43,414 bases of DNA, from positions 1 through 43,414 of IMG/VR virus record IMGVR_UViG_3300035139_000065. One strand, 5' to 3'. Source of the stretch: a virus (lineage: Duplodnaviria > Caudoviricetes). Made by a program: the position numbers and the translations under genes. A model generated the notes under the pieces. The model saw nothing but the letters and a program-made list of their open reading frames with translations. It searched no databases and was not told the DNA's origin. Below, piece by piece: positions 1-43,414 of this stretch (its first letter is position 1; every line of letters starts with the position of its first letter).

Positions 1-613
1 GTGCCGCACCAAGGTCAGCAATCATGTCCTGATCGCTGTCAATCGTCACGACACCGGCGGTGGTGTTGCCGATGATGTGGTACTCCTTGCCAGCAACACC
101 GTCGAGAACAACGTAGCCGTCCTTCCACTCGTTCTGGAGCATCGTGAGGTGCGTGTCGAGCGTGGTCGCCGTGAAGTCACCGATGACAACGCCAGCCTCA
201 CGCCCAAGAATCTTGCGACGACCACCCCACTTGCCGGGGTTGTGGGCTTTCATCGTCGCAAGCGGAATGCGCAGCTTGTCCGTCAGCAATCGACGGCAAT
301 ACAAGGTGCGTTCCGCCTTGACTCCCGTTCCGTCATCGATGCGAACAAGATGGTTCTCTCCGGCACCAAGACTGGTGTCCCAGAAATCCTGCACTGCATC
401 GGGCAACAGCGACTCGGGAATGCGACCGCCGACCTTGCGGAACGAGTCGGCCTTGCTGAAGGTGCTGATCAGTTCCGGCGGAAGCGGCCCCTTCTCCAGA
501 ATACCAAGGTAGCCGGTAACTCCAAGGGCACCCGCCTCGATGGTCTTGTCGGTGTCGAGTTCCACGACCTGAACGCCCGCCGCCCGCACCGCTCCGAACA
601 CTCTGGTAGTCAT
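1..613 (-). CDS. Tail sheath protein, N-terminal part (runs off the window edge)
   Basis: Not in the ORF track. Read by hand from ATG at 613 with an AGGAGG RBS: MTTRVFGAVRAAGVQVVELDTDKTIEAGALGVTGYLGILEKGP...AHNPGKWG. GVxVxE, GxxEKGP and PGxWG are typical sheath motifs, and the position after the neck genes fits. Confidence 0.8.
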   Translation of the reverse strand, partial: MTTRVFGAVRAAGVQVVELDTDKTIEAGALGVTGYLGILEKGPLPPELISTFSKADSFRKVGGRIPESLLPDAVQDFWDTSLGAGENHLVRIDDGTGVKAERTLYCRRLLTDKLRIPLATMKAHNPGKWGGRRKILGREAGVVIGDFTATTLDTHLTMLQNEWKDGYVVLDGVAGKEYHIIGNTTAGVVTIDSDQDMIADLGAA

Positions 614-629
614 CTTGCTTTCCTCCTTC

Positions 630-1886
630 TCACTGTACGTTGATGTCTGTTTCAACGCTCCCCTGCAAGCGGATGCGCTTGGTCGGGGTCACCTCCGGAC
701 CGGTCTTCGCTGACTTCAGGTACGAAAGAATTTCGTACACCACAGCCGTAGCGCGTCCAGTCCGCAATCCACTGAACTGCGGACTGCTGGTATCCGTGAA
801 CTCGCTATCAAGGTGCAAACGATATTGCTCGTCCATACCTTGCGAGTGAAGGAATGGGTTGTTCTCGCAATACCGCATCACGTCCTCTTGCAGTCGAAGC
901 GCGTCAACACCACCTGCCGACTGAGCGATTATAGCGAATCGAAGGTTGGTTGCATAGGGAGGCTCGAACAACACACCGCTTACCGTTGCGAGGTCGTAGA
1001 CGCCATCGGTTGCGGCGCGAGGCACAGATCCATCTTCTCTGATGTCTTCTATGATCAGAGCAGGGATCGAAGCAAGCTCAGCATAATCCATTGATTGGAT
1101 CACTACGACTTCAGGCGAATAGACGAATCGGATCCATACAGTGTTGCCAGCAGGGATTGCGCTTGTTAGCGTAATCACCTTTGTTGCAGGGTTGTAGCTT
1201 GAGAAAAGATCGCTGAGATGATCCGGATCTGCCGTGTGGTTGAACACACTATCAATATCCGAAACAACATAACCCGCATCCATCGGATAGTCGTTCAGGT
1301 CGATGCTTGCGGTAGTTACGTCAACCTCAAACGGGAAATCAGACAACGAAGTGATGGTCCGCAAAGCAGGAACCAAAGAGCGGTAGATGATATCTTCGAG
1401 GAAGTAGATTCGCCCTTCCCAAGCAACCTTGACCCAAGACAAGGTTGGTGCGTAGTAGCGATCCAGCGTTCGCAGATTCACCACCACCCGGAAGGTCTTG
1501 CTGTTGAAGTCCGCGATGTGGGCGTTGACTTCCGCTTCGGTATTCCAATCGCTCGCACCGGCAACCGCCCACGTCGAGCCATTCCAGTAGCGTTGATCCG
1601 TACCGTCGTGCAAACGCACGCGATGTTGCGTCTTGATGATCTCTCCATCCTTGCCCTGCGTCACACCAACCAAGAGCATGTGCCACTTGATCCAAGCTCC
1701 CGGGGTTGTCTCCTTGGTGATGACGTACAAGTCGGCGTCAAGCGGATAGTAGCCTTCCGAGTCGGAAACAAGCGTCACGATGTTGTTCAGCGAGTCAAGC
1801 TGTATCTTGGTCGGATCGGACAGCACGATATCCGGGCGATCCGCTTCGGTGAACGTGAACTCTTTCGGAAGCAAGTGCGTCTGCAT
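630..1886 (-). CDS. Virion structural protein, probable tail terminator/neck protein with extra beta domains
   Basis: 418 aa, directly upstream of the sheath gene. Contains a beta-sandwich-like YNPATKVITLTSAIPAGNTVWIRFVY segment and a C-terminal half resembling tail-completion proteins. Mostly positional. Confidence 0.5.
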   Translation of the reverse strand: MQTHLLPKEFTFTEADRPDIVLSDPTKIQLDSLNNIVTLVSDSEGYYPLDADLYVITKETTPGAWIKWHMLLVGVTQGKDGEIIKTQHRVRLHDGTDQRYWNGSTWAVAGASDWNTEAEVNAHIADFNSKTFRVVVNLRTLDRYYAPTLSWVKVAWEGRIYFLEDIIYRSLVPALRTITSLSDFPFEVDVTTASIDLNDYPMDAGYVVSDIDSVFNHTADPDHLSDLFSSYNPATKVITLTSAIPAGNTVWIRFVYSPEVVVIQSMDYAELASIPALIIEDIREDGSVPRAATDGVYDLATVSGVLFEPPYATNLRFAIIAQSAGGVDALRLQEDVMRYCENNPFLHSQGMDEQYRLHLDSEFTDTSSPQFSGLRTGRATAVVYEILSYLKSAKTGPEVTPTKRIRLQGSVETDINVQ

Positions 1887-2533
1887 TACTCGACTCCACG
1901 CATCGCGTTGCTAATCGCACGCTGCCAGTGGGTACGAAGCTTCTCGACAATCGCCCGGTCCCGAAAAGTCTGCTCGATGAATGGCCGTCGCGGAACGCGA
2001 ATCACCGTCGTCGAAGCCTTCAATGGAAAGATGACAACCTTGCGTCGAATGGCGATCCGCTTCAGTTCTTCGGCGCGCTTGCTCTTCATCTTGACTGTTG
2101 CCCGGAACCTCCCCGCCTTGTCCCGAGCCTTCGTCTTCGGATCCTTGGTGGCAAGCCACAAGCTGAAGAACAAGCCTCGCATCTTGTCCGTGACCGGGAT
2201 GCTGGCTCCCTCGTGTATTGCTGCCGCGATGTTGTATCGGTTGTTCGTCTTGAGCACTCCAACGAAGTAGCGGGCGCGATCAACACGTTGTGACGTGATT
2301 GATTGGAACAACTGTCCCCGATCAACCAACGGCTTCGTGGAACCCTTGAGCGCAATAGTCAAGGCGGCATTGGCGTCGAACTTGGCCGTGGTCATGCGTT
2401 GTCTAACGTACTTCACCATCAACAAAGCAGCTTGCCGGGTAGCAAGATCAGAAGCGCGACGAACGCGCGCTCTTGCAGCAGGAGACAACCTGCTTAGAAA
2501 GCGTTCCCAACCACTGGTCAGATGCAACCACAT
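1886..2533 (-). CDS. HK97 gp10-like / virion morphogenesis (neck) protein
   Basis: NAALTIALKGSTKPLVDRGQLFQSI, AAIHEG and VPRRPFI motifs. ATG at 2533 lies just after the upstream stop. Confidence 0.75.
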   Translation of the reverse strand: MWLHLTSGWERFLSRLSPAARARVRRASDLATRQAALLMVKYVRQRMTTAKFDANAALTIALKGSTKPLVDRGQLFQSITSQRVDRARYFVGVLKTNNRYNIAAAIHEGASIPVTDKMRGLFFSLWLATKDPKTKARDKAGRFRATVKMKSKRAEELKRIAIRRKVVIFPLKASTTVIRVPRRPFIEQTFRDRAIVEKLRTHWQRAISNAMRGVE

Positions 2534-2535
2534 GA

Positions 2536-2940
2536 TCAACCGTTGCTCACAGGAGCCTTGTCGACAAAGAGGCACTTGAACAGCGAGTGGCCACCTCTGT
2601 CGGGATAGTGACCGAGCGGCACGATGCTATCGATGTACAGATCCAATCCAGTTAGGATGCCGATTCGGATGATGCGATCCAACCTCTTCGGCGTGTAGCC
2701 GATTGTGTTTGCATCCTTGACCCGAAACAACACGTAGCCCGCTTCCCTGTCCTGCAATCCAAGTTCGGTTGCAACCGCTTCGTCATGCACTCCCCACTTC
2801 GCTTGCCCAGGCAAAGTGTATTGCTGCTTGCGAACAGCTTGCTTGACTGGTTCCCTTGAATCCGGATCGTAGATCGTCTTCGACGCATCGAACTGTTCGA
2901 CGATCACCGTCACAGGATGGAGAAGGCGCGGTTGCGGCAT
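2536..2940 (-). CDS. Head closure (stopper) protein
   Basis: 134 aa, beta-rich, between the adaptor and the gp10-like gene; typical size and order. Confidence 0.6.
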   Translation of the reverse strand: MPQPRLLHPVTVIVEQFDASKTIYDPDSREPVKQAVRKQQYTLPGQAKWGVHDEAVATELGLQDREAGYVLFRVKDANTIGYTPKRLDRIIRIGILTGLDLYIDSIVPLGHYPDRGGHSLFKCLFVDKAPVSNG

Positions 2941-2943
2941 GGC

Positions 2944-3648
2944 CTAGTATTCCCCCCAGGCAATCGGCACACCACCACCAAGCGGAGCACGGTATTGCTT
3001 GATGATGGCGGCAATCTCGTCGTCCTGCACGATGTCATCGATCAGGCCGCCACCGCCTCCTGTGGTCGACCACTCGATTTCGTGACCGTCTGTCTTCTCC
3101 CTCTTGATTGGCCCCACGGCAAGCGGAACAACGGGAATGCCGGAGGTGTACATCAACGGCAACGACTTCTGAAGCAGAAGCAAGACCGCTCGCTTGATCA
3201 TCTTTGGTGTAGTGTCATCCGGTTCAAGGTAGCCGAACGTGCCGACGATCTTCTGATTGCGATGACCTTTCACGAACGCCGGATCGGCCGTTCCCAACGC
3301 AGCCCGCGTGAAGAGATCCCCCGACTTGCGACGCATCGTCAGACGCGGATTCTGCCGATCGTCGGGAAGCACCCGGCTGTTGTGCACGTTGTAGAAGTCC
3401 GTACCAAGCACGATCGTACTGTCGTTGATGTAGAGTTCGGTGACCCCGATGATCGGAACGGGCAACCACAACGTATCGCAGTCGGTGCCGTCGAGAAAGA
3501 TGGTCAGCGCACGCGACTCGAACCATTGACGGCAAGCGCGGTCAATGTAATCACTCCAAAGGTCGATCGCAGCTTGCACGCGAGCGTCGCTGTACGGCGG
3601 ATCCGTAACACCTTCGTCTCTTGCGTTTTGGACGGTGATGTAGCCCAC
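2944..3648 (-). CDS. Head-tail adaptor (SPP1 gp15/HK97 gp6-like)
   Basis: YITVQ...IDRACRQWF, LPVPIIGVTEL, GTFGY...PKMIKRAVLLL pattern of type I adaptors. Confidence 0.75.
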   Translation of the reverse strand: MGYITVQNARDEGVTDPPYSDARVQAAIDLWSDYIDRACRQWFESRALTIFLDGTDCDTLWLPVPIIGVTELYINDSTIVLGTDFYNVHNSRVLPDDRQNPRLTMRRKSGDLFTRAALGTADPAFVKGHRNQKIVGTFGYLEPDDTTPKMIKRAVLLLLQKSLPLMYTSGIPVVPLAVGPIKREKTDGHEIEWSTTGGGGGLIDDIVQDDEIAAIIKQYRAPLGGGVPIAWGEY

Positions 3649-3653
3649 GGTTC

Positions 3654-4073
3654 CTAGCCTCCCTCTTGCACTTCTACAAGCAAGACAGCTTCAATGCTAC
3701 CGGACGGAGCTAGCGAACCCGACGAACCCCACAGGAACCCAATCTCATCCCCCTTGTTCGCAACCAACTTGCCCGGCGGGAACTCCCACAGCTTCTTCGT
3801 TCCCGTCGTTGCGTTCATGTCAACCGTCTTGCCCGTCGGGTTGCCGTTCTTCGTCAATTCGAATCGGATGAACCCCGCCGTCACTGCATCCGATAGAACG
3901 ATTGCAACGGAGACAACGCTTGCTTTCTCTGCAAACGGCAGACTCTTCAACCCAATCCCTGCGATGTCCATCGGCACACCGGTCGTTTGCCCGGCCGTGA
4001 TGTTCTCCTTGTTCCACGTCGCAGGAAAGTAAGCGCGTGCAGTTTCGTATTGCGTTTCGTTGCCCGGCATCAC
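3654..4073 (-). CDS. Hypothetical beta-rich structural protein
   Basis: 139 aa, overlapping the upstream stop, inside the structural operon. Confidence 0.55.
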   Translation of the reverse strand: MMPGNETQYETARAYFPATWNKENITAGQTTGVPMDIAGIGLKSLPFAEKASVVSVAIVLSDAVTAGFIRFELTKNGNPTGKTVDMNATTGTKKLWEFPPGKLVANKGDEIGFLWGSSGSLAPSGSIEAVLLVEVQEGG

Positions 4074-4786
4074 GCCACCCCAACCTCAACCGCGATGATT
4101 TGGATCGGAACAGCAACGTCGTCGTTGTCCCCGGCACCCATCTCGTTGTTGCCGTCGCGACCAACTTCCAAAGCAATCGCGTCACCAAGCCGCATGCCAG
4201 ATCCATCGAGATCAACCACGGCTTCGAACACCTCACCAATCGTCGTATAGTTGACGGTTGCCACGGTGAAGCCCTCGGGTGCAAACGCTATCGAAGAATC
4301 CTCCCCCGTTGCTTGCGCTTTCACTTTCACGCCAATCCGCACCTTCGTCCCCGTATCCGACGACTTGAGGACGAACTGCGCGATGACCCGGAAGACGCAA
4401 TCAACGTCTTGCTCCAATGGCCAACGAAGGTAAACGCTGCCGAATCCGGTGATGCCGTCCTGAATCTCAATCGCTGGACGACCGTTGGCAACAACTCGCG
4501 AAACGCCCGCCTCCACCGCTTCCAAAAACATATTCACAAGCAAGGGTACATAACTGCGCCACGGCTTGCCGCTATGTGCAGCAACAAGACCATCGAGCGT
4601 TGCTTCATCACCGGAATCTAGCGGACCGGTGAACCAGACATCGCACTCGTCATCGTTGGTGTTGATGTGATCCACCGTAGCAGACGTAATACCGCTTGCT
4701 TGGATTTCCTCCTTCAGACGAGTTGGGCCAACCTTGTGGTTGGGAAAATCGCCGCTGATTGAATAGCCGTACTTCGTAGCAGCCAT
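4070..4786 (-). CDS. Hypothetical structural protein (fibre-associated)
   Basis: 238 aa, coupled to both neighbours. N-terminal LDGLVAAH segment and a jelly-roll-like C-terminus. Confidence 0.55.
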   Translation of the reverse strand: MAATKYGYSISGDFPNHKVGPTRLKEEIQASGITSATVDHINTNDDECDVWFTGPLDSGDEATLDGLVAAHSGKPWRSYVPLLVNMFLEAVEAGVSRVVANGRPAIEIQDGITGFGSVYLRWPLEQDVDCVFRVIAQFVLKSSDTGTKVRIGVKVKAQATGEDSSIAFAPEGFTVATVNYTTIGEVFEAVVDLDGSGMRLGDAIALEVGRDGNNEMGAGDNDDVAVPIQIIAVEVGVA

Positions 4787-5781
4787 TAGCTGACCCTCCA
4801 GAACTCAAGCCGGGCACGGCGAATGTAGACGGTGGTTGAGTTGTCTGGGGAACGATATTGGATGTTGAAAGTCTTCGCCGCCCCGGTGAAGGTTAGATCG
4901 ATGAATCCGGATTCTCCCCGATAGTAATCGGTGTCTGGTGGACGACAAAAAGAAAAGGCAAGCTCGGTTGTATCGGTGACATTGTATAGTCGCGACTCAA
5001 CAAGCTTGTTGCCTGAACCAACGGCTATCTCCGCGTAGTACGCCACTCGATAGGTTCCGGTGAGCGTGGGTGTGGTTAGCGTTGCCTTGTCTTGGAACGT
5101 ATCGCTTGTTGTCGATGATACCCCTTCGCTTGCCGCCGCTTGGTAGTCCTGCCCGAAACGCGAACCGGGAAGGTCGTCGATGGTGATATGCTTCTTCGCA
5201 AAGCCAGCCGCACTGTCTTCGATCAACAGAAGGTCCGTCAGGTCAAGCGGTGCTGCCTTCGCGCCGAAGGTTCCGAAGTCGGCAGCAGCACGCTTCAGTT
5301 GCGCATCGTTGGTTACGTTGCCCAACCCAACTTGCGACTTGTCCAGCGTGACGGCATCCGGTTGCCCCAGACCGTGCGTTCCTGCATGCGGAAGCGGCGT
5401 CTGCGGATCAGCAAGCAACCCGGACAATCCTGCAACGTTGATCTGGTCCGTTCCCCCGTTCTCATGAAGCGAAGCGTGGTTCGCAGGCAAGCCGGTGTTG
5501 GTGATGTTGTACCAAGTGGTTGCCGATTCGTCGTAGATGAACATCGCAGGAATACCGGCTCCGGTATCTCGCACAGCAACCATGTCACCGTCGCGGATGT
5601 CCGTCGTCGGCAAGTCCGGTATGGTGGGGACGACGCCCCGAATCTTCACCCACTGTTCGAAGTTCTCAAGCAATGCGCCAAGCGAGTAGGGAAGATCGGT
5701 TGTCTCCGTTCCCTGCACGATGCCAGCGTTGCCGTCGAACTGATCCGCCTGAAGAGGAAAACCGGGCGGTCTGGTAATCAT
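4786..5781 (-). CDS. Fibre-like protein (head/collar/whisker fibre)
   Basis: Two HAxxHxxGxxD repeats, a phage-tail-repeat-like DKSQVGLGNVTN motif and a C-terminal beta domain. Confidence 0.6.
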   Translation of the reverse strand: MITRPPGFPLQADQFDGNAGIVQGTETTDLPYSLGALLENFEQWVKIRGVVPTIPDLPTTDIRDGDMVAVRDTGAGIPAMFIYDESATTWYNITNTGLPANHASLHENGGTDQINVAGLSGLLADPQTPLPHAGTHGLGQPDAVTLDKSQVGLGNVTNDAQLKRAAADFGTFGAKAAPLDLTDLLLIEDSAAGFAKKHITIDDLPGSRFGQDYQAAASEGVSSTTSDTFQDKATLTTPTLTGTYRVAYYAEIAVGSGNKLVESRLYNVTDTTELAFSFCRPPDTDYYRGESGFIDLTFTGAAKTFNIQYRSPDNSTTVYIRRARLEFWRVS

Positions 5782-6155
5782 CGCTCCTTGCCTCCATTAC
5801 GCCGCAACGGTGGAAATCGCAGCTTGCCCGTCTTCACGAGGTTGAGCCTTGCGAGAGGAGAAGAACCATTCAGGTAAACCAACATGCTGAACTCGACATC
5901 ATCCGCTTGGCAGGTGATGCGTTCGGCAACGGCAATGCCGTCTTCCTTGCAGACAAGCTCAGCTTGGTAGTTTATTGCACGGAAGCGACGCGGCATCGGG
6001 AGCACATGGGTATAGCCCCCATGCAGGATTCCGATGCCGGTCACCTTCCGTTGGAAGTGTGGATCTGCTTGCAGGCTTTGCCAGCGGTCAGACTGCTGTT
6101 GCTCCGACAAGTCGAAGTGCAGTGTTCTCCCGTCGGCAAGGTTCAAGCAGAGCAT
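5778..6155 (-). CDS. Hypothetical protein
   Basis: 125 aa in operon order, overlapping the next start. Confidence 0.55.
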   Translation of the reverse strand: MLCLNLADGRTLHFDLSEQQQSDRWQSLQADPHFQRKVTGIGILHGGYTHVLPMPRRFRAINYQAELVCKEDGIAVAERITCQADDVEFSMLVYLNGSSPLARLNLVKTGKLRFPPLRRNGGKER

Positions 6156-6164
6156 GCGGAAAGG

Positions 6165-6413
6165 TCACTTGGGCTTCTTCGGCTTGCTGCTGGTCTCGCT
6201 CTCCGAAGCATGCGCCACCTTCTTCGGAGGAACCGGAACGGGTTTCGGAGTGACGTCGCGAACGTCAGCTTCCGGAAGCTTCTTCAGCAATGCAAGCTTG
6301 CCCTTGTCCTTGATCTCGTCGAAGGTGTACAAGCCTCCAGGCAACAGCGACAAGCGCTCATCACCCTCTTCGAGATCAACGGGTGTGGTCCCGACATAGA
6401 GCATCGACTTCAT
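6165..6413 (-). CDS. Hypothetical protein
   Basis: 82 aa with a basic C-terminus, in operon order. Confidence 0.55.
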   Translation of the reverse strand: MKSMLYVGTTPVDLEEGDERLSLLPGGLYTFDEIKDKGKLALLKKLPEADVRDVTPKPVPVPPKKVAHASESETSSKPKKPK

Positions 6414-6417
6414 CTGC

Positions 6418-6774
6418 TCACTTCCTTCCCTTCTTCACCTTGCCCTTGCCCTTCGTCGTGCGGACGGGCTTGGCTTCGGGTACTTCCTCCTCCGGGTCCT
6501 CCTCCGGTTCGTCCTCGGGTTCATCCTCGGGTTCGTCCTGCATGCCCGCTTCCTCGACAGGCACCGGCTCCTTTCCGGGATCAACCTGCACCTTCACCTT
6601 CGGTTGCTCGCGCTCGACGCAATCGAAGAGATCCATGCCCTTGATCCGCTGCCAGACGGAAGGGTCCGTCACCGACAGCGGAACGCCGGGGCGAAACGTA
6701 ACGCCGTTCATCGAGAACGACCTTGGGCAGTTGTCCCCCGGCTTGAGTGTTGCTTCACCGATCACCTTGGCCAT
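6418..6774 (-). CDS. Hypothetical capsid-adjacent protein with acidic PEDE repeats
   Basis: 118 aa after the capsid gene; AAAGGGGA RBS; EPEDEPEDEPEEDPEEE low-complexity tract followed by a basic tail. Confidence 0.65.
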   Translation of the reverse strand: MAKVIGEATLKPGDNCPRSFSMNGVTFRPGVPLSVTDPSVWQRIKGMDLFDCVEREQPKVKVQVDPGKEPVPVEEAGMQDEPEDEPEDEPEEDPEEEVPEAKPVRTTKGKGKVKKGRK

Positions 6775-6839
6775 CTTGAATCCCCTTTCTTGCCTTGCTG
6801 CGTTGCATATCGATCCGAACTCCCGGTTGGTTGGTTGTA

Positions 6840-6891
6840 TGTGGCGGGTGGGGAGCGATGGGGGATTATTCGCTCAGACCCACCCGCCACA
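6840..6891 (-). terminator. Long GC-rich stem-loop downstream of the capsid gene (terminator or processing/stability element)
   Basis: TGTGGCGGGTGGG (6840-6852) pairs with CCCACCCGCCACA (6879-6891), with an inner GAGCGA/TCGCTC stem. No U-tract follows. Confidence 0.55.
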
Positions 6892-6919
6892 CTTGCGTGC
6901 GTCAGCGGGCGAGCAACCG

Positions 6920-8137
6920 CTAGACGCTCACACCGACGTTGGTCGCCTTCACGATCGCATCCGTCTCTTCGAAGACAACCGACACCTTCAGCGTGATCAC
7001 GTACTGGTTCACCCGCTTGTAGATGTCGCGGTCCTTCTCGATCCGGATATCGCGGCCGATGGCGACGATGAAGTTGGACATGTGCGTGAGGAGGATCTGC
7101 GGCTGCGCCTGATAGGTGACCTTGTACGTGGTCGCAGGCAGGTTGATGTTCGTGATGACGCCAGTCGTGTAGTTCACGCTGTAGTTGACCCCCTCAACAT
7201 ACGGCGTGGTCGGAGTGCCAGCGAGAGCCGCCGGAAGGATCGTCAGCGAACCGGCAACGACCGGACGGTAGCGCAAAGCAACCGTGCCCGGAGCCGCCGG
7301 AATCGCAACGTGCTCGACGATCTTCGGCGTGTGCGGGAACAGCGGAGCCGCAACCAACTGCACACCATACGGAGTCAGCCGAACGCCGCTCTGGAGAGCC
7401 TGATCACCGACCGCCGTGGCGCGCGTGCTGGTCTTCTCCCGGTACAACTGCTCAAGGTCGGGCGAGCAGAAGAACCGAAGCTGATCCATGTTCCGACGCC
7501 ACTTCGTGGGAAGCTGCGTCAGCATGCGGCTGAACACCGTCGGACCAACGTTGGCTCCCGCAGCATCGTACAGGTGCGCGGTATCGGCCGACCGCAGCCA
7601 CCCGTTGAAGAGAGCCATATAGCTGTCCTTGATGTACTTGGTCGTGTCGCCGCCTTCGATGTAGTCGCTTTCGAGGATCGCAGCACCAAGCGTGTCACCG
7701 TTGATCGCAAGATCCTCGATGTCGTTGTTCGTCTGCTTGGCCATCATCTGCACGATGTGATCAAGCAGCGCGGCTCCCTCAAGGTTGATCTCGCCAACGA
7801 TGTCCGAGACCTCCCACGGCACGATGATCTCGCGTGGCTGGAGGACGATCTTGGTCGTCGTGATGCCACGACGGTAGCGGGGATCGGCTGCCTCCGCGGC
7901 AGGCAACGCAACGCGGCGCGCGAGACCGATCTTGTCGATCTCAGCCGTCTCGGGCTTGAAGCGCATGATGCGCGCGTTGTTCTTGAGCATCGACTGATCG
8001 ATGATGTAGTCGATGAACTTGTCTGCCTGCTGCGGATTGAGCTTGCCCGCTGCGGCAAGAGAGTCAGCGGCGATGACCGCCTTCTCAACCCGGTTCTTCT
8101 GCTGCGCCATCAGTTCTTCGTTCGTCGGGGTCGGCAT
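6920..8137 (-). CDS. Major capsid protein (HK97 fold)
   Basis: GKLNPQQADKFID, EDLAINGD, GRDIRIEKDRDI motifs. AGGAG RBS before ATG at 8137; strongly biased codon usage. Confidence 0.92.
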   Translation of the reverse strand: MPTPTNEELMAQQKNRVEKAVIAADSLAAAGKLNPQQADKFIDYIIDQSMLKNNARIMRFKPETAEIDKIGLARRVALPAAEAADPRYRRGITTTKIVLQPREIIVPWEVSDIVGEINLEGAALLDHIVQMMAKQTNNDIEDLAINGDTLGAAILESDYIEGGDTTKYIKDSYMALFNGWLRSADTAHLYDAAGANVGPTVFSRMLTQLPTKWRRNMDQLRFFCSPDLEQLYREKTSTRATAVGDQALQSGVRLTPYGVQLVAAPLFPHTPKIVEHVAIPAAPGTVALRYRPVVAGSLTILPAALAGTPTTPYVEGVNYSVNYTTGVITNINLPATTYKVTYQAQPQILLTHMSNFIVAIGRDIRIEKDRDIYKRVNQYVITLKVSVVFEETDAIVKATNVGVSV

Positions 8138-8196
8138 GTTCTTCACTCCTTTTCCTTTTGCTTGGGTTGCTCCCAAAGCCTTCGGCGGTTCCCCGC

Positions 8197-9237
8197 CTAC
8201 AGAATCCCATCCCAGATGCTCGTCTGCTTCTCGACGGGCTTGCTGGTCCCATCCTGCGGGATAGCACTGGGAGTGCCGCGCGTCTTGTCCGCTTCCTCAA
8301 GGCGCTTGGTCAACGCCTCCACCTTCTCCTTGGTGTCAGCAAGCTCCTTCTCGACCTCTTCGAGCTTCTTGGTGTCGCGCTTGCCCTCTTCCATCTCCTC
8401 TTCCTCCTTGTCCGGCTTCTTCGCGGCAGCTTCCTTCTGCTCGATGCCGAGTTCCTTCATCATCGTGCCGAAGGCATCGGGATCCATGTCCTTCACCATG
8501 CCAAGCAGCGCGGAAACGGCGGTCTTGACGGCTTCCTTGCGAGCCGGAGTGAAGCGCTTGCCCTTCTCGATGTCTTCGAGACCGGAGATCTCCACCGCTC
8601 CGTCCTCACCCCACTTCAGGGTGACGCCCTTGCGCGTCGGCTTCTGGTAGTCCTCTTCCTCGCCCGGCTTGCCAGCCATGCGCGCCTCGACCATGTTCAT
8701 CGCCTTGGTTGCGATTCCGGCAATCTGCTTCAGGGCGGCAGCGGCAGCCTTCAGCTTCTTGTTGTCGTCCTTGCCGTACTCCTGCTTCTCGACATCCTCA
8801 ACCACGTCGGACAGCGACTTGCTCAACGTCTGCACGACATCAACGGCATCCGTCAACTGCCAGAGCATCCGGTTCATCGAGCACACGCGCTTGTGCAGTT
8901 CCTCAACGTCCAGATCGGTGGTGGAAATCTCCTCCGCGAGCTTCTTCACCGCAGCGATCTTCTCCGCAGCGATCTCGCCATGCCGGGTGAGCATCACCTT
9001 CTGCTTGTCTTCGGTAGTTCCCTCTTCCTCCGACGGGGGCGCTTCACCTTCCGTCTTCGTGACGTCCTCTTCCTTGGGCTTCGTCTCGGTGTTGTCCGAC
9101 ATGACCGCTCCTTCCTTTCGCTTGATGACCTTGAATTCCTCCTCGTTGGCCGGGCGGTCAACAAGGGATACCTCGCTGACGTCAATGTCCGTCAGCCGCT
9201 TGCTTGGCTTGCGATCCTTCGTCTTTTCAGTGGGCAT
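8197..9237 (-). CDS. Capsid scaffold protein with an N-terminal protease-type EVSLVDRPAN segment
   Basis: Charged, coiled-coil-rich protein directly upstream of the capsid gene, ending SIWDGIL. Begins with LTDIDVSEVSLVDRPAN. Confidence 0.8.
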   Translation of the reverse strand: MPTEKTKDRKPSKRLTDIDVSEVSLVDRPANEEEFKVIKRKEGAVMSDNTETKPKEEDVTKTEGEAPPSEEEGTTEDKQKVMLTRHGEIAAEKIAAVKKLAEEISTTDLDVEELHKRVCSMNRMLWQLTDAVDVVQTLSKSLSDVVEDVEKQEYGKDDNKKLKAAAAALKQIAGIATKAMNMVEARMAGKPGEEEDYQKPTRKGVTLKWGEDGAVEISGLEDIEKGKRFTPARKEAVKTAVSALLGMVKDMDPDAFGTMMKELGIEQKEAAAKKPDKEEEEMEEGKRDTKKLEEVEKELADTKEKVEALTKRLEEADKTRGTPSAIPQDGTSKPVEKQTSIWDGIL

Positions 9238-9260
9238 AGCTATCGCCTCTGCACCGGTGC

Positions 9261-9269
9261 AGTATAACA
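9261..9269 (-). promoter_or_regulatory. Putative extended -10 promoter for scaffold and capsid genes
   Basis: Minus strand TG-T-TATACT in the intergenic gap, next to the TGCACCGGTGCA palindrome. No clear -35. Confidence 0.4.
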
Positions 9270-9318
9270 GAGGCACAGCGACGTTGTGTAGTAGACAGGA
9301 ACAGAGAGCGAACGGAGA

Positions 9319-12300
9319 CTAGCGAACCGGCGTCACCCTGGCGATACCACCAATGCTGAAACCGACGATGCGGCCTTCCTCCACTTCCTTCCACGTCTGC
9401 GGATCCAGCACTTTCACCGCCATCACCCAAGAACCCTTCGTTACCTCATGGCCACCAAGCGTGAAGTCGTCCGGCGCGATGTAGCTTTCAACCAACTGCA
9501 AGTCCCGACCAAGGTCCCGATGCATGTAGCCGATGACGTTGCCACGCCTGTATCCAAGAAGGAACTTGTGTGCAGCAGCTTCAATATTTTCCGCGTCGAC
9601 AATGTCACCTTGAGCATCAGTAGTGTTTGGCTTCAGAACGATGCCAACAACGATTTGCTTCTTCTTGTCTTGCTTCAGGATCGGCATCGTAATCGCCAAG
9701 CTTTTGTTCAGAGCCTCGCTATCGAACTCCTGCTTCTTCGGACGGGATACCATCCATGCGCGTCCCCCCGCTTGCTCCGCAGCCTCGCCACGGCCAACGG
9801 GTACGAACTGGAAAATCCACCGACCCTTGAGAAGCCTGCCGTCGAAATCGAATTCCTTGTAGTGCCGATCCTGAACTCCCGCACGCCATCTGTACGTGTC
9901 GCGAATCAGGAAGCGGGAGAACGCATCCGGGGTTGAACCCACCGCGCCGGGCGGAAAGACCTTCGGCTTGCCGCGACCGATCTGCATCCAAGCAAGCGGT
10001 CCGCGAACCGGCTCGGCCTTCTCGATCGACTCGTCCCCGACGCTACTGACTACGGCACCTCTGCCGCCCTTGATCTTGAAGTTCATCAGAATCTTCAGAT
10101 CCGGATCATCGCCTGTAGCGATCAACTTGAACTTGTTTGGCTTGAACTGGTTGCCTGGAGTGAAGCCTTCCCCGCCTTCCCAATACGTTTCCTTGCCCGG
10201 TCGCAACCGGAAGTCGGTATGGATGGAAACCGGTTCGGCGCGAGCAATGAGCGTCTGCTGCGACTTGCTCAGCTTATCGACCTCCACACCACCCAGAAGT
10301 CCTCCCAAGCTCTTGGCGTTACCTTCCTGCGCTTGCTTGTATGCAGAGCTAACATCCTTGCCGACGATATCGCTCAACTCGCCAAGCTCCGCATCGGTCA
10401 ACTCAACCGGATCCCAACCGAAGTCTTGCGTCAACTTGGTTTGCAGTTCACTCAAGCCGCGCTCGTGCGTCTGCAAGACGCCAGTACCGCTGTCACCCTC
10501 CTTGAAGCTGAGAACGCCTTCCTGCTTGACAAGGATATCAATCTCAACCTTGTCTTCCGCTTGCTGCTTCTCTACTGCCGCCTCATCCCGTTTCGCAAGT
10601 CCGGCGCGACGCAACTGGCTGAGCACATCCGGAGTGGCTTGCAGCACGTTCGCGTCGTGTGCGCGATCGATGATTGAGCGAACACCGTCAGCCTGGACGG
10701 TTCCCGTCTCCAGATCTTCAACACGAGGCACGACGGCGGTAACCGTCCACGTCTTTGCTTCCTCGTCGTAGCGCGGAATGACCTCTTCCGCAGACAGCGT
10801 GAGCACATCGCCCGTCTTGGCATCGACACTCGTATTGAAGGTCTTGCCCAACCGACGAAGCTCGCCCTTCTCGTCCTTGTATCCGACAACGTAGTTGTAC
10901 GTATTACGCGAACTTCGCACCCGGGTCCGATCGATAACCTCGACCTTGAACTCAAGCAGGTTCTTCAGCTTGGCCCATCCGGTTGACTGTCCAGTCAACG
11001 GGTAGTCCGAGGTTGTTACTTTCACGACCGCACCCTCGCTGCCCTCCTCCTTGCTGAAGCGCTTGATCGCCTTCATCAGATCCGCTTTCGAAGACACGAT
11101 AACTGGCTTGCTCAGCTTGAAGGTTGCGAAGTCGTGACCCTTGAACAGTTGCTCAAGCAGCTTGCGCGCCTCCAACCAAGACAGCGTATGCAGATCCTTG
11201 CCATCCGCATAGAGCAGATGGAAGACGTGAGCAACCATCTTTGCCTTCTTGCCGCTTGGAGTCGTGAAAGTTCCGTCTTCACTAACCTTGGTTTCCTTCG
11301 AGATCAATCCGGACAGTTCCACACGGGGAACCACACCACCACCCTCGTATCGCGCACCAACATCCATATCGAGGATAACGGGCTTGCCGATGACCTTCAG
11401 GTCTGCGACGATTGGAGCAAGCTGCTTGGAGCGATCGGTCTTGCTGTCCTCGAAGTAAACCAACGTGTCCTTGCCATCGTACTGCGCGATGGTTCGATAG
11501 CCGTTGTACTTCTTCTCAACAGCAAGGCGCGTGCCCTCGTCGATGAACGGCTTGGCCCACTGCTCCCAGAACTCATCCGGAGCGAAGAACTCCTGTTGTG
11601 TGTAACCGCCTGCCGTCTTCAGCGGAGTGAACGTCTTGAGTGGCTTCAGTTCCGCCTTCTCGATGTTGACCAGTTGCAAGGGAACCCGCTTGACGGCAAC
11701 CAAGTCGTACATGGGAAGATAATCGTCGTGCGGCCCCTGCGGAATGTAGGTGTGGTGCAGCTTCTCCCGCACCTCCTTCGGAAACAGGTTGCGAAAAGCA
11801 ACATCCATTCCACCGATCGCATCACCGGCACGCCACACAACGTCAATGTCCTCGGGGTTGCTTCCCTTGATCGCGCTTCCAGCGAGGGAAAGGAAATCCC
11901 TCACAACGGTGAAGTCCTGCAAGTAGGCAGTCACCGGGCTAACGTCCGTCATGGTCTTGTCCACCACGATGATCGCGGAGTTCGTTCGTGTGCGGTGAAA
12001 CTCATGCGCGAACGGAAGCTTTGCTTCAAGCACCTTGTCCCGCAGATCGTTCAGCGTCTTGAATGTGTGCTTGTGCGTCGCGTCGCGTCTGATGCCAAGC
12101 GGAATCAAGTGGATCGCCTTGCGAGAGGCAACACGGGTAGATTCGGCAAGCGCCTGATTGAAATCCTTGATGTGCTCAAGGACGTGCATTGAGAAGACAA
12201 CATCGTACAGTCCATCGGAGAACGGCAGTTCCGCAGCATCGGAAAGAATGACCTCATGCCCTTTTGCCCTTGCTTGTCCTGCCGCGTACTCCGATACCTC

Positions 12301-12888
12301 CAACCCTTCTGCATCGACCCCGCTTGCCTTCAGGATGTCAAGCGCCCGACCCATTCCGCTTCCCAACTCCAGCACCGACGAAACGTCATCGGGAACCCAC
12401 TTGAGCACAGAGGCAAGATCGGCAACGAAGCCAAGATCAACATCCTTCAGCCCGGCAAAGTAAGCCTCGTTGTAGCTCTTGCCACTGAACTTGCGTGTGC
12501 GCTTGCGTCTTGCTGCGCGATCCAATTCGTCGTGAGTGGAGTGCTCCATCTCCCGCCGTTCCATCTCCTCAAGCACCAATAGATGCACTTTCACGAACTC
12601 AGGCTTCGTCAACTCCAGCTTACCGGAGACTGCCGCGTCCCAGAGTTGGTGAAGGCGAAGATGGAGATTGAGCAACGCTTCATCGTCTTCCTTGCCCAGC
12701 ACCTTCGGTTCTTCGAGAACGCGAGCCAAGGCAACCTTGACCAGTCGCGTGATCTCCTCCGGCTTCGCGTCCCTAATTTCCGGCAGCTTGATCCTCTCCT
12801 CTTCGAGAAGTTCACCGCCCACCCGTGCGGGAGGTGCCTTGCCGTCAGTCAGCGAACCAGCATCAATCTTGCTTGTCTCTTTGCCCAT
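9319..12888 (-). CDS. Multidomain protein: DenV-like helical domain, SAM methyltransferase, nucleotidyltransferase, ATP-dependent ligase plus OB fold, LigD-like phosphoesterase, XkdF-type prohead protease
   Basis: VLELGSGMG...DAAELPF...HVLEH (MTase); LAGS...DIDVV (NTase); EKKYNGYR, EGAVVK, WAKLK (ligase); QTHERG...HTDFRLR...LKGRWIF (PE); VVGIVLKP..TDAQGD...VESYIAP...KGSWV...GFSIGG (XkdF). Confidence 0.85.
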   Translation of the reverse strand: MGKETSKIDAGSLTDGKAPPARVGGELLEEERIKLPEIRDAKPEEITRLVKVALARVLEEPKVLGKEDDEALLNLHLRLHQLWDAAVSGKLELTKPEFVKVHLLVLEEMERREMEHSTHDELDRAARRKRTRKFSGKSYNEAYFAGLKDVDLGFVADLASVLKWVPDDVSSVLELGSGMGRALDILKASGVDAEGLEVSEYAAGQARAKGHEVILSDAAELPFSDGLYDVVFSMHVLEHIKDFNQALAESTRVASRKAIHLIPLGIRRDATHKHTFKTLNDLRDKVLEAKLPFAHEFHRTRTNSAIIVVDKTMTDVSPVTAYLQDFTVVRDFLSLAGSAIKGSNPEDIDVVWRAGDAIGGMDVAFRNLFPKEVREKLHHTYIPQGPHDDYLPMYDLVAVKRVPLQLVNIEKAELKPLKTFTPLKTAGGYTQQEFFAPDEFWEQWAKPFIDEGTRLAVEKKYNGYRTIAQYDGKDTLVYFEDSKTDRSKQLAPIVADLKVIGKPVILDMDVGARYEGGGVVPRVELSGLISKETKVSEDGTFTTPSGKKAKMVAHVFHLLYADGKDLHTLSWLEARKLLEQLFKGHDFATFKLSKPVIVSSKADLMKAIKRFSKEEGSEGAVVKVTTSDYPLTGQSTGWAKLKNLLEFKVEVIDRTRVRSSRNTYNYVVGYKDEKGELRRLGKTFNTSVDAKTGDVLTLSAEEVIPRYDEEAKTWTVTAVVPRVEDLETGTVQADGVRSIIDRAHDANVLQATPDVLSQLRRAGLAKRDEAAVEKQQAEDKVEIDILVKQEGVLSFKEGDSGTGVLQTHERGLSELQTKLTQDFGWDPVELTDAELGELSDIVGKDVSSAYKQAQEGNAKSLGGLLGGVEVDKLSKSQQTLIARAEPVSIHTDFRLRPGKETYWEGGEGFTPGNQFKPNKFKLIATGDDPDLKILMNFKIKGGRGAVVSSVGDESIEKAEPVRGPLAWMQIGRGKPKVFPPGAVGSTPDAFSRFLIRDTYRWRAGVQDRHYKEFDFDGRLLKGRWIFQFVPVGRGEAAEQAGGRAWMVSRPKKQEFDSEALNKSLAITMPILKQDKKKQIVVGIVLKPNTTDAQGDIVDAENIEAAAHKFLLGYRRGNVIGYMHRDLGRDLQLVESYIAPDDFTLGGHEVTKGSWVMAVKVLDPQTWKEVEEGRIVGFSIGGIARVTPVR

Positions 12889-12903
12889 CTGGCAACCTCC
12901 TCA

Positions 12904-14022
12904 CTAGAGGAACGCGGAAGTATCCGAAATATCTACTGTACACCTACAACGTCCGTGGTATGGAGGGAATCCGTAGCCCGCATCGATCATCTTCCCAGCC
13001 GTAGCTTGGGACCAACGACCGGGTCTTTCCGCTGCACGGCGGTAATCCCCAACTGTACCCCAAGGGTGCAACCGTTCACGCACCGCCGTAGGCGAAGCAC
13101 CTATCTCCTGCTGGAGATGATCGTAAGCTTGATCAACAGGCATGTTGATTGCGTGGCCGGACATATACCGACACTCCGTGCACGTTCGTTCGTCCAGTGG
13201 GTTGACTACAGTGTACCGCGTAGCACCAACCGATTGCATCGCTGTCAGTTGTCCAGCAACGCGAGCGGTTGTCATTGCGTTTGCAGCAACCATCTCGAAA
13301 TACTCTCGGGTAGAACCGCGCCAACCGGTAGGTATCTCGGCATAGGGACCGGTGAAGGGATCGCGCGGATCATAGTCGAACTCGCGCCTAAGCAACCTCG
13401 CAAGCTGTTCTCCTGCTCGCTTGGGATCTCCACCCGTCTCCCGAATTGCGGTTCGAGCAATCCGACGCACCGCAGCGGCGATGTTGCGCTTGTAGTGTCT
13501 ACCAATCCAAAACGTGTGCTTCTCTGCCAACGCTCTGACGGCTTCCTCGTCGGCAACGTCGAAGCTAGCAAAGTCGAACCCAAGCCCCGGTGTTGTTGTC
13601 GTCGGAGCTTTGCTCACCGGTACGAAGTCATACCGCAGCGTGCCCCGGTACTTGCCTTTGATCTTCTTGTTCATCGCGGAGATTCCGAGACGGAATCCTT
13701 CGCGCAGCGTCTCTCGCGTGCTGTCGAACAATTCCTCCCCAAGGTTAGCAAACGCGCTCTCAACCATCTTCAGAGCGGCGCTGAGATCCTTGGCTGTGAC
13801 CTTGCCCTTGGATGCTCTGATTCGCTGTGTTGCTTGCTTGACTGCCCGCTCGGCTCGCTTGCTCCAGGCCCGCTCTACTTCCTTGCGGAATCGCTCTTCG
13901 ACAAGAACCAATCGTCGCCACTCAGGCAAGACCTTTGCTTTGACAAGGATCTCATCGATCGCGTTCAACCCCTTGATGAGTTGCGCGTTGCTCAGCGAGC
14001 CGCAGGCGCAGCCCTCATGCAT
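12904..14022 (-). CDS. MuF/SPP1 gp7-like minor head (head morphogenesis) protein
   Basis: DERTCTEC and PPYHGRCRC motifs; sits immediately after the portal with an overlapping start. Confidence 0.88.
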   Translation of the reverse strand: MHEGCACGSLSNAQLIKGLNAIDEILVKAKVLPEWRRLVLVEERFRKEVERAWSKRAERAVKQATQRIRASKGKVTAKDLSAALKMVESAFANLGEELFDSTRETLREGFRLGISAMNKKIKGKYRGTLRYDFVPVSKAPTTTTPGLGFDFASFDVADEEAVRALAEKHTFWIGRHYKRNIAAAVRRIARTAIRETGGDPKRAGEQLARLLRREFDYDPRDPFTGPYAEIPTGWRGSTREYFEMVAANAMTTARVAGQLTAMQSVGATRYTVVNPLDERTCTECRYMSGHAINMPVDQAYDHLQQEIGASPTAVRERLHPWGTVGDYRRAAERPGRWSQATAGKMIDAGYGFPPYHGRCRCTVDISDTSAFL

Positions 14023-15760
14023 CGGGCTTCTCCCCACCCTCAAGCTCGGCTTCCATCCAAGCGCGTAGCTTCAGCAGCGAGTTCAGCACGACAAGAGCAT
14101 CCTCGTCGTTACCAAGCAACGACTTCATCGTTGCCGTATCAACACCAACCGGAGCAACCTGCGTGCTGATTCCGGCCGGAGCGGAGTTCTTCACGCGCTC
14201 CGCGATCTGCAAGGTCAACGGCACGTCAGGATCCATGTCCTTCCAGTTCTCTGGGAACTCGCGGCCCATGATGTCCTCGATGATGATCCGTGCGATGCGC
14301 GGAGTCATGCCGCCCGTCTTCTCCGCGGCAAGCAGCACCTTGATCAGATCCTCGTCATCAGTCACGTTGGGACCAAGGCTCTGGAAACGGTGGTACTTGA
14401 TTTCCATCACCGGAAACAGACGGTGGTTGACCCAATGGTCGAACTCGTTTCGCTCCGGGGCGAAGATCTGCTCATCGGCAAGCTTGCGGCTTGCTTCGGC
14501 AGTCGCCCGGTTGTAGGTCTTGGCATCGCCGCAGAAGATGGGCGGGAGGCGGAACGACTCACGCACCTTCTTGCGGTTGTTCTCCCCATACGCTTGGAAC
14601 AACTGATCCTGAATCTGATCGTTGGTCAACCGTTCAAGCTCAAGCTTGGGCGATCCTGTCTCTCCCGGCTCCTGCGCAAAGGGACTCTCAGCCTCGATGA
14701 GCAGGAACTTGCTGCGATTGCCCGAACCGGCAATCTGCTGTTCGCTGAACTGCTTGATGCGGTCGAGAGAGCCTTGTGTCAGCGCACCCCCGCTCACGAT
14801 AATGATCATCGAAGGCATCATGTTGTTGGCGAAGGTGGTGTAGTTGACTCCATCCGCTTCCCGATCGCCAAACAGCGTGATCAGGTTGCCGATCCAACGA
14901 GGCAACCCATACGGCGAACGCGGACAGTACAGCTTGAAATGCACCATCGGCGTAGCAAGCTTGACGCTGCCTTCCTTCATCTCCTTCTCGGTAACCGGAT
15001 CGCCCGTCTCGGCGTTGATGGCGCGCGGATCGCCAAACTCCTTGAAATACACCGGCCGATCATATGCCGTCTTCCAGCGACCATCCGTTCCGAGTCGCGA
15101 GAACTGCACGATGCGACGGAATCGCTTCTTCGCCTTAGCCACCTCGACGGCAACCGAACCGTCATCGATCCGTACAAGCCGCTTCTGGTCGAAGGGTGTT
15201 AGCTCCTTGTCAATCGGAGTCAAGCGCATCTGATAGCTTGGAACGTGAACAAGCTGATCGATTCGTCCAGCCTTGTTGGCAACAAGCTCGAAGTAAGCGT
15301 TACCAGTCGCCTCCAGATCGCGCCGCACCCTACGCCGGAACGCAACGAACGAATAGTCGAGACAGAAGTGGGCGAACAAGTTCTCAAGGAAGATACCCTC
15401 CTTCCTCACTTCTGCTTTCAGACCATCTGATGCTTGATCGCCAAGCTGCACTCTCCGGACGAACTTGTGTCCGAAGCCATCGATGTTGATTTCAAGAGCG
15501 GCAATATTCTGCTCTAGATGGGTCGAGTTCTCGATCATCGTTGACAAGCCAAGAGGATCATAGGGCGGCTCGATTACCCTGCCAGCATCCACATAGGCAG
15601 ACAGATCGGGATCCTCAAGCACAACGTTCGATTGTCCCAACTGTTCTTCGATTCGCTTGACGATAGGACTCACATCGATGATGCGTGCACGGATCTTCCT
15701 GACAGGCTGCTCCGGATCAACCGCCTCGGGAGCCTTGCCCTCTTCGCTCTTGCTTTCCAT
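14015..15760 (-). CDS. Portal protein (PBSX-like family)
   Basis: IEPPY, DLEATGNAYFE, YGLPRW, FRLPPIF and NRATA motifs. Confidence 0.92.
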   Translation of the reverse strand: MESKSEEGKAPEAVDPEQPVRKIRARIIDVSPIVKRIEEQLGQSNVVLEDPDLSAYVDAGRVIEPPYDPLGLSTMIENSTHLEQNIAALEINIDGFGHKFVRRVQLGDQASDGLKAEVRKEGIFLENLFAHFCLDYSFVAFRRRVRRDLEATGNAYFELVANKAGRIDQLVHVPSYQMRLTPIDKELTPFDQKRLVRIDDGSVAVEVAKAKKRFRRIVQFSRLGTDGRWKTAYDRPVYFKEFGDPRAINAETGDPVTEKEMKEGSVKLATPMVHFKLYCPRSPYGLPRWIGNLITLFGDREADGVNYTTFANNMMPSMIIIVSGGALTQGSLDRIKQFSEQQIAGSGNRSKFLLIEAESPFAQEPGETGSPKLELERLTNDQIQDQLFQAYGENNRKKVRESFRLPPIFCGDAKTYNRATAEASRKLADEQIFAPERNEFDHWVNHRLFPVMEIKYHRFQSLGPNVTDDEDLIKVLLAAEKTGGMTPRIARIIIEDIMGREFPENWKDMDPDVPLTLQIAERVKNSAPAGISTQVAPVGVDTATMKSLLGNDEDALVVLNSLLKLRAWMEAELEGGEKPDA

Positions 15761-15763
15761 GAT

Positions 15764-16645
15764 TCACTCCAAGTCAGCCGGAATGTCGTTGCAACCATCC
15801 CAATGGTCGGCAACGGTTGTACCGTCCGGCAAAGTTGCTTCGCAGGCCTGTGAGTAGCGCGAGCGCACTCCGGTGAAGTAGGTCTTGAACCCACTGTCGT
15901 GCACGCAATCCCCTTGGTTGTAGGCAGCGATACCAAGCAAGGGGTGATCATCCTCATCCAGTGGGCAGATCGCTAGATGCTCGACGACCTCTTGCACGCC
16001 AACCGCCACGTTCCATTCAACTCGGTCGATGAACTGTCGCCGTTCGTGCTGGCTACGTGGGAAGATGAAATGACCATCCTCGCAGTAGTCGGGGTTGCCA
16101 TCGTACTCCCCGCAGCCATTACCAACGGGCAACCGCACCCGAGTGCCAGATGAGAAGTTGTTTGGGAGCAACTGAAAGTAACCATGCTCGCGGGCACAGC
16201 AGGTGTCGACACGGTACGACCGCTCATTGTGCGTGACGATGTGGACGTTGCGCGTTACCTGCCGTTCGCCACCTCTCCACGTCCACGTCATCCGCGTCTC
16301 GCAGTATTGCTCCCCTTCACGCGGCTCGATAGCAACGATGCGATCGACCCCCACCACCTTCTGGCAGATGATGTCGGTGTCGCCGTGGGCAACCGAGTGC
16401 GACAGGTCGCCTAGGGTTGACTCCTTCTCCGCAACCATCGCCATCATCAAGCAATCGATCGGTTCTTCGTACAGTTCGCACGTCCGGGCGAGCGTGCGCG
16501 TGAAGTCGTCAAGCGCGTTCTGCCCCGATTCCTGCAACGACTCACATCGCTCTAAGTTGCGTTCTCCGACCTCATCGCACGCAGTCTCCTGCCAGCGTGG
16601 GTGGAAAATCAGCAATGCATGAAAGAGCAAGATTGCCAGTTCCAT
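15764..16645 (-). CDS. Cys-rich lytic transglycosylase (SLT-like) with hydrophobic N-terminus
   Basis: SLT motifs in order: AEKES (catalytic Glu), GYFQL, WNVAVG, AAYNQG. GAGGAG RBS before MELAILLFHALLIF. Confidence 0.7.
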   Translation of the reverse strand: MELAILLFHALLIFHPRWQETACDEVGERNLERCESLQESGQNALDDFTRTLARTCELYEEPIDCLMMAMVAEKESTLGDLSHSVAHGDTDIICQKVVGVDRIVAIEPREGEQYCETRMTWTWRGGERQVTRNVHIVTHNERSYRVDTCCAREHGYFQLLPNNFSSGTRVRLPVGNGCGEYDGNPDYCEDGHFIFPRSQHERRQFIDRVEWNVAVGVQEVVEHLAICPLDEDDHPLLGIAAYNQGDCVHDSGFKTYFTGVRSRYSQACEATLPDGTTVADHWDGCNDIPADLE

Positions 16646-16652
16646 GTTCTCC

Positions 16653-18134
16653 TCACAGCAATCCCGGTTCTTCTCTCCGTTTGCGCTCTCTTGGTTTGAA
16701 CCGGAGCAAGCCCAGCGCAATCTCCACGGCATCGAACAGATCGTCATGCCCGTGTGGGAACGACACCAACCGCTCGATGACGTGGAAGTGCTCGGGCTTG
16801 AAGTGGACGCGATGTTGCTGGAACAACGGCGTCAGTTTCCATGCCCTCGTTACCTTGTCCTTCAGAGGGTAGACCTTCCGGATAGGCCAGTTGGGATGCT
16901 TGCGCTTGAGTTCGTTCGCCTGCGCAGCTTGGTACGCAACGGCTTCGATGCCAAGCGCAAACAACTCACGCTCATAGTGTCCGCCGAAACCTTCTATCGC
17001 CTCCTGTTGCTCGATGAAGCCAAGACGCCGCTCCATGAAGTCAAGCAGCCAGAAGTGATCGTTGCTGTCCCTGCCGAAGGCAGCCATAGCAAAGTAGTCG
17101 TGCGACGTCTTCTTGCCGATGGCAAGGTCGGATCCGATTCCCACCACCAACGTGCTTACATCCGGGTACTCTGCTTCGGTGTTGATCACGAAGTCATCGT
17201 AGTTGAAGATCTCGCCCCGCATCGCTTCGGTGTCGTTCTGGTACTGGCTGTTGAAGATGATGACGCCAGAGCGCTCCCGTTGCTGTCTCAGGAACTCCGT
17301 AGTGAAGCGCTCCGGATAGATTGACTCGTCGTCCTCGTCCAGGGCCGGGATGATGAGCGTGCTCTTCTTGTATTCGTGCTTCAGGAAGTGTCCATACAGG
17401 TCTTCGTGGTGGTAGCGGGTGCCAAGCACATGCCGCTCACCTCGATGCGGAACCGCGGGATCCGGTGGAAGCAAGCAAGGGCTGAACACCTTGTAATACC
17501 ATTTGCGGATGTTGTCTCGCTGATGATCGGTGCGGCTGTTCTCTTCGTCAACCGCGTCATCGAGAATGCCAACGTCGAAGTGCTTGCTCGCAACCGCGCT
17601 GCCGACGCCGACAGTCATCACCGTTGGCTCTTTGTAGATGCTAGTCCGTTGTCGCACCTCGATGGACGATTCATCCCAACGTCGTTCGCCAACGTAGTCC
17701 CCGAACAACTCCCGTAGCTCTTCGTTGGATTCGAACTGCTGCTTGATGCTGCGAAGCATGTCGGCCGCGTTGCTGGCAACCTTGCTACCAACCAGAATTC
17801 GAATGTTGGGGTTCTTCAGGACAAGGTGGATCACTTTCGCAACATTGCCGATGACAGTCTTGCCCATGCCGCGAAAAGCAAGCGTCTGTGAGGTAGCGTT
17901 TGCGAACTGATGTTGAATGACGGGAAAGTGTGTTCGGTGATGCACATCGTAGCCCAGCACCAACTCACACAACACGTCGAGCCGGTTGCGTTGCAACACC
18001 GCACGACGTATCCATTCACGGTACATGTCCCGGCTATGCACAAGAAGGTCGATCAAACCCTCCTTCGTGCGAGCGGAATCGATGACCGCTGACGAAGCGA
18101 TACGGCGTTCGATGTCGGTAGTCGGGGTGCCCAT
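16653..18134 (-). CDS. terL: Terminase large subunit
   Basis: Walker A FRGMGKT, Walker B ILDD, LGTRYHHEDL, nuclease GSDLA, EAVAYQ and HDDLFDA. Confidence 0.95.
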   Translation of the reverse strand: MGTPTTDIERRIASSAVIDSARTKEGLIDLLVHSRDMYREWIRRAVLQRNRLDVLCELVLGYDVHHRTHFPVIQHQFANATSQTLAFRGMGKTVIGNVAKVIHLVLKNPNIRILVGSKVASNAADMLRSIKQQFESNEELRELFGDYVGERRWDESSIEVRQRTSIYKEPTVMTVGVGSAVASKHFDVGILDDAVDEENSRTDHQRDNIRKWYYKVFSPCLLPPDPAVPHRGERHVLGTRYHHEDLYGHFLKHEYKKSTLIIPALDEDDESIYPERFTTEFLRQQRERSGVIIFNSQYQNDTEAMRGEIFNYDDFVINTEAEYPDVSTLVVGIGSDLAIGKKTSHDYFAMAAFGRDSNDHFWLLDFMERRLGFIEQQEAIEGFGGHYERELFALGIEAVAYQAAQANELKRKHPNWPIRKVYPLKDKVTRAWKLTPLFQQHRVHFKPEHFHVIERLVSFPHGHDDLFDAVEIALGLLRFKPRERKRREEPGLL

Positions 18135-18155
18135 ACTAGCACCCTAGAAGGTGAA

Positions 18156-18542
18156 TCAGTCGTAGCGGGGATCAACCAAGAACGCGGCTACCTCTGCCGA
18201 CGCCTTGCGACCCGCCGAAAGTTGGGTGACCGCAAGAAAACACTTGCGACCAAGCACCGGAATGCGAACCGCCACGGTCGTGCCGTGTGGAACGACCCAC
18301 ACCAAGGGCGTTGCTTCGCTGACGTACTTCCTTGCCAACGGTGACCAGAACAACGCTTCGAACGTTGCTGTATGAGCCCCAGCCCCCGCATCGCACTCAA
18401 GGTTCGCTAGAAGGTATTCGTACTGATGCGCGTTGATGCCGCGATGCTCTTCCGCGAGCACTGCCGCTCCATCGATCGCCCCAACCTCGTCACGATGAAG
18501 TCGAAAATCTGGAGCGCTTGACAGTTCGTTTCCGTCTGCCAT
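18156..18542 (-). CDS. Hypothetical protein
   Basis: 128 aa with a TAAGGAGG RBS. Confidence 0.7.
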   Translation of the reverse strand: MADGNELSSAPDFRLHRDEVGAIDGAAVLAEEHRGINAHQYEYLLANLECDAGAGAHTATFEALFWSPLARKYVSEATPLVWVVPHGTTVAVRIPVLGRKCFLAVTQLSAGRKASAEVAAFLVDPRYD

Positions 18543-18565
18543 GTTGCTTGCTCCTCCTTAGTTGC

Positions 18566-18607
18566 CTACCGACACGGAGGCGCGGGCGGATGCCTCCGTG
18601 TCGGTAG
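18566..18607. terminator. Perfect 16-bp inverted repeat (terminator or processing hairpin)
   Basis: CTACCGACACGGAGGC (18566-18581) and GCCTCCGTGTCGGTAG (18592-18607), 10-nt loop, intergenic. Confidence 0.6.
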
Positions 18608-18628
18608 AAAGCGCTTGCTCCGACTTGC

Positions 18629-18925
18629 CTACTCGAAGCACTCGTAGCGGACCAGTTCGCCCGCCACGTTCAGATCGGCATCGGCACCCAGACGGAAGCC
18701 GTTGGCGAGCGGGGCGATTCCGTTCGCCCCGATCATCGCGGCGGCACCGGCCTTGAGGCGCTTGAAGCCGCGACCGTCGCCCATCCCCTCGTGCCACTCC
18801 AACGTATCGTCGGAGGCTTCGTTGATGAGCTTGACCCGGCTGGGCCGGTAGCCAACCTTCGTGATGTCCAACTGCGCACCGGTCCCGTAGAACGAACCGT
18901 GCATGATCTTCCAACCGCTTGCCAT
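18629..18925 (-). CDS. Small beta-rich probable virion (decoration/fibre-domain) protein
   Basis: GSFYGTG...VGYRPSRVKL...NGFRLG...LNVAGE pattern seen in phage fibre/decoration domains. AAGGAGG RBS; capsid-like codon bias. Confidence 0.6.
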   Translation of the reverse strand: MASGWKIMHGSFYGTGAQLDITKVGYRPSRVKLINEASDDTLEWHEGMGDGRGFKRLKAGAAAMIGANGIAPLANGFRLGADADLNVAGELVRYECFE

Positions 18926-19078
18926 GTCTCTTTCCTCCTTGCGTTCGTCCCTGCTGCGTCGCGCTTGACGGATCGCGTTTGGCGCGTTGGGACCGCCCTC
19001 ACCTTAGCGTCCTGCGTTGCCGCTGGTCGCGACGCCTCGGGCGGGGAACGCTTTCCCGCCCTTACTCAAGCGAAGGTC

Positions 19079-19119
19079 ATTGTAGCCGGAACGTCTGAGA
19101 CTGCCAAGATCGATCTTGG
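19079..19119 (-). promoter_or_regulatory. Sigma70-type promoter with an overlapping 16-bp palindromic operator
   Basis: Minus strand TTGGCA-17 nt-TACAAT (19107-19079). CCAAGATCGATCTTGG perfect palindrome at 19104-19119. Confidence 0.65.
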
Positions 19120-19121
19120 AA

Positions 19122-19775
19122 TCAGACCTTGGGCGGTGCGTGCTTCTGCTTCTTGCGCTTGATCTTGCGCCTCTTCGAGAGACCACCCTTGGACTCAGGC
19201 GGTGGCGACGATAGCTCTGGTTTCGGCTTCAACAGCTTGGCAGGCTTCGGAGGTTTGGCTTCCGAGATATCAACGTCACCGAATCTCGTGATGGCAGCAC
19301 GCAAGCCTTCAAGCTGTTCATAGACCTTGCCTCTAAGCTCCTTGTCGCTGAGATCCTTGATGGCGATGCCGCCCACGAACTGATGCTGTTCAGGAACACG
19401 GCGCAACACTCCAAAGTCCTGCCCGCGCGTGACCATGCGATCAAGAATCTCCGACTTCACCCGGACGGCTCCAACGATTGCGTTCAGTTGGTTGCTGTTG
19501 CGCCACTTGCGAATCAGCGTGTTGAGATCCTTGATACAGCCTTCCTGGCGAAGGCAATAGTCGATGTAAGACTGATCGGCTGGCTTGTCGAACCTTGCTG
19601 CTGCATCCTCCTTGTACAGGTCTTCAAGCAGCGCCATGTACTTGGTAGGCGATAGCTCCATGTCCTCTTGAATGCGAAGGTCGCTCTCGCCAGCAGCCAA
19701 TCGCGCACGAATCGCAGCGATGAGAAACCGCCGCGTCTTCTCGCGACGCAATATCTTCTTCCGCTTCTTCTTCAC
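19122..19775 (-). CDS. Probable terminase small subunit
   Basis: N-terminal HTH-like GESDLRIQEDMELS, helical core and DLSDKEL motif; upstream of terL. Confidence 0.55.
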   Translation of the reverse strand: MKKKRKKILRREKTRRFLIAAIRARLAAGESDLRIQEDMELSPTKYMALLEDLYKEDAAARFDKPADQSYIDYCLRQEGCIKDLNTLIRKWRNSNQLNAIVGAVRVKSEILDRMVTRGQDFGVLRRVPEQHQFVGGIAIKDLSDKELRGKVYEQLEGLRAAITRFGDVDISEAKPPKPAKLLKPKPELSSPPPESKGGLSKRRKIKRKKQKHAPPKV

Positions 19776-19984
19776 TTGATCGCCTCGTTCAGCAGCACCA
19801 TCAACCGTTCCGAAGTCTGCTCTCCATCATCGAGGAAAACATGACAGACGGTGCGTGCCCGTTGGTAGCTCAACCCATACCGGCTCTTGATGAACTCGGC
19901 GGCAGCGCCAATGCGACGTTCCAGAATCATGCAGACAACATCTGCAAGGTGGGCGTCATTTTCATCCAGCAGCCTGACGCACAT
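19772..19984 (-). CDS. Hypothetical protein
   Basis: 70 aa; GAGG RBS before ATG at 19984; GTGA overlap with the next gene. Confidence 0.55.
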   Translation of the reverse strand: MCVRLLDENDAHLADVVCMILERRIGAAAEFIKSRYGLSYQRARTVCHVFLDDGEQTSERLMVLLNEAIK

Positions 19985-19986
19985 CA

Positions 19987-20916
19987 CTACCTCGCGTTCG
20001 GATCCAGCGGCTCCCGCAACATGTGCCCAATCAGCCTGTTGATCGCTCTGGCAACCTTCCAGTAGCGCGACCGCCGGGGCCGTGGCTTTCCATCCTTGTC
20101 CTTGAGGTTGGCGCACTTCCTGTTGCCCCAAAAACCAAAGCTGCTTCGGGCGAACTTCAGAGCAAGCCGATAGAGGTCTTCGGGAGCAACCCAAGACAAG
20201 CGATCAAGGTACTTGTGCAGATACTCCTCTGCCTTGCGCGGGCTGTTCTGCCAGAAGCTCCAAAACAACGCACGGGTTGCCGTGAGGTGCGGATCCTTGA
20301 TCGGCGTCCAGAAAGATGGCACTTCCCCTTCCGGATACAGGTAGAAGGCAATCGTCAGCTTGTCCATCCTTGGACGCAGGAAGAGAGCTTCACGAGCAAG
20401 CTCATCGCGGAAGAACTCTTCCTGTAGCCTTGCCGCTTCGGCCCCTTGGGTTCTCCAGAATCCCCGGGCGATCGTGTCTGCTCTCTGACGGAACTTGCCG
20501 TGCTTGGGAACCTGCCCGGAGGGTGTCGTCAGCCATTCGCGGATGTCTGCCTTCTTACGAATCACCCGACCGTTCTCGGTGAACGCTTCCCGCTCCGGAT
20601 CGAAGTCCAAACCAAGCTCTTCCAAAGCTTGGTCCATCGGGCTGTCCTCGTACAGGTCGTAATCATCGAGGAACTTGAGCAACCGCTGTAACCTACCACT
20701 CGTTGCCGTCCACTGCGCGAAACCGTAGGTGATGCCCGTCCCGTCGTAATCGATGAACGTGTTGTAAGCGCCCCCTTCCGGCTCCGTCGTAGCTTGGAAA
20801 ACAACGTCCCATTCCTGTGGTGGATCGTCCGGTGAAAAGGGCTCACTGCCGCGAATGCGAACACCGCTCCAGTTGCGAAACTTCGACCAACGAGTTGTCG
20901 GATGGTCCGATGGCAT
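19987..20916 (-). CDS. Lysozyme-like protein, endolysin candidate
   Basis: EGGAYNTFIDYDGTGITYGFAQWT...GRLQRLL resembles the E...D..GxxxGxxQW muramidase signature. Confidence 0.6.
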   Translation of the reverse strand: MPSDHPTTRWSKFRNWSGVRIRGSEPFSPDDPPQEWDVVFQATTEPEGGAYNTFIDYDGTGITYGFAQWTATSGRLQRLLKFLDDYDLYEDSPMDQALEELGLDFDPEREAFTENGRVIRKKADIREWLTTPSGQVPKHGKFRQRADTIARGFWRTQGAEAARLQEEFFRDELAREALFLRPRMDKLTIAFYLYPEGEVPSFWTPIKDPHLTATRALFWSFWQNSPRKAEEYLHKYLDRLSWVAPEDLYRLALKFARSSFGFWGNRKCANLKDKDGKPRPRRSRYWKVARAINRLIGHMLREPLDPNAR

Positions 20917-21007
20917 CGCGCAAGCCTCCTGCCAGAATCTAGGGCTCAAGGTTGTACGTGAAGGTGTCTGGGGAAAGCTGGACGACGAGGAAGGCAGAGG
21001 TAGCAGG

Positions 21008-21703
21008 CTACTTAGTGGACGCCTTGTTGACTGCCTCTTGCAAGCTCTTCAGTTGCCGTCGGGCACTCTCTGATGTCTTCTTGCTTTCCCCGATACCCTT
21101 CCACAGATCTGCAATCTGTTGATCAATTTGGTCGCAGCGCTCATTCAAAGCAACGAGTGATGCCGAGGTTTCGATGCTCGTTGCCCGGAGCCCGTCAACC
21201 GCGCTCTTGAGTTCGGCCATCTTCCCATCGAACGCAACCAACCGATCACCGGCAAGCTCGATGTGCTTGCGGTACTTCTCGCCTGTCGCCGTCATTCCCT
21301 TGACTGCTGTACGACCATCCCCAACGATCTGCGACACGCGGTTTTGCGCGTCCTGCCGAATCTGTTTGACCGCATCATCGATGCTGGCAGTTGCTTCACG
21401 TTGCATACCGACCTTCAGCTTGGAGAAGATGCCGTCCCATTCCTCCTTCAGCGTCGCAACCGCCTTGTCGATCGCTGCGTTGATATCTCCGCTGACTTCG
21501 GAACGGAACTTGTTGAACCGCTTGTCGATCGCCTCATCAACCAAGGCTTCGAGGTTGACGGGTGGGGTCGCCTTTGTTTCATCCTTCGTGAACGGCGGAT
21601 GGCTCACAACGTGTTCCGCCGTCTGACGCAACCTTTCTTCGGTAGGTGACGGCAACTCAACTTCGATTGCGGTAACTCCGTCCTTCTGTTCCCCGTCTTG
21701 CAT
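21008..21703 (-). CDS. Coiled-coil hypothetical protein
   Basis: Heptad-rich 231 aa; GGAGG RBS. Confidence 0.65.
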   Translation of the reverse strand: MQDGEQKDGVTAIEVELPSPTEERLRQTAEHVVSHPPFTKDETKATPPVNLEALVDEAIDKRFNKFRSEVSGDINAAIDKAVATLKEEWDGIFSKLKVGMQREATASIDDAVKQIRQDAQNRVSQIVGDGRTAVKGMTATGEKYRKHIELAGDRLVAFDGKMAELKSAVDGLRATSIETSASLVALNERCDQIDQQIADLWKGIGESKKTSESARRQLKSLQEAVNKASTK

Positions 21704-21716
21704 CGTTCTTCCTCCC

Positions 21717-22019
21717 TTACTCATTGCTTCGAAGACACCATCGTGATGTCTCCCGATAGTAGCAGCGATCCGGCTTGCAACACACCAACACGAAGGCTCC
21801 AATTCCTAGATAGCAATGTTCCTCCGGAGTCGGCAACCTACTCACCACCGCAGTGAACGGAATATATCCGAACTGACACCGCTGAGGACCAACCGTCGCC
21901 TCAACCGGCTCATCAATCTGCTTGACCGTGTAGCCGGAGCGCGTGAGATAGTCACGAGCAAACTCCTTCATGTCGTGCTTGCAAGACACAAGCAATACCA
22001 GCAACGCACACCATCTCAC
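21717..22019 (-). CDS. Putative lipoprotein
   Basis: Signal MRWCALLVLLVS-C with an LVSC lipobox; several Cys in the mature part. Confidence 0.6.
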   Translation of the reverse strand: MRWCALLVLLVSCKHDMKEFARDYLTRSGYTVKQIDEPVEATVGPQRCQFGYIPFTAVVSRLPTPEEHCYLGIGAFVLVCCKPDRCYYRETSRWCLRSNE

Positions 22020-22056
22020 CTTCCCACCTCCATCCTTGCGTTGCGACCAAGCTTGG

Positions 22057-22443
22057 TCACTCTTCGGTACGCAAACGGTTTCGCTTGCGCTTCTTCTTGC
22101 CCTTCTTCTTGCCCTTGCGCGGTGTAGCCTCTTTGCTAGGCTTTGTCTTGAGCATTTTTTCGGGCTTGGTTATTTTCAGCAGGGTTGATGTCAGCAGGAA
22201 GCGGTAGAGGTACAGCGGACAACCGCTCGATACGCATCGGCGCACGTCAACAGACGACCACCCGTTGCACTCCAGGCAGAAGACGCGAACCGCGAACCGC
22301 CGGGAACGCCTCTCCAACGCCATCCGGTACATCTTGCGATAGCGGACGGGAATCGTCTTGAGCTTGCGCAATGCGCGATCAGTCAGCGCGAATCGCTTTG
22401 GCTTGGGTCGCTTGAACTCTTTCTTCTTGCGTTTCACGAACAC
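22057..22443 (-). CDS. Basic Zn-finger protein
   Basis: FCLECNG...RCVSSGCPLYLYR four-Cys motif common in phage proteins. Confidence 0.65.
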   Translation of the reverse strand: MFVKRKKKEFKRPKPKRFALTDRALRKLKTIPVRYRKMYRMALERRSRRFAVRVFCLECNGWSSVDVRRCVSSGCPLYLYRFLLTSTLLKITKPEKMLKTKPSKEATPRKGKKKGKKKRKRNRLRTEE

Positions 22444-22480
22444 ACCTTAGTTGCTGTTGCTTCTGCCAGCAACAACACTA

Positions 22481-23176
22481 TCAAGCGACTGCTTCCTCAA
22501 CTGTTGCCTGTGTTGCCTTGCGCTTCTTGATGACTCGCTTAGTTCCCTTCCTCGCTGGAACTCTCTCGATGATGCGCTCCGTCGGCACGAGTCGAACCAA
22601 CACGACGGGAACGCTGATCTTGACGGGCGACACATCCTTGCGCTTCGCGCTCCTTCGAACCAGAGCCTTGGCGAGATCCACACGCCCCTTACGGGTGATT
22701 CGCCAGCCGTCCACTTCGAGGGGCAGCACCGTTCGACGATACCAACGGCGGAACTCGCCCACCTTCATCTGCTTCAACCCACCAACCTGATAGGTCACGG
22801 TCTCGCGCCTGCACCCCAGCGAGTTGAGGTTGTAGTAGTGAGCAACCCCCTCGGCCTCCTTGCCGCCAAGCAATGCGAGCAAGCCAGTCGTTCCGATCGA
22901 TACCGTCGTCACCTGCTTGTCTGCTTCCGTATCGCGAATGACGATGGTGAGGATTCCGGCATCGCTTCGCTTGACGTGTGCCGCCAACCTGCAAGGCAGA
23001 CCAGCAACCTCAAGAGGCGCTAGCTTCTTCTCCCGTTTGGGCTTCGGCAGCTTAGTCAACGCGCGGGAGATCTTGGGATGCAACCCCTGAACCAACGGCT
23101 TGTCTCCCGGTACGGTAACAGGACCGTCCTTGACCTCCGGCTTCTTCGCTCGACGAATCGCTTTGCGACGTTTCAT
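22481..23176 (-). CDS. Basic hypothetical protein
   Basis: 231 aa; GGAGG RBS. Confidence 0.6.
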   Translation of the reverse strand: MKRRKAIRRAKKPEVKDGPVTVPGDKPLVQGLHPKISRALTKLPKPKREKKLAPLEVAGLPCRLAAHVKRSDAGILTIVIRDTEADKQVTTVSIGTTGLLALLGGKEAEGVAHYYNLNSLGCRRETVTYQVGGLKQMKVGEFRRWYRRTVLPLEVDGWRITRKGRVDLAKALVRRSAKRKDVSPVKISVPVVLVRLVPTERIIERVPARKGTKRVIKKRKATQATVEEAVA

Positions 23177-23189
23177 CCTCCAACCCTCC

Positions 23190-23330
23190 TCACCTTCGGC
23201 AGTCGCACTTCGGTTTCTCGACTCGCTTGCCGTTCTTCTCGACGGAAAGGCGCTTGCCGCACTTCATGCACTGGAAGAGTTCGTGTCTGGCGTCCGCACC
23301 AACCCAGACAACCCTTGCCTTCTTCGCCAT
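23190..23330 (-). CDS. 46-aa Zn-ribbon protein (below the ORF track cut-off)
   Basis: MAKKARVVWVGADARHELFQCMKCGKRLSVEKNGKRVEKPKCDCRR; TGATG coupling to the upstream stop. Confidence 0.65.
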   Translation of the reverse strand: MAKKARVVWVGADARHELFQCMKCGKRLSVEKNGKRVEKPKCDCRR

Positions 23331-23683
23331 CAGCCATCCCTCTGTCTCTCCAACTCAGCAATGTAGAGTTCGATGTGCTGGTTGGCCCGCTCGATGCTCT
23401 CGACGCAGAGCGATGCAACATCAGAGACCTTCTTGACGCTGTTGATCACGTCGTACAACCCATGTCCGGGAGCTATCAACGCAAGGGCAACCTCGCATTC
23501 CTCAGCGCTCTGCATCTGGAGCAGTTCGGCAATCGTCTCCTTGACCGTGCCTCGGATGCTGTTCATCGTCGTCTGCGCCATCAGGTAGCGAGCAAGTACG
23601 TTGTTCATCGCAAGGATCGCCAGTTCGCGATTGCGATCGATCGCTTCCTGCCCCTCTTCTTCCTGTTTCGTCTTCTCAGCCAT
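23330..23683 (-). CDS. Hypothetical helical protein
   Basis: GAGG RBS, in operon order. Confidence 0.6.
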   Translation of the reverse strand: MAEKTKQEEEGQEAIDRNRELAILAMNNVLARYLMAQTTMNSIRGTVKETIAELLQMQSAEECEVALALIAPGHGLYDVINSVKKVSDVASLCVESIERANQHIELYIAELERQRDG

Positions 23684-24500
23684 CTTCCTCATCCTCCTTT
23701 GGCACGAATACCGGTCGCCAGTTGAAGTCCTCGCCAGCTTCGACGAGAACGAAGCAGTTCATCCGCTCGATACACTCGCCTTCATCCTCTAGTCGCTGCT
23801 TGCATCGGTAGAACTTGCTTCCCGCGCAAGATGCGGTGACGAAGTCGATTCCGTAGGCACGTTGTTCACAGTAGACGTGATCGTGCCCGGTCAACACAAG
23901 TTCGACCTGATCGCGGATGATTGGTAACAGGAACTCGCGCAGCAGTTCCGCCTTCACCTCCCTCCGTCCCTGCGTCGAGCAGATGTACAACGGGTGATGC
24001 AGGACAAGCACTCTATATCTTGCCCGGGATTCTTGCAGTCGATCGCGCAACCACGACAGCGAGTAGCCACCGATTCCCCATGGCAGAGCAAACACGTCGA
24101 CGCAACCACACTCAATATGAATCGGCCAAGAGTGCGGAGCATGATCCAGCACCCAATCAAGATCATCCCAATCGTGGTTGCCTTGCGCGGTATACCAAGG
24201 AACCGACCTCAACGGCTGTATCGCACGTTGATGCTCTTCCCACGGATGACCTTCGTCAACGTTGTCACCACCCGACACCACAAAGTCGATCGGTCGATGC
24301 ATGGGGCCGGTCTGATCTCCGGAAAGCTCCAGAGCCATCGCCCGAACAACCCTCTGAAAGGCAGGGCTGTCTCCGTGCGCGTCGCTGTAGAACAGGAAGG
24401 CGCAAGGCTGGCAGGGAGGCGGTGGCGGGGGTTCGGGAATCAGTTGATGCAACGGAGGCACCAACCATCCGAAGACGAGCGCCAGCAACAACCCGATCAT
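23676..24500 (-). CDS. Exported/membrane-anchored metallophosphoesterase (calcineurin-like, purple acid phosphatase-like)
   Basis: DAHG, GDNVD, GNHD, HHP and GHDH motifs; hydrophobic N-terminus followed by a poly-Pro linker. Confidence 0.88.
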   Translation of the reverse strand: MIGLLLALVFGWLVPPLHQLIPEPPPPPPCQPCAFLFYSDAHGDSPAFQRVVRAMALELSGDQTGPMHRPIDFVVSGGDNVDEGHPWEEHQRAIQPLRSVPWYTAQGNHDWDDLDWVLDHAPHSWPIHIECGCVDVFALPWGIGGYSLSWLRDRLQESRARYRVLVLHHPLYICSTQGRREVKAELLREFLLPIIRDQVELVLTGHDHVYCEQRAYGIDFVTASCAGSKFYRCKQRLEDEGECIERMNCFVLVEAGEDFNWRPVFVPKEDEEDG

Positions 24501-24503
24501 CGG

Positions 24504-24806
24504 CTACTTCGCAACAGCCTTGGTCAGCTTGCCAACCAGCTTCTCCAGATCGGCAACCTGATCGGTCGAGATTGCGATGCCCTTCTTGGTCGGCAGGTAC
24601 TCTCCAGAATCGGAGAGGTAGAACACGCGAAGGTCGGCGTAGGTGCGTCCGCGGTACGTGTTGATCTGCGCACGCACCTCTTCCGCCGCGTTGCGCTTGA
24701 AGCTGCCGATCACAACGTTGCCATCCGGCGGCTTCTGCGGCTTCTCGCCCTTGCTCGCCTTGCCCTTCTTGCTCTTCTTCGTCTTGGTCTTCTTCTCGTC
24801 GCTCAT
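24504..24806 (-). CDS. PC4/YdbC-family ssDNA-binding protein
   Basis: INTYRGRTYADLRVFY...GEYLPTKKGIAI, the PC4 signature. Confidence 0.88.
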   Translation of the reverse strand: MSDEKKTKTKKSKKGKASKGEKPQKPPDGNVVIGSFKRNAAEEVRAQINTYRGRTYADLRVFYLSDSGEYLPTKKGIAISTDQVADLEKLVGKLTKAVAK

Positions 24807-24901
24807 AGCATCCTCCTGATCGCGATTCCCACTACCGGCAGCAACCACGCAACCGGCTTGTATGATCTATACTAGACGGTGTTGGCGGGTTTCGAGCGCT
24901 G

Positions 24902-25363
24902 CTAGGGTTCGGTTTTCGCGCAAGATCGGCAGATCCACTTCTCACCGTCGCTGGTTTGCGATTCTCCGCACGTCGAGCACGGCGGTCCGCTATCGGGCGG
25001 AATCGAAGCTTGTGGATCCTCAAGGAACTTCACCACCAGCCATCGAGCAATGTAGTCCATGATCGACTTGGCGTAAGGAATCTTCGGATTGCCGGTGTAA
25101 CCGGAGGGCTCGAAACGCATGTTGCTGAACTTATCAACAAAGACCCTCAACGGCACACCATATTGCAAAGCAAGAGAAATACTAAGAGCAAAAGAATCCA
25201 TCAAACCGGAAAGCGTCGCACCTTCCTTCGCCATCTTGACAAAGATCTCTCCGGGTTCGCCGTTCTCATACAAACCAACGGTGATGTAACCCTTGACTCC
25301 GGCAATCTCGAATCGATGGGTGATGCTGTTTCGCGTATCTGGAAGCCTACGGCGCTCGTTCAT
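24902..25363 (-). CDS. Stand-alone TSCPD-domain protein (C-terminal part of class II ribonucleotide reductase NrdJ) with Zn ribbon
   Basis: RRRLP...GYITVGLYENGEPGEIF...LALQYGVP...RFEPSG...SIMDYIARWL, then CSTCG...CRSC. Confidence 0.88.
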   Translation of the reverse strand: MNERRRLPDTRNSITHRFEIAGVKGYITVGLYENGEPGEIFVKMAKEGATLSGLMDSFALSISLALQYGVPLRVFVDKFSNMRFEPSGYTGNPKIPYAKSIMDYIARWLVVKFLEDPQASIPPDSGPPCSTCGESQTSDGEKWICRSCAKTEP

Positions 25364-25372
25364 CGTGGCACC

Positions 25373-25621
25373 TCAATGCACGGCGTCTTCGCTGCTGCCG
25401 ACTACATCGCATTCCGCCAGGAACTCGCATTCGGCGCAAGATTTGGAAAGGCGGTTCTTGCATCGTTCGCTGTCTTCCTTCTCTTGCAGATCGCGGTTCA
25501 CCCTCTCAACGACCCGACGTGCTTGTATCCGTTTCTGCGCTCGCTGTCCGCAGGCGCAGCCCAAGAGGAAGATGCCGAAGGCAATCGAGAGAAATGCAAT
25601 CACATACATGACGATGGTCAT
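25373..25621 (-). CDS. Small membrane protein with C-terminal Cys cluster
   Basis: N-terminal TM helix; CxxC motif. Confidence 0.55.
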   Translation of the reverse strand: MTIVMYVIAFLSIAFGIFLLGCACGQRAQKRIQARRVVERVNRDLQEKEDSERCKNRLSKSCAECEFLAECDVVGSSEDAVH

Positions 25622-27357
25622 CTTTGCTTTCCCTTCTTCCGCTTCCGCTTCACACTACGCAGCTTGATTGAAACACGATGCTTCGTCTTCGCAGCAGCGA
25701 TACGGCACGCTGCGATCTTCACGTAGTCAAGCACGTTGTCTGCGCCGATGAAATGGAAGCCCTCAATCGCGCATGCGATGCCTGTTGTTCCGCTTCCCAT
25801 GAACGGGTCGAGAACGACGCCCTTGGGTGGTGTCACCAACCTAACCAACCATTGCATCAGCTTGAGGGGCTTGACGGTTGGGTGCTTGTTGCCCTCGCCG
25901 CGCTCCCGCCTCGATGCCTTCGCGCAGTAAAAATAGCGGGACGCGCCACCAGTGTCGCCCCGATCAACGGGATACGTCGCGCGACATCCCCTCTTGAAAT
26001 CCACCGTCCCGCGCTTCGCTGACTTGGGTCGGATTCCCCCCATACGCGGTTTCACTGGCCCGGATATCCCACTCTGCTCGTCGAGTGCCCGCGCTGCGTC
26101 TTCGTCTAGCACGAGGTTCGCGGGCCAGCGGCCGGTTGTGGTTGTTCCGTCGGCTAAACTCCCCTGTTTGAAGTCGGCCGAAAACTTACGCGCCTTGTTG
26201 ACACCAACTATCTTGGGGCGAGCCGTGCATTGAACCCGACACCCGTCCACGTTGATCGCGCCCGTGCCGTGCTTCAGTAGATTTGCAGCAACGGTGCCTT
26301 CAAGGGGTTTGCGGGCAAGGATCCAATACTCAATCGCAGGCTTCAGTGCAGTCCCAAACCCTTCCCACTTCCTTGCCTGCTTCGTTGCTGAATGCGTCTT
26401 CGGCGGGCGAGGTGGTGATTGCCATCCGGTCGAAGTTTCACCTCTTGTCTTGCAGTACGGTCGATCCGCAGGGTTCTTGTTTTTGAACTTGCGTTTGCCT
26501 TCTGCGCCAAGGTGACAGTCGATTGCCTTGGATGCGTCTAACGATTTTGGAAATCCTTGCCCTGTTATATGGGCGATGCAATCTCTGATTTCCCAACCAG
26601 CTTTCTCCAAAGCGGTTGCTGTCCAATGCGATGTTCGCGGTAATGACCAAACAAGAGCATGAGACCCGGGCTTGGAAACCCGCAACATTTCCTTAGCTAC
26701 TTGAGTCATCCATGCAACAAACTCACGACGAGCAGGAGGCCCAGCACACTTGCCATGTTCCGTATATTGCCTAGACTCCATCAAGCGAGTCCTAGCATCA
26801 GCCATTTCTCGCCAGTCCTTTGGTTGGTGTCGAATCCAAGCATCTAAAGCTTCGACCCAAAATTCAAAGTCTCTAGCTTTCTTTGCACGAAGTGGCGCTG
26901 CACGAAAAACCTCAACCAGACGCAAACAATCTGCTTTGGAACTGACACAAAATCGCGCTTTCGGGTTCCCGCCTCCGGCTGGTTTCTTCTTGGATACAGC
27001 TACGGTCCCGATCCCGAGAACGCGCTTGATCTCGCGCAAGATCGGCGCATCATCACGCCGAAGCCCAATAGAGAACTGGCAATCATAAGTTTCGTAACCA
27101 CTTACATTCTTCTTGTGTACTGAAAAGCAACCTTCGCCATCTACGAACCCAGCAAACCAATTGAGAAAATCTGGAGGCGGAAAGTCACAACGAAACCGAT
27201 CCCAACTGCGGCCCATGAATGCAATACCAGCAGGCGGATCGGTCACGATTGCATCGACGCTGTTGTCGGGCAGACGCCGCATCACCCTACGACAATCGCC
27301 AAGGTACAGCAACGTCCCACGTCGCTTACGTCGCTTCGTCTTCGCCTTCTTCTTCAT
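25618..27357 (-). CDS. DNA N6-adenine/N4-cytosine methyltransferase (beta class) with an inserted LAGLIDADG domain
   Basis: SVDAIVTDPPA (motif IV), HPTVKP, VLDPFMGSGTTG (motif I); internal WFAGFVDGEGCF. Confidence 0.9.
   Translation of the reverse strand: MKKKAKTKRRKRRGTLLYLGDCRRVMRRLPDNSVDAIVTDPPAGIAFMGRSWDRFRCDFPPPDFLNWFAGFVDGEGCFSVHKKNVSGYETYDCQFSIGLRRDDAPILREIKRVLGIGTVAVSKKKPAGGGNPKARFCVSSKADCLRLVEVFRAAPLRAKKARDFEFWVEALDAWIRHQPKDWREMADARTRLMESRQYTEHGKCAGPPARREFVAWMTQVAKEMLRVSKPGSHALVWSLPRTSHWTATALEKAGWEIRDCIAHITGQGFPKSLDASKAIDCHLGAEGKRKFKNKNPADRPYCKTRGETSTGWQSPPRPPKTHSATKQARKWEGFGTALKPAIEYWILARKPLEGTVAANLLKHGTGAINVDGCRVQCTARPKIVGVNKARKFSADFKQGSLADGTTTTGRWPANLVLDEDAARALDEQSGISGPVKPRMGGIRPKSAKRGTVDFKRGCRATYPVDRGDTGGASRYFYCAKASRRERGEGNKHPTVKPLKLMQWLVRLVTPPKGVVLDPFMGSGTTGIACAIEGFHFIGADNVLDYVKIAACRIAAAKTKHRVSIKLRSVKRKRKKGKQR
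26735..27190 (-). mobile_element. In-frame single-motif LAGLIDADG homing endonuclease domain (boundaries approximate)
   Basis: FAGFVDGEGCF...FSIG...DDAPILREIKRVLGIG...PLRAKKARDFEFW, interrupting the MTase between SWD and REFVAWM. Confidence 0.85.
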
Positions 27358-27542
27358 CGTTTCACTTCAGCGCGCTCTCCCGTCCGCGTATCGAAGACGA
27401 CGATCGTGTATTCTCCGGACCAACAGATGTCAAGATGGGACGCTTCCCACCGCAGGTCACCCAAGAAGCGATCGATCTTGTAGAAGCAAACTTCGCTTTC
27501 GATGAACTTCCGGATGCGATCGACGGCTTCCCGCAAGGTCAC
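27354..27542 (-). CDS. Hypothetical protein
   Basis: GTGA/ATGA coupling on both sides. Confidence 0.5.
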   Translation of the reverse strand: MTLREAVDRIRKFIESEVCFYKIDRFLGDLRWEASHLDICWSGEYTIVVFDTRTGERAEVKR

Positions 27543-27784
27543 TTCTTCTTGTCTCCGAAGTAGCCCACCATCAACCGGCACATCTCCAACCACTCTTCCA
27601 ACGGCACCTCAACGATGACGGTATGTGGTTCTGCCTCCGTCTTGACTGGAAGCTTGATCGTCAGGGTGACATCTCCCCGAGTGGCGTGGAAATCCGGAAT
27701 CCACTCGCAATGTGGATCCGCATTGAAATCGACCTTGATGCTAGCACCGGGCCTTCCCGTCCCGATGTCCAACGTTGCCTTCAT
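27539..27784 (-). CDS. Hypothetical protein, probable paralogue of 32556-32786
   Basis: ATGA coupling; shares G..L.IK...VP...EM.R pattern with the other gene. Confidence 0.6.
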   Translation of the reverse strand: MKATLDIGTGRPGASIKVDFNADPHCEWIPDFHATRGDVTLTIKLPVKTEAEPHTVIVEVPLEEWLEMCRLMVGYFGDKKK

Positions 27785-28143
27785 GGCTTCTTCTCCTTGA
27801 GGGGATGCGCTGCAATCCAAGCATCAACCTCCGCTACCGTCTGCAACACGGCTCCATCCGGGCAACCCCCTGCCTGCCAAGCTGCATCGTCATCGTAGAG
27901 ATTGATGGGGTTGTGATAGGCACGATACTTGTCCGACCACTCGAAGGGATGGCCAAGCCTCTTCCACCGTTGCTCGTTGGTTTCAGAAGTCGGCTGGGTG
28001 ATCACTCCCTCCGGCAACCCCTCCTCGTAAACTCGTCCCAACATGTACTCCGCGCATTCGAGGATGCGATCGGCGTCGTCACCTTCCCACCTCTCGACTC
28101 TGCCGTCTGCATAGACCGCCCGCAGTTCGATACAACTTGCCAT
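27781..28143 (-). CDS. Hypothetical protein
   Basis: 120 aa with RBS. Confidence 0.6.
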   Translation of the reverse strand: MASCIELRAVYADGRVERWEGDDADRILECAEYMLGRVYEEGLPEGVITQPTSETNEQRWKRLGHPFEWSDKYRAYHNPINLYDDDAAWQAGGCPDGAVLQTVAEVDAWIAAHPLKEKKP

Positions 28144-28155
28144 CTCCCTTGCCTC

Positions 28156-28386
28156 CTAGGCGGGCTGGATCTCCCGCGTATGAACCCAAAGCAATCTAGT
28201 CAGCTTCCCGTCAACGGCTCCGCGACGGACAGCCTTCGGGAACGACAGCAACACCGGATACACCGCATCACGGTAGTCGATGCTCTTGACGGTTGCAATC
28301 AGTCCCTTGCAACCGGGAACCTCGTCGAGGGTTGCTTTCTTGGTGACGCGAACTTTCATTCCGACTTGGCAGTCACGTTGGCGCAT
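28156..28386 (-). CDS. Small SH3/KOW-like protein, probable paralogue of 32294-32536
   Basis: VGMKVRV...YPV...EI beta-barrel pattern. Confidence 0.6.
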   Translation of the reverse strand: MRQRDCQVGMKVRVTKKATLDEVPGCKGLIATVKSIDYRDAVYPVLLSFPKAVRRGAVDGKLTRLLWVHTREIQPA

Positions 28387-28673
28387 CACTTCCCCCAACT
28401 CTCCCCGCACCCGCGCCAATCCAACCGCACAACCGGGCGCGCTGTTGCGTCGCTGTGCTTCCTGTCTCGCAGCGGATATGCCTTCCGACAGCAGAAACCT
28501 TCATGCGCATTCAACCCGGGTTGCTGTGCGTCGTCGCAATACCAGCACGTCCCGCACGTTCTTGCTCGCGGTGGACGGTGCGCGATCTTGTCGATGGCAA
28601 TACCAATGCAGACGATGAGAACGACGATCATCGTAAGCAACATCACCACAAGCCAAGGTGTTGATGTCATCAT
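28386..28673 (-). CDS. Membrane-anchored Cys-rich protein
   Basis: N-terminal TM helix and a CxxCxxC...CC motif. Confidence 0.55.
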   Translation of the reverse strand: MMTSTPWLVVMLLTMIVVLIVCIGIAIDKIAHRPPRARTCGTCWYCDDAQQPGLNAHEGFCCRKAYPLRDRKHSDATARPVVRLDWRGCGESWGK

Positions 28674-28903
28674 CACTCCACCTCGCACACCGCGCACTTG
28701 AACTGCGGAGGTCCTTGCAATCCAAGCTGCTTCATCTCTTCCCGCAGAACCATATGCCCGCAACAGGCACATCGCCAACCAGCACCACCGACATTGTAGA
28801 TTTCAGGCAACCACTCTGGTTTGCGATCCTTCGGGTAGCCCTTGTGTTTCTCGGGCGCATACAACCCAAGCAACACGACCCCGCTTTGCATTGGAAGTGT
28901 CAT
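28673..28903 (-). CDS. Zn-ribbon protein
   Basis: CACCG...CAVC. Confidence 0.55.
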   Translation of the reverse strand: MTLPMQSGVVLLGLYAPEKHKGYPKDRKPEWLPEIYNVGGAGWRCACCGHMVLREEMKQLGLQGPPQFKCAVCEVE

Positions 28904-29130
28904 CGCTCCACCTCACTCAGCATCCCAACTCCGAAGCGTTGGGGCGACGTCTCCCCGTCCAACAGCACGCGGACAACGACGTTGCGAACACTGGTTCGCT
29001 TCTTGCCTTGCGTTAGGTATTGGTTTCGGCCGGGCGAGTTCTCAACGATGGTCCCGAACTTCCCGATCTGCTCGCCCTGGACAACAACCACCCGGCGACC
29101 TTGCGTTGCGCGTTGGACGGTGAGGCGCAT
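28900..29130 (-). CDS. KOW-motif protein
   Basis: GRRVVVVQGEQIGKFGTIV. Confidence 0.6.
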   Translation of the reverse strand: MRLTVQRATQGRRVVVVQGEQIGKFGTIVENSPGRNQYLTQGKKRTSVRNVVVRVLLDGETSPQRFGVGMLSEVER

Positions 29131-29510
29131 CACTTCTTCCGATGGTCGCGGCAATCCCACGGCGGTCCGTTGTTGAACATCGCCTCAGACATCCCACGGG
29201 GCCACCACTTGCACCTTCCGTCTGGATCCTCTAGCTCCCGCGTCACGCACGTTTGACACTGCTTCTCGGGCTGCGGCTCCGCAAGCGCGGCGCGGAGGGC
29301 ACCAGCATACGAAGCCGCACGCTCTTCTCCCGGTTCGCACAACCCCAAGGAGAACGAGAGGTAGACGCGCCCGTAGGGCCACTCGACATGGACCTGGTTG
29401 ATATTGCCGTCAGGCGAGAAGACGCTCTGGTGCTTCCCGTAGATCTCTTCCAGCGCCCTGACCGCCTTCTCTCCGTTGGCGAGCCACTTGGAATCGACGT
29501 TCTTACTCAT
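29130..29510 (-). CDS. Hypothetical protein with C-terminal Cys cluster
   Basis: Coupled ORF; CQTC...C...C. Confidence 0.55.
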   Translation of the reverse strand: MSKNVDSKWLANGEKAVRALEEIYGKHQSVFSPDGNINQVHVEWPYGRVYLSFSLGLCEPGEERAASYAGALRAALAEPQPEKQCQTCVTRELEDPDGRCKWWPRGMSEAMFNNGPPWDCRDHRKK

Positions 29511-29734
29511 CGCTTCTTCCTCCGAGGTGGTTGCTTGCCAGACAAAGCAGCTTCAATCTCACCAGCCAAGCTATCTGCATCCGCAATCCCAACAAGGTTA
29601 CCATCTGTATCATACAAGAAACGCTCCGTCTTCCACTTCCGCAGCCACTTCTGCAACCTTGCCTCGCTCTTGGCGCACGGAGGCATCTTCTCGCACGGCA
29701 TCCGACAACCTTCCAACTCGCACTTCGATGTCAT
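29507..29734 (-). CDS. Hypothetical protein
   Basis: ATGA-coupled ORF. Confidence 0.5.
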   Translation of the reverse strand: MTSKCELEGCRMPCEKMPPCAKSEARLQKWLRKWKTERFLYDTDGNLVGIADADSLAGEIEAALSGKQPPRRKKR

Positions 29735-30093
29735 GGCTTGCTCCCTTCATCCGTGGTGGGTTGGTCCGTTGCCTTCCGCTCCTTCTCCGCTTCCTCCTGC
29801 CGTTTCTTCCACTCCTCTTCAATCTCTAGCTTGTTGTCTTCTGCTTCGGCAACGTCCAGCCCGTACTTGTTGGCGCTGAACTGCATGACGTAACAGCAAG
29901 CCTCACACGTCATGATCAACACCTTCAACGCGCGAGTCCAACCTATGAACCCAATGCCGCCGCAAGGCACGGTTCCAAGCTCGCCCAAGTAAGCCATCTT
30001 GCCGCCACACACCGGGCACTTGCCGTTGGTGTGGTCTTGAGCGATCTTGTTCGCTGCTTCGTGGATTGCTTTTCTCAGATGCTCGCCCATCAC
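29731..30093 (-). CDS. Zn-ribbon protein
   Basis: CPVCG...CEACC. Confidence 0.6.
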   Translation of the reverse strand: MMGEHLRKAIHEAANKIAQDHTNGKCPVCGGKMAYLGELGTVPCGGIGFIGWTRALKVLIMTCEACCYVMQFSANKYGLDVAEAEDNKLEIEEEWKKRQEEAEKERKATDQPTTDEGSKP

Positions 30094-30413
30094 TTCACCT
30101 CATCCGGAACACGGGACGGCGGTTTGCTTTCGTCTGACGGCAACGGTGGAGCAAGCCTCTTCACCTTGCGCTCAAGCACCTTCTTCATCAACGTAAGCTG
30201 TCGCTCGTCGACCCCTTCCAACGGTCGGAAAGCAATCTCAACCGGGATGCCGAACACTGTTAGCTCATTGGTGATGGTGATGTATCGCTCCGTCGCGGGA
30301 GAGTCGGACCGTGAGTTTGGAGGCGGTGGTGGTTCATGCCGCTGGCTCGGTGGCGTTGGATCGCTTGCTGGCTTCAGCGGTTCATATCCGCCCTTCTTGG
30401 TGATCGCCATCAC
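30090..30413 (-). CDS. Pro-rich hypothetical protein
   Basis: Coupled ORF with RBS. Confidence 0.55.
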   Translation of the reverse strand: MMAITKKGGYEPLKPASDPTPPSQRHEPPPPPNSRSDSPATERYITITNELTVFGIPVEIAFRPLEGVDERQLTLMKKVLERKVKRLAPPLPSDESKPPSRVPDEVK

Positions 30414-30625
30414 TCCCCCCTATCGTGCGGCATCAAATAGACGTCGCGCGCTCCGACAGGGCGATCGAAGTAGGCATCGATCGCCGCACGAACAACAGCA
30501 GCAACCGGGCAAGGCTCCACGCAGCGATACTCATCCACGCGAGCCGCTTCCGCACGTAGACGCATGGCTGTTTCCCCACTTACAGTGACGGTCAGTCAGT
30601 GCGGTTCCTGAATCTTGTTTGTCAT
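30410..30625 (-). pseudogene. Ribbon-helix-helix-like gene interrupted by an in-frame TGA at codon 10
   Basis: MTNKIQEPH*LTVTVSGETAMRLRAEAARVDEYRCVEPCPVAAVVRAAIDAYFD...; TGA at 30596-30598; fills the gap between two neighbours exactly. Confidence 0.6.
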
Positions 30626-30629
30626 CACG

Positions 30630-30905
30630 TCACCCCTTCAACGCCGCTTCCAACTCCCAAGCAACGGCGCAAAGGACGTTGTCGACCGCAACTTCATTCG
30701 GCAGCAACACAACAGCAACACGCTTGCCTGTATTGCCGCTCTTCTTGAGGTAGTAGATCTTCCCTTCCCATCCGCCAACAGCCGGAAACAGGAATGCGAT
30801 GTGGCTCTTCGACTTCCGCTGGAAGTTGGTCGTCCCTTCCATACGCCTCCACACCGTCCAACCCTCGGGCCAATCGGAGTGCAGCTTCAACGTATCGACC
30901 ATCAC
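30630..30905 (-). CDS. Hypothetical protein
   Basis: Coupled ORF, 91 aa. Confidence 0.55.
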   Translation of the reverse strand: MMVDTLKLHSDWPEGWTVWRRMEGTTNFQRKSKSHIAFLFPAVGGWEGKIYYLKKSGNTGKRVAVVLLPNEVAVDNVLCAVAWELEAALKG

Positions 30906-31222
30906 CCACCCCTCTCCCTCTTCAACGCCTTTTTCACAGCAGCAAGAAGATCGGCGTTGCCTGCTGCTTCCTTTGCCTCCTCATCGTCATAGGGATGCTC
31001 GGCCGCTTCTTTCATCGCGTCTTCGACCGATTGCGCGCCGTATTCTCCCCCGGAGGTGCCACACGGCGCATCCAACACCTTCCGAAGCAACCTTTTCACC
31101 TTCAGGAGTTTCCTTCGCTCCCTACGGACCGCCATCGTGACCAGTTCGGATGTCGTCTTGATATTCCCCACGGCAGCACCTCCAACACCATAGACTAGAG
31201 CATATGGTACAAGAGACAGCAA
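30902..31222 (-). CDS. Hypothetical protein (start uncertain)
   Basis: ORF in operon order. Confidence 0.45.
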   Translation of the reverse strand: MLSLVPYALVYGVGGAAVGNIKTTSELVTMAVRRERRKLLKVKRLLRKVLDAPCGTSGGEYGAQSVEDAMKEAAEHPYDDEEAKEAAGNADLLAAVKKALKRERGG

Positions 31223-31275
31223 GGTGGAAGCTACGTTGTTAGGTGGGGAAGGTGGGAGCGTCCTCTAGGGCTTGA

Positions 31276-31482
31276 CTAGCGGGCCAACACCCGCTGCCGG
31301 ACAACGGCCGCCGTTAGGGTTGGTGACTCCCAACTCGGCGGAACACGCAACAGCCCCGGCCCGATGCGGAGTTCCCGGGATCCATTCCACCCGCACAGGC
31401 ACCCACCACCGGGATGCACCATTGGTCGTGCATGATAGGAAGGGATTTCCTGTCCCCGCTGTTGCTTCACGTACCCCATCAT
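31276..31482 (-). CDS. Hypothetical protein
   Basis: GGAG RBS; CLCGW motif. Confidence 0.4.
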   Translation of the reverse strand: MMGYVKQQRGQEIPSYHARPMVHPGGGCLCGWNGSRELRIGPGLLRVPPSWESPTLTAAVVRQRVLAR

Positions 31483-31530
31483 CGCTCCCTGCTCCCGTCG
31501 CTGAGTCTCCCACGACGAGAGCACCCTATA

Positions 31531-31935
31531 CTAGGAAGCGATGTTGCTTCCAGAAAGGAACTCCGCGATCTGCTTCTCCCACTCCTCTCTGCTCTTCGGC
31601 AACCAATCCGGAATGCCTGCTTCAACTTCCTTCGCGGTTCGTTCCTGCCCCCACCCAAGTTCGATGTACGGCCCACGATCCCCTACGATTGCCATACAGT
31701 GAAAGCAAGCCTCCGACTCCCACGACGTTTCGAGACCGTAGAAAGACAAGATACGAACCGTCGTTGGTTCCTTCCCGCAAGCGCACTTCGCCCACGAATC
31801 AGCCGTGTGCCTCACCTTCCACGCTTCATCGACGGTTCTGTGGATTCGGGAGTCGACGGTGTCGCTACTGCCGTGGTAGACCGTGCACCCTGCTACCTTC
31901 TCTCCAACCAAAACCAACGCCGTTGTGTCGCTCAT
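31531..31935 (-). CDS. Hypothetical Cys-containing protein
   Basis: ATGA coupling; CAC...CFHC. Confidence 0.55.
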   Translation of the reverse strand: MSDTTALVLVGEKVAGCTVYHGSSDTVDSRIHRTVDEAWKVRHTADSWAKCACGKEPTTVRILSFYGLETSWESEACFHCMAIVGDRGPYIELGWGQERTAKEVEAGIPDWLPKSREEWEKQIAEFLSGSNIAS

Positions 31936-32147
31936 CGCTTCCCCTCCAACGCCTCATCGAGCAAGCAGGAACGACAAAGCACCCTACCGATCTTCTCGGT
32001 CTGATATGAGATACGCCGCTTGCGACACTTGGCGCACGTCCGGCGTCCTACTCGCGGAGACACAGCCAACGCCTGCAACATCCGATCCCAATCCTGCCCG
32101 ACTTCCTTAGCGATGGTTTCGACAAGTTGCTTTTCAACGTCGTTCAT
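31932..32147 (-). CDS. Zn-finger protein
   Basis: CAKC...LCRSC. Confidence 0.55.
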   Translation of the reverse strand: MNDVEKQLVETIAKEVGQDWDRMLQALAVSPRVGRRTCAKCRKRRISYQTEKIGRVLCRSCLLDEALEGKR

Positions 32148-32159
32148 CGCTCCCACCTC

Positions 32160-32297
32160 CTAGTGCGGCGTGTTGGTATGTTCCTTGCGCCACTTCTCTA
32201 ACTCGGCAACCCTTTTCTTGAGAACACCTTCTGCCATGAATGTTGCAATGTGCAACCCAAGCAACAACCACAGCAGAATGATCCCAGCTATGATCAT
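32160..32297 (-). CDS. 45-aa membrane protein (below the ORF track cut-off)
   Basis: MIIAGIILLWLLLGLHIATFMAEGVLKKRVAELEKWRKEHTNTPH; GGAGG RBS and ATGA overlap. Confidence 0.6.
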   Translation of the reverse strand: MIIAGIILLWLLLGLHIATFMAEGVLKKRVAELEKWRKEHTNTPH

Positions 32298-32536
32298 CCC
32301 CTCACCTCCTCCAACTCATCGAGCCGGAAGAAGCCGAAGCGCTTGTCTCCGCACGTACCCTCGAAAACAACACCGGGAGATTCCACTTGAACGGGGTATC
32401 CTCTCTCAGCGTATTCCACACGCCAAGCAACGACCTCCAGAATCTTGTCCTTGGCTGAAGGGTAGATCCTCAAGGCTTCCTTCGCATCCGAACGGACACG
32501 AACCTTCACACCCTTCTTGATGTCGTCTTGGTGCAT
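32294..32536 (-). CDS. Small SH3/KOW-like protein
   Basis: KGVKVRV...YPVQV...FRLDELE. Confidence 0.6.
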   Translation of the reverse strand: MHQDDIKKGVKVRVRSDAKEALRIYPSAKDKILEVVAWRVEYAERGYPVQVESPGVVFEGTCGDKRFGFFRLDELEEVRG

Positions 32537-32555
32537 TACTCACCCCTCCAACGGT

Positions 32556-32786
32556 CTACTCATCATCGGGCTTGGGCAGAAGCAAGACAACCGACCGCGC
32601 CATCTCCACGAAGTCAGCGACGGGAACGGCGATGGACGTTTCCTTGCCGTCTGCTTTGATAGCCAGTGACATGTAGCCATCAATCACGCCCTCCCCCATT
32701 CCTGCTGAATCGGGCAACGTCTCATAGGATGCTTCGAAGGTCGGGCTGCCTTCCTTGTTGTGTCCTACGTGGAACGTGGTACGCAT
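32556..32786 (-). CDS. Hypothetical protein
   Basis: AAGGAG RBS; similar to 27539-27784. Confidence 0.6.
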   Translation of the reverse strand: MRTTFHVGHNKEGSPTFEASYETLPDSAGMGEGVIDGYMSLAIKADGKETSIAVPVADFVEMARSVVLLLPKPDDE

Positions 32787-32810
32787 GGTGTGTTCTCCTT
32801 TCACGATAGA

Positions 32811-33215
32811 CTAGCGAACCAACGCACCCAACTCATCGAACATCTCAACCAACCGCTCCGCAGAGAAGCCGGGAAGGTGCCCCTCGAAGTGCATTCCGAA
32901 CGTCCTCACTCCACCGGGCACGAATGACAGCAAGGCAATACCCTCAGCGAGAGCGTTGAACGCCTTCGCCGTCTCCCCCTTCACCTTGAACTGAATCACG
33001 TCGCCCTTCTCCGCTACGATCTGCGCGCACCGCCTCGTCTCCTCAACCACCCTATCCGTCGTCCACGCCTCCTTGACTATCTTGTCCTGCCACATCGGAA
33101 CGGCGAGCGACAGCGTATCGCACAGAAGACCCCTCACCCTTTCGACGTGCTCTTGCTCCCGCGTCTTGACGATGGGGCTTTCGGTTGCTTTCCGCCTTTT
33201 GCCTTTGACGCCCAT
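32811..33215 (-). CDS. Hypothetical protein
   Basis: 134 aa; AFNALAEGIALLSFVPGGVRTFGMHF looks like a conserved phage family. Confidence 0.65.
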   Translation of the reverse strand: MGVKGKRRKATESPIVKTREQEHVERVRGLLCDTLSLAVPMWQDKIVKEAWTTDRVVEETRRCAQIVAEKGDVIQFKVKGETAKAFNALAEGIALLSFVPGGVRTFGMHFEGHLPGFSAERLVEMFDELGALVR

Positions 33216-33583
33216 ACCACTATCCTTCCCCTGAACGCCGGAAGCCTCTTGAGAATGTGGAGAGCACGGGCGAACGGCATCCGGGAGCTTGCTTTTCCCT
33301 CCAACCCCTGCGCATTGAACCTCTCGTTCCCCTCTATCTCCATCGTCTTCGGCTTCACGGAACCGAAGTCCGTGAGCATCAACGTCAGAGCAACGTTCCT
33401 AACAAGCTCTCCCAACGGGTACTCCAGCCACACCTTCCTTCCGTACCAAGGGATCTTGATCGGCTGCTTCTTGGGTTTGGGCGTTCGCTGTAGCTCCTTC
33501 TCCAACACGCCCAACCACCTCTCCGCTTGGTGTTGCTGGATCACCCGGGGAAGGCCGTGGCGCTTGGCTACCTTGATGTTCAT
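33134..33583 (-). CDS. Hypothetical protein
   Basis: GAGG RBS before MNIKVAK. Confidence 0.5.
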   Translation of the reverse strand: MNIKVAKRHGLPRVIQQHQAERWLGVLEKELQRTPKPKKQPIKIPWYGRKVWLEYPLGELVRNVALTLMLTDFGSVKPKTMEIEGNERFNAQGLEGKASSRMPFARALHILKRLPAFRGRIVVWASKAKGGKQPKAPSSRRGSKSTSKG

Positions 33584-33621
33584 CCGCGCACCTCTCCCAA
33601 ACAGCCTAGAAGGTATTCCCG

Positions 33622-34488
33622 TCAATTCCCCTTGCCACGTTGCTCTTCGTTGCCCGGAAGGATGACCCGCACCGGCTCACCGACCTCCTTCTCCACGGCA
33701 GAAGCCATCCCCTGAAGAGAAGATTCGACCAAAGCGCCGTGGGCTTGTTCGACCGCCTCTGCCGCCTTCTTGTCTTCCTCCGACAACGGAGGCAGCGAAG
33801 CAAAGCACTTCTCGAACATATCCTCCAACTCTCCGCGGCTGACCTGCCGGTTGACGGACATGCTTCGCCCGATGTACTTGTACCATGAGATCTCAACATC
33901 ACCGCAACGGAAGTTGGGAAGGGCCAATCGGCAATCATCCTTGCATCGGTGAGCCCGCGCAAACTCTTCATACCTCGCCCTCTGACCGCAATCGCACAGA
34001 TCAAACACCTGTCCCAACCACCCTTGCTCACCAACAGGAACCATGTGCGGAAACCTAGCGCGCAATTCCTCCACGAAAGCAGCTTCAGCCTTCTCCCGGG
34101 GAGAGCCGGTAATGAGCCCTTCCTTCATCCCCTTCGTTTCCCTGATCTCCTCCATCTTAGAAGAGACGTAATGGTAAACACAACCGGGAGGGTGGGGGTT
34201 GGCTTGCTCCCAAGCAACCACCTGCCCCTCCATTCCGCAAGTGCAATCGCCCCACCAATACGGGTGCATCTCGAACACATCGTTGGTGTAGTCCTGCCCG
34301 TATCCCCACGTCCCTCCAAGAAGGCCGTGAGATTGGTTCGTGGGGTTCCTGAGACCCAGAGCCTCCGAAAGAGCATACAGCCGATTGCTCACGTAGCGTT
34401 CATGCTCTCCCAGATCCAATTCCTGGGGCTCAACGTTGTTGTGGAGGTGCTGTCCGAACTCCGGTTCGTGTTCCTTCTGCTTGGTCAT
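33622..34488 (-). CDS. Conserved-looking hypothetical phage protein with Cys/His ligands
   Basis: FEMHPYWWGDCTC...CDCG...PNF...WYKYIGRSM. Confidence 0.7.
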   Translation of the reverse strand: MTKQKEHEPEFGQHLHNNVEPQELDLGEHERYVSNRLYALSEALGLRNPTNQSHGLLGGTWGYGQDYTNDVFEMHPYWWGDCTCGMEGQVVAWEQANPHPPGCVYHYVSSKMEEIRETKGMKEGLITGSPREKAEAAFVEELRARFPHMVPVGEQGWLGQVFDLCDCGQRARYEEFARAHRCKDDCRLALPNFRCGDVEISWYKYIGRSMSVNRQVSRGELEDMFEKCFASLPPLSEEDKKAAEAVEQAHGALVESSLQGMASAVEKEVGEPVRVILPGNEEQRGKGN

Positions 34489-34727
34489 CGTCGCACCTTC
34501 TTCCTTGCCTTCTTGACGGCAAGCCGGAACCTTCTCTCAGCCTTCACACACTGCTTGCACCTGAGAGGTTTGTTCGTGTCCGCATCCCTCTCCAACTCGA
34601 CGCACTTCTTCTCACCGAACCGAAGGCATTGGCAAGGTGTCGTCGGGAACAACTCCTTACATCCGTGACCACAGAACCGGGAATCGCTCTCATCTACCTC
34701 GGCATACAACAGCGTCTTGACCTTCAT
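34485..34727 (-). CDS. Cys-rich hypothetical protein
   Basis: Seven Cys; ATGA coupling. Confidence 0.55.
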   Translation of the reverse strand: MKVKTLLYAEVDESDSRFCGHGCKELFPTTPCQCLRFGEKKCVELERDADTNKPLRCKQCVKAERRFRLAVKKARKKVRR

Positions 34728-34739
34728 GCCCGCCTTCCC

Positions 34740-34964
34740 TCACGCCCAAAGCAGGCCGGACTTCACCGCCTGCGTGATTCGGTAGATGGGACAAGGGTTG
34801 CCCAGCTTCACGTAATGCAACATCACCCTGCATTTGACCGTATCGTTCGCAACCATCCTGGCGGTCAACAACTCGGATACAGCAGCGCAACCCTCATGGC
34901 AGTTGCCCTGCTCATCGCACTTCCAGTTAGCAAGCAACTCGGTGACGTCTTGTCCAACCTTCAT
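34740..34964 (-). CDS. Cys-rich hypothetical protein
   Basis: C...CxxC...C...CP. Confidence 0.55.
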   Translation of the reverse strand: MKVGQDVTELLANWKCDEQGNCHEGCAAVSELLTARMVANDTVKCRVMLHYVKLGNPCPIYRITQAVKSGLLWA

Positions 34965-35152
34965 CCGCGCACCTTCACCTTGTACGTTCGCCTCTCCTCA
35001 GCTTCAATGCAGACCTTGCACTGCACGCGCGTTTCTTTCTCAGGCGGTTCCGGATATGGCCAAACAACTTCGTGACCGCACGAAAGCAACAACGTCCAAG
35101 TGAAACCGGATCTCATATCGAGAGATAGATCCTTCACGATGCGATCCTCCAT
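34961..35152 (-). CDS. Zn-ribbon protein
   Basis: LSCGH...CKVC; GAGG RBS. Confidence 0.6.
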   Translation of the reverse strand: MEDRIVKDLSLDMRSGFTWTLLLSCGHEVVWPYPEPPEKETRVQCKVCIEAEERRTYKVKVRG

Positions 35153-35250
35153 GCCCTCACCTCTCCCTCCAAACTAGAGAGCGCAGGCAAGATACGAGAA
35201 GAGCGCTGCGTTGGTTGATTCGAAGGGAACGGAAGGCTAGCGGAAGCTAC

Positions 35251-35778
35251 TCACCCCGCCAAGGAAAAGATACGAACAGGAGAAGCAACCATGTTCCGCA
35301 ACTCCTCCTCATGCTCGTGGGTGACTCCCCTGCCCCGCAATTCACCCAACATGTGGCAAGCCTTCCTCCACTCGGCATAGGCATTCCGCATCTCCCTGAC
35401 AACCTGCCCGACGGCGATACCGTAGAACGAAGAGAACTCGTCCGAGCCGCACTTCACCATCAAGCCAGAAAGCTGCTCGTTCTGCTTCCGCAGGTAATCG
35501 AGACGCAGACGCATCAACTCGATGGCCCGCATCGCCAACGTAAGGTCGGCCGCGTAGTCCAGAGAGTACCTTCCTCCGTCTTTCTTCGCCCACCGAACCG
35601 CATACTCCATGGCTTCCGAGAGCGTGGTGGCAAGGCTGTTGGCGGGATCAACCTTCCCCATCCTCTCCCGCTCTTCGAGAGCCTTGGTGTAGTTGTCCCT
35701 GAGAGTGTTGTAGTCCACCTCCAACTTCTCGAACTTGTCCTTCCACGATACCCTCTTCGGCTTCTTGCTCTTGGTCAT
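35251..35778 (-). CDS. Coiled-coil hypothetical protein
   Basis: 175 aa; GAGGAGG RBS. Confidence 0.65.
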   Translation of the reverse strand: MTKSKKPKRVSWKDKFEKLEVDYNTLRDNYTKALEERERMGKVDPANSLATTLSEAMEYAVRWAKKDGGRYSLDYAADLTLAMRAIELMRLRLDYLRKQNEQLSGLMVKCGSDEFSSFYGIAVGQVVREMRNAYAEWRKACHMLGELRGRGVTHEHEEELRNMVASPVRIFSLAG

Positions 35779-35797
35779 GTCACCCTCCTCTTACAAT

Positions 35798-36136
35798 CTA
35801 GCAATCCGAAACAAGTTCACACTTGAAACAGTGCTTGGACAACATCTTCACGATCGGCTCGACCGTAACCGCGTACTCCACCGTATCCCACGCAACCTCT
35901 ATCGTCTGTCCGCATCCCTTACACCTGAACCGAACGATATGGCGATCGGTTGCTTTTTCGCAGACGAACAAATCAAGCAACCACTCCGGAAATCCACGAC
36001 TCGTCAGAAAGAGATAATGCGTTTCCACGCAAGCAGGTCTCTCGCTCCATCCATCGCACACCTCGCCGCCGGGCCATCCTGCATTCTCGCATCCCGTCCA
36101 ACACGTCTGGCAGGTTTTTGCTTTTGGTTCGGACAC
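35798..36136 (-). CDS. Cys-rich hypothetical protein
   Basis: CQTC, CKGC, HCFKC. Confidence 0.55.
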   Translation of the reverse strand: MSEPKAKTCQTCWTGCENAGWPGGEVCDGWSERPACVETHYLFLTSRGFPEWLLDLFVCEKATDRHIVRFRCKGCGQTIEVAWDTVEYAVTVEPIVKMLSKHCFKCELVSDC

Positions 36137-36137
36137 A

Positions 36138-36575
36138 TCAACTCCTCACCTCTCCAAGCAACCTCTTCCTCATCTCGACAGCCAGATCGTGAACGTAGTC
36201 GCTGTACGTAGCACGCTCATGGGACAGGTTGTGAACCTTGTTATCTTCGAGGAACAGGAACGCTGCTTCCACTCCCGCACGCAAACCCTGCTGATTCGAG
36301 TAGGCCAGCATCAACCGTTCCACACGATCGCAAGCCACACACCTTGCCCGCCCATCATCCTCCTTCAGGACATCCAACCTCCAACAACTCCCACAAGCCA
36401 GCTCAGCTTTAGACGACAGCCCCTCATCAAAACAACTCACCACCAAATGCGCCTTCGAAAACATCCCATCGAAAACGCACCACTGCCACTGCTCAACCCT
36501 GCTTCGCATAGTGTTAGGTTGATGGGGTTGTGCAGGATTGTTCGCGTTGCCGTCGTCGTTCTTCCAACTGGTCAT
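36138..36575 (-). CDS. Hypothetical protein with Zn-finger-like motif
   Basis: H...ACG...CVAC; GGAGG RBS. Confidence 0.55.
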   Translation of the reverse strand: MTSWKNDDGNANNPAQPHQPNTMRSRVEQWQWCVFDGMFSKAHLVVSCFDEGLSSKAELACGSCWRLDVLKEDDGRARCVACDRVERLMLAYSNQQGLRAGVEAAFLFLEDNKVHNLSHERATYSDYVHDLAVEMRKRLLGEVRS

Positions 36576-36641
36576 TGGTTCACCCTCCTCCCCCCAAACT
36601 AGAGGGTGGATATAGCCGATCCAAACAACGCCTACCTTGCC

Positions 36642-37028
36642 TCAGCAGAGAGAAAGTTCAGGCGACGGAGCCTCATCGGGCGCAACCCAAGTCCACGGCC
36701 AACGCACTCCAGAAGCTACCCACCTCCCCTCCTCCAACGACAACCTCCCCGAAACAACCGCCTTGGAAACGGCACACGTCCACACCGTACACGGATACGG
36801 CCGGACAGACCTCGGCAGAAAGCACCCATCCGAACGTAGGTGAGGACAAGGCTTTCCGAACGTAACGCCGAGAGAGCCCTTGCCATCATCCCTCGGCAAG
36901 CTGTATTCCCACCTTCCTTCGGCATCCTTCTGCCTCCTTGCTTCCAAGCAACACCGCCCGCACGAGATAGGGCACACCACTCCGACGACGGGTGGTGGGA
37001 TGAACGTTGGCTTGCCCATGTGACGCAC
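36642..37028 (-). CDS. YkgJ-like CxxCxxCC Zn/Fe-chelating protein
   Basis: CPISCGRCC...CPHL...C...RPYPC. Confidence 0.7.
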   Translation of the reverse strand: MRHMGKPTFIPPPVVGVVCPISCGRCCLEARRQKDAEGRWEYSLPRDDGKGSLGVTFGKPCPHLRSDGCFLPRSVRPYPCTVWTCAVSKAVVSGRLSLEEGRWVASGVRWPWTWVAPDEAPSPELSLC

Positions 37029-37082
37029 ACCTCTTTCCCTGTAGGCTAGGGGGTGAGACTGTCTAGGACGCAGGAGGAAACA

Positions 37083-37385
37083 CTAGCTTGGAGCAACGTT
37101 GTCCAAGTACCATATTGCAAGAGAGCCAGCAGCCAGTCTCCACCGGGTGACGGCAGACGTAAGGTGTGTTCGTGCTTCGTGGTATGCATTGCTCGCTGTT
37201 TTGTATTCGTCAGTTGGGGGCATGGGACCGTCAAGGCGTCCGAGCTTCTGTAGCGCATACTCTTCTGTGCGCTCTTTCACTGCTGCTTTCATGTAAGCTT
37301 CGTAAGCTTGTAGTTCTTTCTCCCGCGCCTCCTGAAGCGCAGCATATGCGGAACGTGCCTCTTCAACCGTCGCGTTATCTGCCAT
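37083..37385 (-). CDS. Hypothetical helical protein
   Basis: GAGG RBS, 100 aa. Confidence 0.55.
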   Translation of the reverse strand: MADNATVEEARSAYAALQEAREKELQAYEAYMKAAVKERTEEYALQKLGRLDGPMPPTDEYKTASNAYHEARTHLTSAVTRWRLAAGSLAIWYLDNVAPS

Positions 37386-37488
37386 GGCCTCACCTCTCCC
37401 GTTATCCTAGAGCAATGTAGCTATACGAGCAACGTGGATACTATCTTGTTTGTTTGGGTGTTGGAGTGTTGGGCGGGGGATGGTGGAA

Positions 37489-37746
37489 CTAGCTCATCCT
37501 CAAGAACGTGCGAATGTCGTTGACCACTCCTGACGATTGCTTGCTGAGGCAACCACACTCATCACCAAGCGCTCTCTTCAGCAGTTCGCTTGCTGTTTCC
37601 AGATTCGTCCTCAACTGCTCCACCGTGTTCACCACCATTCGAAACGGTACTTCACCGGGCCCGCCGTCCTTCGTTGTATGAGGCAACCGAAGACCACGGT
37701 TTGATACGTACAGGGATTCCATCGTATCCTTGTCTATCACCTTCAC
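37489..37746 (-). CDS. Hypothetical protein
   Basis: AAGGAG RBS, 85 aa. Confidence 0.55.
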   Translation of the reverse strand: MKVIDKDTMESLYVSNRGLRLPHTTKDGGPGEVPFRMVVNTVEQLRTNLETASELLKRALGDECGCLSKQSSGVVNDIRTFLRMS

Positions 37747-37749
37747 GCT

Positions 37750-38520
37750 TCACGCTCCTTTCGTCAGTAGCCTAGTTGCTGTTGCTGCATAGGCAACGAA
37801 GGGACTACCTTGCTTTATCTGCTGTTGGAATGTTGCGGGGGGGTAGGGGCCTAGACAATACTCCCCTCCCTTCTCTCCCCCCGTAAGCATCGGGTGTGGG
37901 GGGTGTTGGTTTGTGTTGGTGGTTACTTTCCTTTGTGTTGTTTGCAAGCAGGTGACTCCCTACCCCACTGTGTCTAGGAAGCAGGTTGCATGTGCTATTT
38001 GTCTTTGCTAAAGTAACTAGGAATCCCTGTCATCGACACAGAGGGAGCAAGGTTGTGTTGGAGGGGGAAATGGCTAGCGGGATACCCCCCTCCCCCCTCT
38101 CTACCTACTCTCCTACTGCCTCCCCTGTCACCTGCATACCCGCCTAGGTTGTTTCTTGGAAACGTTGGTTAGGTGTTGGAAGGGTCTCTCCGGGATGGCT
38201 CCTTCCTTCACTGCCTTGGCTGTCTCCCTGCCTTGCCCTCCTCTGTTTTTGACAAGGGGGATTCTTTTGGGTGGAGGTTGGTTGGATGGGGTGGGTTGTT
38301 TTTCGATGTTGTCTTGTTGGGAGCCAGGGTTGGGCTGGCAGGGGGTACGTATAGGAGTTTGCGTCCATGTAGGGGGTTGCGTTGCCAGGGGATAGGATAG
38401 GAGGGTCAAGGATGTTGTCTGTAGGAGCAACCTTCTAGGGAGACTGTCTTGGAGAGACTGTCTTGCTACATGTTGGAAGGTTGATCGGTACGTTGGTTCG
38501 GAGGGCAAGGGAGAGGTAGG
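37750..38520. other. Largely non-coding, G/T-skewed region with short repeats (origin-like)
   Basis: No convincing ORF. Plus strand is G/T-rich against C-rich flanks. GAGACTGTCTTG occurs at 38440 and 38454. Confidence 0.45.
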
Positions 38521-38526
38521 TTGGTG

Positions 38527-38745
38527 CTAGTTGTAGAACGTGATCTCCTGCTGCGTCTGGCGTATGCTCACGAACAACCCACCCAGCCCGGTTTCCCTAC
38601 GAGTGTACTCCTCCACGTCGCGCCCCTTGTACTCTCCCTCTTCGACGTCCCTGAAGTACGCCTTCAGCATCTTCTTCTCGGCGCTCTTGGCGCAGACGAT
38701 CACTTCGTCCTTGCTCGAATAGACTACCAGCTTCACCCTTGCCAT
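38527..38745 (-). CDS. Hypothetical protein
   Basis: AAGGAGG RBS before MARVKLVVY. Confidence 0.65.
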   Translation of the reverse strand: MARVKLVVYSSKDEVIVCAKSAEKKMLKAYFRDVEEGEYKGRDVEEYTRRETGLGGLFVSIRQTQQEITFYN

Positions 38746-38794
38746 CCCCTCACCTCCTTGCCTAAGCAACCCACGGTTGCACCCTAACCAACCT

Positions 38795-38810
38795 AGCAAG
38801 ACCTATACCA
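38795..38810 (-). promoter_or_regulatory. Sigma54-type -24/-12 promoter (variant)
   Basis: Minus strand TGGTATA-GGTC-TTGCT, intergenic, correct GG-N10-GC spacing. Confidence 0.6.
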
Positions 38811-38820
38811 CCCAGCCTTG

Positions 38821-39207
38821 CTAGGCTTCCGGATCGACGAACACCACCACCCAATGTTTGGGCCACATGGTTTGGATTCGCTCTGCCGTGACCCGGAATG
38901 CTTGCCCCCTCTTCACTCCCGTTCGAGGGTCCCTCCAGCTTGCCACGTAGTGCGTAGGCTCTCCTCCCGGTCCATGCACGACAGCAGCAACCCTCACCAC
39001 CGTCTTGACCCTCTTGAGGTTGACCCACCTCCGCAGCATCCGAAGGCATGCCTTGTAGGTTCCGGCAAGGGCCTTGTCTCTCAGCTTCTTGATCCGTGCT
39101 TCCTTGACTCCTTGCTTTCGGAGGGCACGCTTGACGGAGCAGACCACACCATAGGCATTCTGCTCGCGGTAGAACTTGACGGTGAGGTTTGGAAAGCGAG
39201 GGGGCAA
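38821..39207 (-). CDS. Basic hypothetical protein
   Basis: NAYGVV..VKRALRKQG...A.AG.Y...L.....WV resembles a widespread small phage domain. Confidence 0.6.
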   Translation of the reverse strand: MPPRFPNLTVKFYREQNAYGVVCSVKRALRKQGVKEARIKKLRDKALAGTYKACLRMLRRWVNLKRVKTVVRVAAVVHGPGGEPTHYVASWRDPRTGVKRGQAFRVTAERIQTMWPKHWVVVFVDPEA

Positions 39208-39216
39208 GGTGGTTGC

Positions 39217-39693
39217 TTACTTGGTTTCTTTTCGGAAGGTCATCTTGCTCGGTCCGGGGTTGTCCCAGAAGAAAAGTCGTGGTCGGATGCTTCCGGACCC
39301 GTCTTCATGGTATGGCGCACCGCTGCTGACCGCATGCAAGCTGCTGTCTCGCGTGAACCGCGAGTCGCACAGCACCGGGTGTTTCTTGGGCAACCGCACT
39401 TGCACGAACACCTTCTGCCAGTCACAGGTCAGACGGAGCACGATGCGGCCCTTCGCGTCACGCATGAACTTGGCGTGCTTGCCGATGTTGGCGTTCAGCT
39501 TCTTGATCTCGTCATCCACTACGATGCTGACGGCTGTCTCGACTCGCAGCGTAGCAGACAACGGCAACTGCTCTCCGGATGGTTTGCTCTCAGGGGCTTC
39601 CTCGGGCTTGCCCTTGCCTCTTCCCTTCGTTGCTCGCTTGGGTTGGGTCTTGCCATTGGGTTGCGTTGCTTTCTTGGTTGTCTTCCTCGGCAT
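39217..39693 (-). CDS. Hypothetical protein
   Basis: AAGGAG RBS, 158 aa. Confidence 0.6.
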   Translation of the reverse strand: MPRKTTKKATQPNGKTQPKRATKGRGKGKPEEAPESKPSGEQLPLSATLRVETAVSIVVDDEIKKLNANIGKHAKFMRDAKGRIVLRLTCDWQKVFVQVRLPKKHPVLCDSRFTRDSSLHAVSSGAPYHEDGSGSIRPRLFFWDNPGPSKMTFRKETK

Positions 39694-39757
39694 GCTCGTC
39701 TCTCCTTCGCCTTGCTGCCGATCCTGTCAACACACAAGACTAGAGACACATGCTGCT

Positions 39758-40003
39758 TCAGTTGAAGTGCTTGGGGATGGTTTGGGTAAGCGTGGTGTCG
39801 AGATCCTTGATTGCGGTGATCATGGCTGTGATGTTGCCGGTTGCGCGGATGAACACACCTGCCCCGTCGAAGTAGAGCGTCGCTCCATCAATCGAGCAGA
39901 CGAAGTTAGTTGATGCTGGCTTGCTTGAGCTTGGATCCGTGATCAGCGTCCAATCCCAGTGGAGGAGCTTGGCGGCAAGCTTGATTTGCTCGAAGCGGGT
40001 CAT
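39758..40003 (-). CDS. Hypothetical protein
   Basis: ATGA coupling. Confidence 0.5.
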   Translation of the reverse strand: MTRFEQIKLAAKLLHWDWTLITDPSSSKPASTNFVCSIDGATLYFDGAGVFIRATGNITAMITAIKDLDTTLTQTIPKHFN

Positions 40004-40245
40004 TCGGCGCGAGCCTTCTTGGCGGAACGGTCGTCCGAGTCCCACTCACCATCCATCGGCGCTTCAGTAAACCTGTTAACAAGGCGCGAAACATCACCCT
40101 TCAAGAACCTGTCAAGCTTCCCCGTCAGGAAAGCAAACTTCCCCAATACAAGCAAGGCGCTACCGAACAGCGCAACCGACTCTGCGATGATCTCCCTCTC
40201 CTTCTCCGTGATGCATTCGTTCGTCCAACGCTCTTTCTTGCTCAT
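40000..40245 (-). CDS. Hypothetical protein
   Basis: GGAGAGG RBS before MSKKERW. Confidence 0.55.
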   Translation of the reverse strand: MSKKERWTNECITEKEREIIAESVALFGSALLVLGKFAFLTGKLDRFLKGDVSRLVNRFTEAPMDGEWDSDDRSAKKARAE

Positions 40246-40274
40246 TTCGCCCTCTCCTTTGCCCGATCGGGCTG

Positions 40275-40493
40275 CTAGGTTCCCTCTTCCCCATCCCCCG
40301 GCCACGGACCCGGAGCGAACCCGTTTCCATGCAGTAGGTAGTCTCCGACGTCCTCTCCCTCCGGCGGAAGGCACTTGACTACCTTGTGCGGCTCGAACCC
40401 GGATCCTCCGCAGTGGTTGCAAGGAACCTTGCAAGTCTCATCTTCGTAGCAGTGCCCGTTGCAGAACGAACAAGGTTCCCCCGACCAGTCCAT
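40275..40493 (-). CDS. Small DnaJ-type Zn-finger protein
   Basis: CSFCNG...CNHCGGSG. Confidence 0.55.
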   Translation of the reverse strand: MDWSGEPCSFCNGHCYEDETCKVPCNHCGGSGFEPHKVVKCLPPEGEDVGDYLLHGNGFAPGPWPGDGEEGT

Positions 40494-40502
40494 CGCCCAA
40501 CC

Positions 40503-40898
40503 TCACACCGGCCAGTGATACGGCAAGTCGGCTTGCTCCGTCCAGCCGAACTGCCCGTACCACTGCGGATCCTTCCTAAGCAGGTTGCTCCGATGCGACG
40601 AATGCAGCATGTTCCTGCCAAGCCACGGAGGCATCACGCACGAGTCCACCTGCGGCCTCTCTAGGTTGTTGACGTAGCCTCTCCTCACCCACTCGTCGAT
40701 CATCGCGGCAAGGTAGGCGCGGAGGGCGTTTTCGTATCCCCGCCACATGCGGACGGCAGGATGGTATCGCCATCCGTTGGATTGTCCGGCAAGCACTCTG
40801 AGGATCTGGTAAGCCTCTGCTCTCTGCTTGCCGAGACGCTGCCGATCGAGCACCTTGGCGCATGCTTCGAAGTCGGCGTATGGCAGGAACGTTTGCAT
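40503..40898 (-). CDS. Pyrimidine-dimer DNA glycosylase / DenV-like (MSMEG_6728-type) protein
   Basis: MQTFLPY..F...LDRQRLGKQRAEAYQIL...WRYHPAVRMWRGY...EWVRRGY...PPWLG...HSSHRSNLLRKDP. Confidence 0.85.
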   Translation of the reverse strand: MQTFLPYADFEACAKVLDRQRLGKQRAEAYQILRVLAGQSNGWRYHPAVRMWRGYENALRAYLAAMIDEWVRRGYVNNLERPQVDSCVMPPWLGRNMLHSSHRSNLLRKDPQWYGQFGWTEQADLPYHWPV

Positions 40899-41131
40899 CA
40901 GAGCTTGCTTGCACTCGGACGGAAAGCGAGGGGGTTGCCCGTGCGGAGGATGACCAACGCCTCGTATTGCGTGATGGCGTGCTCCGGATCGACTCCGACG
41001 TTCCGCTCGTCGGCAAGCTCCTTGGCGTGGCGCTTCACCCTCTGCGAGCGCGACTCGTTGTTGCGCCGGTCACTGGTGCGACGGATCGGCTTGCCGTCTT
41101 CCGTGATCCACTTCCGTGTCTTACTGGCCAT
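40898..41131 (-). CDS. Hypothetical protein
   Basis: TGATG coupling; AGGAGG RBS. Confidence 0.6.
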   Translation of the reverse strand: MASKTRKWITEDGKPIRRTSDRRNNESRSQRVKRHAKELADERNVGVDPEHAITQYEALVILRTGNPLAFRPSASKL

Positions 41132-41327
41132 TGCTTTCCTCCTGTGGCAACGTCAGTGCTCGCCCCCTGGCGATCTCCGGGTGCTTCTCGAACCACTCCT
41201 GCACCCTCTGGAAGAACTCGTCCACCGTCTCGCGTGCCACGCAGAACACGGGCCACGTCCCCATCTCCTTGCGCTGTTCTTCGGTTGCTTGCTGTTCTCC
41301 CGGCAACCAATCCCCGATCTCTCGCAT
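41121..41327 (-). CDS. Hypothetical protein
   Basis: GGAGG RBS, 68 aa. Confidence 0.55.
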   Translation of the reverse strand: MREIGDWLPGEQQATEEQRKEMGTWPVFCVARETVDEFFQRVQEWFEKHPEIARGRALTLPQEESNGQ

Positions 41328-41359
41328 CGTCCCCGCCTCCCTCTGCCTCTCCTAAACCT

Positions 41360-41722
41360 CTAATCTACGTACACCGGAACAGCGATCCACAATTGCCCGG
41401 CAACGATGCGCCCTCCACGCTTGATATAGCGAACAAGTGTAACCTCGTACACGTTCGCCTCGGGTTGCCCGCGATCATCGAGTCTCGTCCCGTCGCTGCG
41501 GGCGCTGAGTACATCAAGACGTGTACGGCGCGCGATGGAGTTGCACACTGCTTGCGCTGGACTGTCGTGCTTCCGCGGATCATACACAGCGAAAGCACCG
41601 TCGAGCAATGGCCGGATCCGCTCGGGATGGATTCCCCATGCCTCGATTACGATCTGCCTCTTCCTGCTGCGCGGCCTTTCCAGACCTGCCCAATATCCAT
41701 TGCCCATCGCCCCTGCCTCCAT
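41360..41722 (-). CDS. Hypothetical early protein
   Basis: Follows a sigma54 promoter; start may be a few codons downstream. Confidence 0.6.
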   Translation of the reverse strand: MEAGAMGNGYWAGLERPRSRKRQIVIEAWGIHPERIRPLLDGAFAVYDPRKHDSPAQAVCNSIARRTRLDVLSARSDGTRLDDRGQPEANVYEVTLVRYIKRGGRIVAGQLWIAVPVYVD

Positions 41723-41740
41723 CTCCTACCCTAAACTAGA

Positions 41741-41757
41741 AGCAACCCCCGTGCCAA
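41741..41757 (-). promoter_or_regulatory. Sigma54 -24/-12 promoter
   Basis: Minus strand TTGGCACG-GGGG-TTGCT, a full consensus match. Confidence 0.85.
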
Positions 41758-41759
41758 GC

Positions 41760-42074
41760 CTAGTCCAACGGCGGCGGGGTAATCTGCCCGTCCCAGAGGC
41801 CCCGGGCACGCTGCTCCATTTCGTCGTACTCCTCCGGGCTGACCATGATGCCCTGGTGGTGGACCATCGTATCCAACAGCCCCATCAAGCGAGCAAGCTC
41901 GTGGCGGTCCGCTACGGTCATGCACCCGCGAACCTGATCCTTCTTGGGGGCGTTGATGTAGATGTAGCCCCAGACCGTCCCGCGGCCGACCGTCACCGAC
42001 CAAGCCCGGCCGGAGCGGAACCGGAGAGCGTGGCGGATGTCCTTCACTACTTCATTTCTGGTCTTGGTCGTCAT
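41760..42074 (-). CDS. Hypothetical early protein
   Basis: AGGAGGT RBS; starts MTTKT. Confidence 0.75.
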   Translation of the reverse strand: MTTKTRNEVVKDIRHALRFRSGRAWSVTVGRGTVWGYIYINAPKKDQVRGCMTVADRHELARLMGLLDTMVHHQGIMVSPEEYDEMEQRARGLWDGQITPPPLD

Positions 42075-42101
42075 CGTTGATACCTCCTGCCTAGTATCCT
42101 A

Positions 42102-42118
42102 AGCAAGCTCCGTGCCAA
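42102..42118 (-). promoter_or_regulatory. Sigma54 -24/-12 promoter
   Basis: Minus strand TTGGCACG-GAGC-TTGCT. Confidence 0.85.
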
Positions 42119-42120
42119 CC

Positions 42121-42711
42121 TTACTTGCTTGCCTTTTCCAGCCGGGCGATCCGGTCGCGCAACCGGTCGAGACCAAGGGCTTCCCGAACGCCGCGCTCCC
42201 TGATCTGCCGCTGCCGCCAAGCATGGGTCAAGGTCTCGCGCCGCTCATCAAGGTTTGACCAGCGATGCAAGTAGACTTCAACGTCGTCGATCGCAAGCGC
42301 CTCTTCCGTCGGGTCGCTGCGCCTCGGGCGCCGCACCATCTCCGGCACCGGCAGGGCGTAAACCTCTTCGCGGGCCGTATCGAACGCCGCCTGCTTGGCT
42401 TCCAGCGTCACGAGTTCGGCGCGGAGCTTGCGGAGCGTGGTGGCCCGGCGAGCGGCCGAACGGATGCGCGAAGCAACGACAGCCTCATCCGCCAGCATGC
42501 AGCCGGTTCCCACGATCGCGTGCGTCCCGTCGCTCAGCTTGACGTGGGCGTGGACGACGTGGATACGGCCGCAGCGGTCGCATTCCCTTTCCTCGCCGCT
42601 CCCAGCAACGGGCACCCAACGATCGTCAACCTCTTCGAACTCCCGCGTATCCGTGACCTCGATGATTTCGACGATCTTCCGGGGTGCCGCGTTGTTGGTC
42701 TTGGTTTCCAT
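42121..42711 (-). CDS. Hypothetical early protein with Zn-binding motif and coiled coil
   Basis: CDRCGR...VGTGC; AGGAGGT RBS; starts METKT. Confidence 0.75.
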   Translation of the reverse strand: METKTNNAAPRKIVEIIEVTDTREFEEVDDRWVPVAGSGEERECDRCGRIHVVHAHVKLSDGTHAIVGTGCMLADEAVVASRIRSAARRATTLRKLRAELVTLEAKQAAFDTAREEVYALPVPEMVRRPRRSDPTEEALAIDDVEVYLHRWSNLDERRETLTHAWRQRQIRERGVREALGLDRLRDRIARLEKASK

Positions 42712-42738
42712 CGTTGCTACCTCCTGCACTAGAGTCTA

Positions 42739-42755
42739 AGCAACGTCCGTGCCAA
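42739..42755 (-). promoter_or_regulatory. Sigma54 -24/-12 promoter
   Basis: Minus strand TTGGCACG-GACG-TTGCT. Confidence 0.85.
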
Positions 42756-42756
42756 C

Positions 42757-43017
42757 CTACTTCACCGCAACCAACCGATCCAGCTTCATCCGCCGCCCGT
42801 GCGTCGCGCCATCCTTCAACCGGAAGATGACCTTGACGAACTTGGGGGAAACACGCTCGATTCCAACAACTTCGTTGCTTTCCCCGTAGTTCCACACGCA
42901 CCAATCGCCAACCTTGAGTTCCGAGACGGGCTTTGCGGGGTAGTAGCCAACGCACTGGAGCCAGATGTAGTTCTCGGTCGGGCTGACTCGGATCGTCTGG
43001 TCGGTCTTGGTCATCAT
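42757..43017 (-). CDS. Small SH3-like early protein
   Basis: AKPVSELKVGDWCVWNYG...VVGIE; AGGAGG RBS; starts MMTKT. Confidence 0.7.
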   Translation of the reverse strand: MMTKTDQTIRVSPTENYIWLQCVGYYPAKPVSELKVGDWCVWNYGESNEVVGIERVSPKFVKVIFRLKDGATHGRRMKLDRLVAVK

Positions 43018-43043
43018 CGTCGTTGCCTCCTGCCCATAGCTAA

Positions 43044-43060
43044 TGCGATCCCCGTGCCAA
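43044..43060 (-). promoter_or_regulatory. Sigma54 -24/-12 promoter
   Basis: Minus strand TTGGCACG-GGGA-TCGCA. Confidence 0.8.
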
Positions 43061-43294
43061 CCGCAAGCAACCACGATATTGCTTGTTTTTTCTCTGCTTA
43101 GGTTGTTGGCGCTGTTGCCTCTGGTCCACAGCCTGCCAACCTATTTCCAAAGCAAAGCAAGAAAATCAAGATATTGCTTGATGTTGCTTGGATGTAGTAA
43201 AAAAGCAACATAGGTGTCAACGTTGGTTCACGGTGTTAGGATGGGGCAAGATATGACATTCTTGTCGTGTCTTGTTTTTTCACACCAACCCTGC

Positions 43295-43414
43295 TTTTCC
43301 CATTTCCTAAGCAATCACCTTGCTTTCGGTTGTTTTGCTTGGGTATGACATGAATGCCATAGCAAGGTTGTTACTTCCGCTTGTTTTCCCATTTCCTAAG
43401 CAATCACCTTGCTT
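43295..43414. repeat. 31-bp direct repeat containing an AAGCAA-N5-TTGCTT palindrome
   Basis: TTTTCCCATTTCCTAAGCAATCACCTTGCTT at 43295-43325 and 43384-43414. Confidence 0.9.

Follow-up and report, generated by a model that had tools for sequence, protein, structure and literature searches.

Among the systems described to date, the closest are the polyvalent proteins of the assemblin-like peptidase type (Iyer et al. 2017, PMC5512222), multi-enzyme chains of the head module in which the domains vary, the peptidase is always last and processing is proposed to occur at virion assembly; section 8 of that study predicts that such peptidases serve to load and release enzyme cargo. Its main text names neither an ATP-dependent DNA ligase nor a LigD phosphoesterase (PE) as cargo ("ligase" occurs three times, XkdF not once; its architecture lists may include this family), and its passages on these proteins describe no split protease or cleavage motif. 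Precedent for head proteins that are cut by the protease and ejected is given by SPN3US, and in this phage, phiKZ-like phages and the ejection proteins of T4 the prohead protease cuts head proteins at a short motif and these are carried with the genome (PMC10052503, as far as its text describes them). LigD harbours an ATP-dependent ligase domain in the same chain as its PE and a polymerase that is an AEP primase (PMC8656161), and the PE of LigD and the stand-alone LigD PEs (3n9b, 3p43, 3p4h, 5dmp; PMC3300020, PMC8656161) is a beta-barrel with a His-His-Asp metal site and Arg52, in which His84 and Tyr88 are described as required for both PE activities. Finally, AJP62006 of ANMV-1 (KP703175; PMC4372165), a virus with a proposed archaeal host, joins nucleotidyltransferase, ligase, OB and PE domains in one chain right after the portal; it is annotated just as ATP-dependent DNA ligase and is not discussed in the main text of the ANMV-1 paper, where the word "ligase" does not occur.

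The window analysed here is a 43,414-nt stretch, positions 1 to 43,414 of IMG/VR record IMGVR_UViG_3300035139_000065 (Caudoviricetes), a virus record estimated to be only 41% complete. It contains a polyprotein ORF in the gene order terminase, 327-aa unknown, portal, MuF, polyprotein ORF, scaffold and major capsid protein:

14015..15760, minus strand: portal
12904..14043, minus strand: MuF minor head protein, upstream neighbour of the polyprotein ORF
9319..12888, minus strand: polyprotein ORF (P0001), 1189 aa
8197-9276, minus strand: scaffold ORF
6920..8176, minus strand: major capsid protein (PHROG 1623, 7e-71; position)

The first-pass annotation had placed a 1189-aa ORF between MuF and the scaffold and linked it to the head module; the ORF is indeed there, on the minus strand, among packaging and head genes, and the link holds. 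A chimeric assembly was ruled out, there being joints or loose ends in none of four runs, contigs from runs X2-X4 that span the domain junctions, mostly synonymous in-gene variants (8 of 11) and a conserved layout among homologs.

Within the chain, and at the start of the gene that follows it, these regions were identified:

12508..12702, minus strand: small helical domain, aa 63-127 (family HMM)
11962..12468, minus strand: class I SAM methyltransferase, aa 141-309 (Pfam; conserved E238-H239 and H272)
11662..11922, minus strand: minimal Pol-beta-superfamily (MNT-like) nucleotidyltransferase, aa 323-409 (G337, D347, D349, D395)
10960..11649, minus strand: ATP-dependent ligase adenylation domain, aa 414-643 (Pfam, profile, alignment)
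10612..10953, minus strand: putative OB domain, aa 646-759, lacking the canonical RxDK motif VI
9730..10521, minus strand: LigD 3'-phosphoesterase fold with a helical insert, aa 790-1053 (structure model, Foldseek, VIA, family profile)
9331..9696, minus strand: larger half of an XkdF (S78-type) protease (Pfam; H1123, S1178)
9121..9201, minus strand: N-terminal strand of the scaffold ORF, matching the final strand that the protease chain lacks (invariant E, A, N and K)

Pfam recovers the methyltransferase (aa 173-257, 1e-14), DNA_ligase_A_M (aa 452-642, 7e-14) and XkdF (aa 1070-1184, 2e-29; catalytic His and Ser present), three domains that had been called at first pass. By its sequence the polyprotein fits the assemblin-peptidase subclass of polyvalent proteins, with at least two unrelated enzyme domains, a head-gene location, a C-terminal peptidase and variable content. 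That general layout has been known since 2017; no publication describing this cargo was found.

The same architecture is present in other phage contigs, as methyltransferase, ligase and XkdF marks are common to 16 of 19 close homologs. XkdF follows PE in 100 of 150 PE-bearing representatives and ends no more than 30 aa from the C-terminus in 99 of these 100; PE-XkdF is the most frequent domain pair, PE is the most constant partner of the protease, and the link survives a swap of the protease in the relative L078, whose PE-bearing ORF ends in an HK97-type protease. The PE sequences form 246 clusters at 50% identity. Domain content varies among the orthologs: the methyltransferase is optional, the nucleotidyltransferase is present in 57 of 69 ligase-bearing representatives, and the ligase is missing in 18 of the 57 relatives that span the module, while a genome that is 98% complete has PE-XkdF but no ligase. 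The accessory domains swapped into relatives include the DNA-directed uracil-DNA glycosylase (at least 5 of 31) and Dam-type methylase, a PNK-like kinase, and MBL hydrolase (9 of 31), 2H/Acb1, ASCH and HipA-like kinase domains, the last four of which point to RNA, nucleotides or proteins and count against a cargo that acts on nucleic-acid ends. Among 50,697 phage records the only relative is the uncultured ANMV-1 genome, with no cultured member found, and a single-sequence scan of viral contigs gave no match. AJP62006 of that genome shares the K...P..W signature in its PE but has no methyltransferase and no protease. Five GTDB bins with the family disagree on the host (Omnitrophota, Bathyarchaeia, Desulfobacterales, Pacearchaeota and Heimdallarchaeota) and may represent mis-binned viral contigs; they were left aside.

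The helical domain, which does not appear in the first-pass domain list, is weakly like the T4 endonuclease V family by profile: 9 of 46 family members match Pyr_excise (best 2e-5), this polyprotein giving no such match. An active endonuclease V is unsupported, as aa 63-127 matched nothing in the PDB or the Atlas and showed no profile match to a Pyr_excise gene present in the same window. The methyltransferase has 3cc8 as its best match, sharing LEH..DxTH, while Hen1 chains (E 1e-8 to 2e-7) rank 29th or lower of 159, behind small-molecule methyltransferases; its conserved E-H...H set may resemble the Hen1 metal motif. In the nucleotidyltransferase, proposed at first pass from GS..DxD, the catalytic residues are near-invariant (G 106/106, D 105/106, D 106/106 and third Asp 98/106) and 25 of 54 members match a Pol-beta-type Pfam family, so this part of the claim stands; the fold match is weak, with no Foldseek row at E<=0.001 and MNT entries as the top three VIA rows (Z 5.0, 4.2 and 4.2). 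Like the MNT of HEPN-MNT systems (1no5, 8xeh, 7ae2) it has a Pol-beta core of ~90 aa with G[GS], DxD and a third Asp, whereas a conserved GPH motif is found here and no HEPN partner was detected in the polyprotein chain. Pol-beta itself is matched only at E 0.6, and a domain of ~90 aa is too small for a gap-filling polymerase, which was thereby ruled out; addition of single nucleotides to an end or to a protein is likely.

The ligase domain contains the motifs quoted at first pass (EKKYNGYR at 458, with K460; EGAVVK at 618; WAKLK at 638), and with them the Lys and Arg of motif I, the Glu-Gly..Lys of motif IV and the Lys-x-Lys of motif V. The adenylate pocket is retained: K460, R465, F556, E618, K623, K640 and K642 are kept, the catalytic Lys in 100 of 101 family members, and N462, D509, R522 and H557 are atypical. 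The motif I Asp and motif III Glu, each found in 42 of 42 cellular controls, are N462 and D509 here and occur in only 29 and 39, respectively, of 101 family members; the domain differs also at a Phe present in 42/42 controls, and the RxDK of motif VI (28/42 controls) is found in 4/101, the family carrying D..R instead. Since cellular-invariant positions are changed the ligase may not join DNA, and its substrate is probably not the plain nick of cellular ligases. Among solved structures the ligase comes nearest to DNA ligases of archaea and humans (E 1e-22); NCBIfam ligase models extend to aa 682-732, the best being LigD models far below cut-off. An mRNA-capping-like set (guanylyltransferase and cap methylase) is not favoured, given the ligase-type motif IV, the DNA ligases as nearest structures and the optional methyltransferase.

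The LigD-type phosphoesterase called at first pass from QTHERG, HTDFRLR and LKGRWIF, all of which are present, is confirmed as a fold. The predicted model (pLDDT 91.7) gives LigD PE in all of the top seven Foldseek rows and aligns with 3p4h in VIA (Z 13.5, rmsd 2.2, 117 aligned; next unrelated row Z 4.1), and all five PDB matches of the family profile are PE structures; the PE of this polyprotein has no Pfam or NCBIfam match, and BFVD yielded a single weak PE-like row, with none at E<=0.001. The metal triad and Arg, equivalent to His42, His48, Asp50 and Arg52, are near-invariant (H808 in 113/113; H890, D892 and R894 in 112/113). In contrast to LigD, the His84 site is occupied by G963 (family Gly 72, Gln 31 and His 0 of 113) and the Tyr88 site by W967 (Trp in 112/113), in the register of L078 aligned to PDB chains, and there is an 80-aa helical insert. 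K938 and H1009 are new invariants. Of the monoesterase residues Arg14, Asp15, Glu21 and Glu82 of LigD PE, the last is probably missing too, K938 sitting about at its position (register uncertain by a few residues). Together the altered active sites of ligase and PE point to a task different from classical DNA break repair.

When analysing the protease, the C-terminal strand EVSLV..PA of S78/XkdF was not found in the protease chain (His conserved in 25/25, Ser in 87/87) but at the start of the next gene, the scaffold. This strand matches Pfam S78 positions 123–155 (E 0.0055; 7 of 25 members) and the in-chain strand after XkdF of the single-chain relative L057 (prob 85.5, E 6e-6), and PHROG 3017 contains both pieces in permuted order. 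It is encoded within 1 kb downstream in 26 of 49 loci, no downstream strand being found by the strict pattern in 21 of 49, and the XkdF profile matched no solved structure. On these comparisons the protease is split, its last strand being the scaffold N-terminus, and the protease half likely docks on the scaffold protein. Split or permuted proteases may have been described already by Liu and Mushegian in 2004.

A putative cleavage motif, h-x-K/[ASMG] with the cut after Lys, terminates the capsid-protein leader in 26 of 28 cases. In the junction windows of the polyproteins it is found in 270 of 837, against 87.5+-8.5 in shuffles, while an Arg control gives 47 versus 45 shuffled and a Glu control is mildly raised (81 versus 61+-8). 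The window right after PE is not enriched (9/103). The polyprotein studied here has nine strict matches, just two of them at junctions and none between methyltransferase and nucleotidyltransferase:

8078..8089, minus strand: major capsid protein leader ending h-x-K/A
11653..11664, minus strand: predicted cleavage site after K411, nucleotidyltransferase/ligase junction (from the motif)
10522..10533, minus strand: possible cut after K788, between ligase and PE (P1' is Gln, looser motif only)
9700..9711, minus strand: predicted cleavage site after K1062, PE/protease junction (from the motif)

As the motif occurs at both the capsid leader and the polyprotein junctions, the chain is likely cut into separate enzymes, and its clustering between domains rather than inside them is what would be expected for release and not for destruction. 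In SPN3US, phiKZ-like phages and T4 the proteins that are cut come, as described, from separate genes with propeptides, whereas here cargo and protease half form one chain and the predicted motif has Lys at P1.

In the model that we tentatively favour, the polyprotein is virion cargo that proteolysis releases and that works on nucleic-acid ends soon after infection begins. The split protease would be completed inside the prohead by the first strand of the scaffold, and would then cut at h-x-Lys to give aa 1-411 (with helical domain, methyltransferase and nucleotidyltransferase), 412-788 (the ligase), 789-1062 (the phosphoesterase) and 1063-1189 (the protease half). The freed enzymes would travel with the DNA into the next host, where the ligase-like and PE-like pieces would most likely process, reseal or protect ends made by host nucleases or decay, by metal-dependent phosphoester hydrolysis and lysyl-AMP-driven activation of a 5' phosphate. 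Docking, cleavage and packaging are, taken together, fairly probable, and given these three we hold ejection and action on nucleic-acid ends to be about as probable again. Delivery by the protease, as first proposed, is strengthened by the split protease and the junction motif, packaging itself being predicted. In favour of the model there are also the retained catalytic residues of PE, ligase and nucleotidyltransferase and the glycosylase, Dam-type and PNK-like domains of relatives. Observations that weigh against it are the altered PE and ligase residues, the relatives without ligase, the strict motif at just two junctions, the unenriched window after PE, the mildly raised Glu control and the loci without a strand.

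A counter-defence role directed at nucleotides, RNA or protein comes close in likelihood to one on nucleic-acid ends. Here delivery would be the same and the cargo a mixed set not acting on phage DNA, a reading to which we give a smaller share of belief: host toxins or RNases would be the targets of AMPylation by the MNT-like domain, the PE would hydrolyse cyclic phosphates or nucleotides used in signalling, and RNA would be what the ligase adenylates or reseals, the methyltransferase marking the product as in Pnkp-Hen1. The MNT rows, including HEPN-MNT complexes, the retention of PE-XkdF in genomes without the ligase, the Acb1, 2H, MBL, ASCH and kinase domains of relatives, pockets that fit a changed substrate, and the E-H...H set with Hen1 structures among the methyltransferase matches all agree with it, and prohead proteases are reported in a bioRxiv text as able to trigger CBASS. 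Against it stand the DNA ligases as nearest relatives of the ligase, with only weak RNA-ligase Pfam matches among the family, the low rank of Hen1 and the DNA-directed glycosylase and Dam-type partners. It is improbable that the fusion provides just late expression and protease release, the enzymes working while DNA is packaged in the cell that makes the virions (for instance by mending or marking it at the portal) or being destroyed like scaffold without reaching the next host. Peptides cut by prohead proteases do usually leave the head (PMC10052503, in its account of propeptides), which also counts against virion cargo, in ANMV-1 the chain of nucleotidyltransferase, ligase and PE follows the portal gene without being joined to a protease, and the ligase, the only ATP-dependent one in two complete genomes, could serve late replication; a late promoter would suffice for this, yet the protease link is kept in most PE-bearing representatives and across the protease swap, and the motif sites lie where release would need them.

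Less probable still is the LigD-like set for non-homologous end joining that the first-pass annotation proposed, which would heal, extend and seal phage DNA ends in genome circularisation or double-strand break mending. The adjacent ligase and PE fold, the frequent nucleotidyltransferase and the LigD models among the NCBIfam matches recall it, but in that form it is not supported: the polyprotein has no Pfam or NCBIfam match to an AEP primase-polymerase and no unassigned stretch long enough for one, Ku is found in none of five virus records (virus genomes only; three at least 90% complete, the present one 41%), PE phosphate-binding residues and ligase motifs are changed, and the ligase is dispensable. 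Another difference from LigD is the fusion of the chain to a head protease. Least credible of all is a non-enzymatic PE that anchors the cargo in the head; the frequent PE-XkdF pairing and the loss of two LigD PE catalytic residues would suit an anchor; that the metal triad, the Arg and the two newly conserved polar residues hardly vary across 113 diverse sequences would not.

Returning to the released virion cargo that we favour, the ligase and PE pockets are conserved yet unlike the cellular versions, which makes a new end-processing or anti-defence chemistry plausible. In its widest form, which we think rather unlikely, a maturation protease split over two genes would serve a widespread virus group of bacteria and archaea to address, switch on and cut free a set of ejected enzymes. 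The ligase and PE of this set would have been remodelled for a reaction that no cellular enzyme is known to perform (for example capping or shielding incoming DNA ends, or resealing RNA and protecting it by methylation), at a stage that precedes all viral gene expression. The prediction from 2017 on enzyme cargo and C-terminal head proteases can now be tested directly, since the cut motif is named and both the fragments and the activating partner are predicted. If true, completing the protease in trans would offer a simple means to keep its activity within the prohead, one that could be borrowed for loading proteins into capsids.

The open reading frame at 9319–12888 (minus strand) is genuine, encodes 1189 aa and is found in the gene order terminase, a 327-aa ORF without assignment, portal, MuF, polyprotein, scaffold and capsid protein. 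Pfam matched each of the methyltransferase, the ATP-dependent ligase and the XkdF protease proposed in the first-pass annotation, and the LigD-type phosphoesterase (PE) proposed there was borne out by a structure model (pLDDT 91.7) and a family profile, both matching LigD PE structures only. The source record is a linear virus contig, 41% complete. A chimeric assembly, which the annotation had allowed for, was not seen: contigs from four wetland sequencing runs (X1–X4) show no joints or loose ends, and a contig of X2, X3 or X4 spans each of the junctions PE-protease, ligase-PE, nucleotidyltransferase (NTase)-ligase and methyltransferase-NTase, with the limit that X1 may be the source of the record and the four runs may represent one campaign. 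Among the variants within the gene 8 of 11 are synonymous. Other genes of the window were also observed:

15764–16747 (minus strand): the 327-aa ORF between terminase and portal, Cys-rich and hydrophobic over a stretch close to the N-terminus; no match in Pfam, PHROG or NCBIfam
23676–24500: metallophosphoesterase, near the PC4-like/TSCPD genes
24504–25363 (minus strand): PC4-like single-strand binding protein adjoining a stand-alone TSCPD domain
25618–27357 (minus strand): N6/N4 DNA methylase with an interrupting LAGLIDADG domain that is probably an intein
40503–40898 (minus strand): stand-alone pyrimidine-dimer glycosylase of the T4 endonuclease V family (Pfam 1e-25)

When 8000 candidates were scored, 19 full-length homologues were found, 16 of them with methyltransferase, ligase and XkdF marks, and scans seeded with the PE and the NTase gave 52 and 70 viral loci, respectively, mostly in the interval from portal/MuF to the scaffold or capsid gene. 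For the NTase loci (62 newly fetched, 13 with open ends left out, the 49 counted not dereplicated) the same ORF carries a ligase in 41/49, a PE in 35/49 and XkdF in 32/49. The PE alone as query revealed 246 representatives; among the top 150, which include many fragments, XkdF is present in 100, always downstream of the PE, the NTase in 76, the ligase in 69 and the methyltransferase in 37, and 18 of the 57 spanning the module lack the ligase. Domains inserted in relatives include uracil-DNA glycosylase, Dam-type methylase, MBL hydrolase, 2H/Acb1 and ASCH, together with kinase-type extras (PNK-like, HipA-like). The only GenBank phage matched was ANMV-1 (PMC4372165), proposed to be archaeal, in which an NTase-ligase-PE chain stands behind the portal without a protease. 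A bacterial host is likely for the clade of the window, as the nearest complete genome that was examined (60 of its 82 ORFs were scanned) has genes for Pol III alpha, DnaB, RecA and a lytic transglycosylase. Individual relatives were as follows:

L007:5563–9186, L032:7152–8819, L043:4687–8253: MuF genes extended, in ligase-less relatives, by a HipA-like kinase (weak), an ADP-ribosyltransferase or 800 residues without assignment
L052:6812–13222: member of 2137 aa in which Dam-type methylase is inserted as three stretches after the NTase
L056:7695–10715: NTase, Acb1-like 2H, methyltransferase and zeta/PNK-like kinase in a chain that lacks ligase, PE and XkdF
L078:3525–5966: one chain with MBL hydrolase and two tandem PE domains (one LigD_N 2e-15), ending in an HK97-type protease
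L120:1913–3193 (AJP62005 of ANMV-1): annotated as 'MutT-like phage hydrolase', yet matching Phage_portal_3 (3e-22); the gene after it belongs to the polyprotein family without having been recognised as such
P0018: the ligase domain twice, along with MBL hydrolase, PE and XkdF, the canonical motif I Asp being kept in the second ligase

The XkdF domain contains the catalytic His and Ser but the chain ends before the last S78 strand, which instead opens the next gene, the scaffold (Pfam S78 positions 123–155), and matches the in-chain strand of the single-chain protease of L057. PHROG 3017 contains both pieces in permuted order, and in protein P0015 the strand is N-terminal and XkdF absent. A strict pattern, which undercounts since it also misses the strand of L057 itself, placed a strand within 1 kb downstream in 26/49 loci and none in 21/49, with too little DNA in 2/49. 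From these sequences we infer that the protease would be completed on the scaffold.

HK97-type proteases cleave after Lys; a literature search found no paper on this. In most capsid proteins the leader terminates in [IVFL]-x-K, with A, G, M or S as the next residue, and such a Lys is present in 26 of 28 (5 of 33 without anchor were dropped, and the hydrophobic P3, unlike P1', was part of the selection). The corresponding motif, h-x-K|[ASMG], occurs in 20–48% of windows at nine of ten domain-junction classes compared to 9% (399/4452) of interior windows; the tenth class, that following the PE, shows no enrichment (9/103). With this class omitted it was found in 270/837 junction windows against 87.5±8.5 when shuffled (maximum 119 in 1000), and in a stricter set in 216/675 against 68.7±7.7, counts in which the sequences are related, the trials are not independent and the motif was first spotted by eye. 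Arg in place of Lys gave no excess and Glu a small one (81 vs 61±8). In the polyprotein the predicted cuts follow K411 and K1062 (strict) and K788 (loose), and seven other matches fall within domains or loops.

The nearest solved structures to the ligase domain are archaeal and human DNA ligases. Its adenylate pocket is conserved among 101 family members (K460 in 100, R465 in 94, F556 in 90, E618 in 98, K640 in 100 and K642 in 94) while positions invariant in 42 cellular control ligases are changed; the motif I Asp (42/42) is Asn in 64/101, the motif III Glu (42/42) is kept in 39/101 and a Phe (42/42) is Arg in 100/101. RxDK is found in 28/42 controls vs 4/101, and the OB 'LRF' is absent from the phage family. 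The two Phe positions are ones that grip nicked DNA. This pattern suggests intact adenylation with a different substrate recognition. The polyprotein ligase is the sole ATP-dependent ligase of two complete genomes, and a third genome (98% complete) has PE-XkdF and no ATP-dependent ligase.

In the PE the metal triad and the Arg52 equivalents are conserved in 112–113 of 113 non-redundant domains, in which Lys938 and His1009 are new near-invariants. When a more LigD-like relative was aligned to PDB chains, together with the family alignment, the His84 site was Gly in 72/113, Gln in 31/113 and His in none, and the Tyr88 site Trp in 112/113. Published passages on LigD state that both PE activities require His84 and Tyr88 (PMC3300020, PMC8656161). 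With the triad kept and these two replaced, the putative PE is probably a metal enzyme whose phosphate site has been rebuilt, and 3'-phosphatase activity should not be assumed for it; that it is a structural part is highly improbable.

The repair kit modelled on LigD in the first-pass annotation was too literal. The NTase has all three acidic residues that mark the Pol-beta superfamily, its family members match Pfam models of that group and its best structural matches are, weakly, minimal nucleotidyltransferases, whereas the polymerase of LigD is an unrelated AEP (PMC8656161); true NHEJ is improbable. The methyltransferase (METHYLTRANSFERASE) has its nearest matches in an uncharacterised type (3cc8) and in enzymes acting on small molecules, Hen1 ranking far lower, and the helical domain (aa 63–127) shows a weak likeness to the endonuclease V family (9/46 members). 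The most likely reading, to which we give a little less than even weight, is that the polyprotein would dock via the split protease and be cut at the linker lysines, that the cargo would be retained in the head and later ejected, and that the released enzymes would act on nucleic-acid ends. Retention appears the weakest step of this route since cut propeptides normally exit the head, as stated in PMC10052503. The same delivery with cargo directed at nucleotides, RNA or proteins is the second candidate, only somewhat less likely, and enzymes active in the producing cell only are unlikely. Prohead proteases can trigger CBASS defence (bioRxiv 2026.03.04.709575).

Iyer et al. 2017 (PMC5512222) state in section 8 that assemblin-like peptidases are always C-terminal in polyvalent proteins and probably process them during assembly; the ligase/PE cargo is not named in the main-text passages and the supplement may list it. 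Literature searches found no description of the enzyme cargo. In an Atlas cluster of 514 proteins, most of them viral, LigD_N marks occur in 86% and ligase marks in 25%, so that fusions of PE and ligase from viruses are frequent database entries. The architecture of the polyprotein is real and widespread, and the proposed mechanism of delivery can now be put in specific, testable terms.
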